In this document: in pieces, positions 1 through 64,000 of the stretch | How the letters are laid out: the number at the start of each line of letters is the position of its first letter | Numbering within the stretch: position 1 is the first letter of the stretch | Origin: a virus | Taxonomy: Duplodnaviria > Caudoviricetes | Reading direction: 5' to 3' (one strand) | IMG/VR virus record: IMGVR_UViG_3300009314_000001 | Length of the DNA stretch: 64,000 nucleotides | Position numbers and translations under genes: made by a program | The notes under the pieces: model-generated | Seen by the model: the letters and a program-made list of their open reading frames with translations, nothing else | What the model was told of the DNA's origin: nothing | Database searches by the model: none

Positions 1-338
1 TTCTTCGCAAACCTTTCTTCAAGGACTCGTGCAGCTTCCCTAAGCTTGGTCAACATCCAAGCATTCCTACCGACTTCACCGTTGTGTTCAGGCCCCATCG
101 AGACTTGAAGCATCAATTCTTTGCCCTTGCTATTGGTGCATAATCGAAGTCGATATCGCTCATTTTCAGCGACTACTTTACCGACTTCGTATACATCATT
201 CTTTCCCTCGACCGTTGCCATCGTCTTCTCCTCTGGCTCTTTGGGTTCTTTGGGTTTATCAGGTGGAAACGGCGTCCTCACAGTCCGCGTTTTAGGATCA
301 TAAACCATCAGACCGAAAGGATCTAAACTGCTTTTCAT
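1..338 (-). CDS. hypothetical protein, partial (runs off the window start); not in the ORF track
   Basis: Open frame MKSSLDPFGLMVYDPKTRTV...EERFAK from ATG at 338, preceded by AAGGA; no stop before position 1. Confidence 0.7.
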   Translation of the reverse strand, partial: MKSSLDPFGLMVYDPKTRTVRTPFPPDKPKEPKEPEEKTMATVEGKNDVYEVGKVVAENERYRLRLCTNSKGKELMLQVSMGPEHNGEVGRNAWMLTKLREAARVLEERFAK

Positions 339-414
339 CGTCTTTCCTTATTCTACGCTCTGTAGCGCATCACGCATTTTGAAAAACAAATCAAGTACTT
401 TCTGACCATCTTGC

Positions 415-454
415 CCTGTTAGCATCTTACATGACCTGTTAGCATCTTACATGA
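415..454. repeat. perfect 20-bp tandem duplication (CCTGTTAGCATCTTACATGA x2)
   Basis: Read directly: 415-434 equals 435-454. It frameshifts the end of ORF 419-1621. Confidence 0.95.
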
Positions 455-1621
455 GAAAAATTGGGGGAGACCATTACAAGACATAGGGGCAGCTTTATCA
501 AGATCTTCATAGAAGAAGCCCACTTCATGATCCATCATAGCCCCGATATGCTCATGATCCATGAGACTCAATATCATAAAAGGATTCGCAAATTCATGTT
601 GAGGCACCTGAGCACTCGTAAACACTTTATTATGGATCATGTCCATCGCTACTTGCTTCAACCGTTCGTCATCAGCACCATCTCTGATATCATCATGCAA
701 GACCCTACTGTGTGAAGTTGGTATATGACCCAGGGCATCCCTAATAATATCATTCAAAGTAGGTTCTGAGTATTCTATAGTCTGGAGATACACACGTGGT
801 GCCTGATCTTCGTCCCTACCATCCATAATTATAGGATCTACTACATATACCCCAGTCGGTAAGAACTCGATCCTAGCATCGATCATCCCACTATGTCTAT
901 TGAACACATCAATTGCAGAATGTATCACACGCTTCTCTTCATCGCCATCTACCACCAAACTCTCAACAGGACGTACTGCAAATATCGGATGCTTCTTCCA
1001 ACTATCTAAGAAATCCTTGTGTGCAGCCCGCTGAATTTCAGAACCAGTGCCATGTGTGTAATTTGGCCCATCAATAATCGGTAACCCCGCAAAATTCGGA
1101 TCAAAAGCATCCCAAGGGTTAAGAACTGATAGCCCCGTCAACCGACCGATATTAGCCAATTGCCTAAAATCAAGCTGAACATCACTGAAATCAACAATAG
1201 CAAGCTCTTTCAAAGACTTGTAACCCTCTCCTTCACCGCAGATCGAGTCCACAGTACAGAGTGTGACAAATCTACGAGTCCAATTCTCCTGAATACCATA
1301 CCAACTTAGGTCATACCATTTATACTTGTCATCTTTATACAATCCCGGTTGGACTTCGGGAGGTTTGGATGCAGGATTCGTTTCACAACCGCGAAGAAAG
1401 TGGACCAACTGATATAACAGTAAATAATGTGCTTCATCAGGGATCTTACACTTGTGGATTGTCCAATTCTGAAGAGGTACGTTGGTGTCATCACAGATGT
1501 AAACGAAAGCGTCGCGTGGTTCGCCTTCGGCTTTTAAAACAAGCTCCATTTTACCCGGCGAGACTGCATTCCGATACGATACAAGATTCGACCGCTCCTT
1601 GACAGCGAGCAACCGCCACAC
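419..1621 (-). CDS. hypothetical protein (C-terminus truncated by the 20-bp duplication)
   Basis: 400-aa ORF, GTG start after AAGGAG. With one repeat copy the frame would continue ...GQDGQKVLDLFFKMRDALQSVE to a stop next to the RBS of the following gene. Confidence 0.8.
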   Translation of the reverse strand: MWRLLAVKERSNLVSYRNAVSPGKMELVLKAEGEPRDAFVYICDDTNVPLQNWTIHKCKIPDEAHYLLLYQLVHFLRGCETNPASKPPEVQPGLYKDDKYKWYDLSWYGIQENWTRRFVTLCTVDSICGEGEGYKSLKELAIVDFSDVQLDFRQLANIGRLTGLSVLNPWDAFDPNFAGLPIIDGPNYTHGTGSEIQRAAHKDFLDSWKKHPIFAVRPVESLVVDGDEEKRVIHSAIDVFNRHSGMIDARIEFLPTGVYVVDPIIMDGRDEDQAPRVYLQTIEYSEPTLNDIIRDALGHIPTSHSRVLHDDIRDGADDERLKQVAMDMIHNKVFTSAQVPQHEFANPFMILSLMDHEHIGAMMDHEVGFFYEDLDKAAPMSCNGLPQFFSCKMLTGHVRC

Positions 1622-1662
1622 TTACTCCTTCACTTCTAAAATACATAGAAATAATTATATGC

Positions 1663-1710
1663 TTACCGATTTCCTCGGTGGAAACATACGTATAATATTA
1701 CCGATTTCCT
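1663..1710 (+). promoter_or_regulatory. sigma70-type -10 box (TATAAT 1691-1696) flanked by 13-bp direct repeats TTACCGATTTCCT
   Basis: Repeats at 1663-1675 and 1698-1710, in the divergent intergenic region. Confidence 0.5.
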
Positions 1711-1726
1711 TGTAGGAAATACCTTC

Positions 1727-2551
1727 ATGCTGGCCCACACACCATCAATCAATTATGTGATAGCAGCCTGGTCCGGGCTCCGGAGAGGTGATAGAAACCC
1801 AAATTTTGGCAAAGACTGCAACAGAGATGAAAATTGGGTTAGAGATAAGAAATATGATAAAGATAGAAGACATTATTTAAAATTCCATCTAGAGCAGCTA
1901 AAGAAATATAAAAGCCATGTCACACAAATCACTATTGTATGCCCAGATAATCCACATGAACCGAAATATTTTCAAGAATTTTTGAAGAGACTTCCAGCCC
2001 AGATACGACATATACCCGTTGTTGTGTTGCGACGACCAAATTATGGGTTCTCATTTGGGTCCTTCTCATATGCCTATAATAAGTATAAAAATTTCACCTA
2101 TTACATCTTCACTGAAGATGATTACGTATTCATTAGAGATTATTTTGATCTAGAACTTATAACCAGGTATGAAAGTTTGCCAAAATGCGGCTTTCTTTGC
2201 AGCTACATAGCAGATAGACAAAAAGGATGTACTCTATTAACAGATGACCATTTCTTAGTATCAGTAGGTCTAACCAGTGCTGATGTGCTAGCCAAAATAT
2301 GGCAAAAACATAAAAGCATACCACATGCAAAACATGGTGGGGCTAGTCAGATAGCATTTTTGCGTGCCTTCTTAGATGAAGGCTATCTATTATATGATTA
2401 TGCCTCAGATTTTAGAATCCCATTTCAATGGCCTTCTGGAAGATTCAATATCTATGGCAACCGTAAAGCACCGATCTTATCAGCACCAACCCAATATATT
2501 ACTGATCGGTTACTAATTGAACATTCAAAGCATCCAACACATACTGAATAG
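1727..2551 (+). CDS. glycosyltransferase-like protein (GT-A-like)
   Basis: RRPNYGFSFGSF and YIFTEDDY (DxD-like) motifs; paralog at 5269-6103; next to sugar aminotransferase genes. Confidence 0.55.
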   Translation: MLAHTPSINYVIAAWSGLRRGDRNPNFGKDCNRDENWVRDKKYDKDRRHYLKFHLEQLKKYKSHVTQITIVCPDNPHEPKYFQEFLKRLPAQIRHIPVVVLRRPNYGFSFGSFSYAYNKYKNFTYYIFTEDDYVFIRDYFDLELITRYESLPKCGFLCSYIADRQKGCTLLTDDHFLVSVGLTSADVLAKIWQKHKSIPHAKHGGASQIAFLRAFLDEGYLLYDYASDFRIPFQWPSGRFNIYGNRKAPILSAPTQYITDRLLIEHSKHPTHTE

Positions 2552-3503
2552 GACTAAAGAGAGTAACCTGATCAGAACCTGCAAACAATAAACCAACGCC
2601 CTCGTTAGCATTGTTTAAAACAAGTGAACCAGAATCACCAGGTTGTGACATAGGTCCTGCCATAGTCTGCTGCTGGAAAAGAGCATATTTGTTAGTACCG
2701 TAACCAATATTGGCGGTAACATTAGTTTGAATAACCGCACTCTCTTTCAATTCTGTAGTCCTACCGCTCTTCTTCACAGTATCACCAATATCGGCAATTG
2801 CCACACCACTGGGTATACCAATATCAAGGATTTCCGATTTTACATCACCGATGCTATATGGACGTGCTATAGCCGCATCACACAAATTCTTATCATCAGC
2901 CATTTTATAGGCTTTAACTCTGTGAGATGATCTAGTAAGCCACGCTATTCCATTCACTATAGCAGCAACAGCACTCGCAATGCTACAAATGGGAGGATTA
3001 TCGGAGAAAATTATTGGTTCAAATCTTTCAAGAACTGCTATCTTGTCCTCCGCACCGCCGCCATCATATGCACCTGGTTGATAGATTGGGTCGCCAGTTT
3101 CTGCATCGTTACTATTAGCTATAACGTGATTATTACTCAAGATGAATATGTTTTCATCGTTGTCCTTAACTAGACACCCCAAAGTACCTGCAGTAATAGC
3201 ATAATGACCAATCGATACACCGCCGGGAGCTGGTCGCCATTTATCCGTTCTGTCTTGGAATTTAATCAGTTGACCAGTTTCCAAGACATCTGTGAGACAT
3301 CCTTCAATCACAGGTGGGATTATATCTGCAGTATTCAAATTGCGATTTGATACCTTCTCAACCACTGATACTATCAAGCAGAGCTCTGCTGTTGGTTGGC
3401 CATTAACAGATTTATATCCCATCCCAACGGCAACAACATTCTTTTTTGATAATAATTCTTCTTCGTACTTCGCTTGAATTGATTTGATAGCAGAAGCTTC
3501 CAT
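2499..3503 (-). CDS. trypsin-like (S1, Nal1-like) serine protease
   Basis: Triad motifs SNNHV, CDAAIA and GDSGS; RPAPGGVSIGH...AGTLGCLV; N-terminal VVAVGMGYK prodomain-like segment. Confidence 0.85.
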   Translation of the reverse strand: MEASAIKSIQAKYEEELLSKKNVVAVGMGYKSVNGQPTAELCLIVSVVEKVSNRNLNTADIIPPVIEGCLTDVLETGQLIKFQDRTDKWRPAPGGVSIGHYAITAGTLGCLVKDNDENIFILSNNHVIANSNDAETGDPIYQPGAYDGGGAEDKIAVLERFEPIIFSDNPPICSIASAVAAIVNGIAWLTRSSHRVKAYKMADDKNLCDAAIARPYSIGDVKSEILDIGIPSGVAIADIGDTVKKSGRTTELKESAVIQTNVTANIGYGTNKYALFQQQTMAGPMSQPGDSGSLVLNNANEGVGLLFAGSDQVTLFSPIQYVLDALNVQLVTDQ

Positions 3504-3554
3504 TTTCCATCTCCCTTGTTAAGCGTACTTATAATATTTACCCGGAGGCATCTA

Positions 3555-4667
3555 ATGAAAATTCCTCTATTTCAAGTAGCTATATCAGAGGACGTCATCG
3601 AGCCGGTCAAAGAAGTCCTCATGTCCGGTTACGTGGGACAAGGCGATAAAGTAGAAGAATTTGAGAAAGAGTTGCGGTCTCATCTAGGGACACCACATAT
3701 AAATACTACCTATAGTGGTACAGCAGCCATACATCTAGCAATTCATCTCTTGAACCTCAACCCTGGAGATGAAGTTCTAACAACTCCACTCACATGTACA
3801 GCAACTAATTTCCCAATTCTTGCAAATGATCTAGGGATCAAATGGGTGGACATCAATCCATATACATGTAATATGGATATGAATGATCTCGCACGAAAGA
3901 TCAGCCCAACAACAAAAGCAATATTAGTAGTACATTGGGGCGGTTATCCATGCGACTTAGACAATCTGCGAGAAATACAACAAAAATGTGTAGAATTACA
4001 CGGGTTTTGCCCACCTATTATTGAAGACTGTGCGCATGCCTGGGGTGCTACATATAACACTAGATTATTAGGGAACCACGGTAATATATGTTGTTTCAGC
4101 TTTCAAGCGATTAAACATCTTACATCAGTAGATGGTGGTTTACTAGTAACACCAAATGATATATTACACCAACGCGCTAAACTATTAAGATGGTACGGCC
4201 TAGATAGAACACGAAGTGCTCAATTCCGGTGCGAACAAGATATACAGGAATGGGGATTCAAGTTTCATATGAATGACTTGAATGCTGCGATAGGATTGCA
4301 TAACTTACCTAAAGTAAATGATATAGTCAAAAAGCACAAAGAGAATGGCAAATATTTCAATCGAGAACTGTCCGAAGTGGCAGGTGTTACATTATTAGAA
4401 AACGCTCAAAATCGTGAATCTTCATATTGGATATACACAATGCGAGTAGAACGGAGGAGCGATTTTACTAGAAAGATGGGAGAAGTCGGTATAGCTACAA
4501 GCCAAGTACACGACCGTAATGATAAACACACTTGCCTCAAACAATATAGATGTATTCTACCTAATACGGATTCGGTATGCAGCGACATGATTTGTATACC
4601 ATGCGGTTGGTGGGTAGATCAAGAAGGACGAGAATATATCGTCGATCAGATTAAAAAGGGCTGGTAA
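3555..4667 (+). CDS. DegT/DnrJ/EryC1/StrS family PLP-dependent sugar aminotransferase
   Basis: SGTAAIHLA, IIEDCAHAWGA, FSFQAIKHLTSVDGG (PLP lysine), KFHMNDLNAAIG. Start placed at ATG 3555 after GGAGG. Confidence 0.95.
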   Translation: MKIPLFQVAISEDVIEPVKEVLMSGYVGQGDKVEEFEKELRSHLGTPHINTTYSGTAAIHLAIHLLNLNPGDEVLTTPLTCTATNFPILANDLGIKWVDINPYTCNMDMNDLARKISPTTKAILVVHWGGYPCDLDNLREIQQKCVELHGFCPPIIEDCAHAWGATYNTRLLGNHGNICCFSFQAIKHLTSVDGGLLVTPNDILHQRAKLLRWYGLDRTRSAQFRCEQDIQEWGFKFHMNDLNAAIGLHNLPKVNDIVKKHKENGKYFNRELSEVAGVTLLENAQNRESSYWIYTMRVERRSDFTRKMGEVGIATSQVHDRNDKHTCLKQYRCILPNTDSVCSDMICIPCGWWVDQEGREYIVDQIKKGW

Positions 4668-5272
4668 TGAGACAAATGTTCAGCTGTAAAGTAGGAACCG
4701 GCACCGGCCAAATGACGGTGATCCTAAACAAAGCCATGTTCTCCGACTCACTCATAACGGCTGCCTTATCATTTAGACATGAATCACAAAACTTTCTACA
4801 CCGAAGACTCTTCTTAAATTTAGATGATCAAACACGATGGTTCGATAATTTAGATCAGAGTACCGACTCCCCACGTAATTTATTTCTAGAGGTGACATAC
4901 ATACCAGAAGGTATGGACGACGATGAAGACAATATCTCACCATTAGGCTTTTTCTTCCTGTCCGACATCGATTGGTTGAACAGAAGAGCAGATGCGTCAT
5001 GGGGTATATGGTGTGAAGCTTCTCGAGGAAAAGGCTACGGCAAAGCACTATTAACAGCTTGTACGATGTTCTGCTTTAACGAATTACACCTACATCGCCT
5101 AAATGCTGAAATCCTCGAACACAACAAGGCATCACAAGTCTGTGCAGAGCATGCAAGATGGCGAAAAGAAGGACATAAACGTGACGTGATACATGGTTCT
5201 AATCCAACATTCGAAGATGGTTGGATTGATAGTTTAGTATACGGAATTATAGAATCTGATTGGTATCAATGA
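4667..5272 (+). CDS. GNAT N-acetyltransferase (PseH/RimL-like)
   Basis: RGKGYG acetyl-CoA loop; FNELHLHRLNAEILEHNKAS; translationally coupled to the aminotransferase. Confidence 0.85.
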   Translation: MRQMFSCKVGTGTGQMTVILNKAMFSDSLITAALSFRHESQNFLHRRLFLNLDDQTRWFDNLDQSTDSPRNLFLEVTYIPEGMDDDEDNISPLGFFFLSDIDWLNRRADASWGIWCEASRGKGYGKALLTACTMFCFNELHLHRLNAEILEHNKASQVCAEHARWRKEGHKRDVIHGSNPTFEDGWIDSLVYGIIESDWYQ

Positions 5273-6103
5273 AAGCAAATTACGTAATAGCAACATGGTC
5301 TGGCGAAAGACTAAGCCATGTTTATCACGATCCCGTCATAAGATTATCTGCGCATATTAACCACTTATATGCAGTACACCACGATCTATCACAAATAACG
5401 ATTGTCGTACCATACAACCCAGAAGAACCGGTAGCATTTACTACATATATCAACTCACTACCAAAGACAATAGAAAACACCAAAGTTGTTGTTCTACGAA
5501 GACCTAATGAAGGCTTCTCATATGGTTCTTATTCGTACGCGTACGAAACATATAGAGGCAAATTCGATCATTACATTTTCGTAGAAGACGATAATATTTA
5601 TTGAAGACGCATTCGATAGAAAACTAGCGGCAAGATGCAACTCACTACCGAATTGCGGTTTCTTATGTGGCTTTGTATCTCTCTGGCGGATTTATGACAA
5701 GACATATAATCATTTAAGTGCTATAGTACCACACGGTATAGCAAAAGCAGATGTTCTAGAAAGGATACACAGAAAGCACGGTAGGATACCATGGGATATA
5801 GACTTCGGTTTCCATGAACACATATTAGAATGGGTACGAAAGGGATGTAGACGACGATCAACAGCCGCAGGAGGATTTGCCCAACTCTCTTTCTCACAAT
5901 CTTTTCTAGATAGTGGTTTTCTACTATATGATTTCTCTTCTAGCCATATTATACCATATCGAAGTTCAACCGGACGAATATTTTTGTTCGGAAACCATCT
6001 AAAGGCACCTTTTGTAGTGCCTTTTGAGTATATGGACAACCCAGGCCAGTTGCCAATAAGGTATATGGACTACGAATCCTATTCAGGTGATACTATTCGC
6101 TAG
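5269..6103 (+). pseudogene. frameshifted paralog of glycosyltransferase-like 1727-2551
   Basis: Frame 1 stops at EDDNIY* (5604). Homology resumes in another frame as IEDAFDRKLAARCNSLPNCGFLCG...FLDSGFLLYDF, ending at TAG 6101-6103. Confidence 0.75.
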
Positions 6104-6221
6104 CCTCACGAATTCTATCCCTAGCGATAGTCCGCAATTTATCCTCAACTATATCAATACATTTCAAGAATCTTCTATCGCCTTCAATGCATCTCCATTG
6201 TGCTGCAGTCAGTTCTCTCAT
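6093..6221 (-). CDS. small hypothetical protein (42 aa)
   Basis: MRELTAAQWRCIEGD...REASE, with AAGGGA upstream; fills the gap after rarA. Confidence 0.4.
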   Translation of the reverse strand: MRELTAAQWRCIEGDRRFLKCIDIVEDKLRTIARDRIREASE

Positions 6222-6287
6222 CAGAATTTCCCCTTATTGTGAATATGGTGCTGGGAGTATGTTGCACACCAAACCACAACAGTGAAA

Positions 6288-7748
6288 TTATTGCTCGACG
6301 TACCGCCAATTAATGCCGAGTTCCCTAGTATTATCCCATCTATATAATACTATAGTATCTTCCCCATGAAACTGAACTATAACCAACTTTGACGACTCTT
6401 CATCATCTACATCAGCTGGCCAATCCCGATAAGAATCCACAGTATTCCCAAGTAACCTATCCAGATCCGGGGTAGGACCATCAACCATTCCAAATTCGCC
6501 TTCAACATGCTCTATACCAACACCATATAGTATCTTAGTAGGATCAATAGCCTGATTATATTCAGGATCATTCTTACAGAGCTCTGAAACCTCCCAGTCC
6601 TTCTGCCAACCCTTTAGATAGATCTTCTTGATAGTTTTAACGTAATCGGATTGCCCGTGAGCCGTACCAGCCCTCAAAGCCTCCGGTACATGTACCGTAG
6701 CCTTACTACGAACATCCTTAAGTGCTGCTTTGATGGCGTAATATGCGGACTTGTTCCTCTTACTCATCGCCATCTCACAAGTGGCCAAGCTCATCGGTAT
6801 GACACACTCAGGTAGACCTGTTCGCTCCGTTGTATAACAAGCAGCCATAGCTGTAGTCGCAGCAAACGGATTCCCAGCACAGTCCTCAAAGGCCGTAATA
6901 AGCATCCGGCGGCAGATATAGGCTGGATCTTCACCAGATTCTATCCACTTAGCAAGCCAATAAATAGCACCATTAACATCAGAATGTTGTATAGCTTCTT
7001 GATAGCAATGGGCAAGATCAAAATGATCATTGCCATGAGCATCGAAAACTATTTCTTTGGTTGGTACAGCAAGATCGATATGCTCTTGGGTAATTATATC
7101 GTCACTCGATAATATCTCGATACATGTCTCGAGAGCCATTATGATTTTGCGGCCGTCACCACCACATCTATCAACAAGGACTACTGCCGCTTCCTTTTTG
7201 AATCTTACTTCCCTCTTCTTTCGAAGATAGTGTTCTATTACTTTCAGAATAAGCCTTAAAGATGCTGATTTATTAAGTGGTTTTACCTCCATCACAAGGC
7301 ATCGTGATAGAAGCGTCGAGTTGACAGCGAACTTTGGGCGCTCTGTAGTAGCACCAAAGAATATTATAGTCCCATCTTCGACAGACGGTAGAAGTGCATC
7401 TTGTTGAGCTTTATTCCAGCGATGGCATTCATCGACAAAAACGAATGTCCTCTTATCTGGCAAGGCCTTTTTGGCGGCCGTTATAATAGTTCTTAATTGC
7501 TTAACGGTCGCTTGCGTAGCATTGAGTTGCCTGAAATGTGAGTCTGTCTCATTAGCAAGTGACCTGACTATTGAGGTCTTGCCGGTTCCTGGTGGCCCCC
7601 AGAATATTATACTTTGGTATTCCTTTTTATCCGCCATAAGGCGTAGGGCTTTTCCCTCGCCCAGTAGGTGGTCTTGCCCTACTATATCATCTAGTTTCTG
7701 AGGACGTAGAGCTGCCGCTAATGGTGTAATTCCAGGATTTGTCCGCAT
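6288..7748 (-). CDS. rarA: replication-associated recombination protein A (RarA/MgsA AAA+ ATPase) with C-terminal extension
   Basis: PLAAALRPQKLDDIVGQDHLL, WGPPGTGKT, FVDECHRWNKAQQDALLP, GATTE, ESGEDPAYICRRM. Confidence 0.93.
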   Translation of the reverse strand: MRTNPGITPLAAALRPQKLDDIVGQDHLLGEGKALRLMADKKEYQSIIFWGPPGTGKTSIVRSLANETDSHFRQLNATQATVKQLRTIITAAKKALPDKRTFVFVDECHRWNKAQQDALLPSVEDGTIIFFGATTERPKFAVNSTLLSRCLVMEVKPLNKSASLRLILKVIEHYLRKKREVRFKKEAAVVLVDRCGGDGRKIIMALETCIEILSSDDIITQEHIDLAVPTKEIVFDAHGNDHFDLAHCYQEAIQHSDVNGAIYWLAKWIESGEDPAYICRRMLITAFEDCAGNPFAATTAMAACYTTERTGLPECVIPMSLATCEMAMSKRNKSAYYAIKAALKDVRSKATVHVPEALRAGTAHGQSDYVKTIKKIYLKGWQKDWEVSELCKNDPEYNQAIDPTKILYGVGIEHVEGEFGMVDGPTPDLDRLLGNTVDSYRDWPADVDDEESSKLVIVQFHGEDTIVLYRWDNTRELGINWRYVEQ

Positions 7749-8146
7749 TTTGATACCATTTCTTGTATTGCAAGATCTCTGGCCAATTTCTCAGCACTTT
7801 CATCCAATTTATGAATACGTGCCACATCCCGCATATCTTGTATATTGGCAAATACGCCTTTGAAAATACCTAATCTATAGTAATCCTCTATGAAGCACAA
7901 TAAAGGAACTGTGACATGACCAGATTCAATTCCCGTTCGTGCCTCCCCCAAGTCTATCAATCGACTTGGTGATACACAGATACCCATCAATTGGCAATTA
8001 GGTATCTCCACTTGATTATCAACAGTAACTTCTTGATCTTTTATATCAATAACCCTAAACCATGTCTTAGGCTCGAACTCCTTGCATTCGTCAAGAAGAA
8101 TGATTACTGTTTTCTTCGGAGTCCAATCCTTATGACCACCCAACAC
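7718..8146 (-). CDS. hypothetical protein
   Basis: 142-aa ORF in a co-directional run. Confidence 0.65.
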   Translation of the reverse strand: MLGGHKDWTPKKTVIILLDECKEFEPKTWFRVIDIKDQEVTVDNQVEIPNCQLMGICVSPSRLIDLGEARTGIESGHVTVPLLCFIEDYYRLGIFKGVFANIQDMRDVARIHKLDESAEKLARDLAIQEMVSKCGQILELHH

Positions 8147-8169
8147 AGCTTCTCCCTCGGATCTTCTTG

Positions 8170-8198
8170 GGCTTCTGATCCTCTACGGCATCAGAGCC
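8170..8198. terminator. intergenic hairpin, possible terminator
   Basis: GGCT-TCTGAT / ATCAGA-GCC stem followed by GTTTT on the + strand. Confidence 0.35.
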
Positions 8199-8246
8199 GT
8201 TTTGTGCTGGAGAGTCAAAGGGAAACAAAGAGGACCGCACTCCTTG

Positions 8247-8867
8247 TCAAAAGGGCCTGGATATAGCTTGGAAGCCTTCTTCCGACACTCCTTGTTCCTC
8301 TAGGATTTCCCCTATAGTAGTATCATTTAATACCCTAGAATCATTCCATTTGCTCATCAAATGCTTGAACAATTCATAGATATTGCTCTGAGTCAATGTA
8401 AAAGTTACATCAGCCCAGCCAGAATCCGAGAAATTCCTACCACCCGCAACGCCTTTTGGTCCCTTCTTCCCAGAATAGAAAAATAACGAGCTCTTTAGAT
8501 GCAACTCCGTATTAGCACGCCACTTAAATTCAGGAAATGCATTCACATGGTGAGAAAGCCTGACAAGGCCTTGGGCATACTTCCTCTCACAGTCAAGACA
8601 CTTCCCATTATTACAGCTCTTGTATGGGGCTATACCAATTAATATATAGACCTTATTCTTCTTATCCCTCTTAGGGATTTCCCGCATCAATTCCATCATA
8701 TCCCTGGTAGCTAGTTGATATTTTGGCCCCCATTCGGTGGTATCCTGACCAGAATAACTAATTCCAGCATATATGCCGAACGAGGCGATAAATACTGTTG
8801 TCGGCTTAGCATCCACGCAATCAAGCAAATATGATGAGTGGTCGGCATGTTCTAAAAACATTTCCAT
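8247..8867 (-). CDS. hypothetical protein with a single PLD-like HxK...GxxN motif
   Basis: ELHLKSSLFF...AGGRNFSDS resembles HxKxxxxD...GSxN but lacks the Asp. Confidence 0.5.
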   Translation of the reverse strand: MEMFLEHADHSSYLLDCVDAKPTTVFIASFGIYAGISYSGQDTTEWGPKYQLATRDMMELMREIPKRDKKNKVYILIGIAPYKSCNNGKCLDCERKYAQGLVRLSHHVNAFPEFKWRANTELHLKSSLFFYSGKKGPKGVAGGRNFSDSGWADVTFTLTQSNIYELFKHLMSKWNDSRVLNDTTIGEILEEQGVSEEGFQAISRPF

Positions 8868-8873
8868 TATACA

Positions 8874-9620
8874 TTATCTCCAGAGTAAATAAAAATGGTT
8901 CAAAATAAGGGGAATTACCATGAAAAAGACCAAGATCACATTGCAACAAGCCGACAAACTGCTTTTGTCGCGGGCGACTGATTCACTGTTCTGTGGTACT
9001 GGATTCCTATCGAAGCAATGGCTTTGGGGACTAGCGATAAAAATCCTTAAAATATTGCGGCCAAAATGGGTACGCCCCGCTATTTTCGCTTTACAACCAC
9101 CAGCAGTCATAACAATATATTCATCAGGACTACCACCATACCCAGTAACAGTCTCTTTAAACCATTTCAGCACTCTGATTATATCATCAACACTACCATC
9201 AACATTTAAATCAAATTCACGCCACCCAAATGACCCTTGTAATACTAATTTAGTCCCTTCTATTCTACCCTGAGCAAAACGTTCATATTCATGCTTATGA
9301 AAACAATATGGCCAAGTCAATGTCCCAGGCTTAAATATTACACCAGCCTCATCCGCCACACCAAGAGCTAAAGGATGAACAAGTTCTAGTAAAGCCTCGT
9401 TCCAGTAATATAGTGAATCTTTCTTGGGCTCTTCAGCTTTTTCCCATAGTTCACGTGCTAGATTGTGAACCATTTCGCTACTGGCACCGTAAACTTCATC
9501 TAATCCTGGAATCCAGATAGGTGTTCTCATCATTGGAACATATGGTGCATAAAAGTATCCAGAGTTGAGTACTTCAATACCTTTTGTTTTACCGCCGAGT
9601 TGTGCTACAGGGGGTTTCAT
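8874..9620 (-). CDS. hypothetical fusion: gp23 C-terminal motif plus DUF2934-like motif
   Basis: VLNSGYFYAPYVPMMRTP matches VLDAGYFYAPYIPLLSTP of the capsid protein in this window; ARELWEKAEEPKKDSLYYWNEA follows. Confidence 0.65.
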   Translation of the reverse strand: MKPPVAQLGGKTKGIEVLNSGYFYAPYVPMMRTPIWIPGLDEVYGASSEMVHNLARELWEKAEEPKKDSLYYWNEALLELVHPLALGVADEAGVIFKPGTLTWPYCFHKHEYERFAQGRIEGTKLVLQGSFGWREFDLNVDGSVDDIIRVLKWFKETVTGYGGSPDEYIVMTAGGCKAKIAGRTHFGRNILRIFIASPQSHCFDRNPVPQNSESVARDKSSLSACCNVILVFFMVIPLILNHFYLLWR

Positions 9621-9873
9621 GATTCAACGTACTCTTAGCTTCTATCATTGCTAATCGCCATCCTTTAAGATACGGCGAAGCAGGTCCTTTAGTTGCTTCG
9701 AGATATTTTATTGCATGACAGACAGGACAACTAAGCATTGTTTCAATATCTAGTTTCGCATCATTGAAGCCTTCACGTATCTCAAGTTTTTCTTGAAGTT
9801 CTATCATGATATAGTATGGGCCTGGTCGCCCCGACAACGACCAGGCCCATTGTGCAACGAGTTTCCATCTCAA
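9589..9873 (-). CDS. hypothetical protein
   Basis: 94-aa ORF with CPVCH; start uncertain. Confidence 0.5.
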   Translation of the reverse strand: MRWKLVAQWAWSLSGRPGPYYIMIELQEKLEIREGFNDAKLDIETMLSCPVCHAIKYLEATKGPASPYLKGWRLAMIEAKSTLNHETPCSTTRR

Positions 9874-9947
9874 CTCGGAATCCTTTCAATCCTTCTCCCT
9901 TAAAATACGTTTGATTGATATAAAAAATTGTTGATCTGACAATTTAT

Positions 9948-10340
9948 TTACAACGATGGTATACATTGAATTACCATAGATGCTCGTATTTCGCCTCTTA
10001 ACATAGGTATCTTAATATTGTTTTTCGTTGATGTCAGATATGACATACATCCTATATATTGACCACCATCATATTCAAATTCAATATTATGTACCATCAT
10101 ATTCTCCCCAGGAAGATATATCTGGGGAGTCTTTCTAGTCTGACCAAGATCCTCTATAGTATTAATATGCCAAATTGCGATTATAACAGCAGTAGGATCT
10201 TCAATTCCTTCTTCAGTCACCCAAATTCGAGCTTCTGGTGTACAATAACTAGATGCTGTTACTGATGGACTATTTTCATCCATAAATTGATGGACCAATT
10301 CTTTGGTCGTAACAGCGATGACCCGATAGAACATTCGCAT
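9948..10340 (-). CDS. hypothetical protein
   Basis: 130-aa ORF coupled to the upstream gene. Confidence 0.6.
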   Translation of the reverse strand: MRMFYRVIAVTTKELVHQFMDENSPSVTASSYCTPEARIWVTEEGIEDPTAVIIAIWHINTIEDLGQTRKTPQIYLPGENMMVHNIEFEYDGGQYIGCMSYLTSTKNNIKIPMLRGEIRASMVIQCIPSL

Positions 10341-10708
10341 TATTCTTCAGGATTACGCCAGCATTCGCGTAACCACTCAACTTGATCGATATCGGGTAAT
10401 TGTGTATCAGGACCATTCATGCTCATCAAGATAAAGCATGTTAGAATCATCTCGGCTTCCGTTTTAGGCATCTGCTTTGGATATCGCTGCATAGCCTTAT
10501 AGAAAGCAAGTGATATGTGAGACCAAATCCTAATTTCATTATCAGGATTGAGATCTCTCATGAAGCCGAGTTCGAACTCTTCTAGTGTAGGTGCATTCAG
10601 GTGCCCACAGATTTTATAGATGGTCTTAAGTTTTTCTGATTGTTCGTCAGTGAGTTCACCACGAACGGGACCCGGTTGAATATCGCTGAATTTGACTTTT
10701 CTAAGCAT
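10340..10708 (-). CDS. hypothetical protein
   Basis: 122-aa ORF with a GGAGG RBS. Confidence 0.75.
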   Translation of the reverse strand: MLRKVKFSDIQPGPVRGELTDEQSEKLKTIYKICGHLNAPTLEEFELGFMRDLNPDNEIRIWSHISLAFYKAMQRYPKQMPKTEAEMILTCFILMSMNGPDTQLPDIDQVEWLRECWRNPEE

Positions 10709-10756
10709 TTTATACCTCCATAGTCCAAATACATTGCCTAACTGGAGGTATTATAC

Positions 10757-11773
10757 TTACAAGATAACTCGCCGAAGCTTACACACCATTTCGATAAGCC
10801 GTATAATACTTTCCGCAAGTCGTAAATGCTCCTCGCCCCAGTATTCGGCGAGCTCCAGATAATTGTCGGCAAGGCCTTGCATGGTCACTTGCAGATTATC
10901 GTGGTAAGTTTTATCATCAAACTTATCACGCCTCGTAAACATACAAAGCCCATGTCTTCTAGCTGCGTTTCTGAAGTCTAATTTATATCGTCTACGGTCG
11001 CCGCCTTCACCAGTCTCTAATTCCTCACCATGACCTTGAACAATTGCTGTAGCAATTTGCTCTGCCCAATCCTGGACCGGTGTCCCTTTCCTAATACCAA
11101 ATTCCCTAATATCCTTGTGGACTGGATCTCGTAGGATGTAGACACCAGTCGCCCCACCACTAAGATAAGTAGCAATAACTATATAACCATCATACTCAAA
11201 CACGTAATATCTTGATTGATATGGGAATATCTCAGCCATATTCGCACCACGACCAAAATAATCCACAACTCGATGGTGGATTATATTATCATCCTCTATA
11301 GCATCTCTATACAATCCTAACCAAAGCTCACGCCATTGACTTCGATCAAGAGGTACATCTCCTTCATCACCACCTTGTTGGTCAATTTCGTCTAAGATCT
11401 CTTCATCAGGCGGCGGAGGCGGCAAAGGTGGCGGTTGTGGTACACCAGTACTAAGATGCGATGGAGCAGTAACCACTGAATCAAGCTGCTCTGGTTTATC
11501 GATTGTGGCTTTGTTAAACCACTCATCCTCGCCACGCATAACAAGATTATTATCTATAATCTCTAGGACCTTTGGATCGTTAGGCTTAAGATTGTATTGT
11601 GTGGCTACCTTGTTAACTATAGCATCTTGTGCCTGATACAGTGCTTTCTTGCCCTGATCACCGCTCGGTATACCATACATATTAACTATATTAAGGATCT
11701 GCTTCAATATTTCGGGATCTATTTCTATGAATTCACGTATAGTGAAGTTATGATGTATCCAATTTAATCTCAT
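10757..11773 (-). CDS. hypothetical protein with a polyproline/acidic linker
   Basis: Start moved to ATG 11773 (MRLNWIHH) after GGAGG; PQPPPLPPPPPDEE linker. Confidence 0.75.
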   Translation of the reverse strand: MRLNWIHHNFTIREFIEIDPEILKQILNIVNMYGIPSGDQGKKALYQAQDAIVNKVATQYNLKPNDPKVLEIIDNNLVMRGEDEWFNKATIDKPEQLDSVVTAPSHLSTGVPQPPPLPPPPPDEEILDEIDQQGGDEGDVPLDRSQWRELWLGLYRDAIEDDNIIHHRVVDYFGRGANMAEIFPYQSRYYVFEYDGYIVIATYLSGGATGVYILRDPVHKDIREFGIRKGTPVQDWAEQIATAIVQGHGEELETGEGGDRRRYKLDFRNAARRHGLCMFTRRDKFDDKTYHDNLQVTMQGLADNYLELAEYWGEEHLRLAESIIRLIEMVCKLRRVIL

Positions 11774-11838
11774 GACCAATCCTCCGCTGTATTTTTGTTC
11801 TGGAGGTGGAGTATTATCCCTGACACCAAAAATATTAT

Positions 11839-12066
11839 ATGAAAATCTGTATGATAGAATCAGCATCAGCTCCACAATTAATCAAAACACTGTGGAGTCC
11901 CGCTGTCGCTTACATTAGATATCCAAATGGAGAAATCTGGGAATATATTGTATACGACGACGCTGAACTACGATGGCTAATCAAGAAGTACGGTAGAAAT
12001 AAGGGACGACTAGCAAACAAACTAAAGAAGTATGAATCAAGACTAACTAACCCAGTCCCATTCTAA
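11839..12066 (+). CDS. small hypothetical protein
   Basis: 75-aa ORF converging on the radical SAM gene. Confidence 0.55.
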   Translation: MKICMIESASAPQLIKTLWSPAVAYIRYPNGEIWEYIVYDDAELRWLIKKYGRNKGRLANKLKKYESRLTNPVPF

Positions 12067-12857
12067 TAAGTAACATACCTCCACAGCTTTTTTCTTCGGC
12101 ATCGTCGGCATAACGGTAATTTGGTTCTCTTACGTATCAACTCTGGTACAGTAATATCATCAAATACTGTGTACCCAGCATCCACTTTATAACTAGCACA
12201 GCATAAATAATACCGTCCATCATGACCAATCGGTATCCAATTTATAATATTACAAGAACGATAGTTTGGATGACCTGGAGGATTTTCGGTCTTAACATAT
12301 AAATCGTGTTCATAACCCGCCAATAACTCTTCAACCCCAACATTTAATTTTAGTAAAACAAATTCAAGACCATGTTCACTACAAAAATCGCGAGCTATTT
12401 CTTGTTCATGAACATTATACTTATGATGCAGCCAACGAACACATATTTTTGTTCTTTGTTGTGCTAAGAATCTATGTATATTAGCCATTACTAATTCAAA
12501 ATCGCCACCCCTATGATATATCCTATAAACATCAGGCGTCATTCCAGATAATGAAATATATATTATTCTAAAATTATTAAGAGAGTCTAGTTTTTCATCT
12601 GATAGAGGTAATGAAAAATTGGTACTCACGCAAGAATCAGTATCTTTAATCATATTAGAAACAGTTATAAACTCATCATGAAGTAAAGGCTCTCCGCCAT
12701 TATACCAATGTAAACAATATTGCTCCCCAAATCTTTCTATAACTTTTTCTACTATTTCTAAAGACATTTGTTCGTTAGATGGCGTATGAGTACTATTCCA
12801 ACAGAGAACACATCGTAAATTACAACCATCAACCAATTCAGGATTGATATATATCAT
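12063..12857 (-). CDS. radical SAM protein with a C-terminal SPASM/twitch-like Cys cluster
   Basis: CNLRCVLC, GGEPLLH, and C-terminal C...LCC...CRRC. Confidence 0.9.
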   Translation of the reverse strand: MIYINPELVDGCNLRCVLCWNSTHTPSNEQMSLEIVEKVIERFGEQYCLHWYNGGEPLLHDEFITVSNMIKDTDSCVSTNFSLPLSDEKLDSLNNFRIIYISLSGMTPDVYRIYHRGGDFELVMANIHRFLAQQRTKICVRWLHHKYNVHEQEIARDFCSEHGLEFVLLKLNVGVEELLAGYEHDLYVKTENPPGHPNYRSCNIINWIPIGHDGRYYLCCASYKVDAGYTVFDDITVPELIRKRTKLPLCRRCRRKKLWRYVTY

Positions 12858-13516
12858 ATCATCGCCATCCTTCGATCATTAATTCTAACATAAACATTTA
12901 TTAACCTCTCCAAAACAAACGGGATGGCAGGAAATTTTTCAAAGCCTGTTTGTTCCGTAAACGTTTCCGGCGTAGGATAGTCTACAAGCTCTCTCAGGAC
13001 TTCATATAATTCTTCATCAGTCACGATTAAATCTATAGCTGGTCTGAGTAAAGTAGTAACAAAATCGATATATACCTCTCTCCGTGCTATAAAATAATTA
13101 CTATAAATACATAGCTCTTCTTTATCGAAGGATGGTATATATGGAATAACACTCTGTTCTAGAAGTTTTTGAAGAATAATTTCAAAACCAGTTTTAACAC
13201 CTCTATAAGTATAGGAATGTTTATGTGGTCTTCCAAATTTGCCTTTTCGTTTTGGAGCTAATATATCATACTTTCCACGTTTTCGAACTCCATTTTGCAG
13301 TCTCTCGAAGTTAAAACCTCGAATTTTTCTATCAACTTTCCAAGAGAACACACCAAACCAATCACAATCTGAGCACTCTCCTTGGCCTACCAAATCACAT
13401 ATAATTCCACTCTCTAGATAAATATCCGCAATCTCATTGAAGTACGGAATAAAGCCCTCCAATAGAAACTTCCTCTGGAATCTTCTATAGTAGATCTGAT
13501 ATACTTTAATTCTCAT
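12854..13516 (-). CDS. putative glycosyltransferase-associated protein
   Basis: KVYQIYY, WFGVFSWK, SNYFIARRE and PFVLERL resemble motifs of glycan-modification proteins (by eye only). Confidence 0.45.
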   Translation of the reverse strand: MRIKVYQIYYRRFQRKFLLEGFIPYFNEIADIYLESGIICDLVGQGECSDCDWFGVFSWKVDRKIRGFNFERLQNGVRKRGKYDILAPKRKGKFGRPHKHSYTYRGVKTGFEIILQKLLEQSVIPYIPSFDKEELCIYSNYFIARREVYIDFVTTLLRPAIDLIVTDEELYEVLRELVDYPTPETFTEQTGFEKFPAIPFVLERLINVYVRINDRRMAMI

Positions 13517-13763
13517 GACAGCATTTGAGATTTAGTTTTTCACCATCTAGATTGAATGTTTCTACATATTCGGCCCACCCTGATATATTAGCTTTAACAC
13601 CAACTATAGATTTTGGTATTCTTCTATGTTCAATATGGGTAGTCTCACCTTCCCTCAACCATATTCTATGATGGCGAACACGCCGTTTAGCCCTCACAAC
13701 CGATATAGCAACAACATCCTTACGTTTCGTCGCAAAATCGCCATGAGGAGTACTAATAATCAT
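13506..13763 (-). CDS. hypothetical protein
   Basis: 85-aa ORF with overlapping start/stop junctions. Confidence 0.55.
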   Translation of the reverse strand: MIISTPHGDFATKRKDVVAISVVRAKRRVRHHRIWLREGETTHIEHRRIPKSIVGVKANISGWAEYVETFNLDGEKLNLKCCHEN

Positions 13764-14143
13764 TCTATCGGTAGGTGTTCACACCAATCCGGCATCAGGT
13801 CTGTTAAGTGCTTCATCATTTCATCAATGATTATATCAACAATTCTAGCGGGACTTGTATTAGGATCAGTAATATCAAAACTTACCCGACAAAAACTTAG
13901 AATATCTCTACCTGGTCTACCATCATATCGTACTATTTTACAATGAAGACCATAATCCTCGAATCTTATACTAGCCCCACAATCTATCCATTCTTTTGCT
14001 CCGTCATCTTCCGCTTCCATAGCAATAACATATTCATCATTGCCATTATCATAAAAAACATGAAAATCTAATCCAAGTACTAATTTACAATGATTAGCAA
14101 TTTCCTCAGCTAATATTTCGATCAGTACCATTATCATTACCAC
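13760..14143 (-). CDS. hypothetical protein with C-terminal FDITDPNT motif
   Basis: 127-aa ORF; motif shared with three other ORFs here. Confidence 0.65.
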   Translation of the reverse strand: MVMIMVLIEILAEEIANHCKLVLGLDFHVFYDNGNDEYVIAMEAEDDGAKEWIDCGASIRFEDYGLHCKIVRYDGRPGRDILSFCRVSFDITDPNTSPARIVDIIIDEMMKHLTDLMPDWCEHLPIE

Positions 14144-14154
14144 TACGAATAAAA

Positions 14155-14244
14155 CTGGCGGGCAGGGAGTTGAACCCTGCCATTCCCGGCTACATGGCTT
14201 GCAAAACCAGCACTCCGAGCGTCCTGTCCCCTAGACCACCGCCA
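14155..14244 (-). tRNA. non-canonical tRNA-like RNA (apical anticodon loop UU-UGC-AA, extended anticodon arm)
   Basis: Minus strand: TGGCGG / TG / GTCT-AGGGGACA-GGAC / G / CTCGG-[25 nt]-CCGGG / AATG / GCAGGG-TTCAACT-CCCTGC / CCGCCA / G. D and T arms are clear; CCA is not encoded after the discriminator. Confidence 0.7.
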
Positions 14245-14276
14245 CGGGCTATGCACACTCGCCCGCTGCCAAACTC

Positions 14277-15290
14277 TTACCAAGCCCCCGATCGTATAAA
14301 ACACTCCAACTTCTGCTCAACACACCCCCACCACTTCTCAATCGCACTTGGATCACACAAAGGAACACGAAAAAACGGATTCTTAAGCGCCTCAGCACTC
14401 ATACTAAAAACAAGATCCCCATCATGAACCACAGTACTACACTTCCTAGCAGAATCAACATCCACATGAAACCCAAGTAACGTCACAAGAATCTTCCAAC
14501 CCTGCAGAAAAAACCGCACCTGCACCCTCCGACCAAGCTCAAGAACAAGCAAAGCAACCTCATCCAACTCACAACCATGAACCTCCAACAACTCAGTACA
14601 CCTCACCCCACGCTGACCAACAAGAACCCTAATAAAATCCTCATTAGAACTCTTCCCCTTAGCAAGATTCACCCACTTGCAAAGCAACTGAACATTACCC
14701 CTCGTATAGCCCTCATCAGAATCAATACGGTCAACAGAAATACTACAAAGATCGCCAAACTTATGAGTCATAGGAAGACCACTAAGAGCACAACGGCCGC
14801 CCCGCTCTTCATAAAGCCCCCACAAATCCTCAAAAGTAATAGAGACTCCCAGCAAAGCTCTTTGTCTATTTGGATAAGTAGTTATTTTTCCTTTTCTAGC
14901 TTGATTTGATTGTTTTGTAAGATGATGCATTAGATTCCTGATAAAAGCTTCAGGAGACCTTTGGATAGCTTTCCGAACTGAAGCTATCCGCTGTTTCTTA
15001 TTCTTCTGATAATCATCTTTTTTATATTGTTTCAATCGGTCAGCATGGTCTTTTCTGTATTGTTCATGAACTTTACTTTGGCATTCACGGCAAATATTAC
15101 TGCCCTTCTTGAAAGGCTTTGAATCACGTGGATCACCGCATTCGCGACACTTATTCGGATCATTTCTTGTAGATCTTTCGGCTTCTATATGTCCACAGGA
15201 AGTACATATCCACCTTTCAGGCTTCTTTGGGTGTGTAAAAATAGTATGCCCGCATTCACTACATTTCTCAGGCTTCTTTAATGATGTCAT
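14277..15290 (-). CDS. Zn-ribbon plus His-Me-finger-like (DRI variant) endonuclease
   Basis: Several CxxC pairs; CALSGLPM...SISVDRIDSDEGYTRGNVQLLCKWVNLAK. Start moved to ATG 15290 after AGGAG. Confidence 0.75.
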   Translation of the reverse strand: MTSLKKPEKCSECGHTIFTHPKKPERWICTSCGHIEAERSTRNDPNKCRECGDPRDSKPFKKGSNICRECQSKVHEQYRKDHADRLKQYKKDDYQKNKKQRIASVRKAIQRSPEAFIRNLMHHLTKQSNQARKGKITTYPNRQRALLGVSITFEDLWGLYEERGGRCALSGLPMTHKFGDLCSISVDRIDSDEGYTRGNVQLLCKWVNLAKGKSSNEDFIRVLVGQRGVRCTELLEVHGCELDEVALLVLELGRRVQVRFFLQGWKILVTLLGFHVDVDSARKCSTVVHDGDLVFSMSAEALKNPFFRVPLCDPSAIEKWWGCVEQKLECFIRSGAW

Positions 15291-15322
15291 TTTAGATAGT
15301 CTCCTGTCTTTAGAATACATAC

Positions 15323-15356
15323 AAAAAAAGCCCGGACTGAACAACCAATCCGGGCT
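15323..15356 (-). terminator. rho-independent terminator downstream of the major capsid gene
   Basis: AGCCCGGA / TCCGGGCT stem followed by a T7 tract on the minus strand. Confidence 0.9.
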
Positions 15357-15397
15357 CATTATTTTTGTTCGAAGACAGCAGACTCGATAACGGTCGT

Positions 15398-16993
15398 TTA
15401 CAAATTCGAGACCGTTACGGTGGCATAGTAAAGACCCCCATCCTCGATGAGTTTCTTCCCATATCGAGTCATGATCCCCTTGTTGGGGGTGAACGAGTTG
15501 GGATCGAGGACTGTTGGCGTGCTCAGGAGCGGGATGTATGGGGCGTAGAAGTAGCCCGCATCCAGGACTGAGTTGCCTTTGAAGCCCATGAGAATCTTGC
15601 AGTTGGGGAACAGCGGATCCTTGTAGATCTTCATCTTGCCTTGGATCGTGCCGATGTTCATGATCCCGATGTCGACACCCTCGGTCGTGAACGCGTCGCT
15701 CGCTCGGAAGTCATTCAACTGCTCGAACTTCGAGCAGATATCGGCGGACATCACCATCCAGTTGGCAGGACCTCGCAAGGTGGTCCTATGGATGATGTTG
15801 GCCACTTCAAGGACTTTATACATCAAGGCGATGTTGCGGTCCGTGAAGTTCACCGAAGCACCAGCGGCCGTAGCGAAGTTGTGGTCCGCTCGGATGGCTG
15901 CCGCGATTATCAAGTCGTTGATGATTTCACGATCGATTTCCGCGACCATCTCATCGGCCATCAGGTCGGTGAGGGTGGACTCGGCGTCGATGTTGTGAAC
16001 CGACTTGAGGTCTTGAGCGGCCTCTAGTGACCAGCTCGTCTTCAGCTTACGAGTAATGGCTGCCACCGAATCGCTGTCGATGCTCAGCGTGACTTCGGGC
16101 TGGAAGGGATTCGCCTCGAGGTCGTACTCGTAATTAACCCGTGCCACTGCTCCGGCGGGTAGTGTACCGGCACTCAGCGTGATCTGAACGGCACCGGTCG
16201 TGTGGTCAAACGCGGTAGCACCAGTCGTGGTGTCGTCGACCGTGATCGTGTCGGTGAAGTTCGTGCAGTCACCGTAGATGATGACGTCCGGATTGCCGTC
16301 TGCATCGAAGCTGACGCGTAGGCAGGGTACTGCTTCTTCACAGTCCGGATTGGCTTCTGCGGCCGTCTCGAAGGCCTCGACAACCACCGTTCCTGCCAGG
16401 ACTGGTCGGTGTGCCAGAGTAGCGGCAATAACCGTGCCACCAGAAACCGTTGCGTCTTCACCGCGTACTTCTTGCGAGCTGTAGTACGGGTCCAGAGCCC
16501 AACCGTTCTGCCTTGAGAACGTCTGGGCCGTGTTTTGACGCATGATCTGGGTGCCAGCAACCGTCTGGCCCTTCGTCAGGGCGTAACGGTATCTGATGTA
16601 GAAGATCAGACTGGCCGGTTGGCTCATCGGCTGGACGCCAACGAGGTTGTCCGCAATCAGCTTCGGATACGATTTGCGGATAAGGGGTAACGCGAAACGG
16701 GTGAAGTCCGCGATGTTGGCCGTCGTCGTCTGGTCTTCCAGAATGACGCTTCTGTTCTCGGGATTCCAGGTATTGAACTGGTTCTCGAGAATACTTGCCA
16801 TCAGGCCGAATTTTTTCTGCGGCACTTCACGGCATTTGCTTAGGACCGGACTCCACTTGCCCACGAGTCGGTTTTTCTTACCTTCGTGGATGATCGCTGC
16901 TTTGTGGAGATCTGTTTCTTCGGTGATTGGGCGGCGACCTTGGCCGCGTCCCTCGGTAATGTGTCTGCGACGCTTTTGGCGCGTAGGAAGCAT
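15398..16993 (-). CDS. major capsid protein, T4 gp23-like, with an inserted beta-rich domain
   Basis: LVGVQPMSQPASLIFYIRY, RKLKTSWSLEAAQDLKSVHNIDAE, EIDREII, GYFYAPYIPL; high-GC codon bias. Confidence 0.97.
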   Translation of the reverse strand: MLPTRQKRRRHITEGRGQGRRPITEETDLHKAAIIHEGKKNRLVGKWSPVLSKCREVPQKKFGLMASILENQFNTWNPENRSVILEDQTTTANIADFTRFALPLIRKSYPKLIADNLVGVQPMSQPASLIFYIRYRYALTKGQTVAGTQIMRQNTAQTFSRQNGWALDPYYSSQEVRGEDATVSGGTVIAATLAHRPVLAGTVVVEAFETAAEANPDCEEAVPCLRVSFDADGNPDVIIYGDCTNFTDTITVDDTTTGATAFDHTTGAVQITLSAGTLPAGAVARVNYEYDLEANPFQPEVTLSIDSDSVAAITRKLKTSWSLEAAQDLKSVHNIDAESTLTDLMADEMVAEIDREIINDLIIAAAIRADHNFATAAGASVNFTDRNIALMYKVLEVANIIHRTTLRGPANWMVMSADICSKFEQLNDFRASDAFTTEGVDIGIMNIGTIQGKMKIYKDPLFPNCKILMGFKGNSVLDAGYFYAPYIPLLSTPTVLDPNSFTPNKGIMTRYGKKLIEDGGLYYATVTVSNL

Positions 16994-17045
16994 GAGTATG
17001 CCCTCCGGTTAAGTTACTAGATATTGTCGAAATTTTCGATCCGTA

Positions 17046-17786
17046 TTAGACCAGATCCTCTGACATCTGATCGGCGATACCGTCAACGGTATACGTGTCA
17101 CCGTTGCCACCACCGGTTGTTTGCGGCTCTGTCCGCCTTGCCGGTGGTTTAGGATCTTGGTTCTCGAGGATTGTTGCCCGTGTCGAGACCGGCTTTCCGC
17201 CTCGGCGTCTCTCGTCAATTCGTCGCTTACCCTTCTTCTTGGGGCGTTGGCGACTTTCGCTGAGATTACCAGACTTCAACCGTGCCATTTCGGTGGTCAA
17301 TCGACGATTGTCCTTGAGGACTTTTTCGGCGATTGCGGTTTGACGGTTGGCTGTCTCGACGGCTTTCTTCCGTTCCTCGTTCGCCAAATGGATCTGCTTT
17401 TTCGCTTTTTCGACAATGGCTGTAGATTGTCCGTTGGTCCCGCCATCGGTTGTTAAGCCGGATAGCATTTCTGTAATGCTTCGCAGCTTGGCGAGGGCTT
17501 CGGACTCACTAAGGGCCGACTGCTTGACGAGCTGAGCCTCAATGGCTGCTCCCTTAGCTTCGCAGAAGATTTGGAGGCGACGAGCGAGCTCACGTTTGTG
17601 AGTCTCGGTTTCCTCTAAGCAGACCTTCTTGGCCTGCTCAACTTTGGCTGAGAATTCCTTCTCATATTGCTCACGAAGAGTACCTTTGTACTTCTCTAGG
17701 CTCTCACAGATTTGGGCAGCGAGCTCTTCAGAAACACCTGCTTTTTGAAGTAAGGCCTTGATTTTGTCCATCGTATTACTCCTCAC
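17046..17786 (-). CDS. prohead core/scaffold protein (gp22 position)
   Basis: Coiled-coil, charged protein between the protease and the capsid gene. Confidence 0.7.
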   Translation of the reverse strand: MRSNTMDKIKALLQKAGVSEELAAQICESLEKYKGTLREQYEKEFSAKVEQAKKVCLEETETHKRELARRLQIFCEAKGAAIEAQLVKQSALSESEALAKLRSITEMLSGLTTDGGTNGQSTAIVEKAKKQIHLANEERKKAVETANRQTAIAEKVLKDNRRLTTEMARLKSGNLSESRQRPKKKGKRRIDERRRGGKPVSTRATILENQDPKPPARRTEPQTTGGGNGDTYTVDGIADQMSEDLV

Positions 17787-17804
17787 GAGTTCCCGTTATT
17801 CGCA

Positions 17805-17814
17805 ATTATATTTG
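17805..17814 (-). promoter_or_regulatory. putative late promoter CAAATATAAT
   Basis: Intergenic, upstream of the scaffold/capsid genes; identical 10-mer at 34205-34214. Confidence 0.45.
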
Positions 17815-17843
17815 AATGGAAATCCTAGTTATTACTGAAATAG

Positions 17844-18563
17844 TTACAGACCAAAGAAAGCATCAATTTCCTTGACCAGCATCTTCTGATACACCTCAGG
17901 ACTGAATCTACTACGACTTCTGCGAACAGGACTAAGTCGCTTATTCAGACTTTCAGTAATATTCAAAATTGCCCCACCCACTGAGGGTTCGGCAACCGCA
18001 TCCCACGTAACAAAAGCATAACCAGGCATTACACGATAGGTCTCATGACCACCCTGTTCCTGGACCTCCATGTCCCCGACACCACGCGAAGAAATTCCTA
18101 CCCGGACCTTATGCTCAAATAATCCACGAAGCATCGCCCCACAAGGTAACAAATGGAGTACCTCAGCCTCACCATAGACCTTCTTACCCTCCATCCAGAC
18201 CTTAGTGATCAAATGGCTAGCACGATCAAGATGGATCTTAGCATCAGCAGGGTGATCATATTCACCCATTACCGCACGTGCAGTAATATCCTCCTGAATC
18301 TGATTTACCGCTGGAGCCAAAACATCCCTAGTCGGATAGAATCGACCGTTAGCATTCTCCTTATCACCCAATTGGAACAGACCAGTTACTCTCGTAAGTG
18401 GTTGCTGTTGACCATTAATATCCTCAACAACAGTCTTCTGGTCAAGGACTTCAAACGGGTGAGTGTCCTGAATAAGCTGATAACCGGTGGGTACTATACC
18501 AGTTTCAGCTATCAAGCCACGGTTAAAGAGCGGTCTTGTAGCGCTTCTTGTGGGAAGAACCAT
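17844..18563 (-). CDS. prohead core protease, T4 gp21-like
   Basis: KENANGRFYP, MGEYDHPAD, HLDRASHLIT, VGISSRGVG, TWDAVAEPS. Confidence 0.95.
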   Translation of the reverse strand: MVLPTRSATRPLFNRGLIAETGIVPTGYQLIQDTHPFEVLDQKTVVEDINGQQQPLTRVTGLFQLGDKENANGRFYPTRDVLAPAVNQIQEDITARAVMGEYDHPADAKIHLDRASHLITKVWMEGKKVYGEAEVLHLLPCGAMLRGLFEHKVRVGISSRGVGDMEVQEQGGHETYRVMPGYAFVTWDAVAEPSVGGAILNITESLNKRLSPVRRSRSRFSPEVYQKMLVKEIDAFFGL

Positions 18564-21500
18564 TATTTGTCACTCTGTGATTTCGCGGTTGGTGGTTTCG
18601 TTCCGCTACCGTCGTCAACCTTCAGATCCGGACCGATAGAATCGAGTTTATCATCGGTCTTACCGGTCATCTTGTGGGCTGGCATGTCACGCTTATTATC
18701 CTTGACATGCTTGGTATACTTCGAACTCTGAGGGCTGGTAACATCCTTATCCTCGAACTGCTCCTCCTCCGGAGCAGGAGCAGCCGGTTGTGCAGGCTGG
18801 GCGGGAGCGGCAGCCGGTTGTGGAGCAGCATTAGGATCGACCGGGGCAGCCGCAGGCTCAGCACCCATCTCAGCACCAGCCTCACCACCCAATTCACCAG
18901 CACCCTCAAAGTCCGGCATCTCCTCACCAGGCAGGCCCGCTTCCTCGGCTCCCGGTTCCTCAACTTCCATCGAATCTACCGGAGCCATCTCCTCTTCGCC
19001 GCCTTCCAGGCCTTCCTCACCTTCCAAGCCTTCCATGCCTTCCATGCCTTCGTCGCCAACCTCGCCCACACCAACGTCGTCAGTTACCTCCACCTGAATT
19101 TGCCCATCAGGAGTAGTAGTAATCTTGGCCATAGCCTCTTTCAAGGCCCTATCTTCGGCATCTGAAACTGGTCTAAGCTGCTCAATTGATTCCGATAACC
19201 AAGCAGCAAACCGGTCCGGATTACCATCTTTAGTTAACCCTGCAGCAGCAAAAGCATCATGATATAGCTGCTCAGGAACTGGAATTTCTAGAGCACCATC
19301 TTCGCTAAGGATAACCGGTTTCAGTTCCTCGTTGATCCCTCCATGGTCGAAAATAAATCCAACACCATTAATGGAACCGGCAACCGCATCATCTTGAGCC
19401 TCACCCCACTTCAGAGCTGATTCATTCTTAAGCTCTCGAGGCTTATAAGCAGTCTTCTTGAAGCCTCTGCCACGGATTCTCGGACCCTTGAATTGGTCTT
19501 CGACGAAATCATCTTCGTCCTCGTCGTCTCCTCCGTCATCTCCTCCTTCGTCATCATCAGAACCAAACGGAGGAGCAGCACCTGGGAATGGTTTATCGCT
19601 CTCTTCGATATATGACTCGACAACTTGTTCAAGAGCCCTACCGATCTTTCCATTAGGAATTCTTAGGCCAATAGCCTTAATGCCAGCTCTGGCCATACTC
19701 TCGAGACTTTCCTCGAGCTTCTTACCTTCAAGACCGTGCTCTTCAGCAAGCTTATTCATTATAGCGACAATTCGCCTCATATCCTTATCATCAGTAATCA
19801 CGGGCGAACCATACTCACTCAAGGTCATATTTTCGGCAAGTCTGACTCCAGCATTCAAAGCGTAAGGATCGAGGCTCTCGTCGAGATCCTCATCGTCATC
19901 GAAGTCCGGCATATCATCGTCGCCTTCAGGCTTCATTTCAGCGTGGATCGGCCGCGATTCCCTAAGGGCTTTTCTTCGCCTCTTGCCTTCACCGAGTCCA
20001 CCGCCGCCAAGAAGATCGGCCAGCTCACCACCTGCCTCTTCGCCGCCCAGGCCACCAAGTTCTTCCTCTTCGCCACCTAGACCGCCAAGTTCCTCTTCCT
20101 CACCGCCTAGACCGCCAAGCTCTTCCTCAGCACCAAGCTCCTCCCCACCAAGGGCTTCTTCCTCTGCACCACCACTACTTCCACCAACTTGGACTAATGG
20201 TGCATTAATATTGATGACTGGTGCACCACTTTCACCGCCACCAGCATCAACTGCTCCTAATTCACCGAGTTGTTCAGCCAGGCTCTTTTCGGGCTGACCT
20301 GGGATTTGGTCGAAGTTGGCGAGTGTCTCGTTGGCCGCCAATTCCTCTTGAATGGTAGCAATCAAGTCCTCGGCTTCGTAGATGGCCGCATCGTCAAATT
20401 TCGGATCTTTCAATCTGACAATGAGATTGTCCAGCTTACTGGCCAATTCATGGGATTCCTTGATTCGCGGAGTCTTCGTCCGTAGAACTTCCAGGGTAGT
20501 TGCTAAGGCCTCGGCAGCCACCTCACGATTAGAGATAGCTTCGAAGATAAGCTCTAGGAATTTGTTGTAGGCCGCTTCGAAGTTCTTGGATTCACTCAGG
20601 ATTTGGACATTCTCTGCCAGTACTGGGTGTTCGGCCTTTTTCGCGATGTTTCGCCATTCCGCAACTATTTTATTCTTATTCACACGCATGTTCGTGCGAT
20701 GGAATAGTGTAGCGGTGTCATTGCATAATGCCTGATTGAATATGGCGTGTGTCGCCATGGCATTCTCGACCAACGTCTGGGCTTGGGCTCGCGTCAGAAG
20801 GGTAAATTCCTCCATTTCATCTAAGAACGGAGATATGAACTTGACCGCTTCTTCGATATTCCCTTCCGAGATCATACCAGCGATAGCATGGATTCGATTC
20901 TGGAAGCCTTCAGACATATATGCACTAGTCGCGGCTTCTCGCATTCTCTTCGCGACCAATTTTCTAGCAGCCCATTTGGTTACCGGGAGTTTGACAGGAC
21001 TACCATCGTTGAACGTAGCTGACGTCACCTGTCCGTTTTCAACAATAACCTGGTCTTGGAGACCTTCAACAATTGCCGCTATTAGCCGTGGTCGCACCGA
21101 TTCATCCAGAATATTCTGTGTCTGGACTTTGATATGGCGTCGTACGCCGTCTCGGCATTGGACCATGCCAGAAAATGGTACTGAACGACCTGAGAAGCGA
21201 TGCTTCTTCATGGTATTAAACATGGCAGCCATGCCTCGTTGGTCGTTCTCTTCGATGGCGTTGACAAGCTTCATACAAGTATCCTCGAATACTTGCTGCT
21301 TCTCCTTCTCGAAGATATCCACCGGCCGGATGTTAGAGATGGTAACCTTGCTATCACCACTGTACTCGGCCAGGTAATACTGATTGGTATCAACATCCTC
21401 GAAGAAGAGGTCCGCATCACGTAGAGCTACTAGCTGCCAATTCTTGCCAGCCTTCCGCCCCATTTTCTTGATACGGCTCTCGAAGGACGTTACCTTTGCC

Positions 21501-21586
21501 TGAGCAGAAGTGTTCAAGGCTCCCAGAAACTTTCGGCTGTCCATTTTTACCACCGGATCAGCCACAGCAGTCTGATTTTGAGCCAT
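18563..21586 (-). CDS. 1007-aa acidic prohead core/scaffold-like protein
   Basis: Lies between portal and protease; helical N-terminal half, Gly/Glu/Asp low-complexity C-terminal half, many [IL]xE motifs. Confidence 0.7.
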   Translation of the reverse strand: MAQNQTAVADPVVKMDSRKFLGALNTSAQAKVTSFESRIKKMGRKAGKNWQLVALRDADLFFEDVDTNQYYLAEYSGDSKVTISNIRPVDIFEKEKQQVFEDTCMKLVNAIEENDQRGMAAMFNTMKKHRFSGRSVPFSGMVQCRDGVRRHIKVQTQNILDESVRPRLIAAIVEGLQDQVIVENGQVTSATFNDGSPVKLPVTKWAARKLVAKRMREAATSAYMSEGFQNRIHAIAGMISEGNIEEAVKFISPFLDEMEEFTLLTRAQAQTLVENAMATHAIFNQALCNDTATLFHRTNMRVNKNKIVAEWRNIAKKAEHPVLAENVQILSESKNFEAAYNKFLELIFEAISNREVAAEALATTLEVLRTKTPRIKESHELASKLDNLIVRLKDPKFDDAAIYEAEDLIATIQEELAANETLANFDQIPGQPEKSLAEQLGELGAVDAGGGESGAPVININAPLVQVGGSSGGAEEEALGGEELGAEEELGGLGGEEEELGGLGGEEEELGGLGGEEAGGELADLLGGGGLGEGKRRRKALRESRPIHAEMKPEGDDDMPDFDDDEDLDESLDPYALNAGVRLAENMTLSEYGSPVITDDKDMRRIVAIMNKLAEEHGLEGKKLEESLESMARAGIKAIGLRIPNGKIGRALEQVVESYIEESDKPFPGAAPPFGSDDDEGGDDGGDDEDEDDFVEDQFKGPRIRGRGFKKTAYKPRELKNESALKWGEAQDDAVAGSINGVGFIFDHGGINEELKPVILSEDGALEIPVPEQLYHDAFAAAGLTKDGNPDRFAAWLSESIEQLRPVSDAEDRALKEAMAKITTTPDGQIQVEVTDDVGVGEVGDEGMEGMEGLEGEEGLEGGEEEMAPVDSMEVEEPGAEEAGLPGEEMPDFEGAGELGGEAGAEMGAEPAAAPVDPNAAPQPAAAPAQPAQPAAPAPEEEQFEDKDVTSPQSSKYTKHVKDNKRDMPAHKMTGKTDDKLDSIGPDLKVDDGSGTKPPTAKSQSDK
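20035..20125 (-). repeat. 30-bp coding tandem repeat (ELGGLGGEEE x3)
   Basis: Three near-identical 10-aa units in the 1007-aa protein. Confidence 0.9.
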
Positions 21587-21645
21587 CGAAGATACTCCTA
21601 AGCACGTTATGGGTTATTGTGATATCTAGCTACTAGTAATTTTGA

Positions 21646-22203
21646 TTAAACCATTTTATCCCAATAATCACCGACAGCTTTAGCGAATTCTTTTCTGGTC
21701 TCAAATTGCTCTCTAGCGGCATTAATATTAAACCATAAATCTTCAGCTCTATATTCTGCTTGTGATCTATTAGTAATATGCATACCAGGCCTCTGTAGAA
21801 TCATCATAGCATCATGTACTGAAGACGGAGGCGATTCACCATAATGTGTTTGCATATGGAACTCTAGTGTCTCTGGATCTACATGTTCTTCTTCGTCCTT
21901 TGTTTCCACTTCTGTACTATCTGGCCAAAATGCCTCTTCATACCCATCGTTGTAGCTGATAATATACCATACTTTATCTCCAGCCCCTACAATAGGTCTT
22001 TTTATTTCCGATCTAGGCATCTCCCTGACAGCTGCGACATCCTCATAAGATCTAGATGCCAATATTTTATGTTGAACTATAGTAGGTAATTCCAAAAAAG
22101 TAATAGATTGCCCTCCAGGACCGCGCAATTCAGCATCCTGCATAGCTTTAGAAAATCTTTCATCTGGGTCAAGGTCACGACTATATATTTCGTTTATTCT
22201 CAT
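21646..22203 (-). CDS. hypothetical protein in the head operon
   Basis: ATGA overlap with the portal stop; begins MRINEI. Confidence 0.75.
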   Translation of the reverse strand: MRINEIYSRDLDPDERFSKAMQDAELRGPGGQSITFLELPTIVQHKILASRSYEDVAAVREMPRSEIKRPIVGAGDKVWYIISYNDGYEEAFWPDSTEVETKDEEEHVDPETLEFHMQTHYGESPPSSVHDAMMILQRPGMHITNRSQAEYRAEDLWFNINAAREQFETRKEFAKAVGDYWDKMV

Positions 22204-24134
22204 AATTCACTGACCTCTACAAGGTCTTCTTCAGTAATCTCTTCATTCTCATCCGTAATAGTTGGATTAGTCTGCATTAGTATCTGCCTAACCTCATTTA
22301 TCACTTCCTCCCTCACATCAGAATCGACTGACCATTCGATCAGCAATTCCTCATCATTATTTGGATCATGAATTGTAGCGGGATCACCATTGCTCTCTGA
22401 AATATCAGGAGGACCAGTGGCACTAAGTCCATCTAGTTCATTAGAATTAAGCATATAATCATATCCGCTCAATTCCTCCCTATCCTCCCTCACTAATGGC
22501 TTACCAAGTCTCTGAGCCCACCTTTCAACAATAGTCCTGACTTCCCGCTCGCGGCCCTGCTTCTTCATCTCAAGCAATAAATTTCTTTCTGCCTTATAAT
22601 CATATCCATCAATCATCTCGATGGGATTCTCCTCCTCTTCCTCTCCCCCTTCTTCACCTCCCATCTCTTCACCGCCCAAATCAAGACCTTCTTCTTCGCC
22701 ACCTTCCTCCATTCCCAGATCAGGACCTGGCATCCCACCTCCAGGGCCACCTTCATTAGCCTCCGTTTCCATATCCTTCAATTCTTCTATCTCATCAGGT
22801 GACAAATCAGTGAAATGAGTAACTATCCACTCCTTCGGGAACCACCCCAAATCCTTAAGATCGGCCATCACACCAACCCTAGTCTGCCACGTCTCAATCC
22901 GATATAATTCCTCCATAGCAGATGTGGCAGTAAGAGCAATCTCAAATCCTCGCAAGTCCTCGACAGAGTAACCACGCAATGCCAAATGGACTAAGCCAAT
23001 CTTTGTAAGTCCCGTAGAAACCTCTCGTTGTACCCATTGAACCGCTTTGGCAAATTCAGAATGTGACTGAGATAATGATTTCTCACTAGCTTCCCCAGCA
23101 CCCTCACCAATTCCTACTCTGGCATAAGGAATCTTGGTGGGAGCTATCATCTTTTTCTTGAAGTACTCGATATCAGCAATTTGGTCGAGGTTTTCCGCAC
23201 CTGGTAAGGTCTCGATATCTGGACCACTACCATCAGCTCGTCTCGGTAGCAAGAAGTCATCTTCTTGGATTAGCGGAGAATATCTCTCATCGAACGTCCC
23301 AGTAGTAGGATTATAGAAGCGCTGCCTCTTATAATTCCTAGCAATCATCTGCATATATTCTGGAACTTCTTTTGGCGGGATCAAACCGACTGGGATAATA
23401 AACTTACGTTTTTCAGGTGCTCTAGTGATTCTGTAGATGAGTGCTGCATCTTCCATCAACCGCAATTGTTTGAAGGCTTTACGTCCACCATCAAGGATAG
23501 ATCTACCATATGGGTGATAAATATTCTCAAAACTGGTCAAACGGAGATGCATAACTTGCCATGGATGCATAAATTGTGGTTGTGGGTATAATGCATCCTG
23601 GAAGAAGAATCCCACAAGATCACCAAATCGTGTTTCAATTCTGGTGAAGTTGTAGACGTTCATGAACCGCAAAGACGATATACCATCTCTTTCCGTAGTA
23701 GGAACAATTTCAAATGGCAGATCACCATATTTGCATAGATAACGTATAGATGGGCGGCAATACGTATCCCAAAGCAATGTATCAAAGAATAAGTATTCTA
23801 ATTCTTTTTTCAACCGCTTGTTGCGAGCCCTAATGATTATTGTGTGTTTTCTCTCAGGGTCTACAAGACTCCCCTCATCAGCATAGAGGTCTAGGGCGAG
23901 ACTTATCTCACCCATCTGATCCATTTGTTCGTAATCTTTATATCTCTCCAGTCTATTAATCTGCAAATTCGTCTGGTCTAGAATCGCTGATTGCGCATTA
24001 AAGTCCAGGAATTCCCCGCCAACTACGAGTCGATCAAGACTAGATTGGTCTTGTAAGACTCTTTCCGCTTGGAATATGCTGTGTTGGCGTGCTAGTGCAC
24101 GAACTCTATCGAAGACTAACCAATTAGTAGGCAT
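22200..24134 (-). CDS. portal protein, T4 gp20-like
   Basis: ERYKDYEQMD, ALDLYADE, YLCKYGD, MEDAALIYRITRAPEKRKF, GPDIETLPGAENL, DIEYFKKK; acidic tail. Start placed at ATG 24134. Confidence 0.96.
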   Translation of the reverse strand: MPTNWLVFDRVRALARQHSIFQAERVLQDQSSLDRLVVGGEFLDFNAQSAILDQTNLQINRLERYKDYEQMDQMGEISLALDLYADEGSLVDPERKHTIIIRARNKRLKKELEYLFFDTLLWDTYCRPSIRYLCKYGDLPFEIVPTTERDGISSLRFMNVYNFTRIETRFGDLVGFFFQDALYPQPQFMHPWQVMHLRLTSFENIYHPYGRSILDGGRKAFKQLRLMEDAALIYRITRAPEKRKFIIPVGLIPPKEVPEYMQMIARNYKRQRFYNPTTGTFDERYSPLIQEDDFLLPRRADGSGPDIETLPGAENLDQIADIEYFKKKMIAPTKIPYARVGIGEGAGEASEKSLSQSHSEFAKAVQWVQREVSTGLTKIGLVHLALRGYSVEDLRGFEIALTATSAMEELYRIETWQTRVGVMADLKDLGWFPKEWIVTHFTDLSPDEIEELKDMETEANEGGPGGGMPGPDLGMEEGGEEEGLDLGGEEMGGEEGGEEEEENPIEMIDGYDYKAERNLLLEMKKQGREREVRTIVERWAQRLGKPLVREDREELSGYDYMLNSNELDGLSATGPPDISESNGDPATIHDPNNDEELLIEWSVDSDVREEVINEVRQILMQTNPTITDENEEITEEDLVEVSEL

Positions 24135-24173
24135 AGGTAGAGACCTCACAATATATACAGCAAGAGTGCTATT

Positions 24174-24183
24174 TTAATATTTG
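24174..24183 (-). promoter_or_regulatory. putative late promoter CAAATATTAA
   Basis: Upstream of the portal gene; variant of the CAAATAT motif. Confidence 0.35.
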
Positions 24184-24328
24184 AAGAGTCACTACTAATA
24201 GCTTACGAATTCTAAGTGTTAAGAAGCAAATATCCGAAAGTAAATATAACCAAATGCTAGGAAATGGAAAGGCCCTAATTTCCCACACAAGATAGTTATA
24301 GGTGTATTCCGGAAAATTCTAGCGTATT

Positions 24329-24706
24329 ATGGATGCAGCGATTTGTTTCCTTCCTTTAGCTTGGAGAGACGTCATGAGTGTTGCGGTTCCTTCAGATGGG
24401 TCGGTTCAGAAAATGTTCGAAGCTTTCTTGACTGATTTCGACACCTTGTCGGACGCCAAAATCAAGAAAGCAATAACTTGGTTCTCAGAAGCCAAAGAGA
24501 ATGGTAGAGAACGTTTAGACGACGTTAATCTTCCATTACTCGTTAAGGTCGGAGCCAAGTTCTACGAAAGGTACGGTGACAAGGCTAAAGACACACCACC
24601 TGCAGTAATCAAGAAGTACATGTATATTAAATTACTGCAAGGTAAGACCTCTTGGGAGAAGAAATGCCAATCTCCTCCTAGCACAGATCCGAAGCCTTGG
24701 GACTAA
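24329..24706 (+). CDS. hypothetical protein
   Basis: 125-aa ORF followed by two hairpins. Confidence 0.7.
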   Translation: MDAAICFLPLAWRDVMSVAVPSDGSVQKMFEAFLTDFDTLSDAKIKKAITWFSEAKENGRERLDDVNLPLLVKVGAKFYERYGDKAKDTPPAVIKKYMYIKLLQGKTSWEKKCQSPPSTDPKPWD

Positions 24707-24724
24707 CCAACCTCTGGATCAAGG

Positions 24725-24778
24725 CCCCTGACCCCGACCAGGGGTTCATTGGGCGGCCCAGACCTATCTGGGCCGCCC
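24725..24778 (+). terminator. tandem hairpins (6-bp and perfect 12-bp stems)
   Basis: CCCCTG/CAGGGG at 24725-24744; GGGCGGCCCAGA-CCTA-TCTGGGCCGCCC at 24751-24778; only a weak T tail. Confidence 0.55.
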
Positions 24779-24796
24779 TTACTGTATTGGACCAAC

Positions 24797-25522
24797 ATGG
24801 ATATCAACAAACTAATAACAGACAGAATAAACGGATTTCCAATTCAAATAGATTTTAGTTGTAGCCCCGCACTTACAACAATTGCTAAAAGAGCACATGA
24901 AGAAATAAGTAAACGAGCAAAAGTCGATAGAACAGATCTGAGATGGAGAAAGTACAGCAAAAAATACAGTCTTGAAGGGATTTCTGCTGAGATCGGGCTT
25001 ATATTATTAACTGCTACCGATTATCATAGGATGTTACGATATTGGTGGGCAGGCACCAAATCAGGTCGGAATTGCGGAAAGGATATACTAGCATACTATT
25101 ATGCAATAAATGGATTTCCAGGTCCCGACAAGGATATAGAAGTAAAATCAACAGCACATGCATTTAACAAAAGGACTGGTATTGTATATGTACGAGCACC
25201 ATATGGTACATTAGATTATGGTGATCCGTGTCCACCATGGGAATTCTGGGAAGAACACTTACCAGATTCATATTATTGTTCCCTAGAGCAACTAAAAGCA
25301 AGTAATCCATACGCTTTCAAATTTCATGGTTGGGCAACAAAAGAAATGTTCCGTAATAATTATTATGGAACGCATCCATATAATAACACTGCCCTAAGAA
25401 ATACACTCGATCCTTTCATACCAATGTATAATTCACGGCAAGGTTTACCAATAACAGGATTACATCATTCTCAACTAAATAGTCCTGAATCCTTCTTCGC
25501 TATGATTAGATCTCAAACATAA
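24797..25522 (+). CDS. hypothetical protein, possible PD-(D/E)xK nuclease
   Basis: EGISAEIG...GKDI...DIEVKST pattern. Start moved to ATG 24797. Confidence 0.5.
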   Translation: MDINKLITDRINGFPIQIDFSCSPALTTIAKRAHEEISKRAKVDRTDLRWRKYSKKYSLEGISAEIGLILLTATDYHRMLRYWWAGTKSGRNCGKDILAYYYAINGFPGPDKDIEVKSTAHAFNKRTGIVYVRAPYGTLDYGDPCPPWEFWEEHLPDSYYCSLEQLKASNPYAFKFHGWATKEMFRNNYYGTHPYNNTALRNTLDPFIPMYNSRQGLPITGLHHSQLNSPESFFAMIRSQT

Positions 25523-25525
25523 TAT

Positions 25526-25846
25526 ATGAAAGTCACAGAAAGAATAGATCGCGTCCTAAAAGAACGAGAAGATCATGGATTACGAAATCTCGGCACTGGC
25601 TTCCGTGGAGGCGTAGCTACTACCACAGATAAGTATGAGAAAGCACTAGCTCAACAAGCTGGCAAAGATGAGAGCGTCAAAAAGCTCGTCAAGGAAGTTC
25701 AATCATCGCTAGAAAGATGTTCTGAATTAGCCGCAAAAGACCCTGAAATTCTAAAGGCATTCCTAAAACTAGTGAAGGCTACAGTCAACTCTGATGTGCT
25801 AAAAATTGCCGCTCATTACGTAGAAAATACAAAAAAGGAAGATTAA
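25526..25846 (+). CDS. hypothetical helical protein
   Basis: 106 aa; N-terminal IDRVLKE motif. Confidence 0.7.
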   Translation: MKVTERIDRVLKEREDHGLRNLGTGFRGGVATTTDKYEKALAQQAGKDESVKKLVKEVQSSLERCSELAAKDPEILKAFLKLVKATVNSDVLKIAAHYVENTKKED

Positions 25847-26283
25847 TCTTTTAACTTCTCATATATCTCAGCAAATTCCTCAACGCTTGCTATACCTTTC
25901 TTCGATCCGATCTTGTATACCACTTGACCATCTTGGTAGATCCACTTAGCATTAGGAGATTTATATATTTTTGGGAATGGTAAATCAGGTTCCTCAGCTT
26001 CCTCATCATACTTACTGGTCATATTTTCTAAATAAAATTTCCAAAACTTTAAAGCAGCTTCTTTATCAACTAAATCAGCAAAATATCGATCATATATTTT
26101 AGCAAATTGTGCGGGATTTGCTGCCCCTGATTTAGATTTATCATCTACACGAACAACAAACGTAATCTCACCATCAACTCCTAAAAACCACTTCCCCCTC
26201 TCAGTAACACCCATTGGTGGGAAAGGAAGCTTTTTAAGATCCGTCATAGGACGGAGATCTTCGTTTATACAATGCAATTTCAT
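25843..26283 (-). CDS. hypothetical protein
   Basis: 146 aa directly after the terminase gene; begins MKLHCINED. Confidence 0.7.
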   Translation of the reverse strand: MKLHCINEDLRPMTDLKKLPFPPMGVTERGKWFLGVDGEITFVVRVDDKSKSGAANPAQFAKIYDRYFADLVDKEAALKFWKFYLENMTSKYDEEAEEPDLPFPKIYKSPNAKWIYQDGQVVYKIGSKKGIASVEEFAEIYEKLKD

Positions 26284-26286
26284 ACA

Positions 26287-28275
26287 TTATTTTTGTTTAT
26301 CTTCGCTTCTAGTATAGTAAAACTTCTTAGGAGATATAACAGGACCTCCTTGCCCAATCGGAATAGCCCCCAATTGCAAAGTAAAATCATCTAATTGGGC
26401 TTGAGCAGACATCTCAGGAAGCTCATCAGGAGACAAAGTCATCGGCATAAGAAGCATAGCCCCACCCTTATCAAGAAAACGCTGTTGAGCCGCCAAAACC
26501 TCATCATCAGACATTATATTAGGACCAACAGGCTGCTTAAAATCATTCTTACCACCATACGGGATAAGTCCTGCCTCATCACTCAACAAAGCATCATTAG
26601 TCCCAAGCAGTCCTAAACCAGTAGCAATCACAAGGTCATCGTAGTTCCCAGCACCTTCCTCAGCCTCAGTCTTATTGGTATCTCTACCAGCTTTATCGCG
26701 CTTCCTAACATAAGTCTGTATCTGCTTCAGCAACCTCTTACTGTATATGGTGTATCCTTCTTCCTCCTTATCCCTAATAAAGTCTATTAGGAATTTATTG
26801 AGCGTTGGTTTACTCGCTGGAGATGTAGCAAAACCATACGGTGATACCTTTAGAGCTCTCTGATTAGAGCTCGACCCTGGAGCTCTAGGATTATCGTTAA
26901 TATCCTTCTTTCGCCAGATTCTAGGATACATTACATCATATCGCATAGAATCGACTACTGTATCCCCGCCATTATTTCGCTCAATAACTGCCAGAGCACA
27001 ATTGTACCATCTACCTATACGATCAATATATTTTATGAGTTCTCGAGGCAAACATCGAGCCATGAATTCAGCAACTTGCTCCATCGTATCAACATCAAAG
27101 ACCTCAATAGCACTATAATCACGTCCTTTACCCGTTGCTATATCAATCCCCATCACATAAGCATGTGCTCGTGTTCCTTGATCTATTATTACACCAGCTC
27201 TCTTCTTATCTGGTGTGGCAGACACCGGTTGCTTCCATACCCACAAACCTTCCTCCGGCTCCATAAAGTCGAAATCCATTTCTTCGGCTTCGCCAGATAC
27301 AGGATGGACATAAGTCTGATACCCACGTACCTTCTGAGCAGGATCTCGAACCGTCGTCTGCACATGTGCAATAACACTCTCAGAGAGAACTGTGTTACCA
27401 GACCCGATAAAGCTAGCTAGAATTTCCTGCTTGAACTTCCAGGCCTCACCTTGTTCTTGAAGCGCTTTCCATTGTTCCTCTAACCATGGTGACCAATATG
27501 GGCCGTACTTGGCAAGGTCTTCTTTACTTGTGCACCTTCTGATCCCATCACGCGGTGCAATCCTCTTGCGTTGCTTTGATAGCGGATCGGTGAATTCAAT
27601 AACCCAATCCATGTCCCACCAGTTAATGATAAGTGGGTTGAATTGGTTCAATCCTGCCTCGGCATCGGTACAGGTCGACCAATACCAATTACCAACACCA
27701 TTCGTGGTGGAAATGACTATAACATTACCACCATGTTGCAACGTAGGCCAACCACCAGCCCACATCACATCCATACCCTGAATAAATGCGGATTCATCGA
27801 TAATATTCAATGATGATGCATGGGATCGTAGGACATCAGGGTGAGATGTTAAGGACTGGATCCGAGATCCATTGGGAAATACTATCTCATGCTCATTCTG
27901 TTTGACAGGTTCCCAAATTTCTCGCATCCATAATGGTAAATGCTCAAAAAGGAATACCACGTGATCCCGTAGAAAAGACATAGCATCTTCATTTCTACGG
28001 GAGACGATTAGGATTGTTTTGTGGCTATGCATCATCGCGAACCATGTCGCGAATGCACCAGCAATTTTTGATACGCCTGACTGACGGCATTTTCGGAAGA
28101 TATTAAGCCTATTAAGACGGAAGGCTTTGATAGCATCCTTTTGATAGCTAAAAGGATTGAACGGCAGAACGCCAGCAGAAGGGTGCTTCAATTTACCGAA
28201 ATTGCGTAGGAACCAAGTTACAGACGACTGGCACCTCTTAATAACTTGTGCTTGTTGTGCTGTTACTTTCGGCAT
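26287..28275 (-). CDS. terminase large subunit, T4 gp17-like
   Basis: KHPSAGVLPFNPFSYQ, KCRQSGVS (Walker A), IIDESAF (Walker B), ISTTNG, MGIDIATGKGRDYS, YDDLVIA. Confidence 0.97.
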   Translation of the reverse strand: MPKVTAQQAQVIKRCQSSVTWFLRNFGKLKHPSAGVLPFNPFSYQKDAIKAFRLNRLNIFRKCRQSGVSKIAGAFATWFAMMHSHKTILIVSRRNEDAMSFLRDHVVFLFEHLPLWMREIWEPVKQNEHEIVFPNGSRIQSLTSHPDVLRSHASSLNIIDESAFIQGMDVMWAGGWPTLQHGGNVIVISTTNGVGNWYWSTCTDAEAGLNQFNPLIINWWDMDWVIEFTDPLSKQRKRIAPRDGIRRCTSKEDLAKYGPYWSPWLEEQWKALQEQGEAWKFKQEILASFIGSGNTVLSESVIAHVQTTVRDPAQKVRGYQTYVHPVSGEAEEMDFDFMEPEEGLWVWKQPVSATPDKKRAGVIIDQGTRAHAYVMGIDIATGKGRDYSAIEVFDVDTMEQVAEFMARCLPRELIKYIDRIGRWYNCALAVIERNNGGDTVVDSMRYDVMYPRIWRKKDINDNPRAPGSSSNQRALKVSPYGFATSPASKPTLNKFLIDFIRDKEEEGYTIYSKRLLKQIQTYVRKRDKAGRDTNKTEAEEGAGNYDDLVIATGLGLLGTNDALLSDEAGLIPYGGKNDFKQPVGPNIMSDDEVLAAQQRFLDKGGAMLLMPMTLSPDELPEMSAQAQLDDFTLQLGAIPIGQGGPVISPKKFYYTRSEDKQK

Positions 28276-28679
28276 TACATGTCTTTACTGCAAATTAACT
28301 TATTATGTTGTTTGTCGACTATATCAAATCCCATCTTTCCATGTGCTCTTACAGATGCTTTATTATTCATATTAATAAATGCCCATAACTTATCAAACCC
28401 ATGTTTTCTAGCTAATAGCTGATAAAATTCATCCATCAACCCTTTACCTCTAAATTCCGGATCTATTGCTACTTCCGTGAATGGCTTCCCATCATGTACA
28501 AAAAATCCAACAACTCCAAGTGGTATACCGTCTTTAACAACAGTATACATATTAGCACCCTCTCTATCTAATATCATTATATCGGCATGATCTCCAGCAA
28601 TATCCTTATAACCTATACGGAGCTTACGGTGTATAGCTTCCGCTAGGACTCGATCAAGTGTAGATTCAAACCAATTCAT
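28275..28679 (-). CDS. GNAT acetyltransferase
   Basis: VAIDPEFRGKGL, NMNNKASVRAHGKMGF. Confidence 0.85.
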   Translation of the reverse strand: MNWFESTLDRVLAEAIHRKLRIGYKDIAGDHADIMILDREGANMYTVVKDGIPLGVVGFFVHDGKPFTEVAIDPEFRGKGLMDEFYQLLARKHGFDKLWAFINMNNKASVRAHGKMGFDIVDKQHNKLICSKDM

Positions 28680-29305
28680 TAGTATTCGTCTTCGGGTTCC
28701 ATTGGCTGATCTAATACATCATTGAGATCAGTTTGGCCACCCTGGACGTTTTGGTTAAGTATATTAATACCAGCTTTGGTAGCTGCTATCATTCTGGCGT
28801 TGGCTTCCATAATCTTAACAGCAGTCGAATTTATATTAGCTTTTACTTCAACTGCCTTCACCAGACCATCTACCCACATCCTTTGTGGTTGAGTATTAGC
28901 ATTAGTAGCATTATCTATTTGTCCACGTAATAAATCTATGACATCCTGCGTTTCTTGCCTATCAGATCTACATGCCTTCAAGACTTCGTCAGTTACAGCC
29001 TCCAAATTCTCATGGTATTTTGATAGATCAACAACAGGTCTAGCCTCATCACTTGCTATCTCGAAGCTTTCTTCCTGATTAATACCACTAAGATCACGTA
29101 CATCAACAGGACGTAAGGCCTCTTCTGCCGGAAGCAAGTCCTCAGGATCTTCGAGATCTGAATAATCTTCTTCTATTGGTAGTCCAAGAGTCTCGTCATC
29201 AGACTCCTCGATCCCCAATTGATCCATTACTTGTTCTTCTTCTGTTTCATCATCTAATTGGTTCAGAAGATCACCAATCTCTTGGTCTAATTTATCTGCC
29301 ATCAT
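28679..29305 (-). CDS. acidic hypothetical protein; terminase small subunit candidate by position only
   Basis: Acidic N-terminus, helical hairpin-like middle; two genes upstream of the large terminase. Confidence 0.55.
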   Translation of the reverse strand: MMADKLDQEIGDLLNQLDDETEEEQVMDQLGIEESDDETLGLPIEEDYSDLEDPEDLLPAEEALRPVDVRDLSGINQEESFEIASDEARPVVDLSKYHENLEAVTDEVLKACRSDRQETQDVIDLLRGQIDNATNANTQPQRMWVDGLVKAVEVKANINSTAVKIMEANARMIAATKAGINILNQNVQGGQTDLNDVLDQPMEPEDEY

Positions 29306-30116
29306 GAACCCTTAATTCGTGACATAAGCTATTGAGCCAATCTCTATCTATATTAGGTACGCTCATCAACCTTTTAGCAGCAACTAGGAGCATTGGCTTA
29401 TCATTTACTTGTTCTAATATATGTGCAGCAACTTCCTTACCAATATTATTAGCTATAAATTCGGCAGCCTCGGAGAACCTACTATTCTTCAAACTCTTAG
29501 ACATAGTCCTTTCTTGTGTTCTAGAGCTATCACGATGTGCCCGTCTGGCCCCACCTTTATCCTGTTGATGACCTGGCTTTCTCTTTGGTTTGATTCTATC
29601 ACCAAAGCTCGGCAGGCCAGTCTCAGTATGTCCATCGTCATCCTGCCGAATCCCACCCTTCTTAGGCCTCATATGCCTACGCACTCTATTCCTTATAGCT
29701 TCTGGAGATTCTATGAGTGCTTGAAAGTCACCTATTGTAGCAGTACCTTCATCAATTTTCTTTATCACGTCCTCCGCCATTCTATCAAGCTCGGATCCCA
29801 TATCAGGAGGTAAGAATTGTGCTAATCTAGCAACAATCTCTTTTGCATCTTTTAGACCTTCCAAGGCATATTCATTCTCGCCTTTTTCTATAGATACTTC
29901 GATATCATCTATATGATGACTCAACGATAAAAGCTCATTCTGAAGTTGGTCATGACTAAGCTCTGGTTCTTCATCACGTGTATAGAGTTCATCCTGTAGT
30001 TGATCAGATATGTCAGGTTCTAAGAGACTATCTATTTCCCGATCTCGTGTGTATTGTTCTAAGGCATCATCATGTCCATGTAAATGATGCCCAGGAGGAT
30101 ATGCACTTTCTGTCAT
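29292..30116 (-). CDS. hypothetical protein
   Basis: Start moved to ATG 30116 (MTESAY) after AAGGA. Confidence 0.7.
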   Translation of the reverse strand: MTESAYPPGHHLHGHDDALEQYTRDREIDSLLEPDISDQLQDELYTRDEEPELSHDQLQNELLSLSHHIDDIEVSIEKGENEYALEGLKDAKEIVARLAQFLPPDMGSELDRMAEDVIKKIDEGTATIGDFQALIESPEAIRNRVRRHMRPKKGGIRQDDDGHTETGLPSFGDRIKPKRKPGHQQDKGGARRAHRDSSRTQERTMSKSLKNSRFSEAAEFIANNIGKEVAAHILEQVNDKPMLLVAAKRLMSVPNIDRDWLNSLCHELRVHDGR

Positions 30117-30126
30117 CTTTATTTCC

Positions 30127-31776
30127 TTACGGTAAAAATTCTGCTCCACCATGGTCATACTTGAGGTCTTCGACGTCCATCTTCATCATCGGCAGTCTCT
30201 CACCACCGTAGCCCTCATTAACACACAAGTAAGCAAGTTCAGTACAGTATCTCGCAATCCTAACCATGTCCTCATAATTAATTTTATCCGCCGTATCCCT
30301 GCTCGTATGATAATCATTGTGACTACCAGTAAACAACCATACTGCAGGAACACCAGCAGACCTAAATCTGGCATGATCTGATGCGCTACCACTAGTACGA
30401 GTAAGGTCATCAGCAAATGGATACGTAGGACTCAATCTATCAATATAATCATCCCAATCAGCACCAAGTTCTGCCCATTGTATCTCGTGTTCACCGAGTT
30501 TCTGAGAATAGACGTGACCAAATCGATATCTCCCAACCATATCACAATTGATCATAGCAATATGGTCATCAATATCTGGATTTCCCTTCGGGAAAGTCGG
30601 ATTATTGACGTAATATCCAGCACCTATCAAGCCACTCTCTTCGGCCGTATACAATTGAAAAACAATAGTTCTTGGACCCGGCTTCATCAATGAAAAAGCA
30701 TACGCAGCACACATCACGACCACAGAACCAGATGCATTATCATCAGCACCCAATCGACCATTACCCAAATGATCCAAGTGGCCACCTACAACTACAACAT
30801 CATTTTTCAACGCCGGATCAGTACCCTCGATATATGCAAAGAGATTCTCATCACGATAACTACCACTCCAGGTAACTTTCTGCCGCTCCGTCTCCAACCC
30901 CCATTCCTTATACAAATCCTCAATATACTTCACAGCTTTCTGATAACCAGGTCTGTTTGGCCTACGTCCATCAAGTTCTGATGATGCTAGATAATAGAGC
31001 CATTCCTTCTGATCCTCTTGTGTGATTTTCTTAACAGCTTCTTCAACGGGCAAATAAGGTGGAGGCTCTTCTGCATTACCAAAGTTCAAAGGCTCGGCGA
31101 CACCCTGTTTACCAGCTTTATTCTGGCCAGCTTGAATAGTAACAGTAGTACTACCATCATATGTGTTAATCCAGCCATCCTGTAGCACCTCAGATACTGC
31201 ATATGATCCAGCAGATAAATCGGCAAATACATAATGACCTTGATTATTAGTGACTGTTGTCTTATCATTCAGTTTAATAGTCCAACCGGCAAGTCCTGGC
31301 TCATTAGAATCCCAAGTACCGTCATTATCAGTATCATGCCATTTGAAACCTGATATTGAAGACGGAGGCGGCGGCGGAGGTGGCACGAACTTGCCTTTGT
31401 AATGAGCAATATCTGTACCTTCAACTCCTTTACCGGTCACATCCATAACTAGCCGGTGCTCACCAAGTTTGGCCTTCTCTTTGCCCTCGAAAGTCCATGT
31501 TTCATCTGTTTCGAGGACATAGTTTTTATTAGTATCACCACTTTTTAGTGCTAGTTGGATTGGTGCCATACCGGGATCTAATTCCACAGTGTGATTGATA
31601 CTAGACACGGCTACAGAACCGGTATTATCAACTATGCCAGTAATAGTATACTCTGTGTCCTTGTTAATCTCCGGCCCAGGTGGTGTATCTGCAGTATCTC
31701 CATTAATCTGCAGATCAACAGAAATAGCAGGCTGACAACCAGCCAACAATAGCACTAAAAGTAGCAATTTTCTCAT
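30127..31776 (-). CDS. lipoprotein with Ig-like and SdrD-B/Cna-B-like domains and an M28 metallopeptidase domain
   Basis: Lipobox LLAGC; ISGFKWHDTDNDGTWDSNEPGLAGWTI; GGHLDH, GADDNASG, AEESG, NCDMVG, SDH and YH zinc-binding motifs. Confidence 0.9.
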   Translation of the reverse strand: MRKLLLLVLLLAGCQPAISVDLQINGDTADTPPGPEINKDTEYTITGIVDNTGSVAVSSINHTVELDPGMAPIQLALKSGDTNKNYVLETDETWTFEGKEKAKLGEHRLVMDVTGKGVEGTDIAHYKGKFVPPPPPPPSSISGFKWHDTDNDGTWDSNEPGLAGWTIKLNDKTTVTNNQGHYVFADLSAGSYAVSEVLQDGWINTYDGSTTVTIQAGQNKAGKQGVAEPLNFGNAEEPPPYLPVEEAVKKITQEDQKEWLYYLASSELDGRRPNRPGYQKAVKYIEDLYKEWGLETERQKVTWSGSYRDENLFAYIEGTDPALKNDVVVVGGHLDHLGNGRLGADDNASGSVVVMCAAYAFSLMKPGPRTIVFQLYTAEESGLIGAGYYVNNPTFPKGNPDIDDHIAMINCDMVGRYRFGHVYSQKLGEHEIQWAELGADWDDYIDRLSPTYPFADDLTRTSGSASDHARFRSAGVPAVWLFTGSHNDYHTSRDTADKINYEDMVRIARYCTELAYLCVNEGYGGERLPMMKMDVEDLKYDHGGAEFLP

Positions 31777-33353
31777 CAGATCACAGTCCCTTTTTCGAAC
31801 TTGAAAGTACCAGGCTGACCAGGTACTGGAACAAGAATATGGTCGTATCTCGACCCATCACTATCGATGTGATATGGCCTTCCTCTGATCACAATTCTCT
31901 CGTCAGCAACCTCACCCTTAATCGTACCGTTAAGAGGAGCACAATTAGCGGCTGAAACAAACTTGTAGGAACCAGGATTTGTCGGATCAGATGCAACAAC
32001 ATGATCACACCTTGTACCGTCACTATCGATATGATAGACAGTACCAGATAATACAATCTGCAAACCTGAACCAATCGACCCATATATATAGCCATTAACT
32101 GGCCGATACGGAGGCGGAGGCGGAGGAATAATCTCACCAGGAACACCTTGGAATTTCGGGAAATAGGCGTAATCATATGAATCTAGGTATCGATTGTAAG
32201 TCGATACTGTTGTCATCCATGCTCCCTGATTCTTAGGACCCCAACCCCAATTACCCTTCACGGCGTGCATCAGATCGAACATTTCGTTCGGACTTCGAAT
32301 GGCTTTAACGTCAGCCCAGGTGATGACTGTACCATCACTGAGACTACCGAATGGCCAATTAGAGTCGCTAATCTCACCGCTCCAACCACCACCCCACGTC
32401 TGCCCATGAAGCATAGCATGATTAGATTTTGAGATACTGTTGACGCCCTTGCTCTTAAACCATGAGATGCACTCGTCAGACCAGTCCTGGCCGTAGCATG
32501 TTTGAGCATGCCCACCGATACCTCTTGTCGTATCAAGTCCTCCGGAGCCAGCCGTCGTATTAGACCCATGGTGAAGGGAAGCACCACGACGAGCAAGACC
32601 CTTATACATCTCGTCGCTTGTCCCGGTAACTTCAACAATAGCACCGTCATCATATCTGAAATTGGAGTGTACCCAGTTCTCGATAGCATCTGGCGGGCCA
32701 CCACGACACCATACAGATGAAGGATATCGCTCACATTGGGATTCTGTATGGAATTCCAAGTCCTGGTAACTCGGTGTGGTCAACTTCGTGCCTAGTGCTC
32801 GACCATCAAAAATTGTGGCCGGGCACCAACCATGTTCCCTGGCGACAGAGGCATGAGCACTCATATACCAACCAGAACCACAACTACCACGATATGAGTA
32901 GGCCCACAATGAAGCCAGAGTGAACATCTGGTATTCATTCGTTGGATCTCGTGATTGGACACCAAGCAGATTCATCATCATCTCGGCACCCGATGCTCCT
33001 ACACAGTTACCAGAATTCTGGAGCATCTGGTAAATCCAATTATTATATCCTTCGTTGTATTTCTCGAACTCTTCGAAGGAATATGCCGTAAAGACATAAC
33101 ATCCCTCAACACCCTGATACGGCTCCATCTCATCGTCGCCGCGATTATCGTACATCGTAAGAGAATCCTCGGCACGATATTGATTTTTACCGACAAGGTC
33201 TCGAAATCGCTCCTGTTCCTTGAGTGCTTTTCTGCCTTCTGGCGTACTCGGATCTGGAAGTATGCATCCGGTGTAACCACCGGCATAAGCGGCTTCCAAG
33301 GCTTTTGTTTTCAGTGCTCGATCTTGGATCGATGGTAGGAATTCATTGGACAT
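31776..33353 (-). CDS. papain-like (C1-type) cysteine protease
   Basis: QNSGNCVGAS (Q...C), GGHAQ (His), GQTWGGGW (NSWG position); PPPPPP linker and two C-terminal repeats. Start moved to ATG 33353. Confidence 0.75.
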   Translation of the reverse strand: MSNEFLPSIQDRALKTKALEAAYAGGYTGCILPDPSTPEGRKALKEQERFRDLVGKNQYRAEDSLTMYDNRGDDEMEPYQGVEGCYVFTAYSFEEFEKYNEGYNNWIYQMLQNSGNCVGASGAEMMMNLLGVQSRDPTNEYQMFTLASLWAYSYRGSCGSGWYMSAHASVAREHGWCPATIFDGRALGTKLTTPSYQDLEFHTESQCERYPSSVWCRGGPPDAIENWVHSNFRYDDGAIVEVTGTSDEMYKGLARRGASLHHGSNTTAGSGGLDTTRGIGGHAQTCYGQDWSDECISWFKSKGVNSISKSNHAMLHGQTWGGGWSGEISDSNWPFGSLSDGTVITWADVKAIRSPNEMFDLMHAVKGNWGWGPKNQGAWMTTVSTYNRYLDSYDYAYFPKFQGVPGEIIPPPPPPYRPVNGYIYGSIGSGLQIVLSGTVYHIDSDGTRCDHVVASDPTNPGSYKFVSAANCAPLNGTIKGEVADERIVIRGRPYHIDSDGSRYDHILVPVPGQPGTFKFEKGTVI

Positions 33354-33381
33354 ATCTGACTCCAAGGATAAAAATTGGGTA

Positions 33382-34134
33382 TTAGACTGATTCTCTGAGT
33401 CCTTTAGCACAATCAACAAGCAACGATCCATAATCGGTGTTTGTCGCACCCTCTTGCCCCAACTTGTCGAACCAATCCTGTAACAATATGCGGAAAGGCT
33501 GCCAAGCAGTTAATGCTGGCTCACCCTTGGGGTCGAGGACAGCGCGAAAGCCCTTGCTAACGTCCTCAGAGATCTCAATCCTGCCGTTAAGTTCACCACC
33601 AGTAACCTTAGCAACAGTCGCATCACATGCGGCAGCTAATTGCGTAGCCGTAAGGATACGATCTGGATCAGCAGTTGCTGCTAAAGCCTGATCCTTAAAT
33701 TCTTCGACACGATCTGGCGGGGGTGGTGGCGGATCAAATTTGCCCTTGTAATGGGCTGGATCAGAGGCTTCGACCCCATCTCCAGTGACATTCATTACTA
33801 GACGGTGTTCGCCGAGTTTGGCTTTCTCCGTTTCTTCGAATATCCATGTCTCGTCGGTATCAAGAACGTAGTTTTTGTTTGTGTCTCCGCTCTTGAGCGC
33901 CAACTGGATCGGTTGCATACCTGGTGCCAGCTCAACCGTATGATTGATTTCTGACACGGCCACAGAGCCGATATTATCGACTATCCCAGTAATTGTAAAT
34001 TCCGTATCCGCCGTGATTTCGGGTCCAGGCGGGGTATCTGCAGTATCGCCATTAACCTGCAGATCGACAGAAATTGCTGGTTGGCAACCAACAATCGCGA
34101 GTAACAATAGCAATAGCAATAGGTTCTTAACCAT
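33382..34134 (-). CDS. lipoprotein, paralog of the N-terminus of 30127-31776
   Basis: Lipobox AIVGC; about 120 near-identical residues up to the polyproline linker, then a helical domain. Confidence 0.85.
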   Translation of the reverse strand: MVKNLLLLLLLLAIVGCQPAISVDLQVNGDTADTPPGPEITADTEFTITGIVDNIGSVAVSEINHTVELAPGMQPIQLALKSGDTNKNYVLDTDETWIFEETEKAKLGEHRLVMNVTGDGVEASDPAHYKGKFDPPPPPPDRVEEFKDQALAATADPDRILTATQLAAACDATVAKVTGGELNGRIEISEDVSKGFRAVLDPKGEPALTAWQPFRILLQDWFDKLGQEGATNTDYGSLLVDCAKGLRESV

Positions 34135-34204
34135 GGGGTCACCATAATAGCAGAGGAGTATCTTTATACCTTGATTCTACGTTGAACCAAGCGCACATCT
34201 CTTG

Positions 34205-34214
34205 ATTATATTTG
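34205..34214 (-). promoter_or_regulatory. putative late promoter CAAATATAAT
   Basis: Identical to 17805-17814; upstream of the lipoprotein-protease triad. Confidence 0.45.
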
Positions 34215-34218
34215 GTGC

Positions 34219-35241
34219 CTACTCCTCGTCGTGGTCGATATTTGACTCACGACGACCATCGGATTTTTGTTCAGCACCTTTATTAGTTGGAGAATCTGTA
34301 AATTCCAGACTCCGCAACTTTATAAATTTGATAAAATTGGTGACTGTTGGGCGAGAAAGCCCTGATCGTTGCACCAGTTTACCTATTATCCCATCATATG
34401 GTCTATCATCGTTGTATATCAGGTATTCCAGTGCATTAAGGATTGTTAAGAAGTCATCATGATACTTGCACATATCCCTAGCTTCACTAAGGAATCTAAT
34501 CATGATGTCACTGGTTGGTTTGGGCTTATTACTAAGATGGCCAATATACGAGGCAGAATTCTTCCTATCCCTAGCTTCTTTCTTAATATATGCTAGGATT
34601 ACCGTACGGGATATCTGTGACCACATATTAAACACTTTAGACATCCCACGGTATAATACCGTCTCAGATCCTCCATATCTGCCCTGCATCGGCTCTACAA
34701 TAGGAATTACCACCAATTTATGCTTACAATGCGGACAACACTTATGTAACTTCAGAGTTTCTTTCAGCGTTTTTATACCATATTCCTTATCGGCAGGCTC
34801 ATATAATAGAGAATCAGACGGCCGATCAGGACTAAAACAAGACCTACAATGTGGTCTAGCACGATACTTATATAGTGTCCGCTCTATTTGACACCACGCT
34901 GTCTGTAGAAGATCTCCAAAGGCAGATTCTTCTTGCCCAGGATATATCGTATGGAGGCCTTGTTTCCTGATAATTTGTCTAATTAGTTCAGTGGCATGTG
35001 ACATTATCTTGTCACGTAAGTTTACTTGTGTACATCCAGTCCAGATGTACTTGGTCAATTGCCACTCAACAATTTCATTGACAAAATATAATCGGCGGGT
35101 TGGTGCTGCATCACCAGGTAATGCACCATTTGCAGGGTTAGTCTGCGACGGCGATGAGTTGTTTTTGTCGTGTCCGTTTGAACAGCCGTTTGGGCACGAC
35201 ATATCGACGTTTGATGAGTTTTTCACCATCAATGCTTCCAC
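34219..35241 (-). CDS. sigma-70-family (gp55-like) phage sigma factor with a Zn-ribbon insertion
   Basis: Region-2-like ELIRQII...GDLLQTAWCQIERTLYKY and KVFNMWSQISRTVILAYIKKE flank a CRSC...CCPHC insert; C-terminal HTH-like SGLSRPTV. Start uncertain. Confidence 0.6.
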   Translation of the reverse strand: MEALMVKNSSNVDMSCPNGCSNGHDKNNSSPSQTNPANGALPGDAAPTRRLYFVNEIVEWQLTKYIWTGCTQVNLRDKIMSHATELIRQIIRKQGLHTIYPGQEESAFGDLLQTAWCQIERTLYKYRARPHCRSCFSPDRPSDSLLYEPADKEYGIKTLKETLKLHKCCPHCKHKLVVIPIVEPMQGRYGGSETVLYRGMSKVFNMWSQISRTVILAYIKKEARDRKNSASYIGHLSNKPKPTSDIMIRFLSEARDMCKYHDDFLTILNALEYLIYNDDRPYDGIIGKLVQRSGLSRPTVTNFIKFIKLRSLEFTDSPTNKGAEQKSDGRRESNIDHDEE

Positions 35242-36769
35242 CAGGAAACACTATGGTCGTACGATAACCGGCATTAACCATAGCCCGCAAACGAGCCTTC
35301 GAATGATCGTAAAGGTATTTGTTGCATCGGAAGTAAAAGTCAAAAACCCTACTACGACCTAATCGATTTCTCCGTACCGCACGGCCAATTTTCTGTACAA
35401 AGTCCGATTCTAACTTACCGCCGGTTGCAATAACTAAATTCTCACAACCACCCGATAAGTCTAGACCCCTATTAATTATTTTACCACCAATAAGTACATC
35501 TAACTCACGCCTCTCGAACGCACGCAGCATTTCATCACGACGGCGCTTAGTAGTCTGGCCATATATAAATGATGTCGAAAGACCACTATCCCTAATAATC
35601 TTCTCCAAATGCTTCCCAAGTGCTATCTTATCGACAAGGATTAATGTTCCGTCACCCTTATACCTATTGCAAAGAGCAGCTATGAGCTTATGAAAATCTC
35701 TATTCTCTGTCATCCATTCTTCATAAGCAATATCATATGCCGATCCCTCATGTATATCTCCATCAATCCCAAAACCCATTGAGAAATACTCACAAGGAAT
35801 AATCTGTCCTATCTTCTCCAACCTTCTTCTAGGCACTATCATAATAGGTGATCCAAGGTGCTCCTGCATCACCATAGCCTCCACAGGCTTCTCAGGATCA
35901 AAAGGAGTGCCAGAAAAACCATATCGACGTCTACCTTTAAACCAGTGCCGGAATAGCATCTTGAATTGATCTGATGTTGCCTTATCGCACTCATCAATTA
36001 TAATCATCTCGGCTTCTTTCACATATTTCCGGAGCTCTTTCGCATTCTTCTTGCGAGTTTGAAAAGCCTGTAATTGTGATTCCCACTTCTTCAGACGCTT
36101 TTCAAACTTCTCCTTCGGCTCTCCTTCCTCTTGATTAGGTGGCTGAGGAGGCATACCAGGGCTACCCAAGGATTGAATAAGTCCTACTACGATTAATTCA
36201 CCATTGGGGCGACGACCAGCATAAAATATACCAACCTCCTCGGCAACATCCCGAAGCTCAAGGCGTTGTTTCAATTGTGTTACAACCACTGTCTGATCAG
36301 CAATAATAACCGTAGGACATTCTATAGCCTTACAAATACCACATATAATCTCACCCTTGCCGCCACCAGTTGGTATATCATACACTCCACATTCTATCAG
36401 ACAGGCCTGCTTAATGCTCTTCACCTGATAATCGTGTAATTTTATTCCCGATAGGAAATCCTCAGTAACTTTATCGGGTGCGATAGGGCTATATTCCCAC
36501 TTCTCGCGATGATCCTTGACCACCAATGGTATATCATGCTTTCTGCAGAGCCCCCGAAGCATACTCAGAAGCGGCCTAGCTATCCTTTTCTTCGCTCTGT
36601 TGTATTTCCGATAAACTCCGTCCCACTGTCCCAATTGGTCTGGATCTATATGGACATTGGGGAGAGACACACTGAACTCTTCCCAAAGCATATCCTCTTC
36701 AGGTTCGGTCAGGTGATTGAAGTATAACCACTGGTTGCTTGTTACATTAGCTCTCATAATATCCTCCAA
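35138..36769 (-). CDS. SF2 helicase, UvsW-like
   Basis: LHDYQ, IPTGGGKG, IIDECD, YGFSGTP, INRGLD, QKIGRAVR. Confidence 0.92.
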   Translation of the reverse strand: MEDIMRANVTSNQWLYFNHLTEPEEDMLWEEFSVSLPNVHIDPDQLGQWDGVYRKYNRAKKRIARPLLSMLRGLCRKHDIPLVVKDHREKWEYSPIAPDKVTEDFLSGIKLHDYQVKSIKQACLIECGVYDIPTGGGKGEIICGICKAIECPTVIIADQTVVVTQLKQRLELRDVAEEVGIFYAGRRPNGELIVVGLIQSLGSPGMPPQPPNQEEGEPKEKFEKRLKKWESQLQAFQTRKKNAKELRKYVKEAEMIIIDECDKATSDQFKMLFRHWFKGRRRYGFSGTPFDPEKPVEAMVMQEHLGSPIMIVPRRRLEKIGQIIPCEYFSMGFGIDGDIHEGSAYDIAYEEWMTENRDFHKLIAALCNRYKGDGTLILVDKIALGKHLEKIIRDSGLSTSFIYGQTTKRRRDEMLRAFERRELDVLIGGKIINRGLDLSGGCENLVIATGGKLESDFVQKIGRAVRRNRLGRSRVFDFYFRCNKYLYDHSKARLRAMVNAGYRTTIVFPGGSIDGEKLIKRRYVVPKRLFKRTRQKQLIAVAD

Positions 36770-36811
36770 GCACCTGTGGCAAACAAATAGCTACCGGTTA
36801 AATACGGGTAG

Positions 36812-37129
36812 TCAATCAAGGCGTCCTGGCATCATTCTAGCGATAGTGTCTATAGGATCAAACTGCGGCTCCTCATTCTCATCACATCCAAATAATTCTT
36901 CTATTCTATCTATAGACTTCGGATCATTTAGGTCAAAAGTATGTGGGCCTATTTTGAGAATGGTTTCATTAATAACAATAGCATCTGGATAAAGTCCTTC
37001 CACCACAGGACCATAGATATGAATCTGTACGCCCATATCAAATCCGACCGGATTATCATATGGGTCTAGCCAAGCCCTATGATCAGGACTCGTGTTGATG
37101 AGATCTACTATAGCCTTTAGTACATCCAC
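36812..37129 (-). CDS. hypothetical protein with FDLNDPKS motif
   Basis: 105-aa ORF coupled to the reductase gene. Confidence 0.6.
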   Translation of the reverse strand: MDVLKAIVDLINTSPDHRAWLDPYDNPVGFDMGVQIHIYGPVVEGLYPDAIVINETILKIGPHTFDLNDPKSIDRIEELFGCDENEEPQFDPIDTIARMMPGRLD

Positions 37130-40100
37130 TAAGTATCCTCAACGGTAACCACCACTTTCTTCTTTTGATCTGGCGGTGGCAACTCACATTTATCAGAATC
37201 ACAATAGTGGCTTCCAACAGCCTCAGTTATATAGTCACTGTAATCAGGCTCAGTGACTTTATTATTATATTCAACAACCTCTTCCGGTGTGCAAGCTTCG
37301 TAAGGGGCCTGAGGATAATCGTGATTCTCCGTAGGAAGGAATGAGAGACCTTTCAAGCTGTCCTCATACGATGCCAAGATCTTCGCGATTTCTTTAGCCT
37401 CGTGTTCATGAAATCGTATGGTACAAGATACCTGATTATCAGCCCAATACCTCTGATAGTCTACAACATTCTTGACTTGCTCCCAGATATTAACCTCGCC
37501 GACAGGCCTTACACCATTGCATTTTACGGCGAATGTTGCAACCATCGTCTTCGGATCAGTAACAGACAGTTCAACATGATAACCAGCATCTTGTAAGATC
37601 TTGATAAGTACACTATCATTCGATATTCTAACTCGCCGCCAATACGTACATGATTCTGGGTGATGTATACCAGGTGTGGCACCAACCATAAGACTAACAG
37701 TACCACTAGGCTTAACACTAGTCACTTTGATAGACTTAGGAACGCACAACCACTCGGAGTAGATCTCATCCCATCTGCGAATCTCGTTATATCCAGCATC
37801 GCAGAAATCCTTTAGCACTTTACGTCTGCCAAACCTCTCAAAAGCCTGGACAATACCACTCTGTGACAGGCCTATCCGGCGACTTCTTAACATCACTTGG
37901 TTAGTTCTGGCATTATGAGTTGGCAATAGTGTGACGGTCTTCCCATATAAGTATGCAAACTTCAAAGTCCTCATATATTCGTCGGCGGAATCATGATTAT
38001 TCGGAAATGTCTCGACGAGGCAGCACAATTCATAAGATTCAAGACTCTGTTCTCCACACTGCCCTACTTTATGACCTTCAACTACTACTTGATTCGTTTT
38101 CGGCTCAGTCAGACAATAAACAGTGTCTTCACCAAGGCATTCAACAGACTTAATTTTAGTATATCGACCAGTGTCTGAATTATTAGAACCAGTCTTACCA
38201 ACAAGCCATTGTCTTGCTTTAGTGATCTTAGACTGCTGAATGAAACCTACGTAGTCAAGAAATTTCGTGACTTGTTTTATTCCAGATATAATCAATTCCC
38301 ATTGTTCTTTTCGATTATATAATTTCTTGCCGCCTTTCCCATCATTCATCATCTGCTTAGATGATTTTCTTCGATGTTGAACAGTACTAGCTATACCAAG
38401 TTGACTAAACAGTAACCTGCAATCTAATAACAATTGCTGGTTAGACTGTGATATCCTAACCGATATTGTACCATTATCGCTAATTTGAACACCACCATCA
38501 GCAGATGCGAACCCCTTAAGAAATGCTGCTATCGTCTCACGCGATCCACACCATATACTAGAAGGAATATGATGCTTATCGCCAGATCTGACCCCATCGG
38601 CCACTAACAACCTGCCTAGCACTGTAGAACCAATATGTTCTTCGTCATGCTCAAAATGTTTTTGCTCTCTTTTCCAACCAGCATATACAGGTTGTTGATT
38701 TGTCGACTTTGTATGTGTGTGATATACTTCAAGCATCAAGCCTCTAAGTCTTGGCAAAACGTCACTAACATCATCGTCATAACACGCGCACTTTGCACGC
38801 ACTTGACCATCTTTTTGTGGTGATAATGAACCATCACCTATTACCCAGCCAGCCAACTCTGCATATGCCATATCATACAACACATTAGCAGAAGTTGCGT
38901 GAGTTGTTTGATTGAGTGGGATCATCATGCCAACTTCAAGATCCCCAAGTTTTACTCTTCGCTCAGAATACTCCACCTTCTTCTTGACTCTTGCCCTATC
39001 AAGAACGATGAATTCATGATTCCTAGTAGCATCAACCCAAGATCCATCTGTAAGGATTACTCGATACACAATATCAGCACCAACCCTATACACCTTTGTT
39101 GCTGGTGCCAATCCATTATCATTAACAATGACCTGCTCGCCATATTTCTCTAATGGATTACTACCTAGCCCATCATATTCAAGCGACCCTTGGCTAAGCC
39201 AAAGATCTTCAAGTCTTTCATAACCATATTGCGTCAAAATCCGCATACTTCCGGCGAAGCAGGGGTTTGTACCACATGCTCTACTATCTATACCAGGTCG
39301 CCTACCATCTATCATTCTACCGAAATCACGTATGTTATCCAACCATTGATAACCCGGCTCACCACTTATACCAGTACGTTCTGCAAAATCTGTATAATCC
39401 ATGCCTATTTCAGCAAAGATTGAATTGTTCGATGCCCATCTATGACTATTCCTAGCATTCCAAATATCGATGGCCTTCTGGAATCGATCACTACCTATAG
39501 CGATTTCGCCAAACATTATCGGTTCGGCACGCCAAATATCCTCATCTTCCAACTTCGTCACCACTTCCGTGAACACTTCAGCTTCTGTACTCGTCAGATC
39601 AGCTAAAGGACTCTTCATCATACAATATTCATAGTCCTTCGGGGAGCCTAATGCTATTTCTGAGGATCTGCGCACATTACCAGCTACTACACAGGCCCCT
39701 ATATAATTCATGATATCGACTATATCAACACTGGAGAGTGTCGCACCGATCCTAGACTCCAAATGTTCACGCACAAATGCATGCAGTGATTGTAGGATGC
39801 TTGGACCTGATGCTTTGCCACCAAATCCATTAATTGGTTCACCAGCTCTTCTAATCTCATCATAATTGAATAGAACATTACCGTCATCAGACTTTATAGT
39901 ATACGACCATATAAGACGACGCAGAGAGTCCACCCAACCTTCTCGAGAATCGGCGATCGTATAGATATTATCGATAGATGCGGGCTTATGAATTTGTATT
40001 CGATTAGCTCCCTTTGTATCAAACCCAACGCCGACACCAAGCATAGACATATCCATAAGAAAACAGAATGGCTCCGCTGGGTCAGATTCAATCTGATCAT

Positions 40101-40548
40101 ATGTTGATACAAAACCACAATTATTAAGGGCTGCTGATCCTCTCTCCCACATGAACTCAGTACCCATCATCCATAAACCGCGACCGGGAGGCAAGAACTT
40201 AAAGTTCCATATCCTCTCAAACATTTCTTGGGCTGAATCCTGAGCCTTATCATAGTCCCACGGCAAGTGTAATCGACGTTGATGCCGTCTTTGGATTTCG
40301 TAGCAACCTTCGACAACACGACGTGCAGTATCAAGGAATGTCTCTTTGGAGCCATCATCCGTGACACGGGAATATGTGCGGTAAAAAATGAACTCGCCCA
40401 AACCATCAAAGCCAAATTTGGGCTTCTTACCAACATATCCACTAAGGAATGATCCACCAAGTCTGAAGTGCTTTTCTTCCTCTACTTCCTTGTTAAAGTA
40501 CTTCTGAGATATGTTCTCTACCTTGATCTGCCTAGCCACTACGGACAC
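37129..40548 (-). CDS. nrdJ: class II (adenosylcobalamin-dependent, RTPR-type) ribonucleotide reductase with intein
   Basis: FLPPGRGLW, AALNNC, GVGVGFD, VVAGNVRRS, GTNP|CGE, ELCCLVE, SVKPSGTVSL, DNQVSCT, C-terminal CDSDKC. Confidence 0.93.
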   Translation of the reverse strand: MSVVARQIKVENISQKYFNKEVEEEKHFRLGGSFLSGYVGKKPKFGFDGLGEFIFYRTYSRVTDDGSKETFLDTARRVVEGCYEIQRRHQRRLHLPWDYDKAQDSAQEMFERIWNFKFLPPGRGLWMMGTEFMWERGSAALNNCGFVSTYDQIESDPAEPFCFLMDMSMLGVGVGFDTKGANRIQIHKPASIDNIYTIADSREGWVDSLRRLIWSYTIKSDDGNVLFNYDEIRRAGEPINGFGGKASGPSILQSLHAFVREHLESRIGATLSSVDIVDIMNYIGACVVAGNVRRSSEIALGSPKDYEYCMMKSPLADLTSTEAEVFTEVVTKLEDEDIWRAEPIMFGEIAIGSDRFQKAIDIWNARNSHRWASNNSIFAEIGMDYTDFAERTGISGEPGYQWLDNIRDFGRMIDGRRPGIDSRACGTNPCFAGSMRILTQYGYERLEDLWLSQGSLEYDGLGSNPLEKYGEQVIVNDNGLAPATKVYRVGADIVYRVILTDGSWVDATRNHEFIVLDRARVKKKVEYSERRVKLGDLEVGMMIPLNQTTHATSANVLYDMAYAELAGWVIGDGSLSPQKDGQVRAKCACYDDDVSDVLPRLRGLMLEVYHTHTKSTNQQPVYAGWKREQKHFEHDEEHIGSTVLGRLLVADGVRSGDKHHIPSSIWCGSRETIAAFLKGFASADGGVQISDNGTISVRISQSNQQLLLDCRLLFSQLGIASTVQHRRKSSKQMMNDGKGGKKLYNRKEQWELIISGIKQVTKFLDYVGFIQQSKITKARQWLVGKTGSNNSDTGRYTKIKSVECLGEDTVYCLTEPKTNQVVVEGHKVGQCGEQSLESYELCCLVETFPNNHDSADEYMRTLKFAYLYGKTVTLLPTHNARTNQVMLRSRRIGLSQSGIVQAFERFGRRKVLKDFCDAGYNEIRRWDEIYSEWLCVPKSIKVTSVKPSGTVSLMVGATPGIHHPESCTYWRRVRISNDSVLIKILQDAGYHVELSVTDPKTMVATFAVKCNGVRPVGEVNIWEQVKNVVDYQRYWADNQVSCTIRFHEHEAKEIAKILASYEDSLKGLSFLPTENHDYPQAPYEACTPEEVVEYNNKVTEPDYSDYITEAVGSHYCDSDKCELPPPDQKKKVVVTVEDT
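38059..39261 (-). mobile_element. LAGLIDADG intein (401 aa) with a Gln C-terminus
   Basis: Starts CFAGSMRILT after GTNP; LAGWVIGDG and FLKGFASADG motifs; ends VYCLTEP...GHKVGQ before CGEQ. Confidence 0.93.
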
Positions 40549-41231
40549 AATTCCCTCCAGTCGGTCTTAAAGATCCGTCTTGCTTGCTTAAAAGTATTAA
40601 GATCTTGTACGATTTTCGATCTCAACGAAAATAATCGTGCTGCGGTGGGCAGCATCGTGCGTTCATCTGGGTTGTCTTTTTGAAGCCTAGTAAGTGCGGA
40701 TGTACAACTATGCGACAAAGCTAGGAATAATGGCGATAAACGATTTGCTCTATACCAGATCGTGAGATTAGAGAAGGACCTTGGATCTGCTCGATGTAAT
40801 AGAATATTGATAGTATTACCATCTGTTACTTGATCGAACCATTTCTTAGTGCTAGCAAGAACATCCAATTCTTGTCCGTTCTTATCAGATTGTTCTTGTA
40901 ATTTCTTATAGCAAACATCCAACATATTAGATTGATGTAGAACAGCTAGGCCTTTATGTAGAGAGCCTTTCTGTTTCGCATAATTCACAGCTATATCGAT
41001 AAATTTTCGAGCTGTTTGATCGTCAAAGTCCCATTGTTGGAATTTATTAGCTATAGCCCTGGCGTATCGCCATTGATAAGTCTTTTTGCGATCGGTATTG
41101 GCAGGAAACGTCAATCGCTTTCCATGGCGTAGATACGCTTCAGAGCACCAATCCCACACAGCTTGAATTCGATCTTCTTCGATAGCTTTCCCCATATGAT
41201 GCTCAATACGAGGAGACGCAATGACCGACAC
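40539..41231 (-). CDS. hypothetical protein
   Basis: 230-aa ORF overlapping the nrdJ start. Confidence 0.75.
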   Translation of the reverse strand: MSVIASPRIEHHMGKAIEEDRIQAVWDWCSEAYLRHGKRLTFPANTDRKKTYQWRYARAIANKFQQWDFDDQTARKFIDIAVNYAKQKGSLHKGLAVLHQSNMLDVCYKKLQEQSDKNGQELDVLASTKKWFDQVTDGNTINILLHRADPRSFSNLTIWYRANRLSPLFLALSHSCTSALTRLQKDNPDERTMLPTAARLFSLRSKIVQDLNTFKQARRIFKTDWRELCP

Positions 41232-41541
41232 TGGTGAACTCCATGAGGAAAATAACGATCAAACGTCAGAGGACATCGCCAAGAACACTGATGGCGGTGA
41301 TAACAAAGAGCACCGCCAAGTCATCTTTGCCCAGCTATTCCACAAGCTGATGGATGGATTTGGTGAAACCTGCGAAGAAAATGGTGTGAAAACAGCGATA
41401 GCTATTGCTATACACCCTGAGCATGATGCTCCTGTTGTATTTATTCGCGGCGAAGTGACAGACGCGATGGCATTATCAGCAGGAGTCTTAAGAGACTTTA
41501 AAGAAGACCTATATGCACGCCTAAATACAGAGCCTAGATAA
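41221..41541 (+). CDS. hypothetical protein
   Basis: 106-aa ORF on the opposite strand to its neighbours. Confidence 0.65.
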   Translation: MTDTGELHEENNDQTSEDIAKNTDGGDNKEHRQVIFAQLFHKLMDGFGETCEENGVKTAIAIAIHPEHDAPVVFIRGEVTDAMALSAGVLRDFKEDLYARLNTEPR

Positions 41542-41920
41542 TGCAGCCCGTTGGTACAAGAAGCTCTTCTATCTCTTCTCTAAGATCATCTGGCACAGCT
41601 TCATGACACTTAGTCAGCACTTGATGCACTTTAGTCATATGATCCATTTCCCATCTATGAACTATAATCTGTAGATCATCTACCTTGATAGGTATTATCA
41701 TAGCATTCTCAAGAGATCTCAAACGTCTAATAATATTCTTACAGACAGAATCACAGACGTCATTCTCTTCAAAGTATCCACGTATAGATGATTCAACGGA
41801 AGCTACAACTTTATTGAAGTCGGTTATTACATATGATTGCCTTATATCACCATAATATACAATAACCCAGAATTTAATGACACGTTCAGCTAATGGTAAT
41901 GAATCTCTATCTATTTTCAT
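41534..41920 (-). CDS. hypothetical protein
   Basis: 128-aa ORF. Confidence 0.65.
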   Translation of the reverse strand: MKIDRDSLPLAERVIKFWVIVYYGDIRQSYVITDFNKVVASVESSIRGYFEENDVCDSVCKNIIRRLRSLENAMIIPIKVDDLQIIVHRWEMDHMTKVHQVLTKCHEAVPDDLREEIEELLVPTGCII

Positions 41921-42329
41921 CGAATTTTGTTCTTATAGTCTCTAACGCCTTTGATATATTAGATTCTTCTAACATGCCGCCCTCCGTCAAGCGGACTATA
42001 TCATCACGCCGGACACGGCTACCACGATCAGCATAGTACTCCTCTATCATCTCACCAGTGGCATGCACAATAAAAACGTGTGGAACAAGTGATGGTACAT
42101 CCAATTTGTTATCAGGCCCAAGAAGATGCTTAACCACCTTTGGCCCGTACCATTCAACTACTTCCACCCTTCCAGTTGTTACCCAAAATCTATTAGCTCT
42201 ATGCATATGGTAGTGAAGAGAGCAATATCCACCAACTTTCAACTTGAGTTCATACTTAGCATAGAAATCGGTACTGATCAGTTCTCTAGTCTCACCCCAT
42301 ACTTTCTTCAGCCACTCGCTATCGGTCAT
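41907..42329 (-). CDS. cupin-domain protein (mannose-6-phosphate isomerase C-terminal-like)
   Basis: KKVWG, CSLHYH, FWVTTG, VPSLVPH. Confidence 0.8.
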   Translation of the reverse strand: MTDSEWLKKVWGETRELISTDFYAKYELKLKVGGYCSLHYHMHRANRFWVTTGRVEVVEWYGPKVVKHLLGPDNKLDVPSLVPHVFIVHATGEMIEEYYADRGSRVRRDDIVRLTEGGMLEESNISKALETIRTKFDENR

Positions 42330-43924
42330 GTCCCTTTATATCCTGTATTTTCATAGTAGTAACTGGTTTTGCGCTCTCCCTCTATAATTACTTCATTGAA
42401 GCCAACTACGTTACCTGTACTACCTCCTAATTCACCTGACGGTAATATATTGTTGGCGGGTCCATATAAATCTACATGGGATACACCATCAACCGCCTCA
42501 ATCACTTCAATCAAATTAGAAGTATATAATGGCTCACCTAAATCCCAATTAGTAATATTAAAGAAATTAGTAATAGCCGCCTCTACCCGTTGTTTCACCA
42601 CCGAAGCATCGGCGTTACGACCGACAACAACATTCATATCAATGTCGATCGCTTTTACGCTCCCATCAAGCACAACCACATGATCCGTCAAGACATTCAA
42701 ATCGCTGAAATATGTCTCCAGACCGGCCTTCAAACCAGCATTCGGGGCTGCCGGAATATTATCAGGACCTTCCGCCAAGACATATATCTCTATTCTATTA
42801 GCATTCAATCCCGTGCGGATAGTAGCAATAGCCTTACTAACAGATCCATAAACAGGATGTGAAAAAGTAGAAGCAATCTGTGCATAATCCTCGGCAGTAA
42901 CTATGCTTCGCTGTGTCGCAAATTCCCTCGGAGCACGTCTCTTAGCATTCGCTAGGCTCTCCTTATCAGCCCCACCACTAGATGCTGATATATTCCTAAA
43001 CCGTACACTAACCGAAGCATTTGCTGGCGGCAATGGTGTAATAGGTCTAGCAGAATCAACCTGACCAACACCAATTCTCCCTCGAATACCGCCACCAACT
43101 CTATACCTGAATTGAATCTGAGCGCCGGATGGCGGTGACATACCTGTTATATCATCGCCAAAACGGAATGTCACACTATCACCTATGAATATAGCCTCTA
43201 CAACTTTATCGTTCGGGCCATATCGCTCAATAGGTTCAGTTATTACCGTCCATTCTTCCTCCGTCGAGCCAACTGTTACGGTGACAAATATAGGCTCTTC
43301 AAGAACATTAGGTTCGTCAATAGTAAATCGCTGATTAGTACCACCAGCACTCGTAACCGTTACAGGACTTGCAAATTGACCCTCGAGACCCCATGCCACT
43401 ACACCGCGTTTCCCAGCAGGTATGACAATATTACTAGTCCAATCATTAGGTGCTCTATAGACCTCATATGTGACTACCTGTTGGTCTATACCATTGGTAG
43501 TGAATGAAAGGCCTGGTGTAACAACGACATCTGTGAATGTTGGTTGGTCGACTGAAATTTCAATATCAACAATTGCTGGAGTTTGTCGTCGGATTTTCTG
43601 GTTTATCAGCGCTAAATGATTAACCACAGCTCTCTCAGTCTTAGCAGTACCTATAAAGCTTTCATTGGCTAATATATCACCCCTCAATGCGATTTTTCCA
43701 ACTTCGGCTGCAACGATTTCGGTCAACATCATCATACCATTACTGGCAATGAAGTCATTGAAATCGTCTGGCCAATATGTCTTGATATACTCAATAATAG
43801 CACGCCTAGCCATAGTAAAGTCAAGCGCACTAAAATCAAATCTCCTGAGAGTTGAAGGCGGTAATAACACACCAAACTGTTCAGGTGATGATGGTAGATC
43901 AAATAGTGTTTCTTCTGTTGTCAT
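42326..43924 (-). CDS. baseplate wedge protein (T4 gp6 / baseplate J-like)
   Basis: DFSALDF, DFNDFIASNGMMML, FRFGDDITGMSPP, YRVGGGIRG, GGADKES, RSIVTAEDY. Confidence 0.92.
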   Translation of the reverse strand: MTTEETLFDLPSSPEQFGVLLPPSTLRRFDFSALDFTMARRAIIEYIKTYWPDDFNDFIASNGMMMLTEIVAAEVGKIALRGDILANESFIGTAKTERAVVNHLALINQKIRRQTPAIVDIEISVDQPTFTDVVVTPGLSFTTNGIDQQVVTYEVYRAPNDWTSNIVIPAGKRGVVAWGLEGQFASPVTVTSAGGTNQRFTIDEPNVLEEPIFVTVTVGSTEEEWTVITEPIERYGPNDKVVEAIFIGDSVTFRFGDDITGMSPPSGAQIQFRYRVGGGIRGRIGVGQVDSARPITPLPPANASVSVRFRNISASSGGADKESLANAKRRAPREFATQRSIVTAEDYAQIASTFSHPVYGSVSKAIATIRTGLNANRIEIYVLAEGPDNIPAAPNAGLKAGLETYFSDLNVLTDHVVVLDGSVKAIDIDMNVVVGRNADASVVKQRVEAAITNFFNITNWDLGEPLYTSNLIEVIEAVDGVSHVDLYGPANNILPSGELGGSTGNVVGFNEVIIEGERKTSYYYENTGYKGT

Positions 43925-44310
43925 GGCCCACTCGCATAACCTAAAAATTGGTCTACTGTTACGAATTGTTCAGGATCATTACGAAGTTGTGCTACTACAT
44001 GAATTGTCATACCATGATTTTCTTCATCTATTTCCAAATTCACTTCCACTTCTGATAATCTTTTATCATTTTCCAGCAAACCATTCCTAATCTCACCCTC
44101 TAATTGCAGAGAAGTATTCACATCATTTGGTTCAAAGATCATATCTCTCAAATGTACACCGAAATTAGGTCTCATCACCCTTTCACCAGGTATAGTCATC
44201 AAGAACTGTAATATATCATTCTTAATTAATTGATGGTCCTCCTGACGGGACATTATATTCTGTGCTCCTCCTATGAAGGGCGGATTAAACCCCCAAAAAG
44301 TGGCGGTCAT
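43921..44310 (-). CDS. baseplate protein, T4 gp25/GPW-like
   Basis: IKNDILQFLMTIPGERVMRPNFG...IFEP. Confidence 0.92.
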   Translation of the reverse strand: MTATFWGFNPPFIGGAQNIMSRQEDHQLIKNDILQFLMTIPGERVMRPNFGVHLRDMIFEPNDVNTSLQLEGEIRNGLLENDKRLSEVEVNLEIDEENHGMTIHVVAQLRNDPEQFVTVDQFLGYASGP

Positions 44311-45022
44311 TACACAACTCCTGGTACATTTGTACTTTGTACCATTGTGAATTATCGCTCGTTGCGATTGTTCTCACCAAATGACAATTGGTACAACGAA
44401 CATCACACTTCGCAATTTCTTCTTCGATTAATTCCCATCGCCGATCGCAAAAATTTAAGCTGATCGTGAATAATTTCTCTCCTCTGACATGATCGAATTC
44501 GAGCACGACCGGATCAGATTCTCCACAATCAACACATGAATGTTGTTCCAAATATTGTCTGATTTTTTGTCTTTTTTTAAGAAGCCATGGTTTGTTCTTA
44601 TATGATTTTTGCCATATTTCACCATTTTGCCTGGTCTTCCTCATATGACAATTGCCACATATCACATCGCATTTTGCTACTTCTCGCTTTAGATCTTCTA
44701 AGGATTTCTCCCTAATTTCTGCACCAATCCCAAACAGCTTCTCGCCGCGAACATGATCAAATTGCAAAATAAATGGGTTCGATTCTCCACACACACATTC
44801 ATGATTGCTTAGATAATCGAATAAAAATTTTGCTTTTTCTAACCTCCGTTCTCTTCGACGTGCATTATATTGTTGTCTATATTCTGGCCGCGCGGCTAAT
44901 TGGCTTCTAGTCTTATTCATACATTCTTTGCATGTACCTCGCCGCTTACGAATCCCTTTATCATACCTAAAAGCAAAGTCATTTTCTTTTTTGGCAATAC
45001 CACATTTAGAACAAATCTTCAT
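44285..45022 (-). CDS. HNH endonuclease with two tandem HNH domains
   Basis: LQFDHVRGEK...CDVICGNCH and LEFDHVRGEK...CDVRCTNCH; N-terminal CSKC. Confidence 0.85.
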   Translation of the reverse strand: MKICSKCGIAKKENDFAFRYDKGIRKRRGTCKECMNKTRSQLAARPEYRQQYNARRRERRLEKAKFLFDYLSNHECVCGESNPFILQFDHVRGEKLFGIGAEIREKSLEDLKREVAKCDVICGNCHMRKTRQNGEIWQKSYKNKPWLLKKRQKIRQYLEQHSCVDCGESDPVVLEFDHVRGEKLFTISLNFCDRRWELIEEEIAKCDVRCTNCHLVRTIATSDNSQWYKVQMYQELCNDRHFLGV

Positions 45023-45072
45023 AGCAAACCTTTTTGGATTGAATCCTCCTGTACTTAGGTTTGCTCAGAAGG

Positions 45073-45807
45073 TCATTTCAGCACCGTCGCCACCTTTCGC
45101 AGATCATTGAGCAATTCTGAGGCTTCACTGGCGTATGCATTAGCATTGGTAATAGCCATATCTAATGCTTGCTGTGCCTCCATCCTTTTTCGTTCAAATT
45201 TAGTAATCAATTCAGAGATTTCATGGTCAACTCCCGAATTATCGATAATAGCTTGCAATGCTGCTATATTCCTATTAGCCTCATTTATCAATTTCTGATT
45301 AGTACTAATATCTATTTCGGCATCAGAACGTAATACCCGTAATTGATTCAATCTGGTACTTAGTTGGTCATGAGCTATCAATGACTTATCATTTATCAGC
45401 TGAATTTCCTCGGAGGAAATTCCAAGTGTATCGTAATCAAAGACGTTAGTATCATGTTGTGCTTCTGTCTCATCAGCAACTAGCATTGGGCTCACACTTT
45501 GAGCAGCAGATTCATCGCCAAATTCAAGGATCTGTCCAACTTCGTATTGTCTTGCCGTATTGCCCACTTGGTCTCGGCTAGCCTTATTCACAGTAAAGGC
45601 TAGACCACCAAGAGCACCTCTTCTATTAACAAGGGTGGTTTCTTCTACAATCCTTCGCCTACGTTGTATACCAATTGCTATTTTGGGAAATAAAAGACTA
45701 GTCCTAGGTGGTTCGCTGTTACTGATCGTAAATGTTACGTTACCACCATCATCGGGCTCTTGTGGTAGGACATTATTATATAATGCTGTTGGATATGTTA
45801 CTATCAT
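45073..45807 (-). CDS. hypothetical coiled-coil protein in the baseplate cluster
   Basis: 244 aa; coupled to the gp5-like gene. Confidence 0.7.
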   Translation of the reverse strand: MIVTYPTALYNNVLPQEPDDGGNVTFTISNSEPPRTSLLFPKIAIGIQRRRRIVEETTLVNRRGALGGLAFTVNKASRDQVGNTARQYEVGQILEFGDESAAQSVSPMLVADETEAQHDTNVFDYDTLGISSEEIQLINDKSLIAHDQLSTRLNQLRVLRSDAEIDISTNQKLINEANRNIAALQAIIDNSGVDHEISELITKFERKRMEAQQALDMAITNANAYASEASELLNDLRKVATVLK

Positions 45808-47942
45808 TCGACTTCTTCTGCTTCTTCATAGGGCTTGTTATAGGTCTTGGCCCTATCAGTTGGTTCCATCTTAGTTGGTACTTGTGTGTTTTCTTTCCTA
45901 GTCACAGGATCACCACCAGTACTCTCAACAAAGGCTTGTGCCTTGATAATAGCATTCGTTTCGATTAATTGTGATGATCCACGCCATGTCATCCTAGTCT
46001 GACCGGCATGGAAATAGATGCCATCTTCGGATTTGACATATACTTTTTCGTCGGCTTGGACGTGTACATCCTTTCTCGAGATAATATTAACTTCCTTCCC
46101 AACGTATATTTCAACAACACCAACTGGTTCATTATTTTCAAAATCGTAATTGTATATTACTATTTTTCTTTGTCGTTCATCGAACCATTGGTACATGCCA
46201 TAATTATCTCTACCACGCCATATACCAAGTCCATATTTCTTACTAAACCACATCCCCCGATGCTGAGCATCAACAAGTTCTACCCAAGCACCATCACCCT
46301 TCATCCCATCGCGTGCCTCTAAACCCTGATGGACATCTAAGCTGTCCGCTTGATTGGCTGGTTGATCTGGTTTTGGGCCTTTACCAGCCCGTGTTTTGAA
46401 TCTAATATACTCATTATCATAGTCTATCTTGAGATGATGAGAAGTATGTTCCGGATCTCTTAGCATCATCGGTTTACGCAGAAACTCATTATCCTTGATA
46501 TGTTGCCATTTTCTGACCCAACCCCTACCGAGTGATGAAGCTATCATAACATATTGATATCTGTCATTTATTTCGACGGCTTGCCCTATAGGCGAACCCC
46601 AACTAGTATGATTAGCATCATCGCGCTCATTAAATTCCCAATAGAATCCTCTAGGATTACCAGTTTTATCATTCTTCTTCGAACCAGGCGATCGCCTACC
46701 CTTGATAAGAAGACCTACACCTCTAGGCGACTCCTTACCCCTGGCATCCTTATCATCACTACCACGATCGTCAAAGACGAGCTTTATACCGTATCTAGTA
46801 ACAAATCGTATCCATCTAGCATCACGGTCGCCCCAGTATTCATCCTCTTTCTCACTCTTAGGACCAACATCCTCTATAAGCTTTCTCTTGACAAACTTGT
46901 CATCTTGTGGATGGAAACCTTTATCACAGGCCTGAAATAACATTCCACCTTTAGTGCGTAGTTTTATCCACCGAAAATCATTTTTACTTTCCTCGGATAG
47001 TACTCTAGGCTCATCATATTCACCATCCCTGGACTTAGACTCTATAGGACCTTTCTGTGCCCAACCAGTATCACGCATCTCGAAGAGATGGCCATATCGC
47101 GTAAGCATTCCTTGCCGTCGTTGATCACCATTCTCATCGGAGGACTTTGATACACCCTCATTCAAGAGTTTCTGAAGATATAGCCATCTTTTAGTCTCAA
47201 ATTGCTCATCTTCCTTGAAGTCGCCCTTAAACTCTCCTTTATCTCCGTTCTTCTGCCAGTAATATCCCTGGTCACCCATTATATAGATCATACCATACTT
47301 AGTGACCCTAGCCATATACTTCTGATCTGGATCATTTACCTCTGGTTTCTTAGTCTGCTGTTCAAATTCTGACCCTTGGACAGCATCATGATCTGGCGGG
47401 GGTGGTTTCTCTTTGTGCTCTATAGGATAATATCCAGTTGATGAATGTATATCTAGATTACCATACCTATCCTGCCATCCATGCGACATAGGACGTCTAT
47501 CTTTTGGTAGGTAATCCTCATCATAGTCCTGAGGTTTTTGAGCTGGTTTTCCCTCATCGTCTACGGGTACAGGAGTCTCAGTATTAGTACCTGGATAAGT
47601 ATACCGTTTCCGCCGGGTCGGATCTGCAAATCCTGTCCATATTGGACCATATGGATGTTGCTTCTCGAATTCTATCCACACCCAATCACCTATCATAGGA
47701 TGGGTAAATCTACCAGCACGAAACCCTCCCAAGTCCGTAGCAGGGACAGCCCATGGACAATCTCCGGCAAACATATCATAATCGTGCATTTCTGGGCATT
47801 TAAACCTGATCCGTCGCATATTCAACGGATCATTAGTTTCCACTACCAATGCACGATATTGGCCAGGAAAACGTTCCCACAAAGTTTTTGTGCGTTGTTT
47901 AAAGAATGATTGCCATGCAACTTTTATATTATCAGTAGCCAT
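45804..47942 (-). CDS. baseplate spike/hub protein with a gp5 N-terminal OB-fold
   Basis: YRALVVETNDPLNMRRIRFKCP, WAVP, PMIGDWVWIEFE..HPYGPIWTG. Start moved to ATG 47942 after GGAGG. Confidence 0.85.
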   Translation of the reverse strand: MATDNIKVAWQSFFKQRTKTLWERFPGQYRALVVETNDPLNMRRIRFKCPEMHDYDMFAGDCPWAVPATDLGGFRAGRFTHPMIGDWVWIEFEKQHPYGPIWTGFADPTRRKRYTYPGTNTETPVPVDDEGKPAQKPQDYDEDYLPKDRRPMSHGWQDRYGNLDIHSSTGYYPIEHKEKPPPPDHDAVQGSEFEQQTKKPEVNDPDQKYMARVTKYGMIYIMGDQGYYWQKNGDKGEFKGDFKEDEQFETKRWLYLQKLLNEGVSKSSDENGDQRRQGMLTRYGHLFEMRDTGWAQKGPIESKSRDGEYDEPRVLSEESKNDFRWIKLRTKGGMLFQACDKGFHPQDDKFVKRKLIEDVGPKSEKEDEYWGDRDARWIRFVTRYGIKLVFDDRGSDDKDARGKESPRGVGLLIKGRRSPGSKKNDKTGNPRGFYWEFNERDDANHTSWGSPIGQAVEINDRYQYVMIASSLGRGWVRKWQHIKDNEFLRKPMMLRDPEHTSHHLKIDYDNEYIRFKTRAGKGPKPDQPANQADSLDVHQGLEARDGMKGDGAWVELVDAQHRGMWFSKKYGLGIWRGRDNYGMYQWFDERQRKIVIYNYDFENNEPVGVVEIYVGKEVNIISRKDVHVQADEKVYVKSEDGIYFHAGQTRMTWRGSSQLIETNAIIKAQAFVESTGGDPVTRKENTQVPTKMEPTDRAKTYNKPYEEAEEVE

Positions 47943-47953
47943 AGGACCTCCTA

Positions 47954-48652
47954 ATGACTTATGTACAAGCATCGGCCCGTATACCATTATCTTCACGCTC
48001 AAATCATAAAACAATTCCTATCGGAACTAAATTTGGATTTTTAGAAATCACCTCAACACCATTCAAGCGTCATGAAATTAAGAACAGAGTATTCTATGAA
48101 TGTAAATGCTATAAATGCGGAAAACAAACAGTTGTAAGAAGTAGTCATTTAACAGATACTCAAAGTTGCGGTTGCATCACCAAAAGGAATGGCCCTAGAA
48201 TCTGTAAGATCTGTAATAAATCAGAAGAAGAAGTACCATTCCCAAGACAAAGCAAAGTATTATATTGTTCTAAGCATGATGCTGAACGTAACAAACCAAT
48301 GAGAGAAAAAGCAAGAAAAAAATGGTTAAAGAATATTGAAGCATCTCCAGAAAGATTTCTGAAATATATGCTTGGGCATACACAAAAACGTAAATCTAAG
48401 AAAGGTTGGTATATTACTATTAATGATGTTCTAGCACTTTGGGAGCATCAATGTGGCCGTTGTGCTATTACTGGAATCCCAATGCAACATATTAGAAAAT
48501 CACCATATTCTATATCAATCGATAGAATTGATTCGTCAAAAGGTTATATTGCATCCAATATCCAACTAGTTTGCTATTGTATAAATCTTGCAAAAAATGT
48601 ATTCTCTGATCAAGAAATTCGGCAATTTTTCAGCACAATCAAACAATCTTAG
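47954..48652 (+). CDS. His-Me-finger-like (DRI variant) endonuclease
   Basis: IGTKFGFLE...QSCGC N-terminus; CAITGIPM...SISIDRIDSSKGYIASNIQLVCYCINLAK. Confidence 0.8.
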   Translation: MTYVQASARIPLSSRSNHKTIPIGTKFGFLEITSTPFKRHEIKNRVFYECKCYKCGKQTVVRSSHLTDTQSCGCITKRNGPRICKICNKSEEEVPFPRQSKVLYCSKHDAERNKPMREKARKKWLKNIEASPERFLKYMLGHTQKRKSKKGWYITINDVLALWEHQCGRCAITGIPMQHIRKSPYSISIDRIDSSKGYIASNIQLVCYCINLAKNVFSDQEIRQFFSTIKQS

Positions 48653-48929
48653 ATTTATCAATGGGGTATCTAGTGCGTATTGTTGCACGTTCGGCAACAA
48701 GTTCCTTATATGCCGATCGCATTAGAATAGGGCAATTTTGTCTCAACCAACGAATTCTCGACTCCAAAGATAAACTGGTCAGAGTATTAACTATTTTCTT
48801 ACGATACGCATCAGGAATTTTATCCGTTTCTAACCCACATAATTTCCCTGATCGCTTACCAAGTAAGAGGAATAGTATATATCTAGAAGTACCATTTTTC
48901 TTAGTGTAATCAATCCAGAGTAATTCCAT
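48639..48929 (-). CDS. hypothetical protein
   Basis: 96-aa ORF whose ATG overlaps that of the divergent gene. Confidence 0.55.
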   Translation of the reverse strand: MELLWIDYTKKNGTSRYILFLLLGKRSGKLCGLETDKIPDAYRKKIVNTLTSLSLESRIRWLRQNCPILMRSAYKELVAERATIRTRYPIDKSKIV

Positions 48930-50238
48930 GGCAGGCTCCAGACCAGTCTCAAAAGCTCGGCCGCAACTAAAGCTTATATTCGAATTAGGTGATGTATCTA
49001 ATGACGATTTCGGCTACAGGTTAATGAAATTCGAATTCAAAGCAATGGTGAATGGAGGATACATTGTACGAACTAAGCTTGGTGATCCTAATTACAATTT
49101 ACTAACCAAACTGATCGAGAATGGATATTTAGATAAATCACGACGCGAAGCTGTCTATTGTAAATTTCAAATAAAAGCCGGTGAAGACGGTGAAAACCCA
49201 AAATCCGCCACCAAAGAACAAAGAGCAATTATATTATCGCTACATGCACTAGGCGGCCCACCAGATCAAGGTGCATTAGAATTTATAGCAATTGATCCAC
49301 CATCATGGTACCTCAATAAAGGATTGGCGGCCGGAACAGTATATGAAGGCAAGGTTAGTAATGTTATCGAACAAGTAGTAAGTGAATATGCACCTAAGAT
49401 TAGTTTAGATATAGGAGAAACCATTGATTCTGATAAGAATAAATGGTGGATGATGCGACAAGATCCAAGAACATTCATCTCATCACTGACTGGTTGGTCA
49501 TCTTCCGTTACTAAAAACAAAACTCAATGGTTGATAGCAGCTAATGGCGATGAACTCACTATCAAAGAACAAGCTGACATACCATCCAAACCAAGAGCAT
49601 ATTATGCTAACACTAAATTAAAACAAGCACATGATACTATTAGAAATTGGGAATTGCTCGCAGATAACGCACTATCATTAGTACAGACTAAGATTATTAC
49701 ACAAGGGTGCTCAGCAATATCTGGTGAATATCTCGATAAAATAACTGATAAACAAGAACAGAAATTGGTAGTTAAGGATAAAAGAACGAGCAGTAAACAA
49801 ATAGCCAAAGTCAAATCGAAGAGATCATTTAAAAAGCCACCAGAAGAAGGTGAAGACAAAGAAGTAGCTGGATGGTCTAGTGTCCTAACAGTACCAGAAA
49901 TCTATTCTGCCGGTGATCTAGGACTGATTTATGGTGAATATATGGATGGCCGTCCCAGAACAATGTGGCTGAATATGGTTAATAGTCTATTGAGATGCAA
50001 GTTCCAAGTAATGGGACACGGAGAATGGTCAAGCTGTGAAGGACTAGGAACGGATACTATCTTTATACATTGGGGAGCTGAACCAAATGATCAGACTGGT
50101 GAATTCTGGTTTATGCATGGTAATTGGTTAATTTATGGCTTCCATCACATACTAACGCGTAGAAAATGGTATACAGACGTGTACGCTGCTAGATTCGACT
50201 TTGATGCTAGTGCCAAAAAAGTTGGAGAAGGCAGTTAG
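48928..50238 (+). CDS. baseplate hub / late-control-D-like tail protein
   Basis: Position in the tail cluster; GKVSNVIEQVVSEY...IGET pattern and C-terminal beta-rich WLIYGFHHIL...YTDV; opposite strand to the other tail genes. Confidence 0.55.
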   Translation: MAGSRPVSKARPQLKLIFELGDVSNDDFGYRLMKFEFKAMVNGGYIVRTKLGDPNYNLLTKLIENGYLDKSRREAVYCKFQIKAGEDGENPKSATKEQRAIILSLHALGGPPDQGALEFIAIDPPSWYLNKGLAAGTVYEGKVSNVIEQVVSEYAPKISLDIGETIDSDKNKWWMMRQDPRTFISSLTGWSSSVTKNKTQWLIAANGDELTIKEQADIPSKPRAYYANTKLKQAHDTIRNWELLADNALSLVQTKIITQGCSAISGEYLDKITDKQEQKLVVKDKRTSSKQIAKVKSKRSFKKPPEEGEDKEVAGWSSVLTVPEIYSAGDLGLIYGEYMDGRPRTMWLNMVNSLLRCKFQVMGHGEWSSCEGLGTDTIFIHWGAEPNDQTGEFWFMHGNWLIYGFHHILTRRKWYTDVYAARFDFDASAKKVGEGS

Positions 50239-50555
50239 AGTTCAGTAATAACTAATCTGCTTATAGGATATTCTATTGTATCACCAGCCCTAGGCCAATT
50301 AAGTACATCTCTCGTCCCATTAAATGCTATTATTACCCATGCTAAATGTGGGTTATCATATACTTGATTAGCTATTAAATCAGGTCGGCCCTCAAGAGCA
50401 CTTGTTACTTTAAATTTCTTTATATGATCATCAACAGGACGTTCTATTAGATATGATGGCATAGTCCATGTACCAAATGTTTCTACGCCATCCTCCAATA
50501 TCAATTCTGTATTGGTAAATCGACTTGTATCTGGTATAGTAGCCATTAATACCAA
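50235..50555 (-). CDS. baseplate wedge protein, T4 gp53-like (LysM-like)
   Basis: EGRPDLIANQVYDNPHLAWVIIAFN...GDTIEYP. Confidence 0.85.
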   Translation of the reverse strand: MVLMATIPDTSRFTNTELILEDGVETFGTWTMPSYLIERPVDDHIKKFKVTSALEGRPDLIANQVYDNPHLAWVIIAFNGTRDVLNWPRAGDTIEYPISRLVITEL

Positions 50556-51172
50556 TCCGGTGCTACAAACTCCTCAAGTTCTCTAATATCTAAATCAGGT
50601 TCTTCAGCACCACTATAACCTCTCTGTGTCCATAATCTTAGATCAGCTGTAATATCAGTACGTAATGGGAAAGCACCATTTGCACCTTCTGGCATCACTA
50701 ATGTTTCACCATATTTTATATCAACACCCTTCATACGTCCTGTCATCTTTTTACTACCACCTATACACCAAAATTTAAAATCTATAGACAATTGCGTAGG
50801 TCTAGTTTGATGATCAGTTAATATTGCAAAATAGCCACGTAAAGTCCTAACCATTTTTGTAATGCGTTTTATAGACCACCCATTACCACCAGGTTTATCT
50901 GCATCTACTATATAAGTCCACCTCATAGATATTTCTCTAGGACCTGCTGTGGCAAATTCTGCTATTTGTGTTTCACCACGTAAGTCACCTTCAGCCCAAT
51001 TGCCCTTTCTACTATCACTTGTTATTTTCGGAGGAAATTGAAATTCTATCAAACCAGTAGAAGCTGCACCTCCGCCACCACAACCCACTGGCGGACTTGT
51101 ACGATGTACTTGCATTTTCAAAAGAAATGCATCAGTTAGATCTCTATCGTGTTGTGCATACATTACAGGCAT
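50546..51172 (-). CDS. tail tube initiator / tube-baseplate junction protein
   Basis: IEFQFPPKITSDSRKGNW...GPREISM; lies between tape measure and gp53-like genes. Confidence 0.6.
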   Translation of the reverse strand: MPVMYAQHDRDLTDAFLLKMQVHRTSPPVGCGGGGAASTGLIEFQFPPKITSDSRKGNWAEGDLRGETQIAEFATAGPREISMRWTYIVDADKPGGNGWSIKRITKMVRTLRGYFAILTDHQTRPTQLSIDFKFWCIGGSKKMTGRMKGVDIKYGETLVMPEGANGAFPLRTDITADLRLWTQRGYSGAEEPDLDIRELEEFVAPDWY

Positions 51173-51176
51173 TAGT

Positions 51177-54100
51177 CTAGTCTCTAGTCCACTGATTCAT
51201 CTCTGAGTCAAGTCCATGTTCTTTTGCTGCTGCCTCCGGCAAATAATTTTGCAGCAGTTCTATAATTTGTGTTACTTCCGTCGTACCAGTTGGAATATTC
51301 TCAACTGCTTCTGCCAATTGACCTAATATACCATTTTGCGTCATCAACAAGACTTTGATTTCTTCTTGTGTTTCATTTTCGCCTTCAGCCGGTGGCATTA
51401 CTTCTACTTGTGTTATTGCTTCAGATCTTATTGCTTCAGTAATACCAGCTTCTTCTGCCCTACGTATCGCTGGGAGAGCCTTAGTATTTATAGCAGTTTC
51501 TATTCTCTCGGAAACACCCTCGAGTCTTGTTGCATATTCCTCTAAGACATATGTTAGGCTTTGCAGGTTCTCCTCTAACCCAGCACCCATATTATCAAAA
51601 CCAGCAACCGCATCACCAAGTCCTTGAAGAACTTCTATTAGTTTATCGGCCGGATCGGCAAAACCATCTATAGCACTACTAAATTCTGTAGATGCTTTCT
51701 CTACGGATTTGGCAACATCTATAGTTGCCGATTCAAAAGCATCAAGTGAATCTAGATCTTTTGCTGCTTCATTCAATTTATTTATAGTTTCGATAAAATC
51801 ATCAGCCGGATCTCCAAATCCTTTTATAGATTCACCAAGATTTCTTATAGATTTAGCTGCAGCTTCTAATTTAGTTCCTAAAGCAGCAAATTTTTGGAAT
51901 TTCGCAACAGGATCTTTGCTAAACCAACCAGCAATCCGCTCCATTATACCACCGGCCAATGCTGTCCCACCAAACCACATAAGGGCATTACCGAGTGCCA
52001 TAATACCAAGAGATACATCTGCTAAATCGGAACTTTTAATCTTGGAAAGATCAACAATACTATCAACAAAGCCTTCAATAAAATCACTTATCGCCCTTAT
52101 AGCTTTAGCAAAGATCTCGAATACACTAGCAACTGCCTGCAAATTATCAAAAGCATATCTCAACCATCGAGAAGCAATGTACAATATGAAAGCGGCAGGA
52201 AGCAATATGAAAGCTGCAGCACCCACAAATATAGCTCCTGTCAGTAGTGGCGCAGCAGCTGCTATTAGAAAACCTGATCCCTTCATCAAGTCCTCTGATA
52301 TCTCAGCGAATTTTATTCCTTCCATCTGCTTAGCACCCTTGCCAAGCATAAATAATCCACCAGCAAGCATCAAAGCACCAGCACCAACAAGATTAGCACC
52401 AATTACAAATGGTATGCCAGCAAGCATTAAATATACAGCTCCCACCATTAACTTATAAGCCATACCAATAAAATCTACATCTTCAAGTGTTTTAGCACCT
52501 TTACCAAGCAAAAACAGACCACCGCCAAGAAGTAAAGCACCAGCACCTACAAGATTAGCACCAATCACAAATGGCAAACCGGCAGCTAGTAACAGCAAAC
52601 CACCAATCATTAACTGGTAAGCCATGGCTACAAAATCAACCCCTTGAAATTCCTTCGCTCCTTTCCCCAATAACAACATTCCGCCACCAAGTAACAAGGC
52701 ACCTATACCGACAAGTGCAGCACCAATCGTAAACGGAACACCAGCAGCCCATAACATTACACCACCAAGTGCTAACTGGCCTGCCATCCAGACAAAATTT
52801 ACTCCTTGAAATTCTTTTGCCCCTTTCCCTAGCAACAACATTCCGCCACCAAGTAATAGGGCACCTATACCAACAAGTGCTGCACCAATAGTAAATGGTA
52901 CACCAGCAGCCCATAGCATGGTACCACCAATTGCCAGCTGGCCTGCCATCCAAACAAAATTGACCCCTTGAAATTCCTTAGCACCCTTCCCAAGTGCTTG
53001 CATTCCAAACCCGAGAAGTAACGCGCCTATCCCAACAAATGTAGCACCTATTGCGAATGGCACACCAGCAGCCCATATCATCGTACCACCGACCATGAGC
53101 TGGAACGCCATACCAATAAAGTCGACACCTTTAAATTCTTTTGCACTCTCGGCAAGTGCTGACATTCCTGTACCGAGTAGCTTAGCCCCAAATCCGATCA
53201 ATATAGCAGCTACAGCAAATAGCGATCCTGCAACTAACAAAGTAACACCAGCATATATAAGCGCCACAGCTATTAACGGCATCAAGAGCATAACTGGTAT
53301 TAATATAAGGACTGCTCCGGTAATCTTCCCGGCCGACTCCCACAATGCAGTAGCAAAATCTTTTATCATATCACCCGAGAGTTTCTCGAGTGCTGTAGCA
53401 AGCATACCTAAAGGTGGACCCAATAGCCATGCGGATATAGCCAGCATGCTCATAGTAGTAGCCAGAACTATAAGTCCTGGAGCACTTATTAAGGCTGCAT
53501 AGGCAAGTATCATCATGCCAGCAGCCACCATCGGCAATTTGACCCATAGTGGCGGAGAATGAGGGCCAATAGCTTCCACAATCATCATGAAAGCTTCAGC
53601 TGCCATCTTTAGACCGGCACCCATTAACCAGGCAGCAGCACCAATCAGAGCTAGAGCACCACCAATAGCCCATAATATTCCCACAACAGGTCCTGCTACA
53701 GGTGCTAATGCTCCTACAGCGGTCACAAGAATATATGTAGCTGCCACCAACAACAATACTCCAATCAGTATAGTATGGAATGGTATATCAACAAGTATTT
53801 TCATACCTTGTGCAAAGAAATACGCACCAGCACCAGCCATCATCAGCGCAGCACCAAGAGCAAGCAATCCTAGAGCATTAGCAGCTGCAGCGCTGCCAAC
53901 AGCTCTTATACCTCTAGCGATACCCCTCATCACTTGATATATAACTTCACCAACAGCTACCGCGAAATCTACAATAAGCCCCAAGAAAGTGCTGATTATA
54001 TTAGCAACACCACTTATAAGCCCAGGAAGTCCGGCAAATCCAAGTGCAAATGAAGTTAATGCCCCAGCAGCTATGATAATCACCATAGCAAGGCCTAACA

Positions 54101-55808
54101 CCATCCCCGCCAAAACTCTCATCCATTTTATTATGAATCCGAGTGGGCCTAATGCATTTTCTAGCCATACTGTGAATTTATGTATACCAGTAATAACACT
54201 AGCTATACCCCATACAACCCACTCAAGAACTACAAGTAATGGATACAAACCCTCGGATATAACTGACAAGATTACACCAAAAGCACCTGCCATTCCTGCT
54301 TTTATTTGGTTCCATTTAGCAGAAGCAGTAGTGTAAGTCTCATTTAGCCTCTTCCTATAATTCAAGTCCGCTGCTAATTTATCATGTAGGGCATCATATG
54401 TCCCTAGCATTTCTACATTGCCTTTGTTTATCTCATTCTGCCTTCTAATCATCATGAGCAAGGCATTTTTATCCATAAAGAGGATCTGCTCAGATAATAA
54501 ATTAAGTCTAGCTTGTTGCTCGGCAGTTAACGTCGTCATCCTATCTATTTGGGTGGCTGCAGGTACTATACTTTTAGCTATTTCAAGTATACCCTCTCCC
54601 ATTTGATTATATCGTTCAGTTGGGTCAGCATTCGGGTCTATACGCAGCTTACCATAGAAAACGGAAGCCTCAATCCCAGTAAGCTTCATCTTCTTCATTA
54701 TATCATCAATAGCAGCAGCTGGGGCTCCCAATTCTTTACCAGCCTTTCTATATCCAGCTTCTGCTAATGTGAATTGTTCTACAGCATCCTGACCGAACAT
54801 AAATGCCATTTCTTGTGCAGTCTCTGTATTACTCTGCATCATACGATTCATGTCATCAGTGCTTAACGCGAATCGTCGTTGCGCTTCTATCAACATTCCT
54901 ATATGTTTAGAAGATCTTTCAGCGTCTGATCCCGCTGCTCGTAGACCACGAGTATACTCTGCAAGCGTACCAGCAGATAATCCAGTTATCCGTTGAGCTC
55001 TTCCAACAGATTTAGCTAATTTGTCTATTTCATTAGTCGGTGTCTTAACATCAGCCAAGGCTTTATAGGCAGCCATTGCATCTTCACGTAAGACACCATA
55101 TCTAGCAGATAGATATCTAGTTCTATTAGTAAGTTGCATCATCGAGTCGTAAACCCGATAATTCGCTTCCTTGAATTTTTCTGCCTCCTCGTCGAATTTC
55201 TGTATAATCCCCCATAATTTACGAGCGGCAGCTACTAATTTACGAAAATGCCCTTCATTCCGCCTCGTATTATCACCTATACGTTCTCCAGCATCACCGA
55301 TCGCCCGTTGTAGTCCTTGTTCTTCAGCTAATAATCTTAACTCATCGGCATGCCCCAAATTTTTCCGTCTTATTGCTTCATTGATATTCTCTAGACCCTT
55401 CAGAGCATCATCCTTGAGGATATCCTCATCTTTCAATATTTCATGTAGATCCTCTACTATATCCTTTTTCTCTTCTAATAATTTTATTTCCTCTTTTAAT
55501 CTGTCAAGATTATCAAGACCTAATTGGTCCATATCACCAAGAGTATCACTAGCACCTACAAAACTCTTCTCGACATCACTCCCACCAAGATTTATATCTT
55601 TAGCAATCCCTGCTATATCACTCAGATTAGTCTTCAGGGCATCAGTAATTCCCTCTATACTACCCAAAGCATTCCTAGCTGCCTCGCTTACCTCATTTTC
55701 CAAATTGGATATACGTTGACTAAAGTCCCCAAGCGCAGCATCTGCCTCCGCCGTCTCAAGGGCTAAAGATACCTGTAGGGCATATACATTCTGGTCAACA
55801 CCGGCCAT
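51177..55808 (-). CDS. tape measure protein
   Basis: 1543 aa; helical N-terminus, long hydrophobic Gly/Ala-rich repeats; upstream of the baseplate genes. Confidence 0.92.
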   Translation of the reverse strand: MAGVDQNVYALQVSLALETAEADAALGDFSQRISNLENEVSEAARNALGSIEGITDALKTNLSDIAGIAKDINLGGSDVEKSFVGASDTLGDMDQLGLDNLDRLKEEIKLLEEKKDIVEDLHEILKDEDILKDDALKGLENINEAIRRKNLGHADELRLLAEEQGLQRAIGDAGERIGDNTRRNEGHFRKLVAAARKLWGIIQKFDEEAEKFKEANYRVYDSMMQLTNRTRYLSARYGVLREDAMAAYKALADVKTPTNEIDKLAKSVGRAQRITGLSAGTLAEYTRGLRAAGSDAERSSKHIGMLIEAQRRFALSTDDMNRMMQSNTETAQEMAFMFGQDAVEQFTLAEAGYRKAGKELGAPAAAIDDIMKKMKLTGIEASVFYGKLRIDPNADPTERYNQMGEGILEIAKSIVPAATQIDRMTTLTAEQQARLNLLSEQILFMDKNALLMMIRRQNEINKGNVEMLGTYDALHDKLAADLNYRKRLNETYTTASAKWNQIKAGMAGAFGVILSVISEGLYPLLVVLEWVVWGIASVITGIHKFTVWLENALGPLGFIIKWMRVLAGMVLGLAMVIIIAAGALTSFALGFAGLPGLISGVANIISTFLGLIVDFAVAVGEVIYQVMRGIARGIRAVGSAAAANALGLLALGAALMMAGAGAYFFAQGMKILVDIPFHTILIGVLLLVAATYILVTAVGALAPVAGPVVGILWAIGGALALIGAAAWLMGAGLKMAAEAFMMIVEAIGPHSPPLWVKLPMVAAGMMILAYAALISAPGLIVLATTMSMLAISAWLLGPPLGMLATALEKLSGDMIKDFATALWESAGKITGAVLILIPVMLLMPLIAVALIYAGVTLLVAGSLFAVAAILIGFGAKLLGTGMSALAESAKEFKGVDFIGMAFQLMVGGTMIWAAGVPFAIGATFVGIGALLLGFGMQALGKGAKEFQGVNFVWMAGQLAIGGTMLWAAGVPFTIGAALVGIGALLLGGGMLLLGKGAKEFQGVNFVWMAGQLALGGVMLWAAGVPFTIGAALVGIGALLLGGGMLLLGKGAKEFQGVDFVAMAYQLMIGGLLLLAAGLPFVIGANLVGAGALLLGGGLFLLGKGAKTLEDVDFIGMAYKLMVGAVYLMLAGIPFVIGANLVGAGALMLAGGLFMLGKGAKQMEGIKFAEISEDLMKGSGFLIAAAAPLLTGAIFVGAAAFILLPAAFILYIASRWLRYAFDNLQAVASVFEIFAKAIRAISDFIEGFVDSIVDLSKIKSSDLADVSLGIMALGNALMWFGGTALAGGIMERIAGWFSKDPVAKFQKFAALGTKLEAAAKSIRNLGESIKGFGDPADDFIETINKLNEAAKDLDSLDAFESATIDVAKSVEKASTEFSSAIDGFADPADKLIEVLQGLGDAVAGFDNMGAGLEENLQSLTYVLEEYATRLEGVSERIETAINTKALPAIRRAEEAGITEAIRSEAITQVEVMPPAEGENETQEEIKVLLMTQNGILGQLAEAVENIPTGTTEVTQIIELLQNYLPEAAAKEHGLDSEMNQWTRD
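52310..53145 (-). repeat. 162-bp (54-aa) coding repeats in the tape measure gene, about 5-6 units
   Basis: GKGAKEFQGVNFVWMAGQLA... units; CCTTGAAATTC recurs at 162-bp spacing near 52642, 52804 and 52966. Confidence 0.9.
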
Positions 55809-55813
55809 GATAA

Positions 55814-55823
55814 CCTATATTTG
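55814..55823 (-). promoter_or_regulatory. putative late promoter CAAATATAGG
   Basis: Immediately upstream of the tape measure ATG. Confidence 0.35.
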
Positions 55824-55926
55824 TTATTAATATATCCCCTTACCAACTCTATGTATTTCACATAATAGGGTTGTCGATTTAACTCCCATTCCCCTGCTTG
55901 TAACATGGCAGTAGGAGGACAACATA

Positions 55927-56286
55927 ATGAAATGGCTCGATGACCTCACAGAATGGCTCAAAGGATTTGGCGATAGGTTACAGCAGAATCCTCGTAGCCT
56001 CGACCAAATCTTCGCAAAGACCGAATGGACGGAAGAAGAGCTGGTCGACTGGATGAACAGGATTCCGAAAGAACACCGTAACCTGATCGCAGTCCGAGCT
56101 ATCGAAGCTCGAGACCAGGGACAAGACCCAGTAGAATTCCTACGCAGGGCTCGTATCGAATATGAAGCCGGTCAAAGAGGGGCCGCAGGCTCCGGAATGT
56201 CCCTCCTAGATCTCTGGTGGGAATACGAATGCGGTGTAGTTGCTGGTGACCTCTTCATGGGCAAATACCTGCCAGATCGAGACTAA
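55927..56286 (+). CDS. hypothetical protein
   Basis: 119 aa with an AGGAGG RBS. Confidence 0.75.
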   Translation: MKWLDDLTEWLKGFGDRLQQNPRSLDQIFAKTEWTEEELVDWMNRIPKEHRNLIAVRAIEARDQGQDPVEFLRRARIEYEAGQRGAAGSGMSLLDLWWEYECGVVAGDLFMGKYLPDRD

Positions 56287-56288
56287 CC

Positions 56289-56471
56289 ATGCATCTAGAA
56301 GTCACACAACCAGATGGGTCCATAGAATATGTGACCCCCACGGACATAGCCCGCGCCAGAATCTTCGCATCTTTCAACGAAGAACTGGCCTGGCTACTGT
56401 CCGCTCTCGATAATTTAACCCCCGGTAAATCCTTGCAACATGGCGGTAGGATTTGGAAACGCGTAAACTAA
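56289..56471 (+). CDS. small hypothetical protein
   Basis: 60 aa, coupled to the previous gene. Confidence 0.55.
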   Translation: MHLEVTQPDGSIEYVTPTDIARARIFASFNEELAWLLSALDNLTPGKSLQHGGRIWKRVN

Positions 56472-56965
56472 TTTATTCTAGTAACAGCTCTACACCTCTC
56501 CAAGAACTCTCCATCTGTCAAAGTATTCCTAGCCATATTAACCCACCAACACACAAGCCTAATATTATCCCTACTATAGTCCTTTAAACAGTTAATACGA
56601 TCAACCGATATATTAGCATAATGTGAATCAGTAGTCATTGTTAATCCAGTAATTGCACATTTTCCTTCCTGTTCTTGCCATAACTCAACTAAATCGTTAT
56701 AAGTTATTGAACAATTAATGTTCTTACGATGTCTACATTTTTTAATCAACACTTTAAAGCGACCGTGAAGCGTCTGAGCCCATTTTTTCTGGATTTCACT
56801 TATTTTACCAGCATTCTTTTCACGATATCGTTTAGCCTTGTGTCTTCCTTCTGGGCTATTCCGTTTTCTTCTTTTCTTTTCTAAGACATCTTCTCGATTT
56901 TTGAGATACCATTTTCGCCATCTATCCCTTTTTTTCTGTAGATCTATCATCAATACCCTCCACAA
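56468..56965 (-). CDS. His-Me-finger-like (DRI variant) endonuclease
   Basis: CAITGLTM...NISVDRINCLKDYSRDNIRLVCWWVNMAR. Confidence 0.8.
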   Translation of the reverse strand: MWRVLMIDLQKKRDRWRKWYLKNREDVLEKKRRKRNSPEGRHKAKRYREKNAGKISEIQKKWAQTLHGRFKVLIKKCRHRKNINCSITYNDLVELWQEQEGKCAITGLTMTTDSHYANISVDRINCLKDYSRDNIRLVCWWVNMARNTLTDGEFLERCRAVTRIN

Positions 56966-57377
56966 CTAATTTACACCAATTCCGGAAATCACTGTCAGTC
57001 AACGTATTTCTAGCCATGTTGGCCCATTTACTAACAAATCTAATATTAGATAACTCATAAGGACCATGTGGTCTGATTCTATCGATTGTCACAGCATCTG
57101 GAGATGGTCCGACATGATTATAAGTCATTGGAAGATTGCTTAAAGCACATCTCCCGCCTTGTTGTTCCCACAACAATTCTAAATCTTCAATAGTAATATC
57201 AGTCCCGGCTCGTTTTCTAATATCTTTCAAAAGTTTATTAAACCTACCTCTTACTGTTCTACAGTATTCGTAATGCTTCTTTGCAAGTCTTTCTTTATTT
57301 AATTCTCTATACTTTTTATTCCGATCGAGTTCAGATTGTCGATGTTTCCGATAATATTGTCTTTGTTTAGTACCCAT
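56922..57377 (-). CDS. His-Me-finger-like (DRI variant) endonuclease, tandem paralog
   Basis: CALSNLPM...VTIDRIRPHGPYELSNIRFVSKWANMAR. Confidence 0.8.
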   Translation of the reverse strand: MGTKQRQYYRKHRQSELDRNKKYRELNKERLAKKHYEYCRTVRGRFNKLLKDIRKRAGTDITIEDLELLWEQQGGRCALSNLPMTYNHVGPSPDAVTIDRIRPHGPYELSNIRFVSKWANMARNTLTDSDFRNWCKLVVEGIDDRSTEKKG

Positions 57378-57409
57378 ATCGTTTGCCCTTTAGTTATTTA
57401 ATACTTCAA

Positions 57410-57419
57410 CATATATTTG
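57410..57419 (-). promoter_or_regulatory. putative late promoter CAAATATATG
   Basis: Upstream of the tandem endonuclease genes. Confidence 0.3.
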
Positions 57420-57494
57420 CCTAACGTATTTAACTATTAAATCCCACTTGCCACAGTCTAATATCAACAACCTTCAAACTAAAGGAGATAAATA

Positions 57495-58135
57495 ATGGGT
57501 TGGTGTGACAAATAATCCTTGAAGCTGTAGATTGCTTATGTCTCGCCCATTGGGAAACAGGCGGGCTCCCTAGTAATGCTCCATCTGATTTAACAATTCC
57601 AGTAACCAGAACTAATAAGAGAGGGCAAACTCGTCAATATTGGAAATATCGTGCCCAAAGCCATAAGAATAATCATGTTACAGTATGGGTACGCACTGCA
57701 TTAGATAACTATATCTGGACCGCCAATCATGGCTTAGCATTATGCCAAGAATATTATAAGAGATATAACAAAGTCCATAAGACCGAAGAGCACTTATTGT
57801 GGTTCAAGACACATTCACCAGGCATCCCAAAAGGTTCTACCCCATTTAGACAAGCAGTAGCACGTGAACCAATCGACTGTGTCCGTGACGACGTCGTCTT
57901 AGCATATAAATTATATTATGCCTACTATAAGAGTCACCTAGCCAAATGGCGTCATTCAAGACCGCCTGGATGGTATTCTAAAATGCGAGATCTTATAGCG
58001 ATGAAAGCACCAGTATGCGTTGTAGAAGCCGCAGCATATGGTGGTAGTCATAAACCATTACCTCAAGATTCTATGAACTGCCAACATTTACCTAAGACGT
58101 GCCACACCCCTAGTGGAGAACAACTAATAAAATGA
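57495..58135 (+). pseudogene. pyrimidine-dimer DNA glycosylase-family gene with a disrupted 5' end
   Basis: AAGGAG-ATG GGT TGG TGT GAC AAA TAA (MGWCDK*). Another frame continues IILEAVDCLCLAH...HKNNHVTVWVR...NYIW...HGLALCQEY..RY.KVH...TPFRQA...AYKLYY...KW. Confidence 0.7.
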
Positions 58136-58138
58136 GCA

Positions 58139-58202
58139 CCGGCTGATCGGGGACATCCGTGACAGCCGGGGCTCGGATCACGGTGGGGTCGGGAGCCCAC
58201 CG
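58139..58202. terminator. two GC-rich hairpins between convergent genes
   Basis: CCGGCTG/CAGCCGG (58139-58169) and CGGTGGG/CCCACCG (58181-58202); no clear T tract. Confidence 0.45.
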
Positions 58203-58207
58203 GGACC

Positions 58208-58867
58208 TTAGTAGACTGCCTCCTCATATAAGCAGTCATTCTCGACCACAGGCAACTTAGACGGTATAACGTACTTCTTGCACTTCGTACTGTTATCCGC
58301 CTTCCTGAGATTCAAGCCATGTGCCCCGATTAAATCTCCGATTGATCTTGTAGGACCATGGTCATCAACACGTGCTTCATCCCTATCGAACCATTCTTCT
58401 ATTAGATCATCAGGAATAAGAGCGTATACCATTTTTGCAGTTATTATGCTGCCTACTTCATATACACCCTTATCAATCTGTTCTTGAAGCCACTCAGTAA
58501 TATTCGACAAGTTCTTACGTTTCCTAATTGGTATCCGTTCCTCCAGATCAGATAGATCTGTAGCCATGGTCGCACCCTTCTTAAATGACTCCGGGGCTCT
58601 CCATTTTCCGACACCACAGACCTCATCTAGTACGTTTGTTACTGACACAGCAGTAAACGCACCACTCACCTTAGAAAGCCGTTCAACCAACTTGGCAATA
58701 ACTTTTCCGCCTTCTCTGACGGTTTTGCCAACTAACAATTCAGCCATTTTGTCGCAATCTAAAGCTTCCTTGACTTCAGGAATCACAACAAATTTATCCC
58801 TATATCCAAGTGCAAGTCCTTTGACTTTGCTACCTAGATTAGAGACATCAGTAACAGTTTTTCCCAT
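58208..58867 (-). CDS. hypothetical protein
   Basis: 219 aa with an AAGGGG RBS. Confidence 0.75.
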   Translation of the reverse strand: MGKTVTDVSNLGSKVKGLALGYRDKFVVIPEVKEALDCDKMAELLVGKTVREGGKVIAKLVERLSKVSGAFTAVSVTNVLDEVCGVGKWRAPESFKKGATMATDLSDLEERIPIRKRKNLSNITEWLQEQIDKGVYEVGSIITAKMVYALIPDDLIEEWFDRDEARVDDHGPTRSIGDLIGAHGLNLRKADNSTKCKKYVIPSKLPVVENDCLYEEAVY

Positions 58868-58885
58868 TGGATATCCCCTTATGAG

Positions 58886-58938
58886 GTAGGTTTGATTCGG
58901 GGGAGGCTCGCTGCGAACTTCCGAAAACCCGAACCTAC
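58886..58938 (-). promoter_or_regulatory. long leader stem-loop upstream of 58208-58867
   Basis: GTAGGTT..CGGG / CCCG-AACCTAC outer stem and GGAGG/CTTCC inner stem. Confidence 0.45.
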
Positions 58939-58987
58939 TTTATAAATACACAGAAACACCAGAAGTACACAACCGGTATTATTCAGA

Positions 58988-59611
58988 TTACAGACTGATC
59001 TTCAGCTCATCACCAGGCTGACGTCTGTAAACTACCTCAAGAGCGGCCTTGATATGGGCACGATTAGTACCATCGAAATAGAGTGCTCTAGGATGCTCAA
59101 AATATACATTAAATTCATTCTGAGGTAATATAGCTAGGCCTCGTGGCCTACGTCCCAACCAAGCCTCAACATATGGCGGATGATCATCTATAAGGACTTT
59201 CCCATAATCTAGACTTTTGGCGACTACATCATCAGTACCAGTAACTACTCTGATTCCTATATCACCGGTCAAGGTTTCAGGAATCCTTCTATGGCACCAC
59301 TGAACTTTCTCTTGCCATGCTAAAGGACACCAAGACGGTCCTTTGGTAAGAATATGAATACTAAATCCTATTTCCTTAAGCATTTCCAGCACCATAAATC
59401 CAAGATGGAGTGTCTCCAATTCCTCCCACCATCCTGGTGTATTAACAATAGCCTTCCGACGCGCTTCAAGATGTCGTGGTAGACTATGAAGATCAGAATG
59501 CCGAAGAGTTTCACCAGGACCTGACATAGCCATAAGATCCCGATATAAGGCCTTTTCATAGTCAGCTAAAGTGCCGTCCATATCAACTAGTGCTATCTGA
59601 TTACCGTCCAT
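58988..59611 (-). CDS. HAD-family 5'(3')-deoxyribonucleotidase
   Basis: LVDMDGTLADY, ILTKGP, KVQW, VLIDDHP. Confidence 0.85.
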   Translation of the reverse strand: MDGNQIALVDMDGTLADYEKALYRDLMAMSGPGETLRHSDLHSLPRHLEARRKAIVNTPGWWEELETLHLGFMVLEMLKEIGFSIHILTKGPSWCPLAWQEKVQWCHRRIPETLTGDIGIRVVTGTDDVVAKSLDYGKVLIDDHPPYVEAWLGRRPRGLAILPQNEFNVYFEHPRALYFDGTNRAHIKAALEVVYRRQPGDELKISL

Positions 59612-60713
59612 CTCTCTTTTTGGCCTCTTGAACTTCTGATCGGAATCGAACTAAATCATCAACAGTTAGCTTCTTCAACTGTCTATCGTATAACCGTCTA
59701 ACCTCGGACAGCGTTAATTTCAATTCAGTAATACATTCGTTCCAGTCCTTTATTACCATGTTCTTCCCGTCCTTCTTATATGGTATAGAAGGAGGAAGAC
59801 TAAACCATATTGGAAACCTGAGATTGCGTAGTAATAATTGATTCTCAATAATACTCTTTTTACCAGCTATATCATTATCGGGCGAGAGTATTATTCTCTC
59901 CTTAGGACCTAATAATTTAATCTTTTTGACCTGATTAGGACTTAGTGATGCACCTCCTGAAGCCAGTACTTGCTCTCCCAATGTGTTCTGATCAAATATC
60001 GATTCGGTAATAATAACATATCTAGCAGGTTCAATATCATCAAAACCATATAAATAATCTGCTCTGCCACCCTCCATCTTCCCAGTAATATTATCTTCAT
60101 TATCATATTCATATAAATCCGGGAATTCAAATCTCTTATTAATCCTCGATCGGCTTTGCCAATATACTAAGTCATCGAATTCATAGTATGGCCAATAAAC
60201 ATCCATCCCTAAGTAGTATAATTCGTGAGTCTCTATCCCCTCGTCAGTATAACCTCTAGACCGCAACCAACCCTTCAGAATATTAGCTTGAGGATCTTCC
60301 GCCGACCAAAGTAGCCTCGTGCCCCCAGGAAGGCTTACGGAAACGGTTTTCTTGGCCTCTGAGGCACCGGGCCGGTTTTCGGGCCTCATGTAAAGAGAAA
60401 CGCTCCCCGTGTCTCCGAGAACCTCGGAGAGGGCATCCTTCATAGAGCATTTCCGATAGACCCGGACGAATCTGATAAATGAGCAATTACGCTTACCAGT
60501 CCTAGGATTTATTGGACCGGCCCATTCATCCCCATGCCAAGAGTGGCAGACACCTTTATCAGGATTTATTTGGAAGCGGAATCTTGTATCGCCGTCGAAT
60601 GGGTCGCATATTTGATATTCCGCACCACCTTTGCGTACTTTATACTCGAAGTTTCGCTCTACCCAAGCGATAATTCTATTCGGTGGTATTTTCTTGTAGG
60701 CATGGTCAGGCAT
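59601..60713 (-). CDS. DNA primase (DnaG/gp61-like, Toprim)
   Basis: WLRSRG, YWQSRS, IITESIFD, LSPDNDIAG, KDWNE. Start placed at ATG 60713. Confidence 0.85.
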   Translation of the reverse strand: MPDHAYKKIPPNRIIAWVERNFEYKVRKGGAEYQICDPFDGDTRFRFQINPDKGVCHSWHGDEWAGPINPRTGKRNCSFIRFVRVYRKCSMKDALSEVLGDTGSVSLYMRPENRPGASEAKKTVSVSLPGGTRLLWSAEDPQANILKGWLRSRGYTDEGIETHELYYLGMDVYWPYYEFDDLVYWQSRSRINKRFEFPDLYEYDNEDNITGKMEGGRADYLYGFDDIEPARYVIITESIFDQNTLGEQVLASGGASLSPNQVKKIKLLGPKERIILSPDNDIAGKKSIIENQLLLRNLRFPIWFSLPPSIPYKKDGKNMVIKDWNECITELKLTLSEVRRLYDRQLKKLTVDDLVRFRSEVQEAKKRDGR

Positions 60714-60751
60714 ACATTTCAAATACCCTGACAGTGCCTAGCATGATTAGA

Positions 60752-62509
60752 CTAACGATCAGGAATAGTTCGAACATCTTTAGTATCTCCATTAGGATCT
60801 ACAGCAGTTGGTAGGATTTCTACCTCTTCATCTAGTACCACTTGTGCGACATATAAGTTTCTACCATTAATCACTGACATCACTCGAATGTTGATGTCAA
60901 TTTCTTCACCATCCTTGGTGACCATTTTGCCAGAAACTTGTATGATGCCGCCTTTATTTAATTTTTCCAGAAGATCCGGATACGTCATTCCTATTTGGTG
61001 TCTCTCGAATCTTCCTGGGGGGATTATTAGGTCAAGCTTTCTACCTATAGCTTCACCTTCTGTCCACCCAAGTAATTTTTGAGCACCATCATTCCACATA
61101 GCAATCGTACCATTCTTAGCATCACAAATAATATATGCTGTATCACTCATTTCAATTATTCTACGCCACTGATCTGCTCTCTTATTAGCCCTGTATATTG
61201 TTATGACTTGCCATAGGTCTTCCATCAAGAAAGTAACTTGCAAGACGTCATCTTGCGTATACGGTTTCTTCTTATTCCCAAGTCCTATAATTAGTCTACA
61301 TTTCCCTTCAGTAAAAACTGGTACAGACATATATCGGCTCAATACTACTTTATGCTCTGCAGGGTGCTCTGCATTTTCATCCATAGGCTTGCCACCAAAG
61401 TCATTGTTAACGTATGCCTTTTGTGTTCGAAATGGAATAGCCCATTGTGCTTCCCTTGCGATACCTTCTGCAATATCAAATTCAGCACGATCATTATGTA
61501 TCTTATAATCCAACTGCATATTTTCAGACCAAACAGCTACTGTCACCGTATTTTCATCATTTTCATGAACATAGCCTATATAACCATACCTACTACCAGT
61601 CAAGCGAATACATTCTTCTAGACAAAAATCCTTCAAACTCGCCTCAGTATGTGTACCAACATGGCTGTATAATTTAAGAGAAGCTTCTAATCTCTCTTGC
61701 GTTATACTAATCCTAACATCATTCACTTGTGCCACATGTAAACTATATCCAAGAAATGAAACCAAAAAAGCAATGATAAGAATGATTATAGCAGATGATA
61801 CTTTGCGTAATGTGTTTTCAGGCTTCCGCTTACGCGATTCATGTCTATCGTGGAGCCGCTTAAAAATCGGAGTAAGAGCACGAATGAACACAACAGAACC
61901 AACAAGTATGACCAAAACAGCAAAACTTGAAGCAATAACACCAGCCCTAATAAAAGGACTTCTGATTTCAGCAATATCCATTTTCGCCACTAATCCAAGA
62001 TCGCAACAAATCATATCAACGGGTTCATATGCTGCAAGGACATATACACCTCTATAATCGCGACCTACCATGGAACCAGAGTGACCATTTAGAACCATTT
62101 GCATAGGCTCAGCATAATTAGATTTTAAAGCTATGATCTTACGATCTTCTACACCTGTATGGCGATGACTAAGTAGAAATACTATATCACTACCTTCTCG
62201 TTCTGCTAATGTAAATTCTCCAGTTTTGCCAAAACCATTATATCTCCGATGTGCTTCAGTAATTTGAGTCAATGCTGCTTCAGATGCTTCATCTTGATCT
62301 TCAATTTGACTATGAGAGAATTTAGCTATTGACTCCATTAATCTGGCCTGGCTACGAGAAGTCTCAACTAATCTACGCTCAACTTCATGTACTGCAGCAT
62401 TATACGACAACACTATCGAGACAATACCAATAATCAATGACACACAAGTCATAACTATTAGTAAAAAATAAAATCTTTTACGATCATCACGTATCATCGT
62501 TTGGCTCAT
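60752..62509 (-). CDS. membrane sensor protein: TM-Cache-TM-TM-GAF-PAS, with no kinase or other output domain
   Basis: GFGKTGEFTL...GRDYRGVYVLAAYEPV (Cache-like); YGYIGYVHE...RYMSVPVF...GLGNKKKPY (GAF); WNDGAQKLLGWTEGEAIG (PAS); ends 25-30 aa after the PAS. Start placed after GGAGG. Confidence 0.85.
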   Translation of the reverse strand: MSQTMIRDDRKRFYFLLIVMTCVSLIIGIVSIVLSYNAAVHEVERRLVETSRSQARLMESIAKFSHSQIEDQDEASEAALTQITEAHRRYNGFGKTGEFTLAEREGSDIVFLLSHRHTGVEDRKIIALKSNYAEPMQMVLNGHSGSMVGRDYRGVYVLAAYEPVDMICCDLGLVAKMDIAEIRSPFIRAGVIASSFAVLVILVGSVVFIRALTPIFKRLHDRHESRKRKPENTLRKVSSAIIILIIAFLVSFLGYSLHVAQVNDVRISITQERLEASLKLYSHVGTHTEASLKDFCLEECIRLTGSRYGYIGYVHENDENTVTVAVWSENMQLDYKIHNDRAEFDIAEGIAREAQWAIPFRTQKAYVNNDFGGKPMDENAEHPAEHKVVLSRYMSVPVFTEGKCRLIIGLGNKKKPYTQDDVLQVTFLMEDLWQVITIYRANKRADQWRRIIEMSDTAYIICDAKNGTIAMWNDGAQKLLGWTEGEAIGRKLDLIIPPGRFERHQIGMTYPDLLEKLNKGGIIQVSGKMVTKDGEEIDINIRVMSVINGRNLYVAQVVLDEEVEILPTAVDPNGDTKDVRTIPDR

Positions 62510-62837
62510 CATCCTCCTCCGACTCATCAGGAACCGGTTCAATATGGAGATTTATCTTCCCCTGAAAGAAAATCTTCATTAAATCAAGTGCCGTTGCCCC
62601 ACCTATTCCAGCTAGCCCACTCACGGCTAACAAAAATGGTATATTTCCTTTGCCTTCAAAGTAATTATACCACATTAAAGCAACAATTAATCCAATGATT
62701 CCACTATATAAGATAGACGATAAGACGGATCTGAGATTCAGATCTTCTTTACCTCTCAGTAAAGCTGCTAGTCCTCCAAGAGCTGCGACGCCGAAGGCCG
62801 ACATGAAGACTAGTATATGAGTAAGAGTCCACACCAT
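62487..62837 (-). CDS. holin, LydA-like, three TM segments
   Basis: AALGGLAALL, SGIIGLIVAL and SGLAGIGGATAL pattern; charged C-terminal tail. Confidence 0.7.
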   Translation of the reverse strand: MVWTLTHILVFMSAFGVAALGGLAALLRGKEDLNLRSVLSSILYSGIIGLIVALMWYNYFEGKGNIPFLLAVSGLAGIGGATALDLMKIFFQGKINLHIEPVPDESEEDDEPNDDT

Positions 62838-62871
62838 AAGTTAACCCAGTCATAAGTTAACCCAGTCATAA
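62835..62871. repeat. perfect 16-bp tandem duplication (CATAAGTTAACCCAGT x2.3)
   Basis: 62835-62850 equals 62851-62866, followed by CATAA; spans the holin start region. Confidence 0.95.
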
Positions 62872-62872
62872 A

Positions 62873-63364
62873 TTATCCTACACAAGCATGAAGGCACAAA
62901 CCATACACGAAAAGCCCAAACAAACTAAGTATGATACACCAAAAGAACACACACCTCCAAAACCTAATTTTCCTCTCCTTCAGCAACAGATAAGCTTGAA
63001 CAATAAGGGCATTTCCTATAAATTGCATATTCCCTTGACCCTTCCATAGGTATGTCAATGCTCCTGCATTATTAGCTTCCAGAATTAACTCAAGCTCTTC
63101 ACTACCTGAAAAGACGACAACAGGGGGACTTTTATGTCGTCTATATCTAATATATTCAATAGTTTGTTTAGGTGTTGAATCTGGCAGATTCAGATCTAAC
63201 AAAATCAAATCTGCATGTCTTTCACGTCCATGTGCATCATGTAGAGTACTAACAACCTCCAATGATATCAACTTATTCTTATCATTGTGTTCTAATACTC
63301 GCTGCATTAGAGCGATATCGACTTGTAAGTCCTCGACCCACAATATCTTCATCGATTTCATCAT
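62873..63364 (-). CDS. response-regulator receiver protein with a C-terminal transmembrane anchor
   Basis: VED, LLDLNLPD (phospho-Asp), VFSG and YLWK are all present; KERKIR then a hydrophobic 22-aa segment. Confidence 0.9.
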   Translation of the reverse strand: MMKSMKILWVEDLQVDIALMQRVLEHNDKNKLISLEVVSTLHDAHGRERHADLILLDLNLPDSTPKQTIEYIRYRRHKSPPVVVFSGSEELELILEANNAGALTYLWKGQGNMQFIGNALIVQAYLLLKERKIRFWRCVFFWCIILSLFGLFVYGLCLHACVG

Positions 63365-63389
63365 AGTCTCCTAAAGTGAGCTAGGAGCA

Positions 63390-64000
63390 TCATGATATCG
63401 TAAGAACAAATTTCCTGCTCACCCTAGTCGAACCATTCGGCAGCGTCAAAGTGATGTAATACCTATATGTCCCCTTTAAAAAACGAGACGTGTTGAGATC
63501 ATACTGGACTACCCACGGATTTGACCTATACGATCCTTGTCTGATACCAATCCTACATGCCTCAGCATCGGCAAGCAATTCATTGTGCTGAGTTTCTATC
63601 GTGATAGTCGGCTGCAAAAATGGAATGATAGGATTAACAAGATTGAAATTATAATCATACAAAGGCAAAGGCATAAGCCCAACCTCAAGAGGCCTCGCCT
63701 CAGGTGTATGAAATTTCTGATCTAGTGGTTCAAAACCAAACCGAATAGTCTGTAACCGATCGTCGCAAAACCATTCTTCTGGATAAACCCAAAACCGATG
63801 ACAACACCTTAATAACAATGGGTCATAGGTGTCCTCATCCATATCACAATCTGTAGCATCCGTACCTAACGCTCCACAAGGATTATCGGCGAAATAGTAC
63901 CAAACATCAAAATAGACATCAGGTACTTCAAAGTCCTCTGAAATAGCATAGGGAAGGTGATATCTGCCAGCTACCGGTGTATCATCCTCTGATGGCTCTG
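63390..64000 (-). CDS. hypothetical beta-rich protein, partial (frame open to the window end)
   Basis: No in-frame stop between ATG 63842 and 64000 (EPSEDDTPVAGRYHLPY...); C-terminal KGTYRYYITLTLP Ig-like strand pattern. Confidence 0.7.
   Translation of the reverse strand, partial: EPSEDDTPVAGRYHLPYAISEDFEVPDVYFDVWYYFADNPCGALGTDATDCDMDEDTYDPLLLRCCHRFWVYPEEWFCDDRLQTIRFGFEPLDQKFHTPEARPLEVGLMPLPLYDYNFNLVNPIIPFLQPTITIETQHNELLADAEACRIGIRQGSYRSNPWVVQYDLNTSRFLKGTYRYYITLTLPNGSTRVSRKFVLTIS

Follow-up and report, generated by a model that had tools for sequence, protein, structure and literature searches.

An intergenic tRNA-like element with an over-long anticodon arm in a marine jumbo T4-like phage, possibly a non-decoding tRNA mimic

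Genomic setting

The DNA analysed here, called the window throughout, is a stretch of 64,000 nt from the IMG/VR record IMGVR_UViG_3300009314_000001 and forms a part of a contig of 122 kb, whose completeness is put by CheckV at about 34%. It carries a Gp23-type major capsid gene (15398 to 16993, minus strand) together with a T4 prohead protease; complete genomes among the capsid relatives measure 341-408 kb, and the DNA sequencing runs that hold parts of the locus described below are marine metagenomes. No RNA run with the locus was found, and from the three marine DNA runs only short contigs were obtained, none of them covering the element. The source is a marine jumbo T4-like phage. A tRNA-shaped element is hosted by a gap of 133 nt between two same-strand open reading frames, being intergenic and placed on the gene strand:

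14277 to 15359, minus strand: upstream neighbour, Zn-ribbon and HNH/endonuclease VII-type nuclease (PHROG 1035, 3322 and 3118 over residues 16-246)
14155 to 14244, minus strand: the whole tRNA-shaped gene, 90 nt (ARAGORN coordinates; MFE cloverleaf; identical in contigs L125 and L126)
13760 to 14143, minus strand: downstream neighbour, a 127-aa ORF without a family, the first gene of a lineage-specific island

The element has a GC content of 63% against about 42% for the genome. Since it and its flanks are identical in two further metagenome assemblies, made from other JGI samples (L125 and L126), it is real DNA, stable in the population, and no assembly artefact. The 127-aa neighbour protein is present on 11 contigs, the longest of 340 kb, and as a search anchor it returned identical copies only.

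Synteny with relatives stops at the endonuclease gene, and the genes from about 10000 to 14200 (minus strand) are lineage-specific, with an 85-aa ORF, a 220-aa ORF and a radical SAM gene following the 127-aa ORF; for these two reasons we place the element where the conserved capsid module gives way to an acquired island. For this block the nearest homologs are located on other large marine contigs, within sulfotransferase/glycosyltransferase clusters, and those of the 220-aa protein, at most 47% identical, belong to glycan-synthesis clusters that have no tRNA-like neighbour. Such affinities agree with an acquired glycan-modification island.

On the other side of the gap, the C-terminal part of the endonuclease ORF, about 107 residues (14277 to 14600, minus strand), has no counterpart in some 30 relatives that share the nuclease part; the idea that this terminus is a paralog of the 127-aa ORF received no BLASTP support (E = 5.7) and was rejected. 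Directly after the capsid gene there is a strong terminator-like hairpin (15328 to 15357, minus strand), 13 pairs followed by a T-run. It falls within the endonuclease ORF as predicted, at its 5' end, so that the longer start of this ORF is doubtful; the JGI gene call for the endonuclease is of 337 aa. One relative (L016) carries a normal tRNA-Leu(UAA) at L016:9158-9241(+), approximately 0.8 kb downstream of a homolog of the same endonuclease. That site is comparable to the one described here, and this is the sole tRNA found at the locus among 80 capsid relatives.

Structure of the element

Position p of the RNA corresponds to window coordinate 14245-p, and the D-arm register was set by comparison with an ordinary phage tRNA-Glu. 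The following parts can be distinguished:

14239 to 14244, minus strand: acceptor 5' strand UGGCGG, RNA 1-6 (register from a normal tRNA-Glu D arm)
14221 to 14236, minus strand: D arm of Glu/Gln type, RNA 9-24, 4-bp stem and 8-nt loop AGGGGACA
14215 to 14219, minus strand: outer anticodon stem, 5' strand CUCGG, RNA 26-30 (fold; pair probabilities 0.97-1.0)
14190 to 14214, minus strand: the 25 nt inside the outer stem, RNA 31-55 (internal loop AG/G, 3-bp helix, bulged U51, 4-bp helix)
14199 to 14205, minus strand: apical 7-nt loop UUUGCAA, RNA 40-46 (same as the tRNA-Ala(UGC) anticodon loop of relative G031)
14185 to 14189, minus strand: outer anticodon stem, 3' strand CCGGG, RNA 56-60 (fold, pair probabilities)
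14162 to 14180, minus strand: T arm, RNA 65-83, loop UUCAACU on a stem of 6 bp, or of 7 bp in the MFE fold (fold, pair probabilities)
14155 to 14161, minus strand: acceptor 3' strand CCGCCA with discriminator G (sequence, fold)

The long-armed tRNA-like element reported in the earlier note is confirmed, and its boundaries, 14155 and 14244, coincide exactly with a minus-strand ARAGORN call. Both the MFE and the centroid fold are a cloverleaf with a long anticodon arm, with pair probabilities of 0.77-1.0 in all helices and the single exception of G6-C84 (0.36). The D and T loops are normal, as had been claimed (in the MFE fold the D stem has 4 bp and its loop 8 nt, and the T loop reads UUCAACU), and the conserved tertiary nucleotides U8, A14, G18-G19, A21, G53:C61 and the T-loop UUCRA can all be read from the sequence, although U8 is preceded by 6 nt only, U7-G8 of the RNA standing where positions 8-9 should be. 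One or two additional T-stem pairs make up for the lost acceptor pair, and the coaxial stack of acceptor and T stem stays at 12 bp. Of the 6/6 division between these stems proposed earlier only this sum is firm, and the division may also be read as 5/7. The 3' CCA tail is not encoded, and UUUUAUU follows.

Canonical tRNAs have a 7-bp acceptor, a 5-bp T stem and a 5-bp anticodon stem with a 7-nt loop, a plan which the element does not follow. In both folds its CUCGG/CCGGG stem encloses 25 nt rather than 7, which, as was correctly noted before, makes the anticodon arm 18 nt too long for decoding. Inside it, pairs 33-35/52-54 and 36-39/47-50 form a nested stem that presents UUUGCAA at the tip; the claimed stem does fold so in the MFE structure, but its stability is no better than that of shuffled inserts.

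Detection by tRNA models and comparison with chance

ARAGORN reports one tRNA in the whole 122-kb contig, at the coordinates of the element, and labels it Ser(GCT). This single call is a forced fit and the label is wrong: in the Ser drawing nearly every pair of the anticodon stem is G-U and the variable arm contains mismatches, and its class II threading reaches -16.7 kcal/mol, compared with -24.4 kcal/mol for a Sec-like threading and -36.8 kcal/mol for the long-arm fold. The Infernal check against Rfam, likewise put forward in the earlier note, leaves the element below the threshold of the tRNA model RF00005 (gathering threshold 29 bits), nothing being found at the gathering score, when 291 nt were searched at E<=10, or in a search of the whole contig. 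The best model of the clan at E<=10 was tRNA-Sec (RF01852), with 13.5 bits (E = 5.8); as this family has a threshold of 47 bits and requires 8/5 or 9/4 acceptor/T stems, it was rejected.

How far such a structure could arise by chance was estimated with our own cloverleaf scanner, which leaves the enclosed length free and was run on 1.69 Mb of the phage and its relatives. It returned 88 normal tRNAs, a further two whose loops have 8 nt, and a few that bear inserts. On a body score that counts conserved positions and Watson-Crick pairs the element reaches 24, the 88 real tRNAs range from 23 to 28, and no match above 22 appeared in 60 shuffled genomes; the tRNA body is beyond chance. The extra stem is not. 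The fold z of the whole molecule is only -1.4 and the MFE z of the arm is -1.0, with 15% of shuffled 25-nt inserts folding as well and 44% of shuffled inserts giving a single hairpin of at least 12 bp. Since shuffled inserts fold as stably, the pairing of the arm cannot count as evidence of design.

Identity signals

The element carries G3:C70 and no G3:U70, and U1-A72, G2-C71 and G73 had been read correctly from the sequence. Its Gln-like acceptor end, another claim that stands, has UGGC...GCCA and G73 exactly as in the tRNA-Gln of the clade, and the loop at the tip, UUUGCAA, has the very sequence of the anticodon loop in the tRNA-Ala(UGC) of relative G031. Because the acceptor end matches tRNA-Gln and the tip loop tRNA-Ala(UGC), the element is chimeric in its identity signals: a UGC loop is combined with an acceptor end of Gln type and a D arm of Glu/Gln type, and G3:U70 is missing. 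Identity to any single tRNA is at most 78%, and no clear parent emerges; derivation of the acceptor from a phage tRNA-Ala was considered and rejected, as the similar gene (L081) turned out to be a tRNA-Asn. Close relatives possess ordinary tRNA arrays of 5-39 genes, Ala(UGC) and Gln among them. The canonical tRNA-Gln and tRNA-Ala(UGC) of the clade (in G008 and G031) resemble the element in the acceptor end, the loop and the D and T arms, whereas it differs from them by a 6-bp acceptor, a 6-7-bp T stem, 25 enclosed nt in place of 7 and the lack of an Rfam match.

Homologs and insert-bearing genes in relatives

No homolog of the element was found by blastn in 80 loci around related capsid genes (73-89% identical), or by full scans of the complete genomes G004 and G005. 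A single-sequence covariance model of the element, run over 81 loci, the whole of both these genomes and the records of 32 relatives, recovered ordinary tRNAs only. Among viral contigs, exact and gapped DNA scans with the arm-core pattern gave nothing, and the D-arm plus T-loop pattern retrieved only an ordinary tRNA-Glu of an unrelated phage. Pattern scans of metagenome and genome contigs gave no homolog either, their two candidates (L127 and L128) being rejected as chance matches in non-tRNA sequence, and in the phage GenBank collection the 3-kb region around the element has no match. As to other alleles, diverged or insert-free, these searches yielded none, only identical copies. With no homolog found in these searches, neither covariation nor purifying selection lends the element support. 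Within the data searched the element would thus be a one-off, and it may be either a tRNA mimic or a broken tRNA.

The architecture itself does recur. In two complete relatives the tRNA model matches genes that carry structured sequence in place of the anticodon loop:

L082:384-497, minus strand: insert-bearing tRNA-like of G004, tRNA-model match of 114 nt
L082:502-594, minus strand: insert-bearing tRNA-like of G004, tRNA-model match of 93 nt
L083:147-254, plus strand: insert-bearing tRNA-like of G005, tRNA-model match of 108 nt

A further match of this sort lies at L119:16758-16921(+) in G005. All four hold 32-100 nt of structured sequence where the 7-nt anticodon loop should be, each unique in sequence; the matches of 93, 108 and 114 nt have 32-52 nt on the anticodon stem, with a fold z of -2.7 to -4.0. 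These genes share with the element its clade, normal D and T arms and a structured extension of the anticodon stem, but differ from it in having no sequence homology to it, longer inserts (32-52 nt), 7-bp acceptors and detection by RF00005. They are singletons among the loci searched and not homologous to one another, and the 18-nt core of one of them matched its own genome only. On inspection, simple excision of the insert restores a U33/R37 loop in none of these genes, the element included.

Otherwise normal tRNAs with 8-nt anticodon loops occur at L083:71-145(+) in G005 and L082:75-150(-) in G004, reported by ARAGORN with the four-base anticodons 'aaac' and 'taag', and these may be frameshift-type or other non-standard decoders. 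At L109:2639-2714(-) in G005 ARAGORN finds a tRNA with anticodon CUA, labelled Pyl, of the amber-suppressor type, which hints at TAG recoding in some relatives. Genes of the Ro60/TROVE family are present in three of the five complete relatives (G005:C1:294766-295380, G003:C1:182300-182884 and G004:C1:151582-151812), and the one of G005 is about 1 kb from a long-armed tRNA-like (293696-293803) and likewise from two tRNAs. An RtcB RNA ligase, with an open frame of 405 aa, is encoded in only one of the five (G001:C1:115950-117044).

Interpretation

The reading that we favour, tentatively and at rather less than an even chance, is that the element is a tRNA-derived gene for a small RNA without a decoding role, that is, a tRNA mimic. 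Its anatomy is observed; expression, processing and target we infer. The features read by tRNA-maturation enzymes are kept (the 12-bp stack, U8, A14, G18-G19, A21, the T-loop and the discriminator), and the element could be co-transcribed with neighbouring genes, released by RNase P, trimmed at its 3' end and CCA-tailed by the host. The anticodon arm has about 7 bp, an internal loop and a bulge more than a normal one and would hold the Ala(UGC)-type tip too far from the elbow to meet a codon, and because the identity signals conflict the RNA is probably not charged by AlaRS or GlnRS. Such a molecule could bind, titrate or be cut by a protein that recognises the tRNA shape or an anticodon stem-loop, candidates being a host anticodon nuclease, a tRNA-sensing defence, or a phage RNA-repair or Ro-type protein, and it would act without interfering with translation.

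Several observations point to such a mimic. The helices are intact, the universal tertiary positions are present and the body scores as real tRNAs do; the acceptor, one nucleotide short, is offset by a T stem one pair longer; the element is GC-rich, intergenic and on the coding strand, and identical in assemblies from two other samples. Its tip is the Ala(UGC) loop of the clade and its acceptor end that of the clade's tRNA-Gln, and the architecture recurs non-homologously in G004 and G005, where excision likewise never gives U33/R37. It is also relevant that PrrC-type nucleases accept a bare anticodon stem-loop (PMC3014915). Against the mimic speak the lack of homologs and covariation, an arm that folds like shuffled inserts, the failure of the Rfam tRNA model and the hypervariable spot beside a homing-type endonuclease, where debris is expected; the 122-kb contig, about 34% of the genome, yielded no candidate partner protein. 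A more specific version, in which an expressed, RNase P-processed mimic shows the clade's tRNA-Ala(UGC) loop on an over-long stalk and, as decoy or as sensor ligand, engages a host anticodon nuclease or a tRNA-sensing defence, and in which it belongs to a broad undescribed class of long-armed tRNA-likes in jumbo phages, we consider improbable when taken with all its parts.

Nearly as likely as the mimic, though in itself on the unlikely side, is a dead gene: at the edge of the horizontally acquired island, a phage tRNA that was once normal would have received 18 bp in its anticodon loop and lost 1 nt from the acceptor strand, leaving a recent relic whose function is gone and whose sequence is not yet eroded. 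Two lesions relative to a canonical tRNA, together with conflicting identity elements, and the failure of the Rfam tRNA model agree with such decay, as does a nested stem of the kind expected from 44% of random inserts. The element is unique to its lineage, the locus in 80 capsid relatives lacking it and only L016 having a normal tRNA there; its site is between a homing-type endonuclease and the acquired glycan-enzyme island, and the genomes of close relatives have normal tRNAs for Ala(UGC) and Gln at other places. However, a relic would hardly be expected to keep every helix perfectly paired and GC-rich in an AT-richer genome, to have its acceptor deletion exactly compensated by an added T-stem pair, or to end in a perfect 7-nt anticodon-type loop identical to the Ala loop of the clade, and the recurrence of insert-bearing tRNA-likes in relatives argues for a maintained design.

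We regard as improbable a pre-tRNA in which an 18-nt intervening sequence at the 37/38 site (RNA 37-54) is cut out by an unknown activity and the ends are joined to give the anticodon UGC. Removal of 37-54 in silico does turn the element into a 72-nt tRNA-Ala(UGC) for ARAGORN, and the would-be anticodon U33-G34-C35 pairs with the end of the insert. Helices that pair the anticodon with the intron are known from the anticodon introns of eukaryal and archaeal pre-tRNAs. Insert-bearing phage tRNAs provide a precedent (PMC6784885), and one complete relative has the RtcB ligase. The spliced loop AGUGCUG, however, would have G33 and U37 in place of the near-universal U33 and purine 37, no alternative excision yields U33 on inspection, and G3:U70 for alanine identity is missing. 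Nor is there a bulge-helix-bulge, with two 3-nt bulges 4 bp apart, the fold showing a 2x1 internal loop and a 1-nt bulge; the splicing endonuclease (PF01974) occurs in none of five complete relatives while archaeal controls were detected, the scans found no insert-free allele, and the 122-kb contig, about a third of the genome, encodes neither RtcB nor a T4-type RNA ligase.

Less probable still is a cis-acting role as a tRNA-like signal for punctuation or stability, either a site processed by RNase P/RNase E or a transcript-end structure, which separates the endonuclease mRNA from the island genes. Such tRNA-like processing signals are established in other systems, for instance mitochondrial punctuation and mascRNA, and the element does fill a tight same-strand gap, with UUUUAUU and then the next start codon at its 3' end and the downstream ORF beginning 12-24 nt after it. 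On the other hand, no terminator was called at the element, and a simple hairpin would do for this purpose, leaving the full tRNA tertiary set and the anticodon-type tip unexplained. An ordinary class II tRNA-Ser(GCU), in agreement with the ARAGORN call and a length of 90 nt typical of class II, is hardly credible, as it needs the almost all-G-U anticodon stem and mismatched variable arm, folds 20 kcal/mol worse than the long-arm structure and stays far under the thresholds of the Rfam tRNA and tRNA-Sec models.

Phage tRNAs are now known as weapons in the conflict over host defences that cleave tRNAs; if the decoy reading of the mimic is true, the element would be a counter-measure of a different kind, a decoy instead of a replacement tRNA. 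Standard annotation overlooks such genes or gives them a false label, here Ser from ARAGORN and nothing from Rfam, and automatic isotype labels on them should not be trusted.

Comparison with known systems

Two groups of small RNAs invite a comparison. The bacterial Y RNAs (YrlA, RF02553), bound by Ro/TROVE proteins, are similarly non-decoding and combine a tRNA-like module with a long helix. The topology differs, which bears on any partnership of the Ro/Y-RNA type: YrlA has its termini at the long helix and a closed acceptor, whereas the termini of the element are at the acceptor. Neither a match to RF02553 (E<=1) nor a TROVE gene was found in the 122-kb contig (about 34% of the genome). RNAC and RNAD of phage T4, also called species 1 and 2 RNAs, are small and stable, have no known role and are encoded together with that T4-type phage's tRNA genes (PMC3014915, PMC9697503), and their likeness to the element is one of context only.

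Another parallel is found in the Lak megaphages, whose tRNAs carry "enigmatic introns" that came to light when tRNAscan-SE was re-run in eukaryote mode and for which no mechanism was given (Devoto et al. 2019, PMC6784885). Both cases concern tRNA genes of huge phages with extra sequence at the anticodon loop which bacterial tRNA finders miss, in both an isotype can be assigned only once the insert is removed, and neither has a known mechanism; removal of RNA 37-54 makes the element a typable tRNA, called tRNA-Ala(UGC) by ARAGORN. The differences are that Lak inserts are defined by insert-free alleles and conserved across cohorts, while for the element the searches gave identical copies only and neither such an allele nor a homolog, that its excision leaves a non-canonical loop, and that its marine T4-like lineage and its sequence are unrelated to those of Lak. 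Among the insert-bearing tRNA-like genes of phages, a poorly understood group, the element is a new structural variant, and it adds a clean, reproducibly assembled case from a marine T4-like megaphage to the pattern that its relatives and the Lak phages show.

What the first reader, a model, noticed from the sequence alone, without database searches (positions are those of the whole stretch)
30127..34214. Late lipoprotein / cysteine protease / lipoprotein-metallopeptidase triad: a possible protease-based envelope-attack module
Seen: three tightly coupled genes behind CAAATATAAT: a lipoprotein, a papain-like protease and a lipoprotein M28 peptidase with an SdrD-B-like domain. All have hexaproline linkers. 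No glycan hydrolase or amidase endolysin is visible in this window. Inference: a membrane-tethered proteolytic complex for lysing or remodelling a protein-rich envelope or S-layer, or for destroying receptors to exclude superinfection.
Basis: partly seen in the sequence, partly recalled or inferred. Interest (0 to 1): 0.75.

Follow-up and report, generated by a model that had tools for sequence, protein, structure and literature searches.

The report
Phage envelope-anchored papain-type protease module
A giant marine T4-like phage encodes a papain-type protease with no export signal that is predicted to dock onto an exported lipoprotein, next to a metallopeptidase carrying the same lipoprotein tag; this probably attacks envelope proteins late in infection, and the searched literature does not describe it.

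Summary
Three coupled minus-strand genes encode:
- A, a lipoprotein (33382-34134);
- B, a 525-aa protein with a papain/procathepsin fold and no signal peptide (31776-33353);
- C, a lipoprotein carrying SdrD_B and an intact M28 aminopeptidase (30127-31776).

Only these three of 164 ORFs in the record have runs of six or more prolines.

The conserved unit is the A-B pair, not the triad. An A-like exported protein lies directly upstream of B in all 13 other loci that include the upstream DNA. Distant relatives fuse A and B into one exported protein. Co-folding places B's last beta domain on A's helical domain (0.75 against a best control of 0.00).

C is an add-on. The closest relative lacks it. 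C shares A's N-terminal Ig-like lipoprotein module (86% identity). A third copy of that module elsewhere in the genome leads into an M14 carboxypeptidase.

My best reading, at about 50%, is an envelope-tethered protease set that acts at or after holin-mediated membrane breach. The target and the timing are untested. Only about a third of the genome could be searched for a classical endolysin.

This scan has flagged similar papain-protease-plus-exported-partner cassettes on other phage DNA. I found no paper describing one.

The parts
34205..34214 (-). CAAATATAAT motif in the 84-nt gap upstream of A; candidate promoter element
   Evidence: The core CAAANATA is start-proximal in 16 of 32 copies in the record. 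This copy lies 80 nt from the ATG and is not conserved in L004.
33382..34134 (-). Gene A: 250-aa lipoprotein that serves as the anchor for B
34084..34134 (-). A signal peptide and lipobox (residues 1-17, IVGC)
   Evidence: Read directly from the sequence. Only A and C have a lipobox among the 164 ORFs.
33733..34086 (-). A N-terminal Ig-like module (residues 17-134), shared with C and with P0029
   Evidence: 86% identical to C over 118 aa. DUF11/DUF7507-like: Atlas structure TM 0.84 by query. My own AF2 model of this part is poor (pLDDT below 50).
33715..33732 (-). A hexaproline linker (residues 135-140)
33385..33714 (-). A C-terminal helical bundle (residues 141-250): the conserved part of the A family and the predicted docking site for B
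   Evidence: pLDDT above 93. Conserved in 12 A-like proteins. Interface residues 185-229. No specific fold match, Z below 8.
31776..33353 (-). Gene B: 525-aa papain-fold cysteine protease with no signal peptide
33054..33353 (-). B N-terminal helical region (about residues 1-100) that aligns to the pro-regions of procathepsins and propapain; a zymogen-like segment
   Evidence: Model ranges starting at residues 8-17 align to proenzyme chains. Helices at 12-24, 38-54, 61-71 and 89-99.
32139..33053 (-). B catalytic domain (about residues 101-405), with Gln112, Cys117 (codon 33003-33005), His282 (codon 32508-32510), Gln318 and Trp320
   Evidence: These columns are invariant. Cys117 sits at the N-terminus of helix 117-135. 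Inteins are inserted exactly before this Cys in three relatives.
32109..32126 (-). B hexaproline linker (residues 410-415)
   Evidence: A Pro-rich linker is conserved across the family.
31953..32105 (-). B first small beta domain (residues 417-467), an extra tandem copy specific to this phage
   Evidence: An internal repeat of about 48 aa, local alignment score 122. Relatives have one copy.
31779..31946 (-). B last beta domain and C-terminus (residues 470-525): predicted to dock on A
   Evidence: Interface residues 483-492, 506-509 and 520-525.
30127..31776 (-). Gene C: 549-aa lipoprotein M28 aminopeptidase
31384..31776 (-). C signal peptide, lipobox (LAGC, Cys14) and the same Ig-like module as in A
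31363..31383 (-). C heptaproline linker (residues 132-138)
31147..31359 (-). C SdrD_B-like domain (residues 140-210)
   Evidence: Pfam PF17210, E 2.9e-11, above the cut-off.
30238..30846 (-). C M28 catalytic domain (residues 311-513)
   Evidence: Pfam PF04389, E 5.3e-35. Aligned to the S. griseus aminopeptidase 1cp7 at E 6.6e-18, with the HLDH, DDN, EE, DM and DH motifs all present.

Best explanation
What is shown or predicted:
1. A and B form a self-contained two-gene module.
2. A is exported and lipid-anchored. It carries an Ig-like spacer, a rigid polyproline linker and a helical bundle that faces the periplasm.
3. B is made in the cytoplasm without a signal peptide. It is a procathepsin-like zymogen (pro-region, Cys-His catalytic domain, polyproline linker, small beta domains).
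4. B's last beta domain and C-terminus are predicted to plug into A's helical bundle.

What I infer:
5. The two can meet only when the inner membrane is breached. I therefore read the module as a holin-gated protease, by the same logic as a holin and its endolysin. It becomes tethered to the envelope late in infection and cuts envelope proteins. Candidate targets are outer-membrane-to-wall tethers, an S-layer or receptors.
6. In this phage the same lipoprotein address module is also fused to an M28 aminopeptidase (C). Elsewhere in the genome it leads into an M14 carboxypeptidase. An endopeptidase and two exopeptidases would then be gathered at one site.

The substrate, the timing, pro-region removal and the link to lysis are all inferred, not shown.
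For: Fold and active site:
- AF2 pLDDT is 87.7.
- Xylellain 3ois_B scores Z 18.0 (rmsd 3.4, 227 aligned). Procathepsins and propapain score Z 14-16, pro-regions included. All top Foldseek hits in the PDB and AFDB are C1A peptidases.
- Gln112, Cys117, His282, Gln318 and Trp320 are invariant.
- Inteins sit exactly before the catalytic Cys in P0019, P0168 and P0188, and right after the QTWG motif in P0175. Inteins typically lodge in constrained active-site motifs.

A-B link:
- An A-like exported protein lies immediately upstream of B in L002-L012, L014 and L018.
- Single-chain fusions exist with the order signal peptide, Pro linker, A-like domain, B-like protease. P0208 matches the A profile at hhalign 94% (E 1.3e-7) and P0191 at 84%.
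- Co-fold: score 0.75, best of 3 controls 0.00. The mark was reached by 58 of 80 solved complexes and 2 of 110 mismatched pairs. Those counts hold only roughly here, because my own alignments were used. The runs agree in at least 73% of contacts and the partner's pLDDT is at least 91.

Membrane anchoring is conserved. The two lipobox versions of A (this window and L007/8) lack the C-terminal hydrophobic helix that eight of the nine Sec-signal versions carry.

B and its 24 aligned homologues have no hydrophobic N-terminus.

C is intact and shares A's module at 86% identity.

The third copy of the module (P0029) runs into SdrD_B and M14 in an overlapping frame.

A to TerL form one overlapping gene string next to T4-type portal, gp21-like protease and gp23 genes.

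Small membrane proteins flank the module in several smaller phages: a 63-aa two-TM ORF between A and B in L007, and others in L013, L023 and L024.

None of 8 endolysin families was found in the 122-kb record.
Against: - There are no expression, localisation, activity or binding data.
- M28 and M14 are exopeptidases, a poor fit for breaking structural proteins quickly.
- The fused relatives carry their own signal peptide, so in them no holin is needed. The holin-gated step may therefore not be general.
- The module's genomic position varies. It lies beside the terminase here and in L004 and L008, between tail-type genes in L012 (judged by eye from the sequence; Pfam found nothing for one of them), and among DNA-metabolism genes in L018. 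This looks like a mobile accessory gene pair rather than a fixed lysis cassette.
- The only holin candidate in the window is weak (PF16083, E 5e-5, below the cut-off) and lies 29 kb away.
- No neighbour of the module matched a holin, endolysin or spanin family.
- Two thirds of the genome are unseen, so a full classical lysis cassette may exist.
- Position 318 is Gln where papain has Asn, and Pfam Peptidase_C1 does not match B.
Confidence: 0.5

Rival explanations
1. Nutrient scavenging, as an auxiliary metabolic function. The anchored aminopeptidase, carboxypeptidase and endopeptidase digest periplasmic or imported proteins and peptides to amino acids. These feed a long jumbo-phage infection in nitrogen-poor seawater.
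For: - An endopeptidase, an aminopeptidase (M28) and a carboxypeptidase (M14) together make a complete digestion set.
- C and the M14 gene product are Sec/lipoprotein-exported, so they would act before lysis.
- Secreted M28 genes 54-62% identical to C occur in other marine contigs. At least one (L017) is an otherwise unrelated phage, as expected of a generally useful accessory gene.
- The samples are marine.
Against: - B, the only endopeptidase, has no export signal in any of the 25 split-type homologues. It could not reach the periplasm of an intact cell.
- The genes sit in a string with the terminase, which suggests late expression, when little time is left to profit from the amino acids.
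- No transporter or amino-acid metabolism genes are linked.
Confidence: 0.2
2. Receptor destruction. The anchored proteases stay on the envelope and on debris, and they degrade the phage's protein receptor. This would block superinfection or stop progeny from being lost on lysed-cell fragments. It would be an enzymatic counterpart of the receptor-blocking lipoproteins Llp of T5 and Cor (from my own knowledge).
For: - Phage lipoproteins are classically exclusion or receptor-masking factors (established knowledge).
- Tethering B to a membrane anchor rather than releasing it makes sense if the substrate is in the envelope.
- The module behaves as a mobile accessory pair found in varied genome positions.
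Against: - By the E. coli sorting rule, a lipoprotein with Gln at +2 faces the periplasm, not the cell surface where receptor loops lie.
- B being leaderless means no activity before lysis, so exclusion during infection is unlikely.
- Nothing identifies a receptor.
Confidence: 0.12
3. B is the phage's actual endolysin or its outer-membrane-disrupting factor, replacing a muralytic enzyme or the spanins. It would cut peptidoglycan stem peptides or the protein links of the envelope.
For: - B has the topology of a canonical endolysin: cytoplasmic, leaderless, with an extracytoplasmic site of action.
- No member of 8 endolysin families, and no lipoprotein other than A and C, is in the 122-kb record.
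- About 15% of phages lack spanins and must use other means (bioRxiv 10.1101/515445, abstract as listed).
Against: - C1A-type enzymes are not known to cut D-amino-acid-containing stem peptides. The wall-active papain-fold families are CHAP and NlpC/P60, which were not the top fold matches.
- Only 34% of the genome was searched.
- Earlier notes of this scan on other phages report ordinary endolysins alongside such cassettes. I did not check those notes.
Confidence: 0.1
4. B is a virion or morphogenesis protease that processes head or tail proteins.
For: - The module lies next to the packaging and head genes here.
- It lies between tail-type genes in L012, judged by eye from the sequence.
Against: - The phage has its own T4 gp21-type prohead protease (PF03420, E 3.8e-18, at 17844-18563).
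- B's obligatory partner is an exported membrane-anchored protein, and fused relatives are themselves exported. Both place the site of action outside the cytoplasm, where capsids mature.
Confidence: 0.03

Closest known systems
Xylellain and other C1A papain-family peptidases (PDB 3OIS; procathepsins B, L, K; propapain)
   Same: - Two-lobe papain fold: Z 18.0 to 3ois_B and Z 14-16 to the proenzymes.
- Gln...Cys at a helix N-terminus, His on a beta strand, and an x-Thr-Trp-Gly motif.
- An N-terminal helical segment that aligns with pro-regions.
   Different: - No sequence match to Pfam Peptidase_C1 or to any PDB chain.
- Gln where papain has Asn175.
- Phage-encoded and leaderless.
- Carries a polyproline linker and one or two C-terminal docking domains.
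- Always paired or fused with an exported partner.
Holin-endolysin-spanin lysis systems of phages of diderm bacteria (lambda S, R, Rz, Rz1)
   Same: A leaderless enzyme whose site of action is beyond the inner membrane. A phage-encoded lipoprotein with a Pro-rich segment. A plausible late transcription unit.
   Different: - The enzyme is a protease, not a muralytic enzyme.
- A is far larger than an o-spanin, has folded domains, and has no i-spanin-type partner gene.
- No holin is adjacent in this window.
- No lysis role has been shown.
Staphopain-staphostatin operons (papain-type protease with a dedicated co-transcribed binding protein; from my own knowledge)
   Same: A papain-fold protease and a dedicated partner encoded side by side.
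   Different: The staphostatins block the active site and stay in the cytoplasm while the protease is secreted. Here the partner is exported, the protease is not, and the predicted contact is the protease's C-terminal domain, far from the active site.
Cohesin-dockerin enzyme display (cellulosomes; from my own knowledge)
   Same: Enzymes carry a small C-terminal docking module on a Pro-rich linker. The module binds a surface-anchored scaffold protein.
   Different: The folds are unrelated: a helical-bundle receptor and a small beta docking domain. There is one enzyme per anchor. The system is phage-encoded and periplasm-facing.
Baculovirus V-CATH (late viral papain-type zymogen released at cell death; from my own knowledge)
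   Same: A virus-encoded, late, papain-type proenzyme kept inactive until the host cell dies.
   Different: It belongs to a virus of eukaryotes, is retained in the ER with chitinase, and liquefies tissue. No homology beyond the fold class has been shown.
M28 aminopeptidases (S. griseus 1CP7, Vibrio/Aeromonas 1AMP, YwaD)
   Same: The catalytic domain of C matches at E 6.6e-18, with all metal-ligand motifs present.
   Different: It is fused to a phage lipoprotein address module, a heptaproline linker and an SdrD_B domain. Its closest relatives (54-62% identity) come from marine metagenome contigs, at least one of them a phage.

Membership tests
Peptidase family C1 (papain), clan CA | Papain two-lobe fold | tested here: met
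   VIA-align gives Z 18.0 (rmsd 3.4, 227 aligned) to xylellain and Z 14-16 to many C1A chains. The top Foldseek hits in the PDB and AFDB are all C1A peptidases, plus calpain cores of the same clan CA in the PDB list.
Peptidase family C1 (papain), clan CA | Catalytic Cys at a helix N-terminus, preceded by the oxyanion-hole Gln, plus a catalytic His | tested here: met
   Gln112, Cys117 and His282 are invariant in 25 sequences. Cys117 begins helix 117-135.
Peptidase family C1 (papain), clan CA | Asn that orients the His, in an Asn-Ser-Trp-Gly type motif | tested here: not met
   The motif here is Gln318-Thr-Trp320-Gly, with Gln invariant in the close family. The distant member P0225 has Asn-Thr-Trp. 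The position is chemically similar but is not the canonical residue.
Peptidase family C1 (papain), clan CA | Sequence match to the family profile (PF00112) | tested here: not met
   No Pfam hit at E up to 0.01. No PDB chain matches the family profile at E up to 10. The ESM Atlas places B among viral clusters in which 14-89% of members carry PF00112. I therefore file B as a papain-fold (clan CA) protease of a divergent, unnamed family.
Bacterial lipoproteins (A and C) | A positively charged n-region, a hydrophobic h-region and a lipobox [LVI][ASTVI][GAS]C within the first 15-25 residues or so | tested here: met
   A has Lys3, a Leu run and IVGC (Cys17). C has Arg2-Lys3, a Leu run and LAGC (Cys14). 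This was a rule-based reading; no SignalP was available.
Peptidase family M28 (C) | Profile match above the curated cut-off | tested here: met
   PF04389 scores 121.3 bits against a cut-off of 21.3, covering profile positions 1-191 of 193.
Peptidase family M28 (C) | Co-catalytic zinc ligands His, Asp, Glu, Asp, His and the catalytic Glu | tested here: met
   The alignment to 1cp7 shows HLDH, DDN, EE, DM and DH at the corresponding columns. I assigned the ligands from my own knowledge of the S. griseus enzyme.
o-spanin / u-spanin (A) | A small outer-membrane lipoprotein encoded with, or embedded in, an i-spanin gene; for a u-spanin, a lipobox plus a C-terminal TM | tested here: not met
   A is 250 aa with two folded domains and has no adjacent N-terminal-TM coiled-coil gene. 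The lipobox versions of A lack the C-terminal hydrophobic helix, and the versions with that helix lack a lipobox.
Phage endolysin (B) | Cleaves peptidoglycan and is needed for lysis | not testable with these tools
   Only the topology fits: leaderless, with an extracytoplasmic partner. No muralytic family matches B.
A-B module as found here (exported anchor plus papain-fold protease) | An A-like exported gene immediately upstream of B, or fused to it | tested here: met
   This holds in the window and in 13 of 13 other loci with upstream DNA. The fusions are P0208 and P0191.

The most novel reading that the evidence does not exclude
A third kind of phage lysis effector. A holin-gated, zymogen-type papain protease snaps onto a pre-positioned periplasmic anchor and opens the envelope by cutting proteins rather than glycan or stem peptides. 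Possible targets are outer-membrane-to-wall tethers or an S-layer. In this marine jumbo phage it would stand in for the endolysin, the spanins or both. The M28 and M14 exopeptidases would be addressed to the same site by a shared lipoprotein module.
Probability: 0.2. Interest if true: 0.85.

Novelty: new variant of a known kind. Interest (0 to 1): 0.68.

Why it matters
Phage lysis of diderm bacteria is taught as holin, muralytic endolysin and spanin. A sizeable minority of phages lack one of these parts.

This module has the topology of an endolysin and the chemistry of a cathepsin. A conserved exported anchor pairs with a leaderless papain-type zymogen, and three independent in-silico lines tie them together: adjacency, gene fusion and co-folding.

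If it acts on the envelope, it would:
- add a protein-cutting step to the lysis repertoire;
- point to protein-rich envelope layers as a phage target in marine bacteria;
- supply a natural docking pair (a small beta domain and a helical bundle) and a lipoprotein address tag reused for three protease classes.

If it is instead a digestive or receptor-destroying system, it is still an undescribed class of phage accessory function.

It can be tested directly with two or three recombinant proteins.

Tried and rejected
Searches that found nothing useful:
- blastn of the 4-kb locus and tblastn of B against 50,697 GenBank phage records gave no match.
- Pfam and PHROGs on A and B gave nothing. The B family profile against PDB sequences gave nothing at E up to 10.
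- The IMG/VR scan gave only one related locus.
- The fold search for A's helical domain returned only generic helical bundles, best Z 7.7. No fold assignment was made.
- My AF2 model of A's N-module was poor (pLDDT below 50). The DUF11-like call rests on the Atlas model only.
- Pfam and PHROGs on small neighbours of the module in L002, L004, L005, L007, L009, L010, L012, L013 and L018 found no holin, endolysin or spanin family.
- Literature searches on phage M28, phage papain-type proteases, xylellain with phage, and spanin alternatives found no description of such a module.

Expression: no RNA holder was listed for the locus or for B alone.

Ideas tested and dropped:
- Do the M10 and S8 peptidases next to A-B in L003 and L005 carry B's docking domain? 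They do not.
- Are there other copies of the docking domain in the 122-kb record? None.
- B as the prohead protease: rejected, because a gp21-type S77 protease is present.
- A as an o-spanin or u-spanin: rejected (see the membership test).
- Tat 'hitch-hiking' of B on A: no twin-arginine motif in any A-family signal peptide (read from the alignment).
- Foreign origin judged by base composition: A and B have GC 0.48-0.49 against 0.418 +/- 0.044 for the record's genes, which is not distinctive.
- The longer 557-aa reading of B from the GTG at 33449: rejected. It overlaps A, adds no signal peptide, and the database gene call and all homologues start at the later Met.

Full report
**Setting**

The window is the minus strand of bases 44694-108693 of a 122,317-bp IMG/VR virus record. 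CheckV rates the record 34% complete. A protein identical to B is on record on a 340-kb contig.

The phage is a distant T4-type myovirus:
- Portal_T4 (E 1e-66), a gp21-type prohead protease (PF03420) and Gp23 (E 8.5e-81) lie at 14-24 kb.
- gp25, baseplate J and a gp5-type OB hub lie at 42-48 kb.
- The large terminase (26287-28275) is at most 27% identical to any GenBank phage.

DNA runs that hold part of the locus are marine metagenomes.

**Observation**

On the minus strand lie A (33382-34134, 250 aa), B (31776-33353, 525 aa from the ATG behind a GGAG) and C (30127-31776, 549 aa). B and C share one base. The string continues through a 288-aa gene, a 208-aa gene and a GNAT gene to the terminase, with overlaps of 1-32 nt.

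A and C have textbook lipoboxes, the only two among the 164 ORFs of the record. A, B and C are the only ORFs with runs of six or more prolines.

C matches SdrD_B and M28 well above Pfam's cut-offs. It keeps every metal-ligand motif when aligned to the S. griseus aminopeptidase.

B has no Pfam, PHROG or PDB sequence match, but its fold is clear:
- The AF2 model has pLDDT 87.7.
- It matches xylellain at Z 18.0 and procathepsins and propapain at Z 14-16, and the N-terminal helices align to their pro-regions.
- Foldseek on the PDB and AFDB returns only papain-type peptidases at the top.
- Gln112, Cys117, His282, Gln318 and Trp320 are invariant across 25 homologues.

Inteins add a side argument for the active site. 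In P0019, P0168 and P0188 an intein sits exactly before the catalytic Cys, which then serves as the +1 residue. In P0175 an intein follows the QTWG motif. Inteins usually lodge in constrained catalytic motifs.

The exact motif CAAATATAAT occurs twice in the window, which is not above chance. Its core CAAANATA lies just upstream of gene starts in 16 of 32 copies (P about 1e-17). The copy before A is 80 nt away and is not conserved in L004. 'Late' therefore rests mainly on the shared gene string with the terminase.

**The conserved unit is A-B**

The B family is small. It has 27 clusters at 90% identity and 78 representatives among 1.84 billion proteins. There are none in 50,697 GenBank phages.

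In every locus that includes the upstream DNA, the gene directly before B encodes the same architecture: a signal peptide or lipobox, a short beta motif, a Pro-rich linker and a helical domain homologous to A residues 141-250. These loci are L002-L012, L014 and L018.

The two lipobox versions (this window and L007/8) lack the C-terminal hydrophobic helix that eight of the nine Sec-signal versions carry. Some form of membrane attachment thus seems to be kept one way or the other.

In more distant relatives the two genes are one. P0208 and P0191 start with a signal peptide, a Pro linker and an A-like domain (hhalign 94% and 84%). They continue into the protease and lack B's docking domain. P0213 and P0216 look the same by eye.

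Co-folding B with A(141-250) gave 0.75 against a best control of 0.00. The mark was reached by 58 of 80 solved complexes and 2 of 110 mismatched pairs. These counts hold only roughly here, since my own alignments were used. The runs agree in at least 73% of contacts and the partner's pLDDT is at least 91. The interface joins B 483-525 to A 185-229.

This phage's B has a tandem duplicate of the small beta domain.

**C is an add-on that shares an address**

L004 is the closest relative: terminase 76-84%, helicase 69-75% and RNR 72% identical, with the same gene order. It has A and B but no M28.

L003 and L005 carry a leaderless matrixin, with a cysteine-switch pro-domain, and a leaderless subtilase just upstream of A-B.

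An M28 61% identical to C, with its own Sec signal, sits in an otherwise unrelated 105-kb phage.

What ties C to A is the N-terminal module, which is 86% identical over 118 aa. It is DUF11/DUF7507-like according to the Atlas model.

A third copy of the module, P0029, lies elsewhere on the 290-340-kb contigs. Its ORF is overlapped by a +1 frame that continues the homology to C through the linker and SdrD_B. That frame ends in an M14 carboxypeptidase (E 6e-21), in which I read by eye the HxxE, NRN, His and Glu motifs of family M14. The same 137-aa product is on record on 12 contigs, so the frame break is not an artefact of one assembly. Whether it is bypassed is unknown.

The phage therefore links three protease classes to one lipoprotein tag.

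**Mechanism**

Shown or strongly predicted:
- an exported, anchored A;
- a leaderless, zymogen-like B;
- a specific A-B contact through B's C-terminus;
- an intact exported M28.

Inferred: in the split form the two partners are on opposite sides of the inner membrane. They can meet only after it is breached, which is the logic of holin and endolysin. Small membrane proteins sit next to the module in several small-phage contexts, but none matched a holin family. The window's only holin candidate is weak and lies 29 kb away.

No member of eight endolysin families is in the 122-kb record, but two thirds of the genome are unseen.

My estimates are:
- about 50% on late, envelope-tethered proteolysis at or after membrane breach;
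- 20% on periplasmic digestion for nutrients, favoured by the two exopeptidases and the mobility of M28;
- 12% on receptor destruction;
- 10% on B being the true endolysin or spanin substitute;
- 3% on a morphogenetic role, since a gp21-type protease is already present.

**Relation to earlier notes and to the literature**

This scan holds 28 notes, from at least 26 other genomes, on phage cassettes that pair a papain-type protease with a lipoprotein or other exported partner. They are unchecked AI notes. Some report ordinary endolysins nearby and read the protease as an accessory lysis factor.

My results were obtained independently and agree on the pairing and on the xylellain-type fold. For this divergent family they add three things: the fusion proteins, the docking interface, and the shared address module with M28 and M14.

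Five literature searches found no description of such a module.

**Verdict**

I score interest at 0.68.

Noticed in passing
L021:10001-11882 (same phage, outside the 122-kb record): A lipoprotein ORF (P0029, 137 aa) carries the same N-module as A and C. It is overlapped by a +1 frame that encodes SdrD_B, a second DUF11-like module and an M14 carboxypeptidase. This looks like one gene split by a frame break, and the same 137-aa product is on record on 12 contigs.
   Followed up: partly
P0019, P0168, P0188, P0175 (B homologues): Inteins are inserted exactly before the catalytic Cys (three clusters) or right after the QTWG motif (one cluster) of the protease. This phage group is intein-rich in general: L004 has inteins or homing-endonuclease domains in its RNR, helicase, terminase and the homologue of the 340-aa gene upstream of A.
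   Followed up: partly
window 37129-40548: A class II-type ribonucleotide reductase interrupted by an intein with a LAGLIDADG domain.
   Followed up: no
window 60752-63364: A weak LydA-type holin match (PF16083, E 5e-5, below the cut-off) at 62487-62837 lies between a receiver-domain protein and a membrane GAF-PAS protein. A 40%-identical holin-like gene followed by PAS proteins lies about 9 kb upstream of the A-B pair in L005.
   Followed up: partly
L017:10001-10990: A Sec-signal M28 peptidase 61% identical to C's catalytic domain sits in an otherwise unrelated 105-kb phage contig, just downstream of its capsid gene region. About 20 further homologues at 54-62% identity come from marine metagenome contigs.
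   Followed up: partly
L003:2391-5384 and L005:5971-9089: Relatives carry a leaderless matrixin (M10) with an MMP-type cysteine-switch pro-domain and a leaderless subtilase (S8) just upstream of their A-B pair. A giant fused RNA-polymerase beta/beta' gene lies downstream.
   Followed up: partly
window 34219-35241: The 340-aa gene upstream of A has no Pfam or PHROG match. By eye it resembles a T4 gp55-like late sigma factor with a zinc-ribbon insertion. Its L004 homologue carries a LAGLIDADG intein. The resemblance was not tested.
   Followed up: no
L021:11883-12977: A volactin-type actin homologue (PF25216, E 7.5e-40) is encoded next to the M14 gene in the same phage genome.
   Followed up: no
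G000 record, 16 sites (e.g. window 17814, 55823, 70428): The octamer CAAANATA lies 8-45 nt upstream of same-strand gene starts in 16 of its 32 copies. The genes include a 958-aa gene that looks like a tail sheath by eye, a 1543-aa gene and the gene before the major capsid protein. It is probably a phage promoter element.
   Followed up: partly

Follow-up and report, generated by a model that had tools for sequence, protein, structure and literature searches.

Organization of the REC-H-S locus

The window, by which we mean the whole stretch of 64,000 nucleotides analyzed here, comes from a marine jumbo myophage with a genome of ~340 kb, of which 122 kb, about one third (~34%), was examined. Three adjacent genes, denoted here REC, H and S, are all present on the minus strand in the list of open reading frames, and each encodes a protein with hydrophobic helices, in agreement with the initial annotation of the locus as three contiguous, co-directional genes for membrane proteins. 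The genes and the features recognized within them are as follows.

62873..63364, minus strand: REC, a 163-aa receiver-only protein, with an AGGAG ribosome-binding site before the ATG
62888..62956, minus strand: C-terminal membrane helix (tail anchor) of REC, ~residues 137-159, from hydropathy
62840..62871, minus strand: repeat in the REC-H spacer, two perfect tandem copies of the 16-nt unit TTATGACTGGGTTAAC, abutting the H start codon
62487..62837, minus strand: H, a 116-aa holin-like protein with three membrane helices, from profiles and hydropathy
60752..62497, minus strand: S, a 581-aa membrane sensor protein read from the ATG at 62497 (longest open reading frame, 60752-62542)
62396..62464, minus strand: helix 1 of S, ~residues 12-34, from hydropathy; collinear with helix 1 of bacterial homologues
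61949..62395, minus strand: Cache/PDC-fold domain of S, single, predicted to be extracytoplasmic, from homologues and a fold model
61880..61948, minus strand: helix 2 of S, ~residues 184-206, from hydropathy; aligns with helix 2 of kinases
61802..61879, minus strand: basic loop of S between helices 2 and 3, predicted to be cytoplasmic; seven K/R among the 15 residues that lead into helix 3
61733..61801, minus strand: helix 3 of S, ~residues 233-255, hydropathy 2.49
61202..61651, minus strand: GAF domain of S, PF13185 (GAF_2), 46.8 bits against a cut-off of 28.6; collinear with the GAF domains of the bacterial kinases P0047 and P0036
60857..61171, minus strand: PAS domain of S, PF00989, 37.1 bits against a cut-off of 22.6

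REC lies immediately upstream of H, from which it is separated by a 35-nt spacer; the two copies of TTATGACTGGGTTAAC in this spacer are the only ones in the window and are also present in an independent assembly (L017). The start of S is placed at the ATG at 62497 by gene callers in independent assemblies; alternative starts are two ATGs preceded by GGAGG, at 62509 and 62512, and a TTG at 62542. Depending on the choice, S overlaps the stop codon of H by 11 nt (ATG 62497) and up to 56 nt (TTG). The same string of three intact genes, with identical protein products, recurs on contigs from several samples, so the lack of a kinase in S is not an assembly artefact. Neither a megablast search with the region nor tblastn searches with S, H and one small PAS partner (see below) retrieved a match among GenBank phages; PADLOC matched no defence system, and a scan for promoters and terminators gave no signal above the shuffled background. 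The frequency of the CAAANATA motif in the window is that expected by chance; a variant, CAAAGATA, is located upstream of the gene before REC (288 aa) and says nothing firm about timing.

Domain architectures of the three proteins

REC matches the receiver family in Pfam (PF00072; 42.9 bits, cut-off 30.2) and, when aligned with LuxO and KdpE, displays a complete active site that consists of the E11/D12 acid pocket, the phospho-acceptor D57 (codon 63194-63196), S86 in the T/S position and K108 in the lysine position. The C-terminal residues 133-163 form a strongly hydrophobic helix (mean Kyte-Doolittle value 2.37), and Pfam detects no output domain in the protein. REC is therefore what it was initially described to be, a receiver with a full phosphorylation site, a C-terminal membrane segment and no output.

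The helices of H (approximately residues 5-27, 37-57 and 66-88) are connected by a basic, conserved loop (R28 and R36) and by a second loop with the conserved signature WYNYFxGxGN, and are followed by an acidic tail with 10 D/E within the final 30 residues; the topology is predicted to be N-out, C-in. An alignment of 47 members of the H family (A1) favours the longer N-terminus. The only Pfam match of note is to PF16083 (LydA), at 23.7 bits, below the gathering score of 28.4, so that "LydA-type" denotes remote homology only and not membership in the curated family. The same Pfam family matches 21 of the 47 H-family members at E<=0.01 (best, 8.2e-7). H itself matches the PHROG holin families 6384 and 785 at ~1e-6; across the family, phrog_6384 is matched by 43/47 members, phrog_785 by 30/47 and phrog_175 by 4/47, and no non-holin PHROG is matched. 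In the nearest ESM Atlas clusters, every neighbour with a named family belongs to holin superfamily III. A comparison of the A1 profile with P1 LydA using hhalign yielded a probability of 0.35% (E=0.17), a weak test given that the template is a single sequence. H thus combines the features of the holin class, namely small size, membrane helices, a charged tail and matches to holin profiles only, and this part of the initial assignment as a LydA-type holin is retained on the strength of profile matches that are remote or below threshold; the LydA part holds as remote homology only. When metagenome contigs were scanned with A1, a single divergent locus (L024) was detected; its outlier H homologue (29% identity; phrog_6384 at 2.9e-9) is encoded immediately ahead of the genes for the small and large terminase subunits, where lysis genes are classically located. 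The corresponding scan of genome contigs produced one spurious 21-residue match and did not find the H family in bacterial genomes.

Hydropathy analysis indicates that S contains three membrane helices, not two. In addition to the GAF and PAS domains, Pfam detects no HisKA, HATPase_c, GGDEF or other output domain in this protein, NCBIfam yields no kinase match, and only ~34 residues follow the PAS domain. The region between helices 1 and 2, initially labelled Cache, has no match among Pfam families; its AlphaFold2 model (pLDDT 90.9) resembles Cache/PDC folds, with Foldseek matches to dCache, Tlp3, KinD, TlpB and CitA (E 1e-4 to 7e-3; TM-score <=0.65, normalised by target length). With the N-terminal domains of many histidine kinases, RsbU phosphatases, cyclases and sigma-54 activators of bacteria, this region shares 39-52% identity, and the alignment (A3) has 28 invariant columns. 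The profile searches accordingly confirm, from the initial annotation, the REC, GAF and PAS domains, all above the cut-offs, and the absence of a kinase or other output in S, and leave LydA below threshold and Cache without support from Pfam; the overlap of the S gene with the H stop is confirmed by the reading frames.

According to BLASTP, S is collinear with the bacterial Cache-GAF-PAS kinases P0047 and P0036 (31-35% identity over 74-81% of the length of S); the collinear stretch begins at helix 1, includes the Cache domain, helix 2 and the GAF domain, and extends into the PAS domain, and S ends before the kinase domains. Homology identifies the Cache and GAF parts of S as bacterial in origin. 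Unlike these kinases, S lacks HisKA and HATPase_c, and its helix 3 takes the place of their coiled-coil linker. In the alignment of the partner proteins (A2), helix 3 corresponds to the one membrane helix at the N-terminus of the small PAS proteins encoded next to H in other phages.

Conserved pairing of H with an anchored PAS protein

The gene that follows H encodes a PAS-only protein in all 12 examined contigs with a member of the H family, namely in the window phage and in 11 others, where the H homologues show 37-62% identity. The distance from the stop codon of H to the start of the PAS gene varies from -38 to +9 nt across the 12 loci, and in 11 of these the partner possesses a basic N-terminus and one membrane helix. 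The flanking genes fall into at least five different sets (primase; 2H-SAK/InPase/LigD; thioredoxin; virion protein; sigma factor with nucleotide metabolism). No other called gene with a PAS domain and no kinase is present at the 12 loci. Because the PAS-only gene invariably follows H while the flanks differ, the conserved unit is, judging from gene order and domain content, a membrane module of two genes that is found in marine jumbo phages and consists of H and a helix-anchored PAS protein. The pair is shared by descent, so the 12 loci are not 12 independent events. The initial proposal that the sensor is tied to the holin-like gene thus gains strong comparative support; the linkage that it extended to the receiver is not conserved, given that REC is absent from the other 11 loci and has no detectable relatives among 5.8 billion proteins.

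The PAS domain is what S has in common with the partners encoded at the other 11 loci (alignments A2 and A6), and the Cache and GAF parts are found in this phage only. The ancestral partner, as far as sequence comparison goes, is a small helix-anchored PAS protein to which host-type Cache and GAF domains were later added in the lineage of this phage. S has thus not simply lost an output, as the earlier view had it.

Scans of viral contigs with S, H and REC singly, and with A1, gave no confirmed relatives, and a profile of the anchored PAS protein, run against 1.84 billion representatives, was swamped by giant multi-PAS proteins and returned nothing useful. At eight IMG/VR loci with related primases, an H gene was found within 10 kb in none (0/8), and five of the records contained none at all; thus, the cassette does not share synteny with the primase. 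In the literature, we found no account of a PAS-type antiholin, nor of a PAS protein within a lysis cassette.

REC is outside the conserved unit and, within the reach of these searches, specific to this phage. The initial annotation envisaged REC as a second antiholin, tail-anchored beside H and switched by phosphorylation of D57. The position of the gene immediately upstream of H on the same strand, with a 35-nt spacer, the membrane anchor and the intact phosphorylation site are all in line with this idea; however, REC occurs at no other H-PAS locus, no relatives are detectable, no kinase is encoded in the 122 kb examined, and adjacency in a single lineage is weak evidence. We consider such a role quite unlikely. 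As for a cognate kinase encoded elsewhere, HATPase_c is missing from these 122 kb, about a third of the genome.

The same observations could be explained if S and REC were decoys of host signaling, with S forming mixed dimers with a host kinase that has the same Cache domain and helices and thus silencing or redirecting it, and REC draining phosphate; the adjacency to H would then merely reflect the ancestral PAS partner that received the host graft. The collinearity of S with bacterial kinases up to the kinase domains, together with the 39-52% identity of the Cache region, fits this scheme, as do the retention of all catalytic residues in the output-less REC and the fact that neither REC nor the kinase-like part of S occurs at the other 11 loci. 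It leaves the invariant H-PAS pairing unexplained, however, and the inserted helix 3 should place the GAF and PAS domains of S on the side of the membrane opposite to that of the GAF and PAS domains in the host kinase; moreover, no host or cognate kinase was identified. We regard the decoy scheme as distinctly improbable.

The PAS domain and its predicted location

The best matches of the S PAS domain are heme-PAS domains, namely those of FixL and EcDOS by sequence in the PDB and those of FixL, FG214 and DosP by fold. His500 of S aligns with the FixL histidine that we take to be the proximal heme ligand, and a histidine in this position is kept in 11/11 readable phage partners. As a specific mark of heme binding, this invariant histidine was rejected, since 68-82% of the related bacterial PAS domains carry it as well. 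The phage domain is, accordingly, a candidate PAS domain of the heme type. FixL, EcDOS/DosP and FG214 are cytoplasmic and drive kinase, phosphodiesterase or DNA-binding outputs, in contrast to the phage PAS domain, which has no output and is predicted to be periplasmic.

The latter prediction is based on the positive-inside rule combined with the presence of three helices. In 9/9 partners measured, the N-terminal flank of the partner helix has a higher net charge than the C-terminal flank. The homologues of the S Cache domain in kinases are extracytoplasmic and lie between two helices, which implies that the basic loop is inside and the part after helix 3 is outside; thus, the PAS domain, and in S also the GAF domain, would reside in the periplasm. 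Location outside the cytoplasm would be unusual for a GAF domain and for a PAS domain with b-type heme. In its predicted topology, H exposes only ~12 residues to the periplasm, so that a periplasmic PAS domain would have to act via the membrane helices. Co-folding of H with residues 225-581 of S gave a score of 0.01, which is uninformative on binding either way. A pairing of charges between the acidic tail of H and the basic segment of the partner was considered and dropped because it is inconsistent across the loci.

Comparison with known holin-antiholin systems

The gene arrangement resembles that of phage P1, where the last 4 nt of the holin gene lydA are shared with the antiholin gene lydB and the operon (dar) is unlinked to the endolysin (PMC9025707): in both cases, the gene of the holin, or putative holin, comes first and the gene of the antagonist, or putative antagonist, overlaps its stop or, across the H family, lies next to it. 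Adjacency to or overlap with the holin gene, a feature of antiholins, is seen at 12/12 loci, and the lack of linkage to an endolysin is shared as well. The proteins differ. H scores under the PF16083 cut-off and has no significant profile match to P1 LydA; LydB is soluble, with no membrane helix and no likeness to PAS domains (PMC9025707), whereas the phage partner is membrane-anchored and carries sensor domains. Comparison of A2 with LydB, the sole antiholin compared, using hhalign gave a probability of 0.06% and did not reveal homology.

Phage T4 provides a functional parallel. Its antiholin RI is targeted to the periplasm by its N-terminus and responds to a signal (PMC8385771, PMC11413866). 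The T/RI/RIII system shares with the H-PAS pair a separate antiholin with an N-terminal hydrophobic segment on the same, periplasmic, predicted side and, if our reading is correct, signal-responsive timing. In contrast to the three-helix protein H, which has hardly any mass in the periplasm, T belongs to the class III holins and combines one helix with a large periplasmic domain to which RI binds. RI, which carries a cleavable signal peptide, does not belong to the PAS proteins, and the T4 genes are unlinked.

A sensory system coupled to holin-like membrane proteins exists also in Firmicutes, where the two-component system LytSR controls the holin-like and antiholin-like CidAB and LrgAB. That control is transcriptional and cellular, and is exerted via a complete kinase and a DNA-binding regulator, whereas the phage locus has neither a kinase nor a DNA-binding output, and its genes are coupled through their overlap.

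A putative signal-gated holin

The interpretation that we tentatively prefer, with a likelihood that falls somewhat short of even, is that H is a holin and the PAS protein is the sensor partner that sets its triggering. If so, the pair probably represents an undescribed way of linking host-cell lysis to a signal. The PAS protein, translationally coupled to H, would be a dedicated antiholin or co-holin that joins H in the inner membrane via its helix and holds or releases it according to what the PAS domain senses, so that the timing of lysis would be set by a signal and not by a clock alone. In S, the Cache domain, with its two membrane helices, and the GAF domain, both preceding PAS, may add ligand inputs, and REC may add input from a host kinase or acetyl phosphate. 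In this scheme, H would form holes and would be in contact with the PAS partner. Participation of REC would be peculiar to this phage, and any role ascribed to it is a guess because the protein is unique to it. The points in favour are the 12/12 linkage, the shared architecture of the partners, the holin-only profile matches, the P1 and T4 precedents, the topology and the intact genes; the points against are the sub-threshold LydA score of H, the lack of an endolysin nearby, the gene neighbours unrelated to lysis in most relatives, the dissimilarity of LydB and PAS, the small periplasmic part of H, the unusual placement of the PAS and GAF domains, the common descent of the 12 loci and the restriction of REC to this phage.

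A rival explanation draws on the genomic context. In most of the relatives, the pair is embedded among genes of nucleotide metabolism and replication that are of the early/middle type, including those for thymidylate kinase, dNK, ThyA, RNR, dCMP deaminase, primase and ligase, and not in a lysis cassette. Neither an endolysin gene nor a spanin gene is called next to the pair at any of the 12 loci, and the 122 kb examined, about a third of the genome, contain no member of three endolysin families, namely lysozyme (PF00959), SLT (PF01464) and amidase_2 (PF01510). The H tail, moreover, is strongly acidic as opposed to the positively charged tails of P1-type holins (PMC9025707). The pair could, then, be a membrane sensing module unrelated to final lysis, in which H, as a small channel or scaffold, would change the potential or permeability of the membrane or prevent superinfection during infection, and the anchored PAS protein would regulate H in response to the host's redox, oxygen or ligand state. 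On the other hand, all profile matches and feature-based neighbours of H are holin families, and P1 lydAB is likewise unlinked to its endolysin, so that such linkage is not obligatory. The examined sequence amounts to 34% of the genome, and lysis genes of jumbo phages are often scattered. Such a module appears unlikely to us.

An extended form of the signal-gated holin is on the unlikely side. The pair would define an unrecognised class of antiholins, in which a signal-anchored, extracytoplasmic and possibly heme-binding PAS domain gates a holin of superfamily III via the helices, and lysis would be timed by an environmental or periplasmic cue, for example, oxygen, redox state or a ligand. In the phage studied here, the gate would integrate three inputs, namely the captured Cache domain, the GAF-PAS pair and host phosphorylation via the tail-anchored receiver. 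Such an assembly would be a kinase-free signaling device whose output is the permeabilisation of the membrane.

To our knowledge, lysis timing responds to conditions in few recorded cases, those of T4 (RI/RIII) and of lysis inhibition in the phages N4 and ICP1, none of which uses a standard sensor domain. If the signal-gated holin is real, phages have reused the commonest sensing fold of bacteria to decide when to lyse, and students of lysis gain a defined two-gene system, along with a natural case in which domains (Cache, GAF and receiver) have accumulated on such a gate, and a signaling protein that acts through a membrane event instead of through phosphorylation or a second messenger. In marine ecology, the timing of viral bursts would be tied to oxygen, redox or nutrient cues. 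The listed sequencing runs that contain the region, with no RNA run among them, consist of marine metagenome DNA.

A conserved pair of genes for a holin-like and a PAS protein

The three co-directional ORFs that the initial annotation claimed for the minus strand are all present in the window, and a primase gene starts 30 nt beyond the end of the third:

62873-63364, minus strand: REC, receiver ORF, 163 aa
62487-62837, minus strand: H, holin-like ORF, 116 aa
60752-62497, minus strand: S, Cache-GAF-PAS sensor, 581 aa when begun at the ATG that gene callers choose
59601-60722, minus strand: primase (phrog_47, 2.4e-26)

The key new result is that H and a PAS gene form a conserved pair. In the window phage and in the contexts of 11 further H-family members, the gene immediately downstream of H encodes a protein with PAS as its sole Pfam domain type (12/12; one of these partners carries two PAS domains), and the PAS gene begins between -38 and +9 nt from the H stop. 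No second PAS gene is found among the called genes of these loci, and neither a receiver nor a kinase among those of the 11 loci besides the window. Thus, of the linkage of holin, PAS and receiver genes that had been put forward, the H-PAS part is conserved throughout, whereas the receiver is confined to the window. The flanking genes differ: a primase in the window, thioredoxin in contig L014, a virion protein in L020, and a sigma-factor fragment with nucleotide-metabolism genes in L022. The partners show only 20-38% identity to S. Given that the pair is common by descent, these contexts represent conservation through rearrangement and deep divergence rather than 12 independent events; such conservation typically marks a functional operon.

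In one clade (contigs L011, L021, L023, L027, L029 and L030), the next gene after the pair is in every case a giant one, variously split among contigs, for a protein of up to >1,600 aa with 2H-SAK, InPase and LigD_N domains; these suggest that it acts as a phosphoesterase and in end repair of RNA or DNA. Directly upstream of H, a conserved non-coding leader of ~340 nt is present in one clade (L011:7664-8003, L021:4658-5003, L023:4663-5003) and also in contigs L012 and L013. Its mean column identity is 71%, and of the 68 pairs predicted by RNAalifold, 16 show compensatory changes. The leader matches nothing in Rfam, whether at the gathering score or at E<=1, and was not detected by nhmmer in the other loci or in the window phage, where REC stands in its place; we regard the leader as a candidate for a structured RNA that regulates the H-PAS operon.

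Relationship of H to holins

H contains three hydrophobic helices and matches the PHROG holin families 6384 and 785 at about 1e-6. Its family comprises H and 46 relatives with 37-62% identity; when the 47 members were scanned singly, 43 matched phrog_6384, 30 phrog_785 and 4 phrog_175, all annotated as holins, and none matched a non-holin PHROG family. The LydA family (PF16083) was matched by 21 of the 47, and other Pfam families by 1-3 members each, with E-values of 0.0016 or weaker. In the ESM Atlas feature search with H, all named-family neighbours belong to holin superfamily III (score 0.91; clusters Phage_holin_3_1, 3_2, 3_3 and 3_5), and in the structure search a LydA cluster ranks first. 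The description of H as a LydA-type holin thus stands as remote homology backed by the holin PHROGs, but not as a family assignment: LydA is the best Pfam match of H at 23.7 bits, below the cut-off of 28.4, and the H-family profile does not align significantly with LydA of P1. Taken together, the sequence comparisons make it quite likely that H is a holin-superfamily-III protein; that it serves as the lysis holin of the phage is less probable. No endolysin or spanin adjoins H in any of the 12 contexts, and no member of the lysozyme, SLT or amidase_2 families was found in the 122-kb record. This lack of a nearby endolysin, along with the nucleotide-metabolism neighbourhoods, is in line with the rival possibility that the pair is a membrane module with a pre-lysis role.

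The best-supported reading of the sequences is that H would be a holin and that the PAS protein would serve it as a dedicated membrane partner that senses a signal. For the gene order, phage P1 offers the closest precedent: its antiholin gene lydB shares 4 nt with the end of lydA, and the lysozyme gene lies outside this operon, unlinked to it (PMC9025707); however, LydB has neither a membrane helix nor any likeness to PAS, whereas the H partners have both. As to logic, the nearest parallel is the antiholin RI of T4, which is periplasmic, targeted through its N-terminus and responsive to a signal (PMC8385771, PMC11413866). A full-text literature search found no description of PAS-type antiholins or of PAS proteins in lysis cassettes, and a comparative jumbo-phage review mentions neither.

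A divergent H-family member (L024:4001-5017; 29% identity, phrog_6384 holin at 2.9e-9) comes from a small phage, in which it immediately precedes the genes for the small and large terminase subunits, a classical lysis-gene position. After it come an ORF for an 82-aa coiled coil and a 141-aa protein whose N-terminus carries a signal or anchor; this locus contains no PAS partner and no recognisable endolysin.

Origin of the sensor and the receiver

The S start overlaps the H stop by 11 nt when counted from the ATG at 62497; alternative ATGs at 62509 and 62512, after GGAGG, would lengthen the overlap. GAF_2 and PAS are above the Pfam threshold, and S stops 34 residues past the PAS domain; Pfam detects no HisKA, HATPase_c, GGDEF or other output, and NCBIfam concurs. 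The N-terminal domain has no Pfam family, and its AlphaFold2 model (33 homologues, pLDDT 90.9) resembles Cache/PDC sensor domains. The proposed kinase-less Cache-GAF-PAS sensor overlapping the holin stop is accordingly borne out, the Cache part by the model only; the two membrane helices ascribed to it are corrected to three.

From the first helix through Cache, the second helix and GAF into PAS, S is collinear with bacterial histidine kinases (31% identity to kinase P0047 over 81% of S, and 35% to kinase P0036 over 74%). Taken alone, the Cache domain shows 39-52% identity to its counterparts in numerous kinases, RsbU phosphatases, cyclases and sigma-54 activators. The position of the kinases' coiled-coil linker is taken in S by the third helix, ahead of which seven of fifteen residues are K/R. 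Given this collinearity, and because a viral contig search found the long form of S on no other viral contig, we conclude that this phage has enlarged the original anchored PAS partner by adding sensor parts of bacterial type.

REC matches the Pfam receiver domain (42.9 bits, cut-off 30.2), and HMMER alignment with LuxO and KdpE places E11/D12, D57, S86 and K108 at the acid pocket, phospho-acceptor, Thr/Ser and Lys. Residues 133-163, at the extreme C-terminus, form a strongly hydrophobic helix; with only these two parts, REC is a tail-anchored receiver with nothing else attached, as originally described. A word-based search among 5.8 billion proteins returned no relatives. REC might be a second antiholin, a reading based on adjacency in a single lineage only. 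Alternatively, S and REC could be decoys of host two-component signalling, which would agree with their bacterial origin but leaves the conserved H-PAS pair and the third helix of S unexplained.

The spacer between REC and H (62840-62871, minus strand) is filled by a perfect tandem duplication of the 16-nt unit TTATGACTGGGTTAAC, which abuts the H start codon and is also found in an independent assembly. Every copy contains an ATG and a GTTAAC palindrome. There is no clear Shine-Dalgarno sequence before H.

Partner architecture and possible signals

The partners (158-296 aa) share a common plan, L031 excepted, of a short basic N-terminus, a single membrane helix that aligns to the third helix of S, a short linker and PAS. 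In L031:1687-2244, the first ~65 residues of the called partner look out-of-frame and lack a membrane helix, and the H gene has an odd 60-residue N-terminal extension; these are likely sequence errors in a short Logan contig.

In all nine measured partners, the net charge is +2 to +5 on the N-flank of the helix and lower, -2 to +2, on the C-flank, so that, by the positive-inside rule, PAS would lie outside. An independent argument comes from S: since its Cache domain is homologous to kinase domains that are necessarily extracytoplasmic, the basic loop that follows helix 2 would be inside, and GAF and PAS, which come after helix 3, outside. In H, the nearly invariant R28 and R36 would place loop 1 inside, giving an N-out, C-in topology. 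Only ~12 residues of H, including the conserved WYNYFxGxGN loop, are then predicted to be periplasmic, and contact with the partner would thus be mainly through membrane helices. In 4 of 11 partners (L014, L020, L023, L026), RR and then hydrophobic residues stand immediately ahead of the helix, and this twin-arginine raises the idea of Tat export of a folded, cofactor-loaded PAS domain; the remaining partners have RKR, RLRK, RTR or KNK there.

The best PDB sequence matches of the S PAS domain are six FixL and two EcDOS heme domains, and the best fold matches of its AlphaFold2 model (pLDDT 78.8) are FixL, FG214 heme-PAS and DosP. His500 aligns with a FixL histidine, the proximal heme ligand, and a histidine is kept at this position in 11 of 11 readable phage partners. 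These matches make heme-type sensing of oxygen or redox state by PAS a lead, not a finding, and one that is an uneasy fit with a periplasmic PAS. As a specific heme mark, His500 is ruled out: the column holds histidine in 82% of 935 PAS domains of the nearest bacterial proteins and in 68% of those from the kinase homologues of the sensor.

The phage and the genomic surroundings

In its source, an IMG/VR virus record of 122,317 bp with a CheckV completeness of 34%, the window corresponds to bases 44694-108693, read on the reverse strand. Proteins of this phage recur in other samples on contigs 289,811 bp and as much as 340,278 bp long, which indicates a jumbo phage of roughly 340 kb; two DNA runs (two studies) containing most of the stretch are marine metagenomes. 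T4-type tail-sheath, tube and baseplate genes lie upstream of REC-H-S, and the primase and 5'-nucleotidase genes downstream. Relatives of the primase (49-56% identity) occur on eight IMG/VR contigs. Within 10 kb of these relatives no H-PAS cassette is present, and five of the records lack an H gene altogether; the cassette has therefore changed its place relative to the replication genes.

The element CAAAGATATTATAG is located ~25 nt before the start of a 288-aa gene that precedes REC (L017:8500-8551 of a same-phage contig; beyond window base 64000). It is similar to CAAATATA, an element that precedes three genes of the L017 locus, among them the sheath gene, by 15-45 nt; CAAAGATATTATAG may be the promoter of a string in which the 288-aa gene is joined by REC, H and S.
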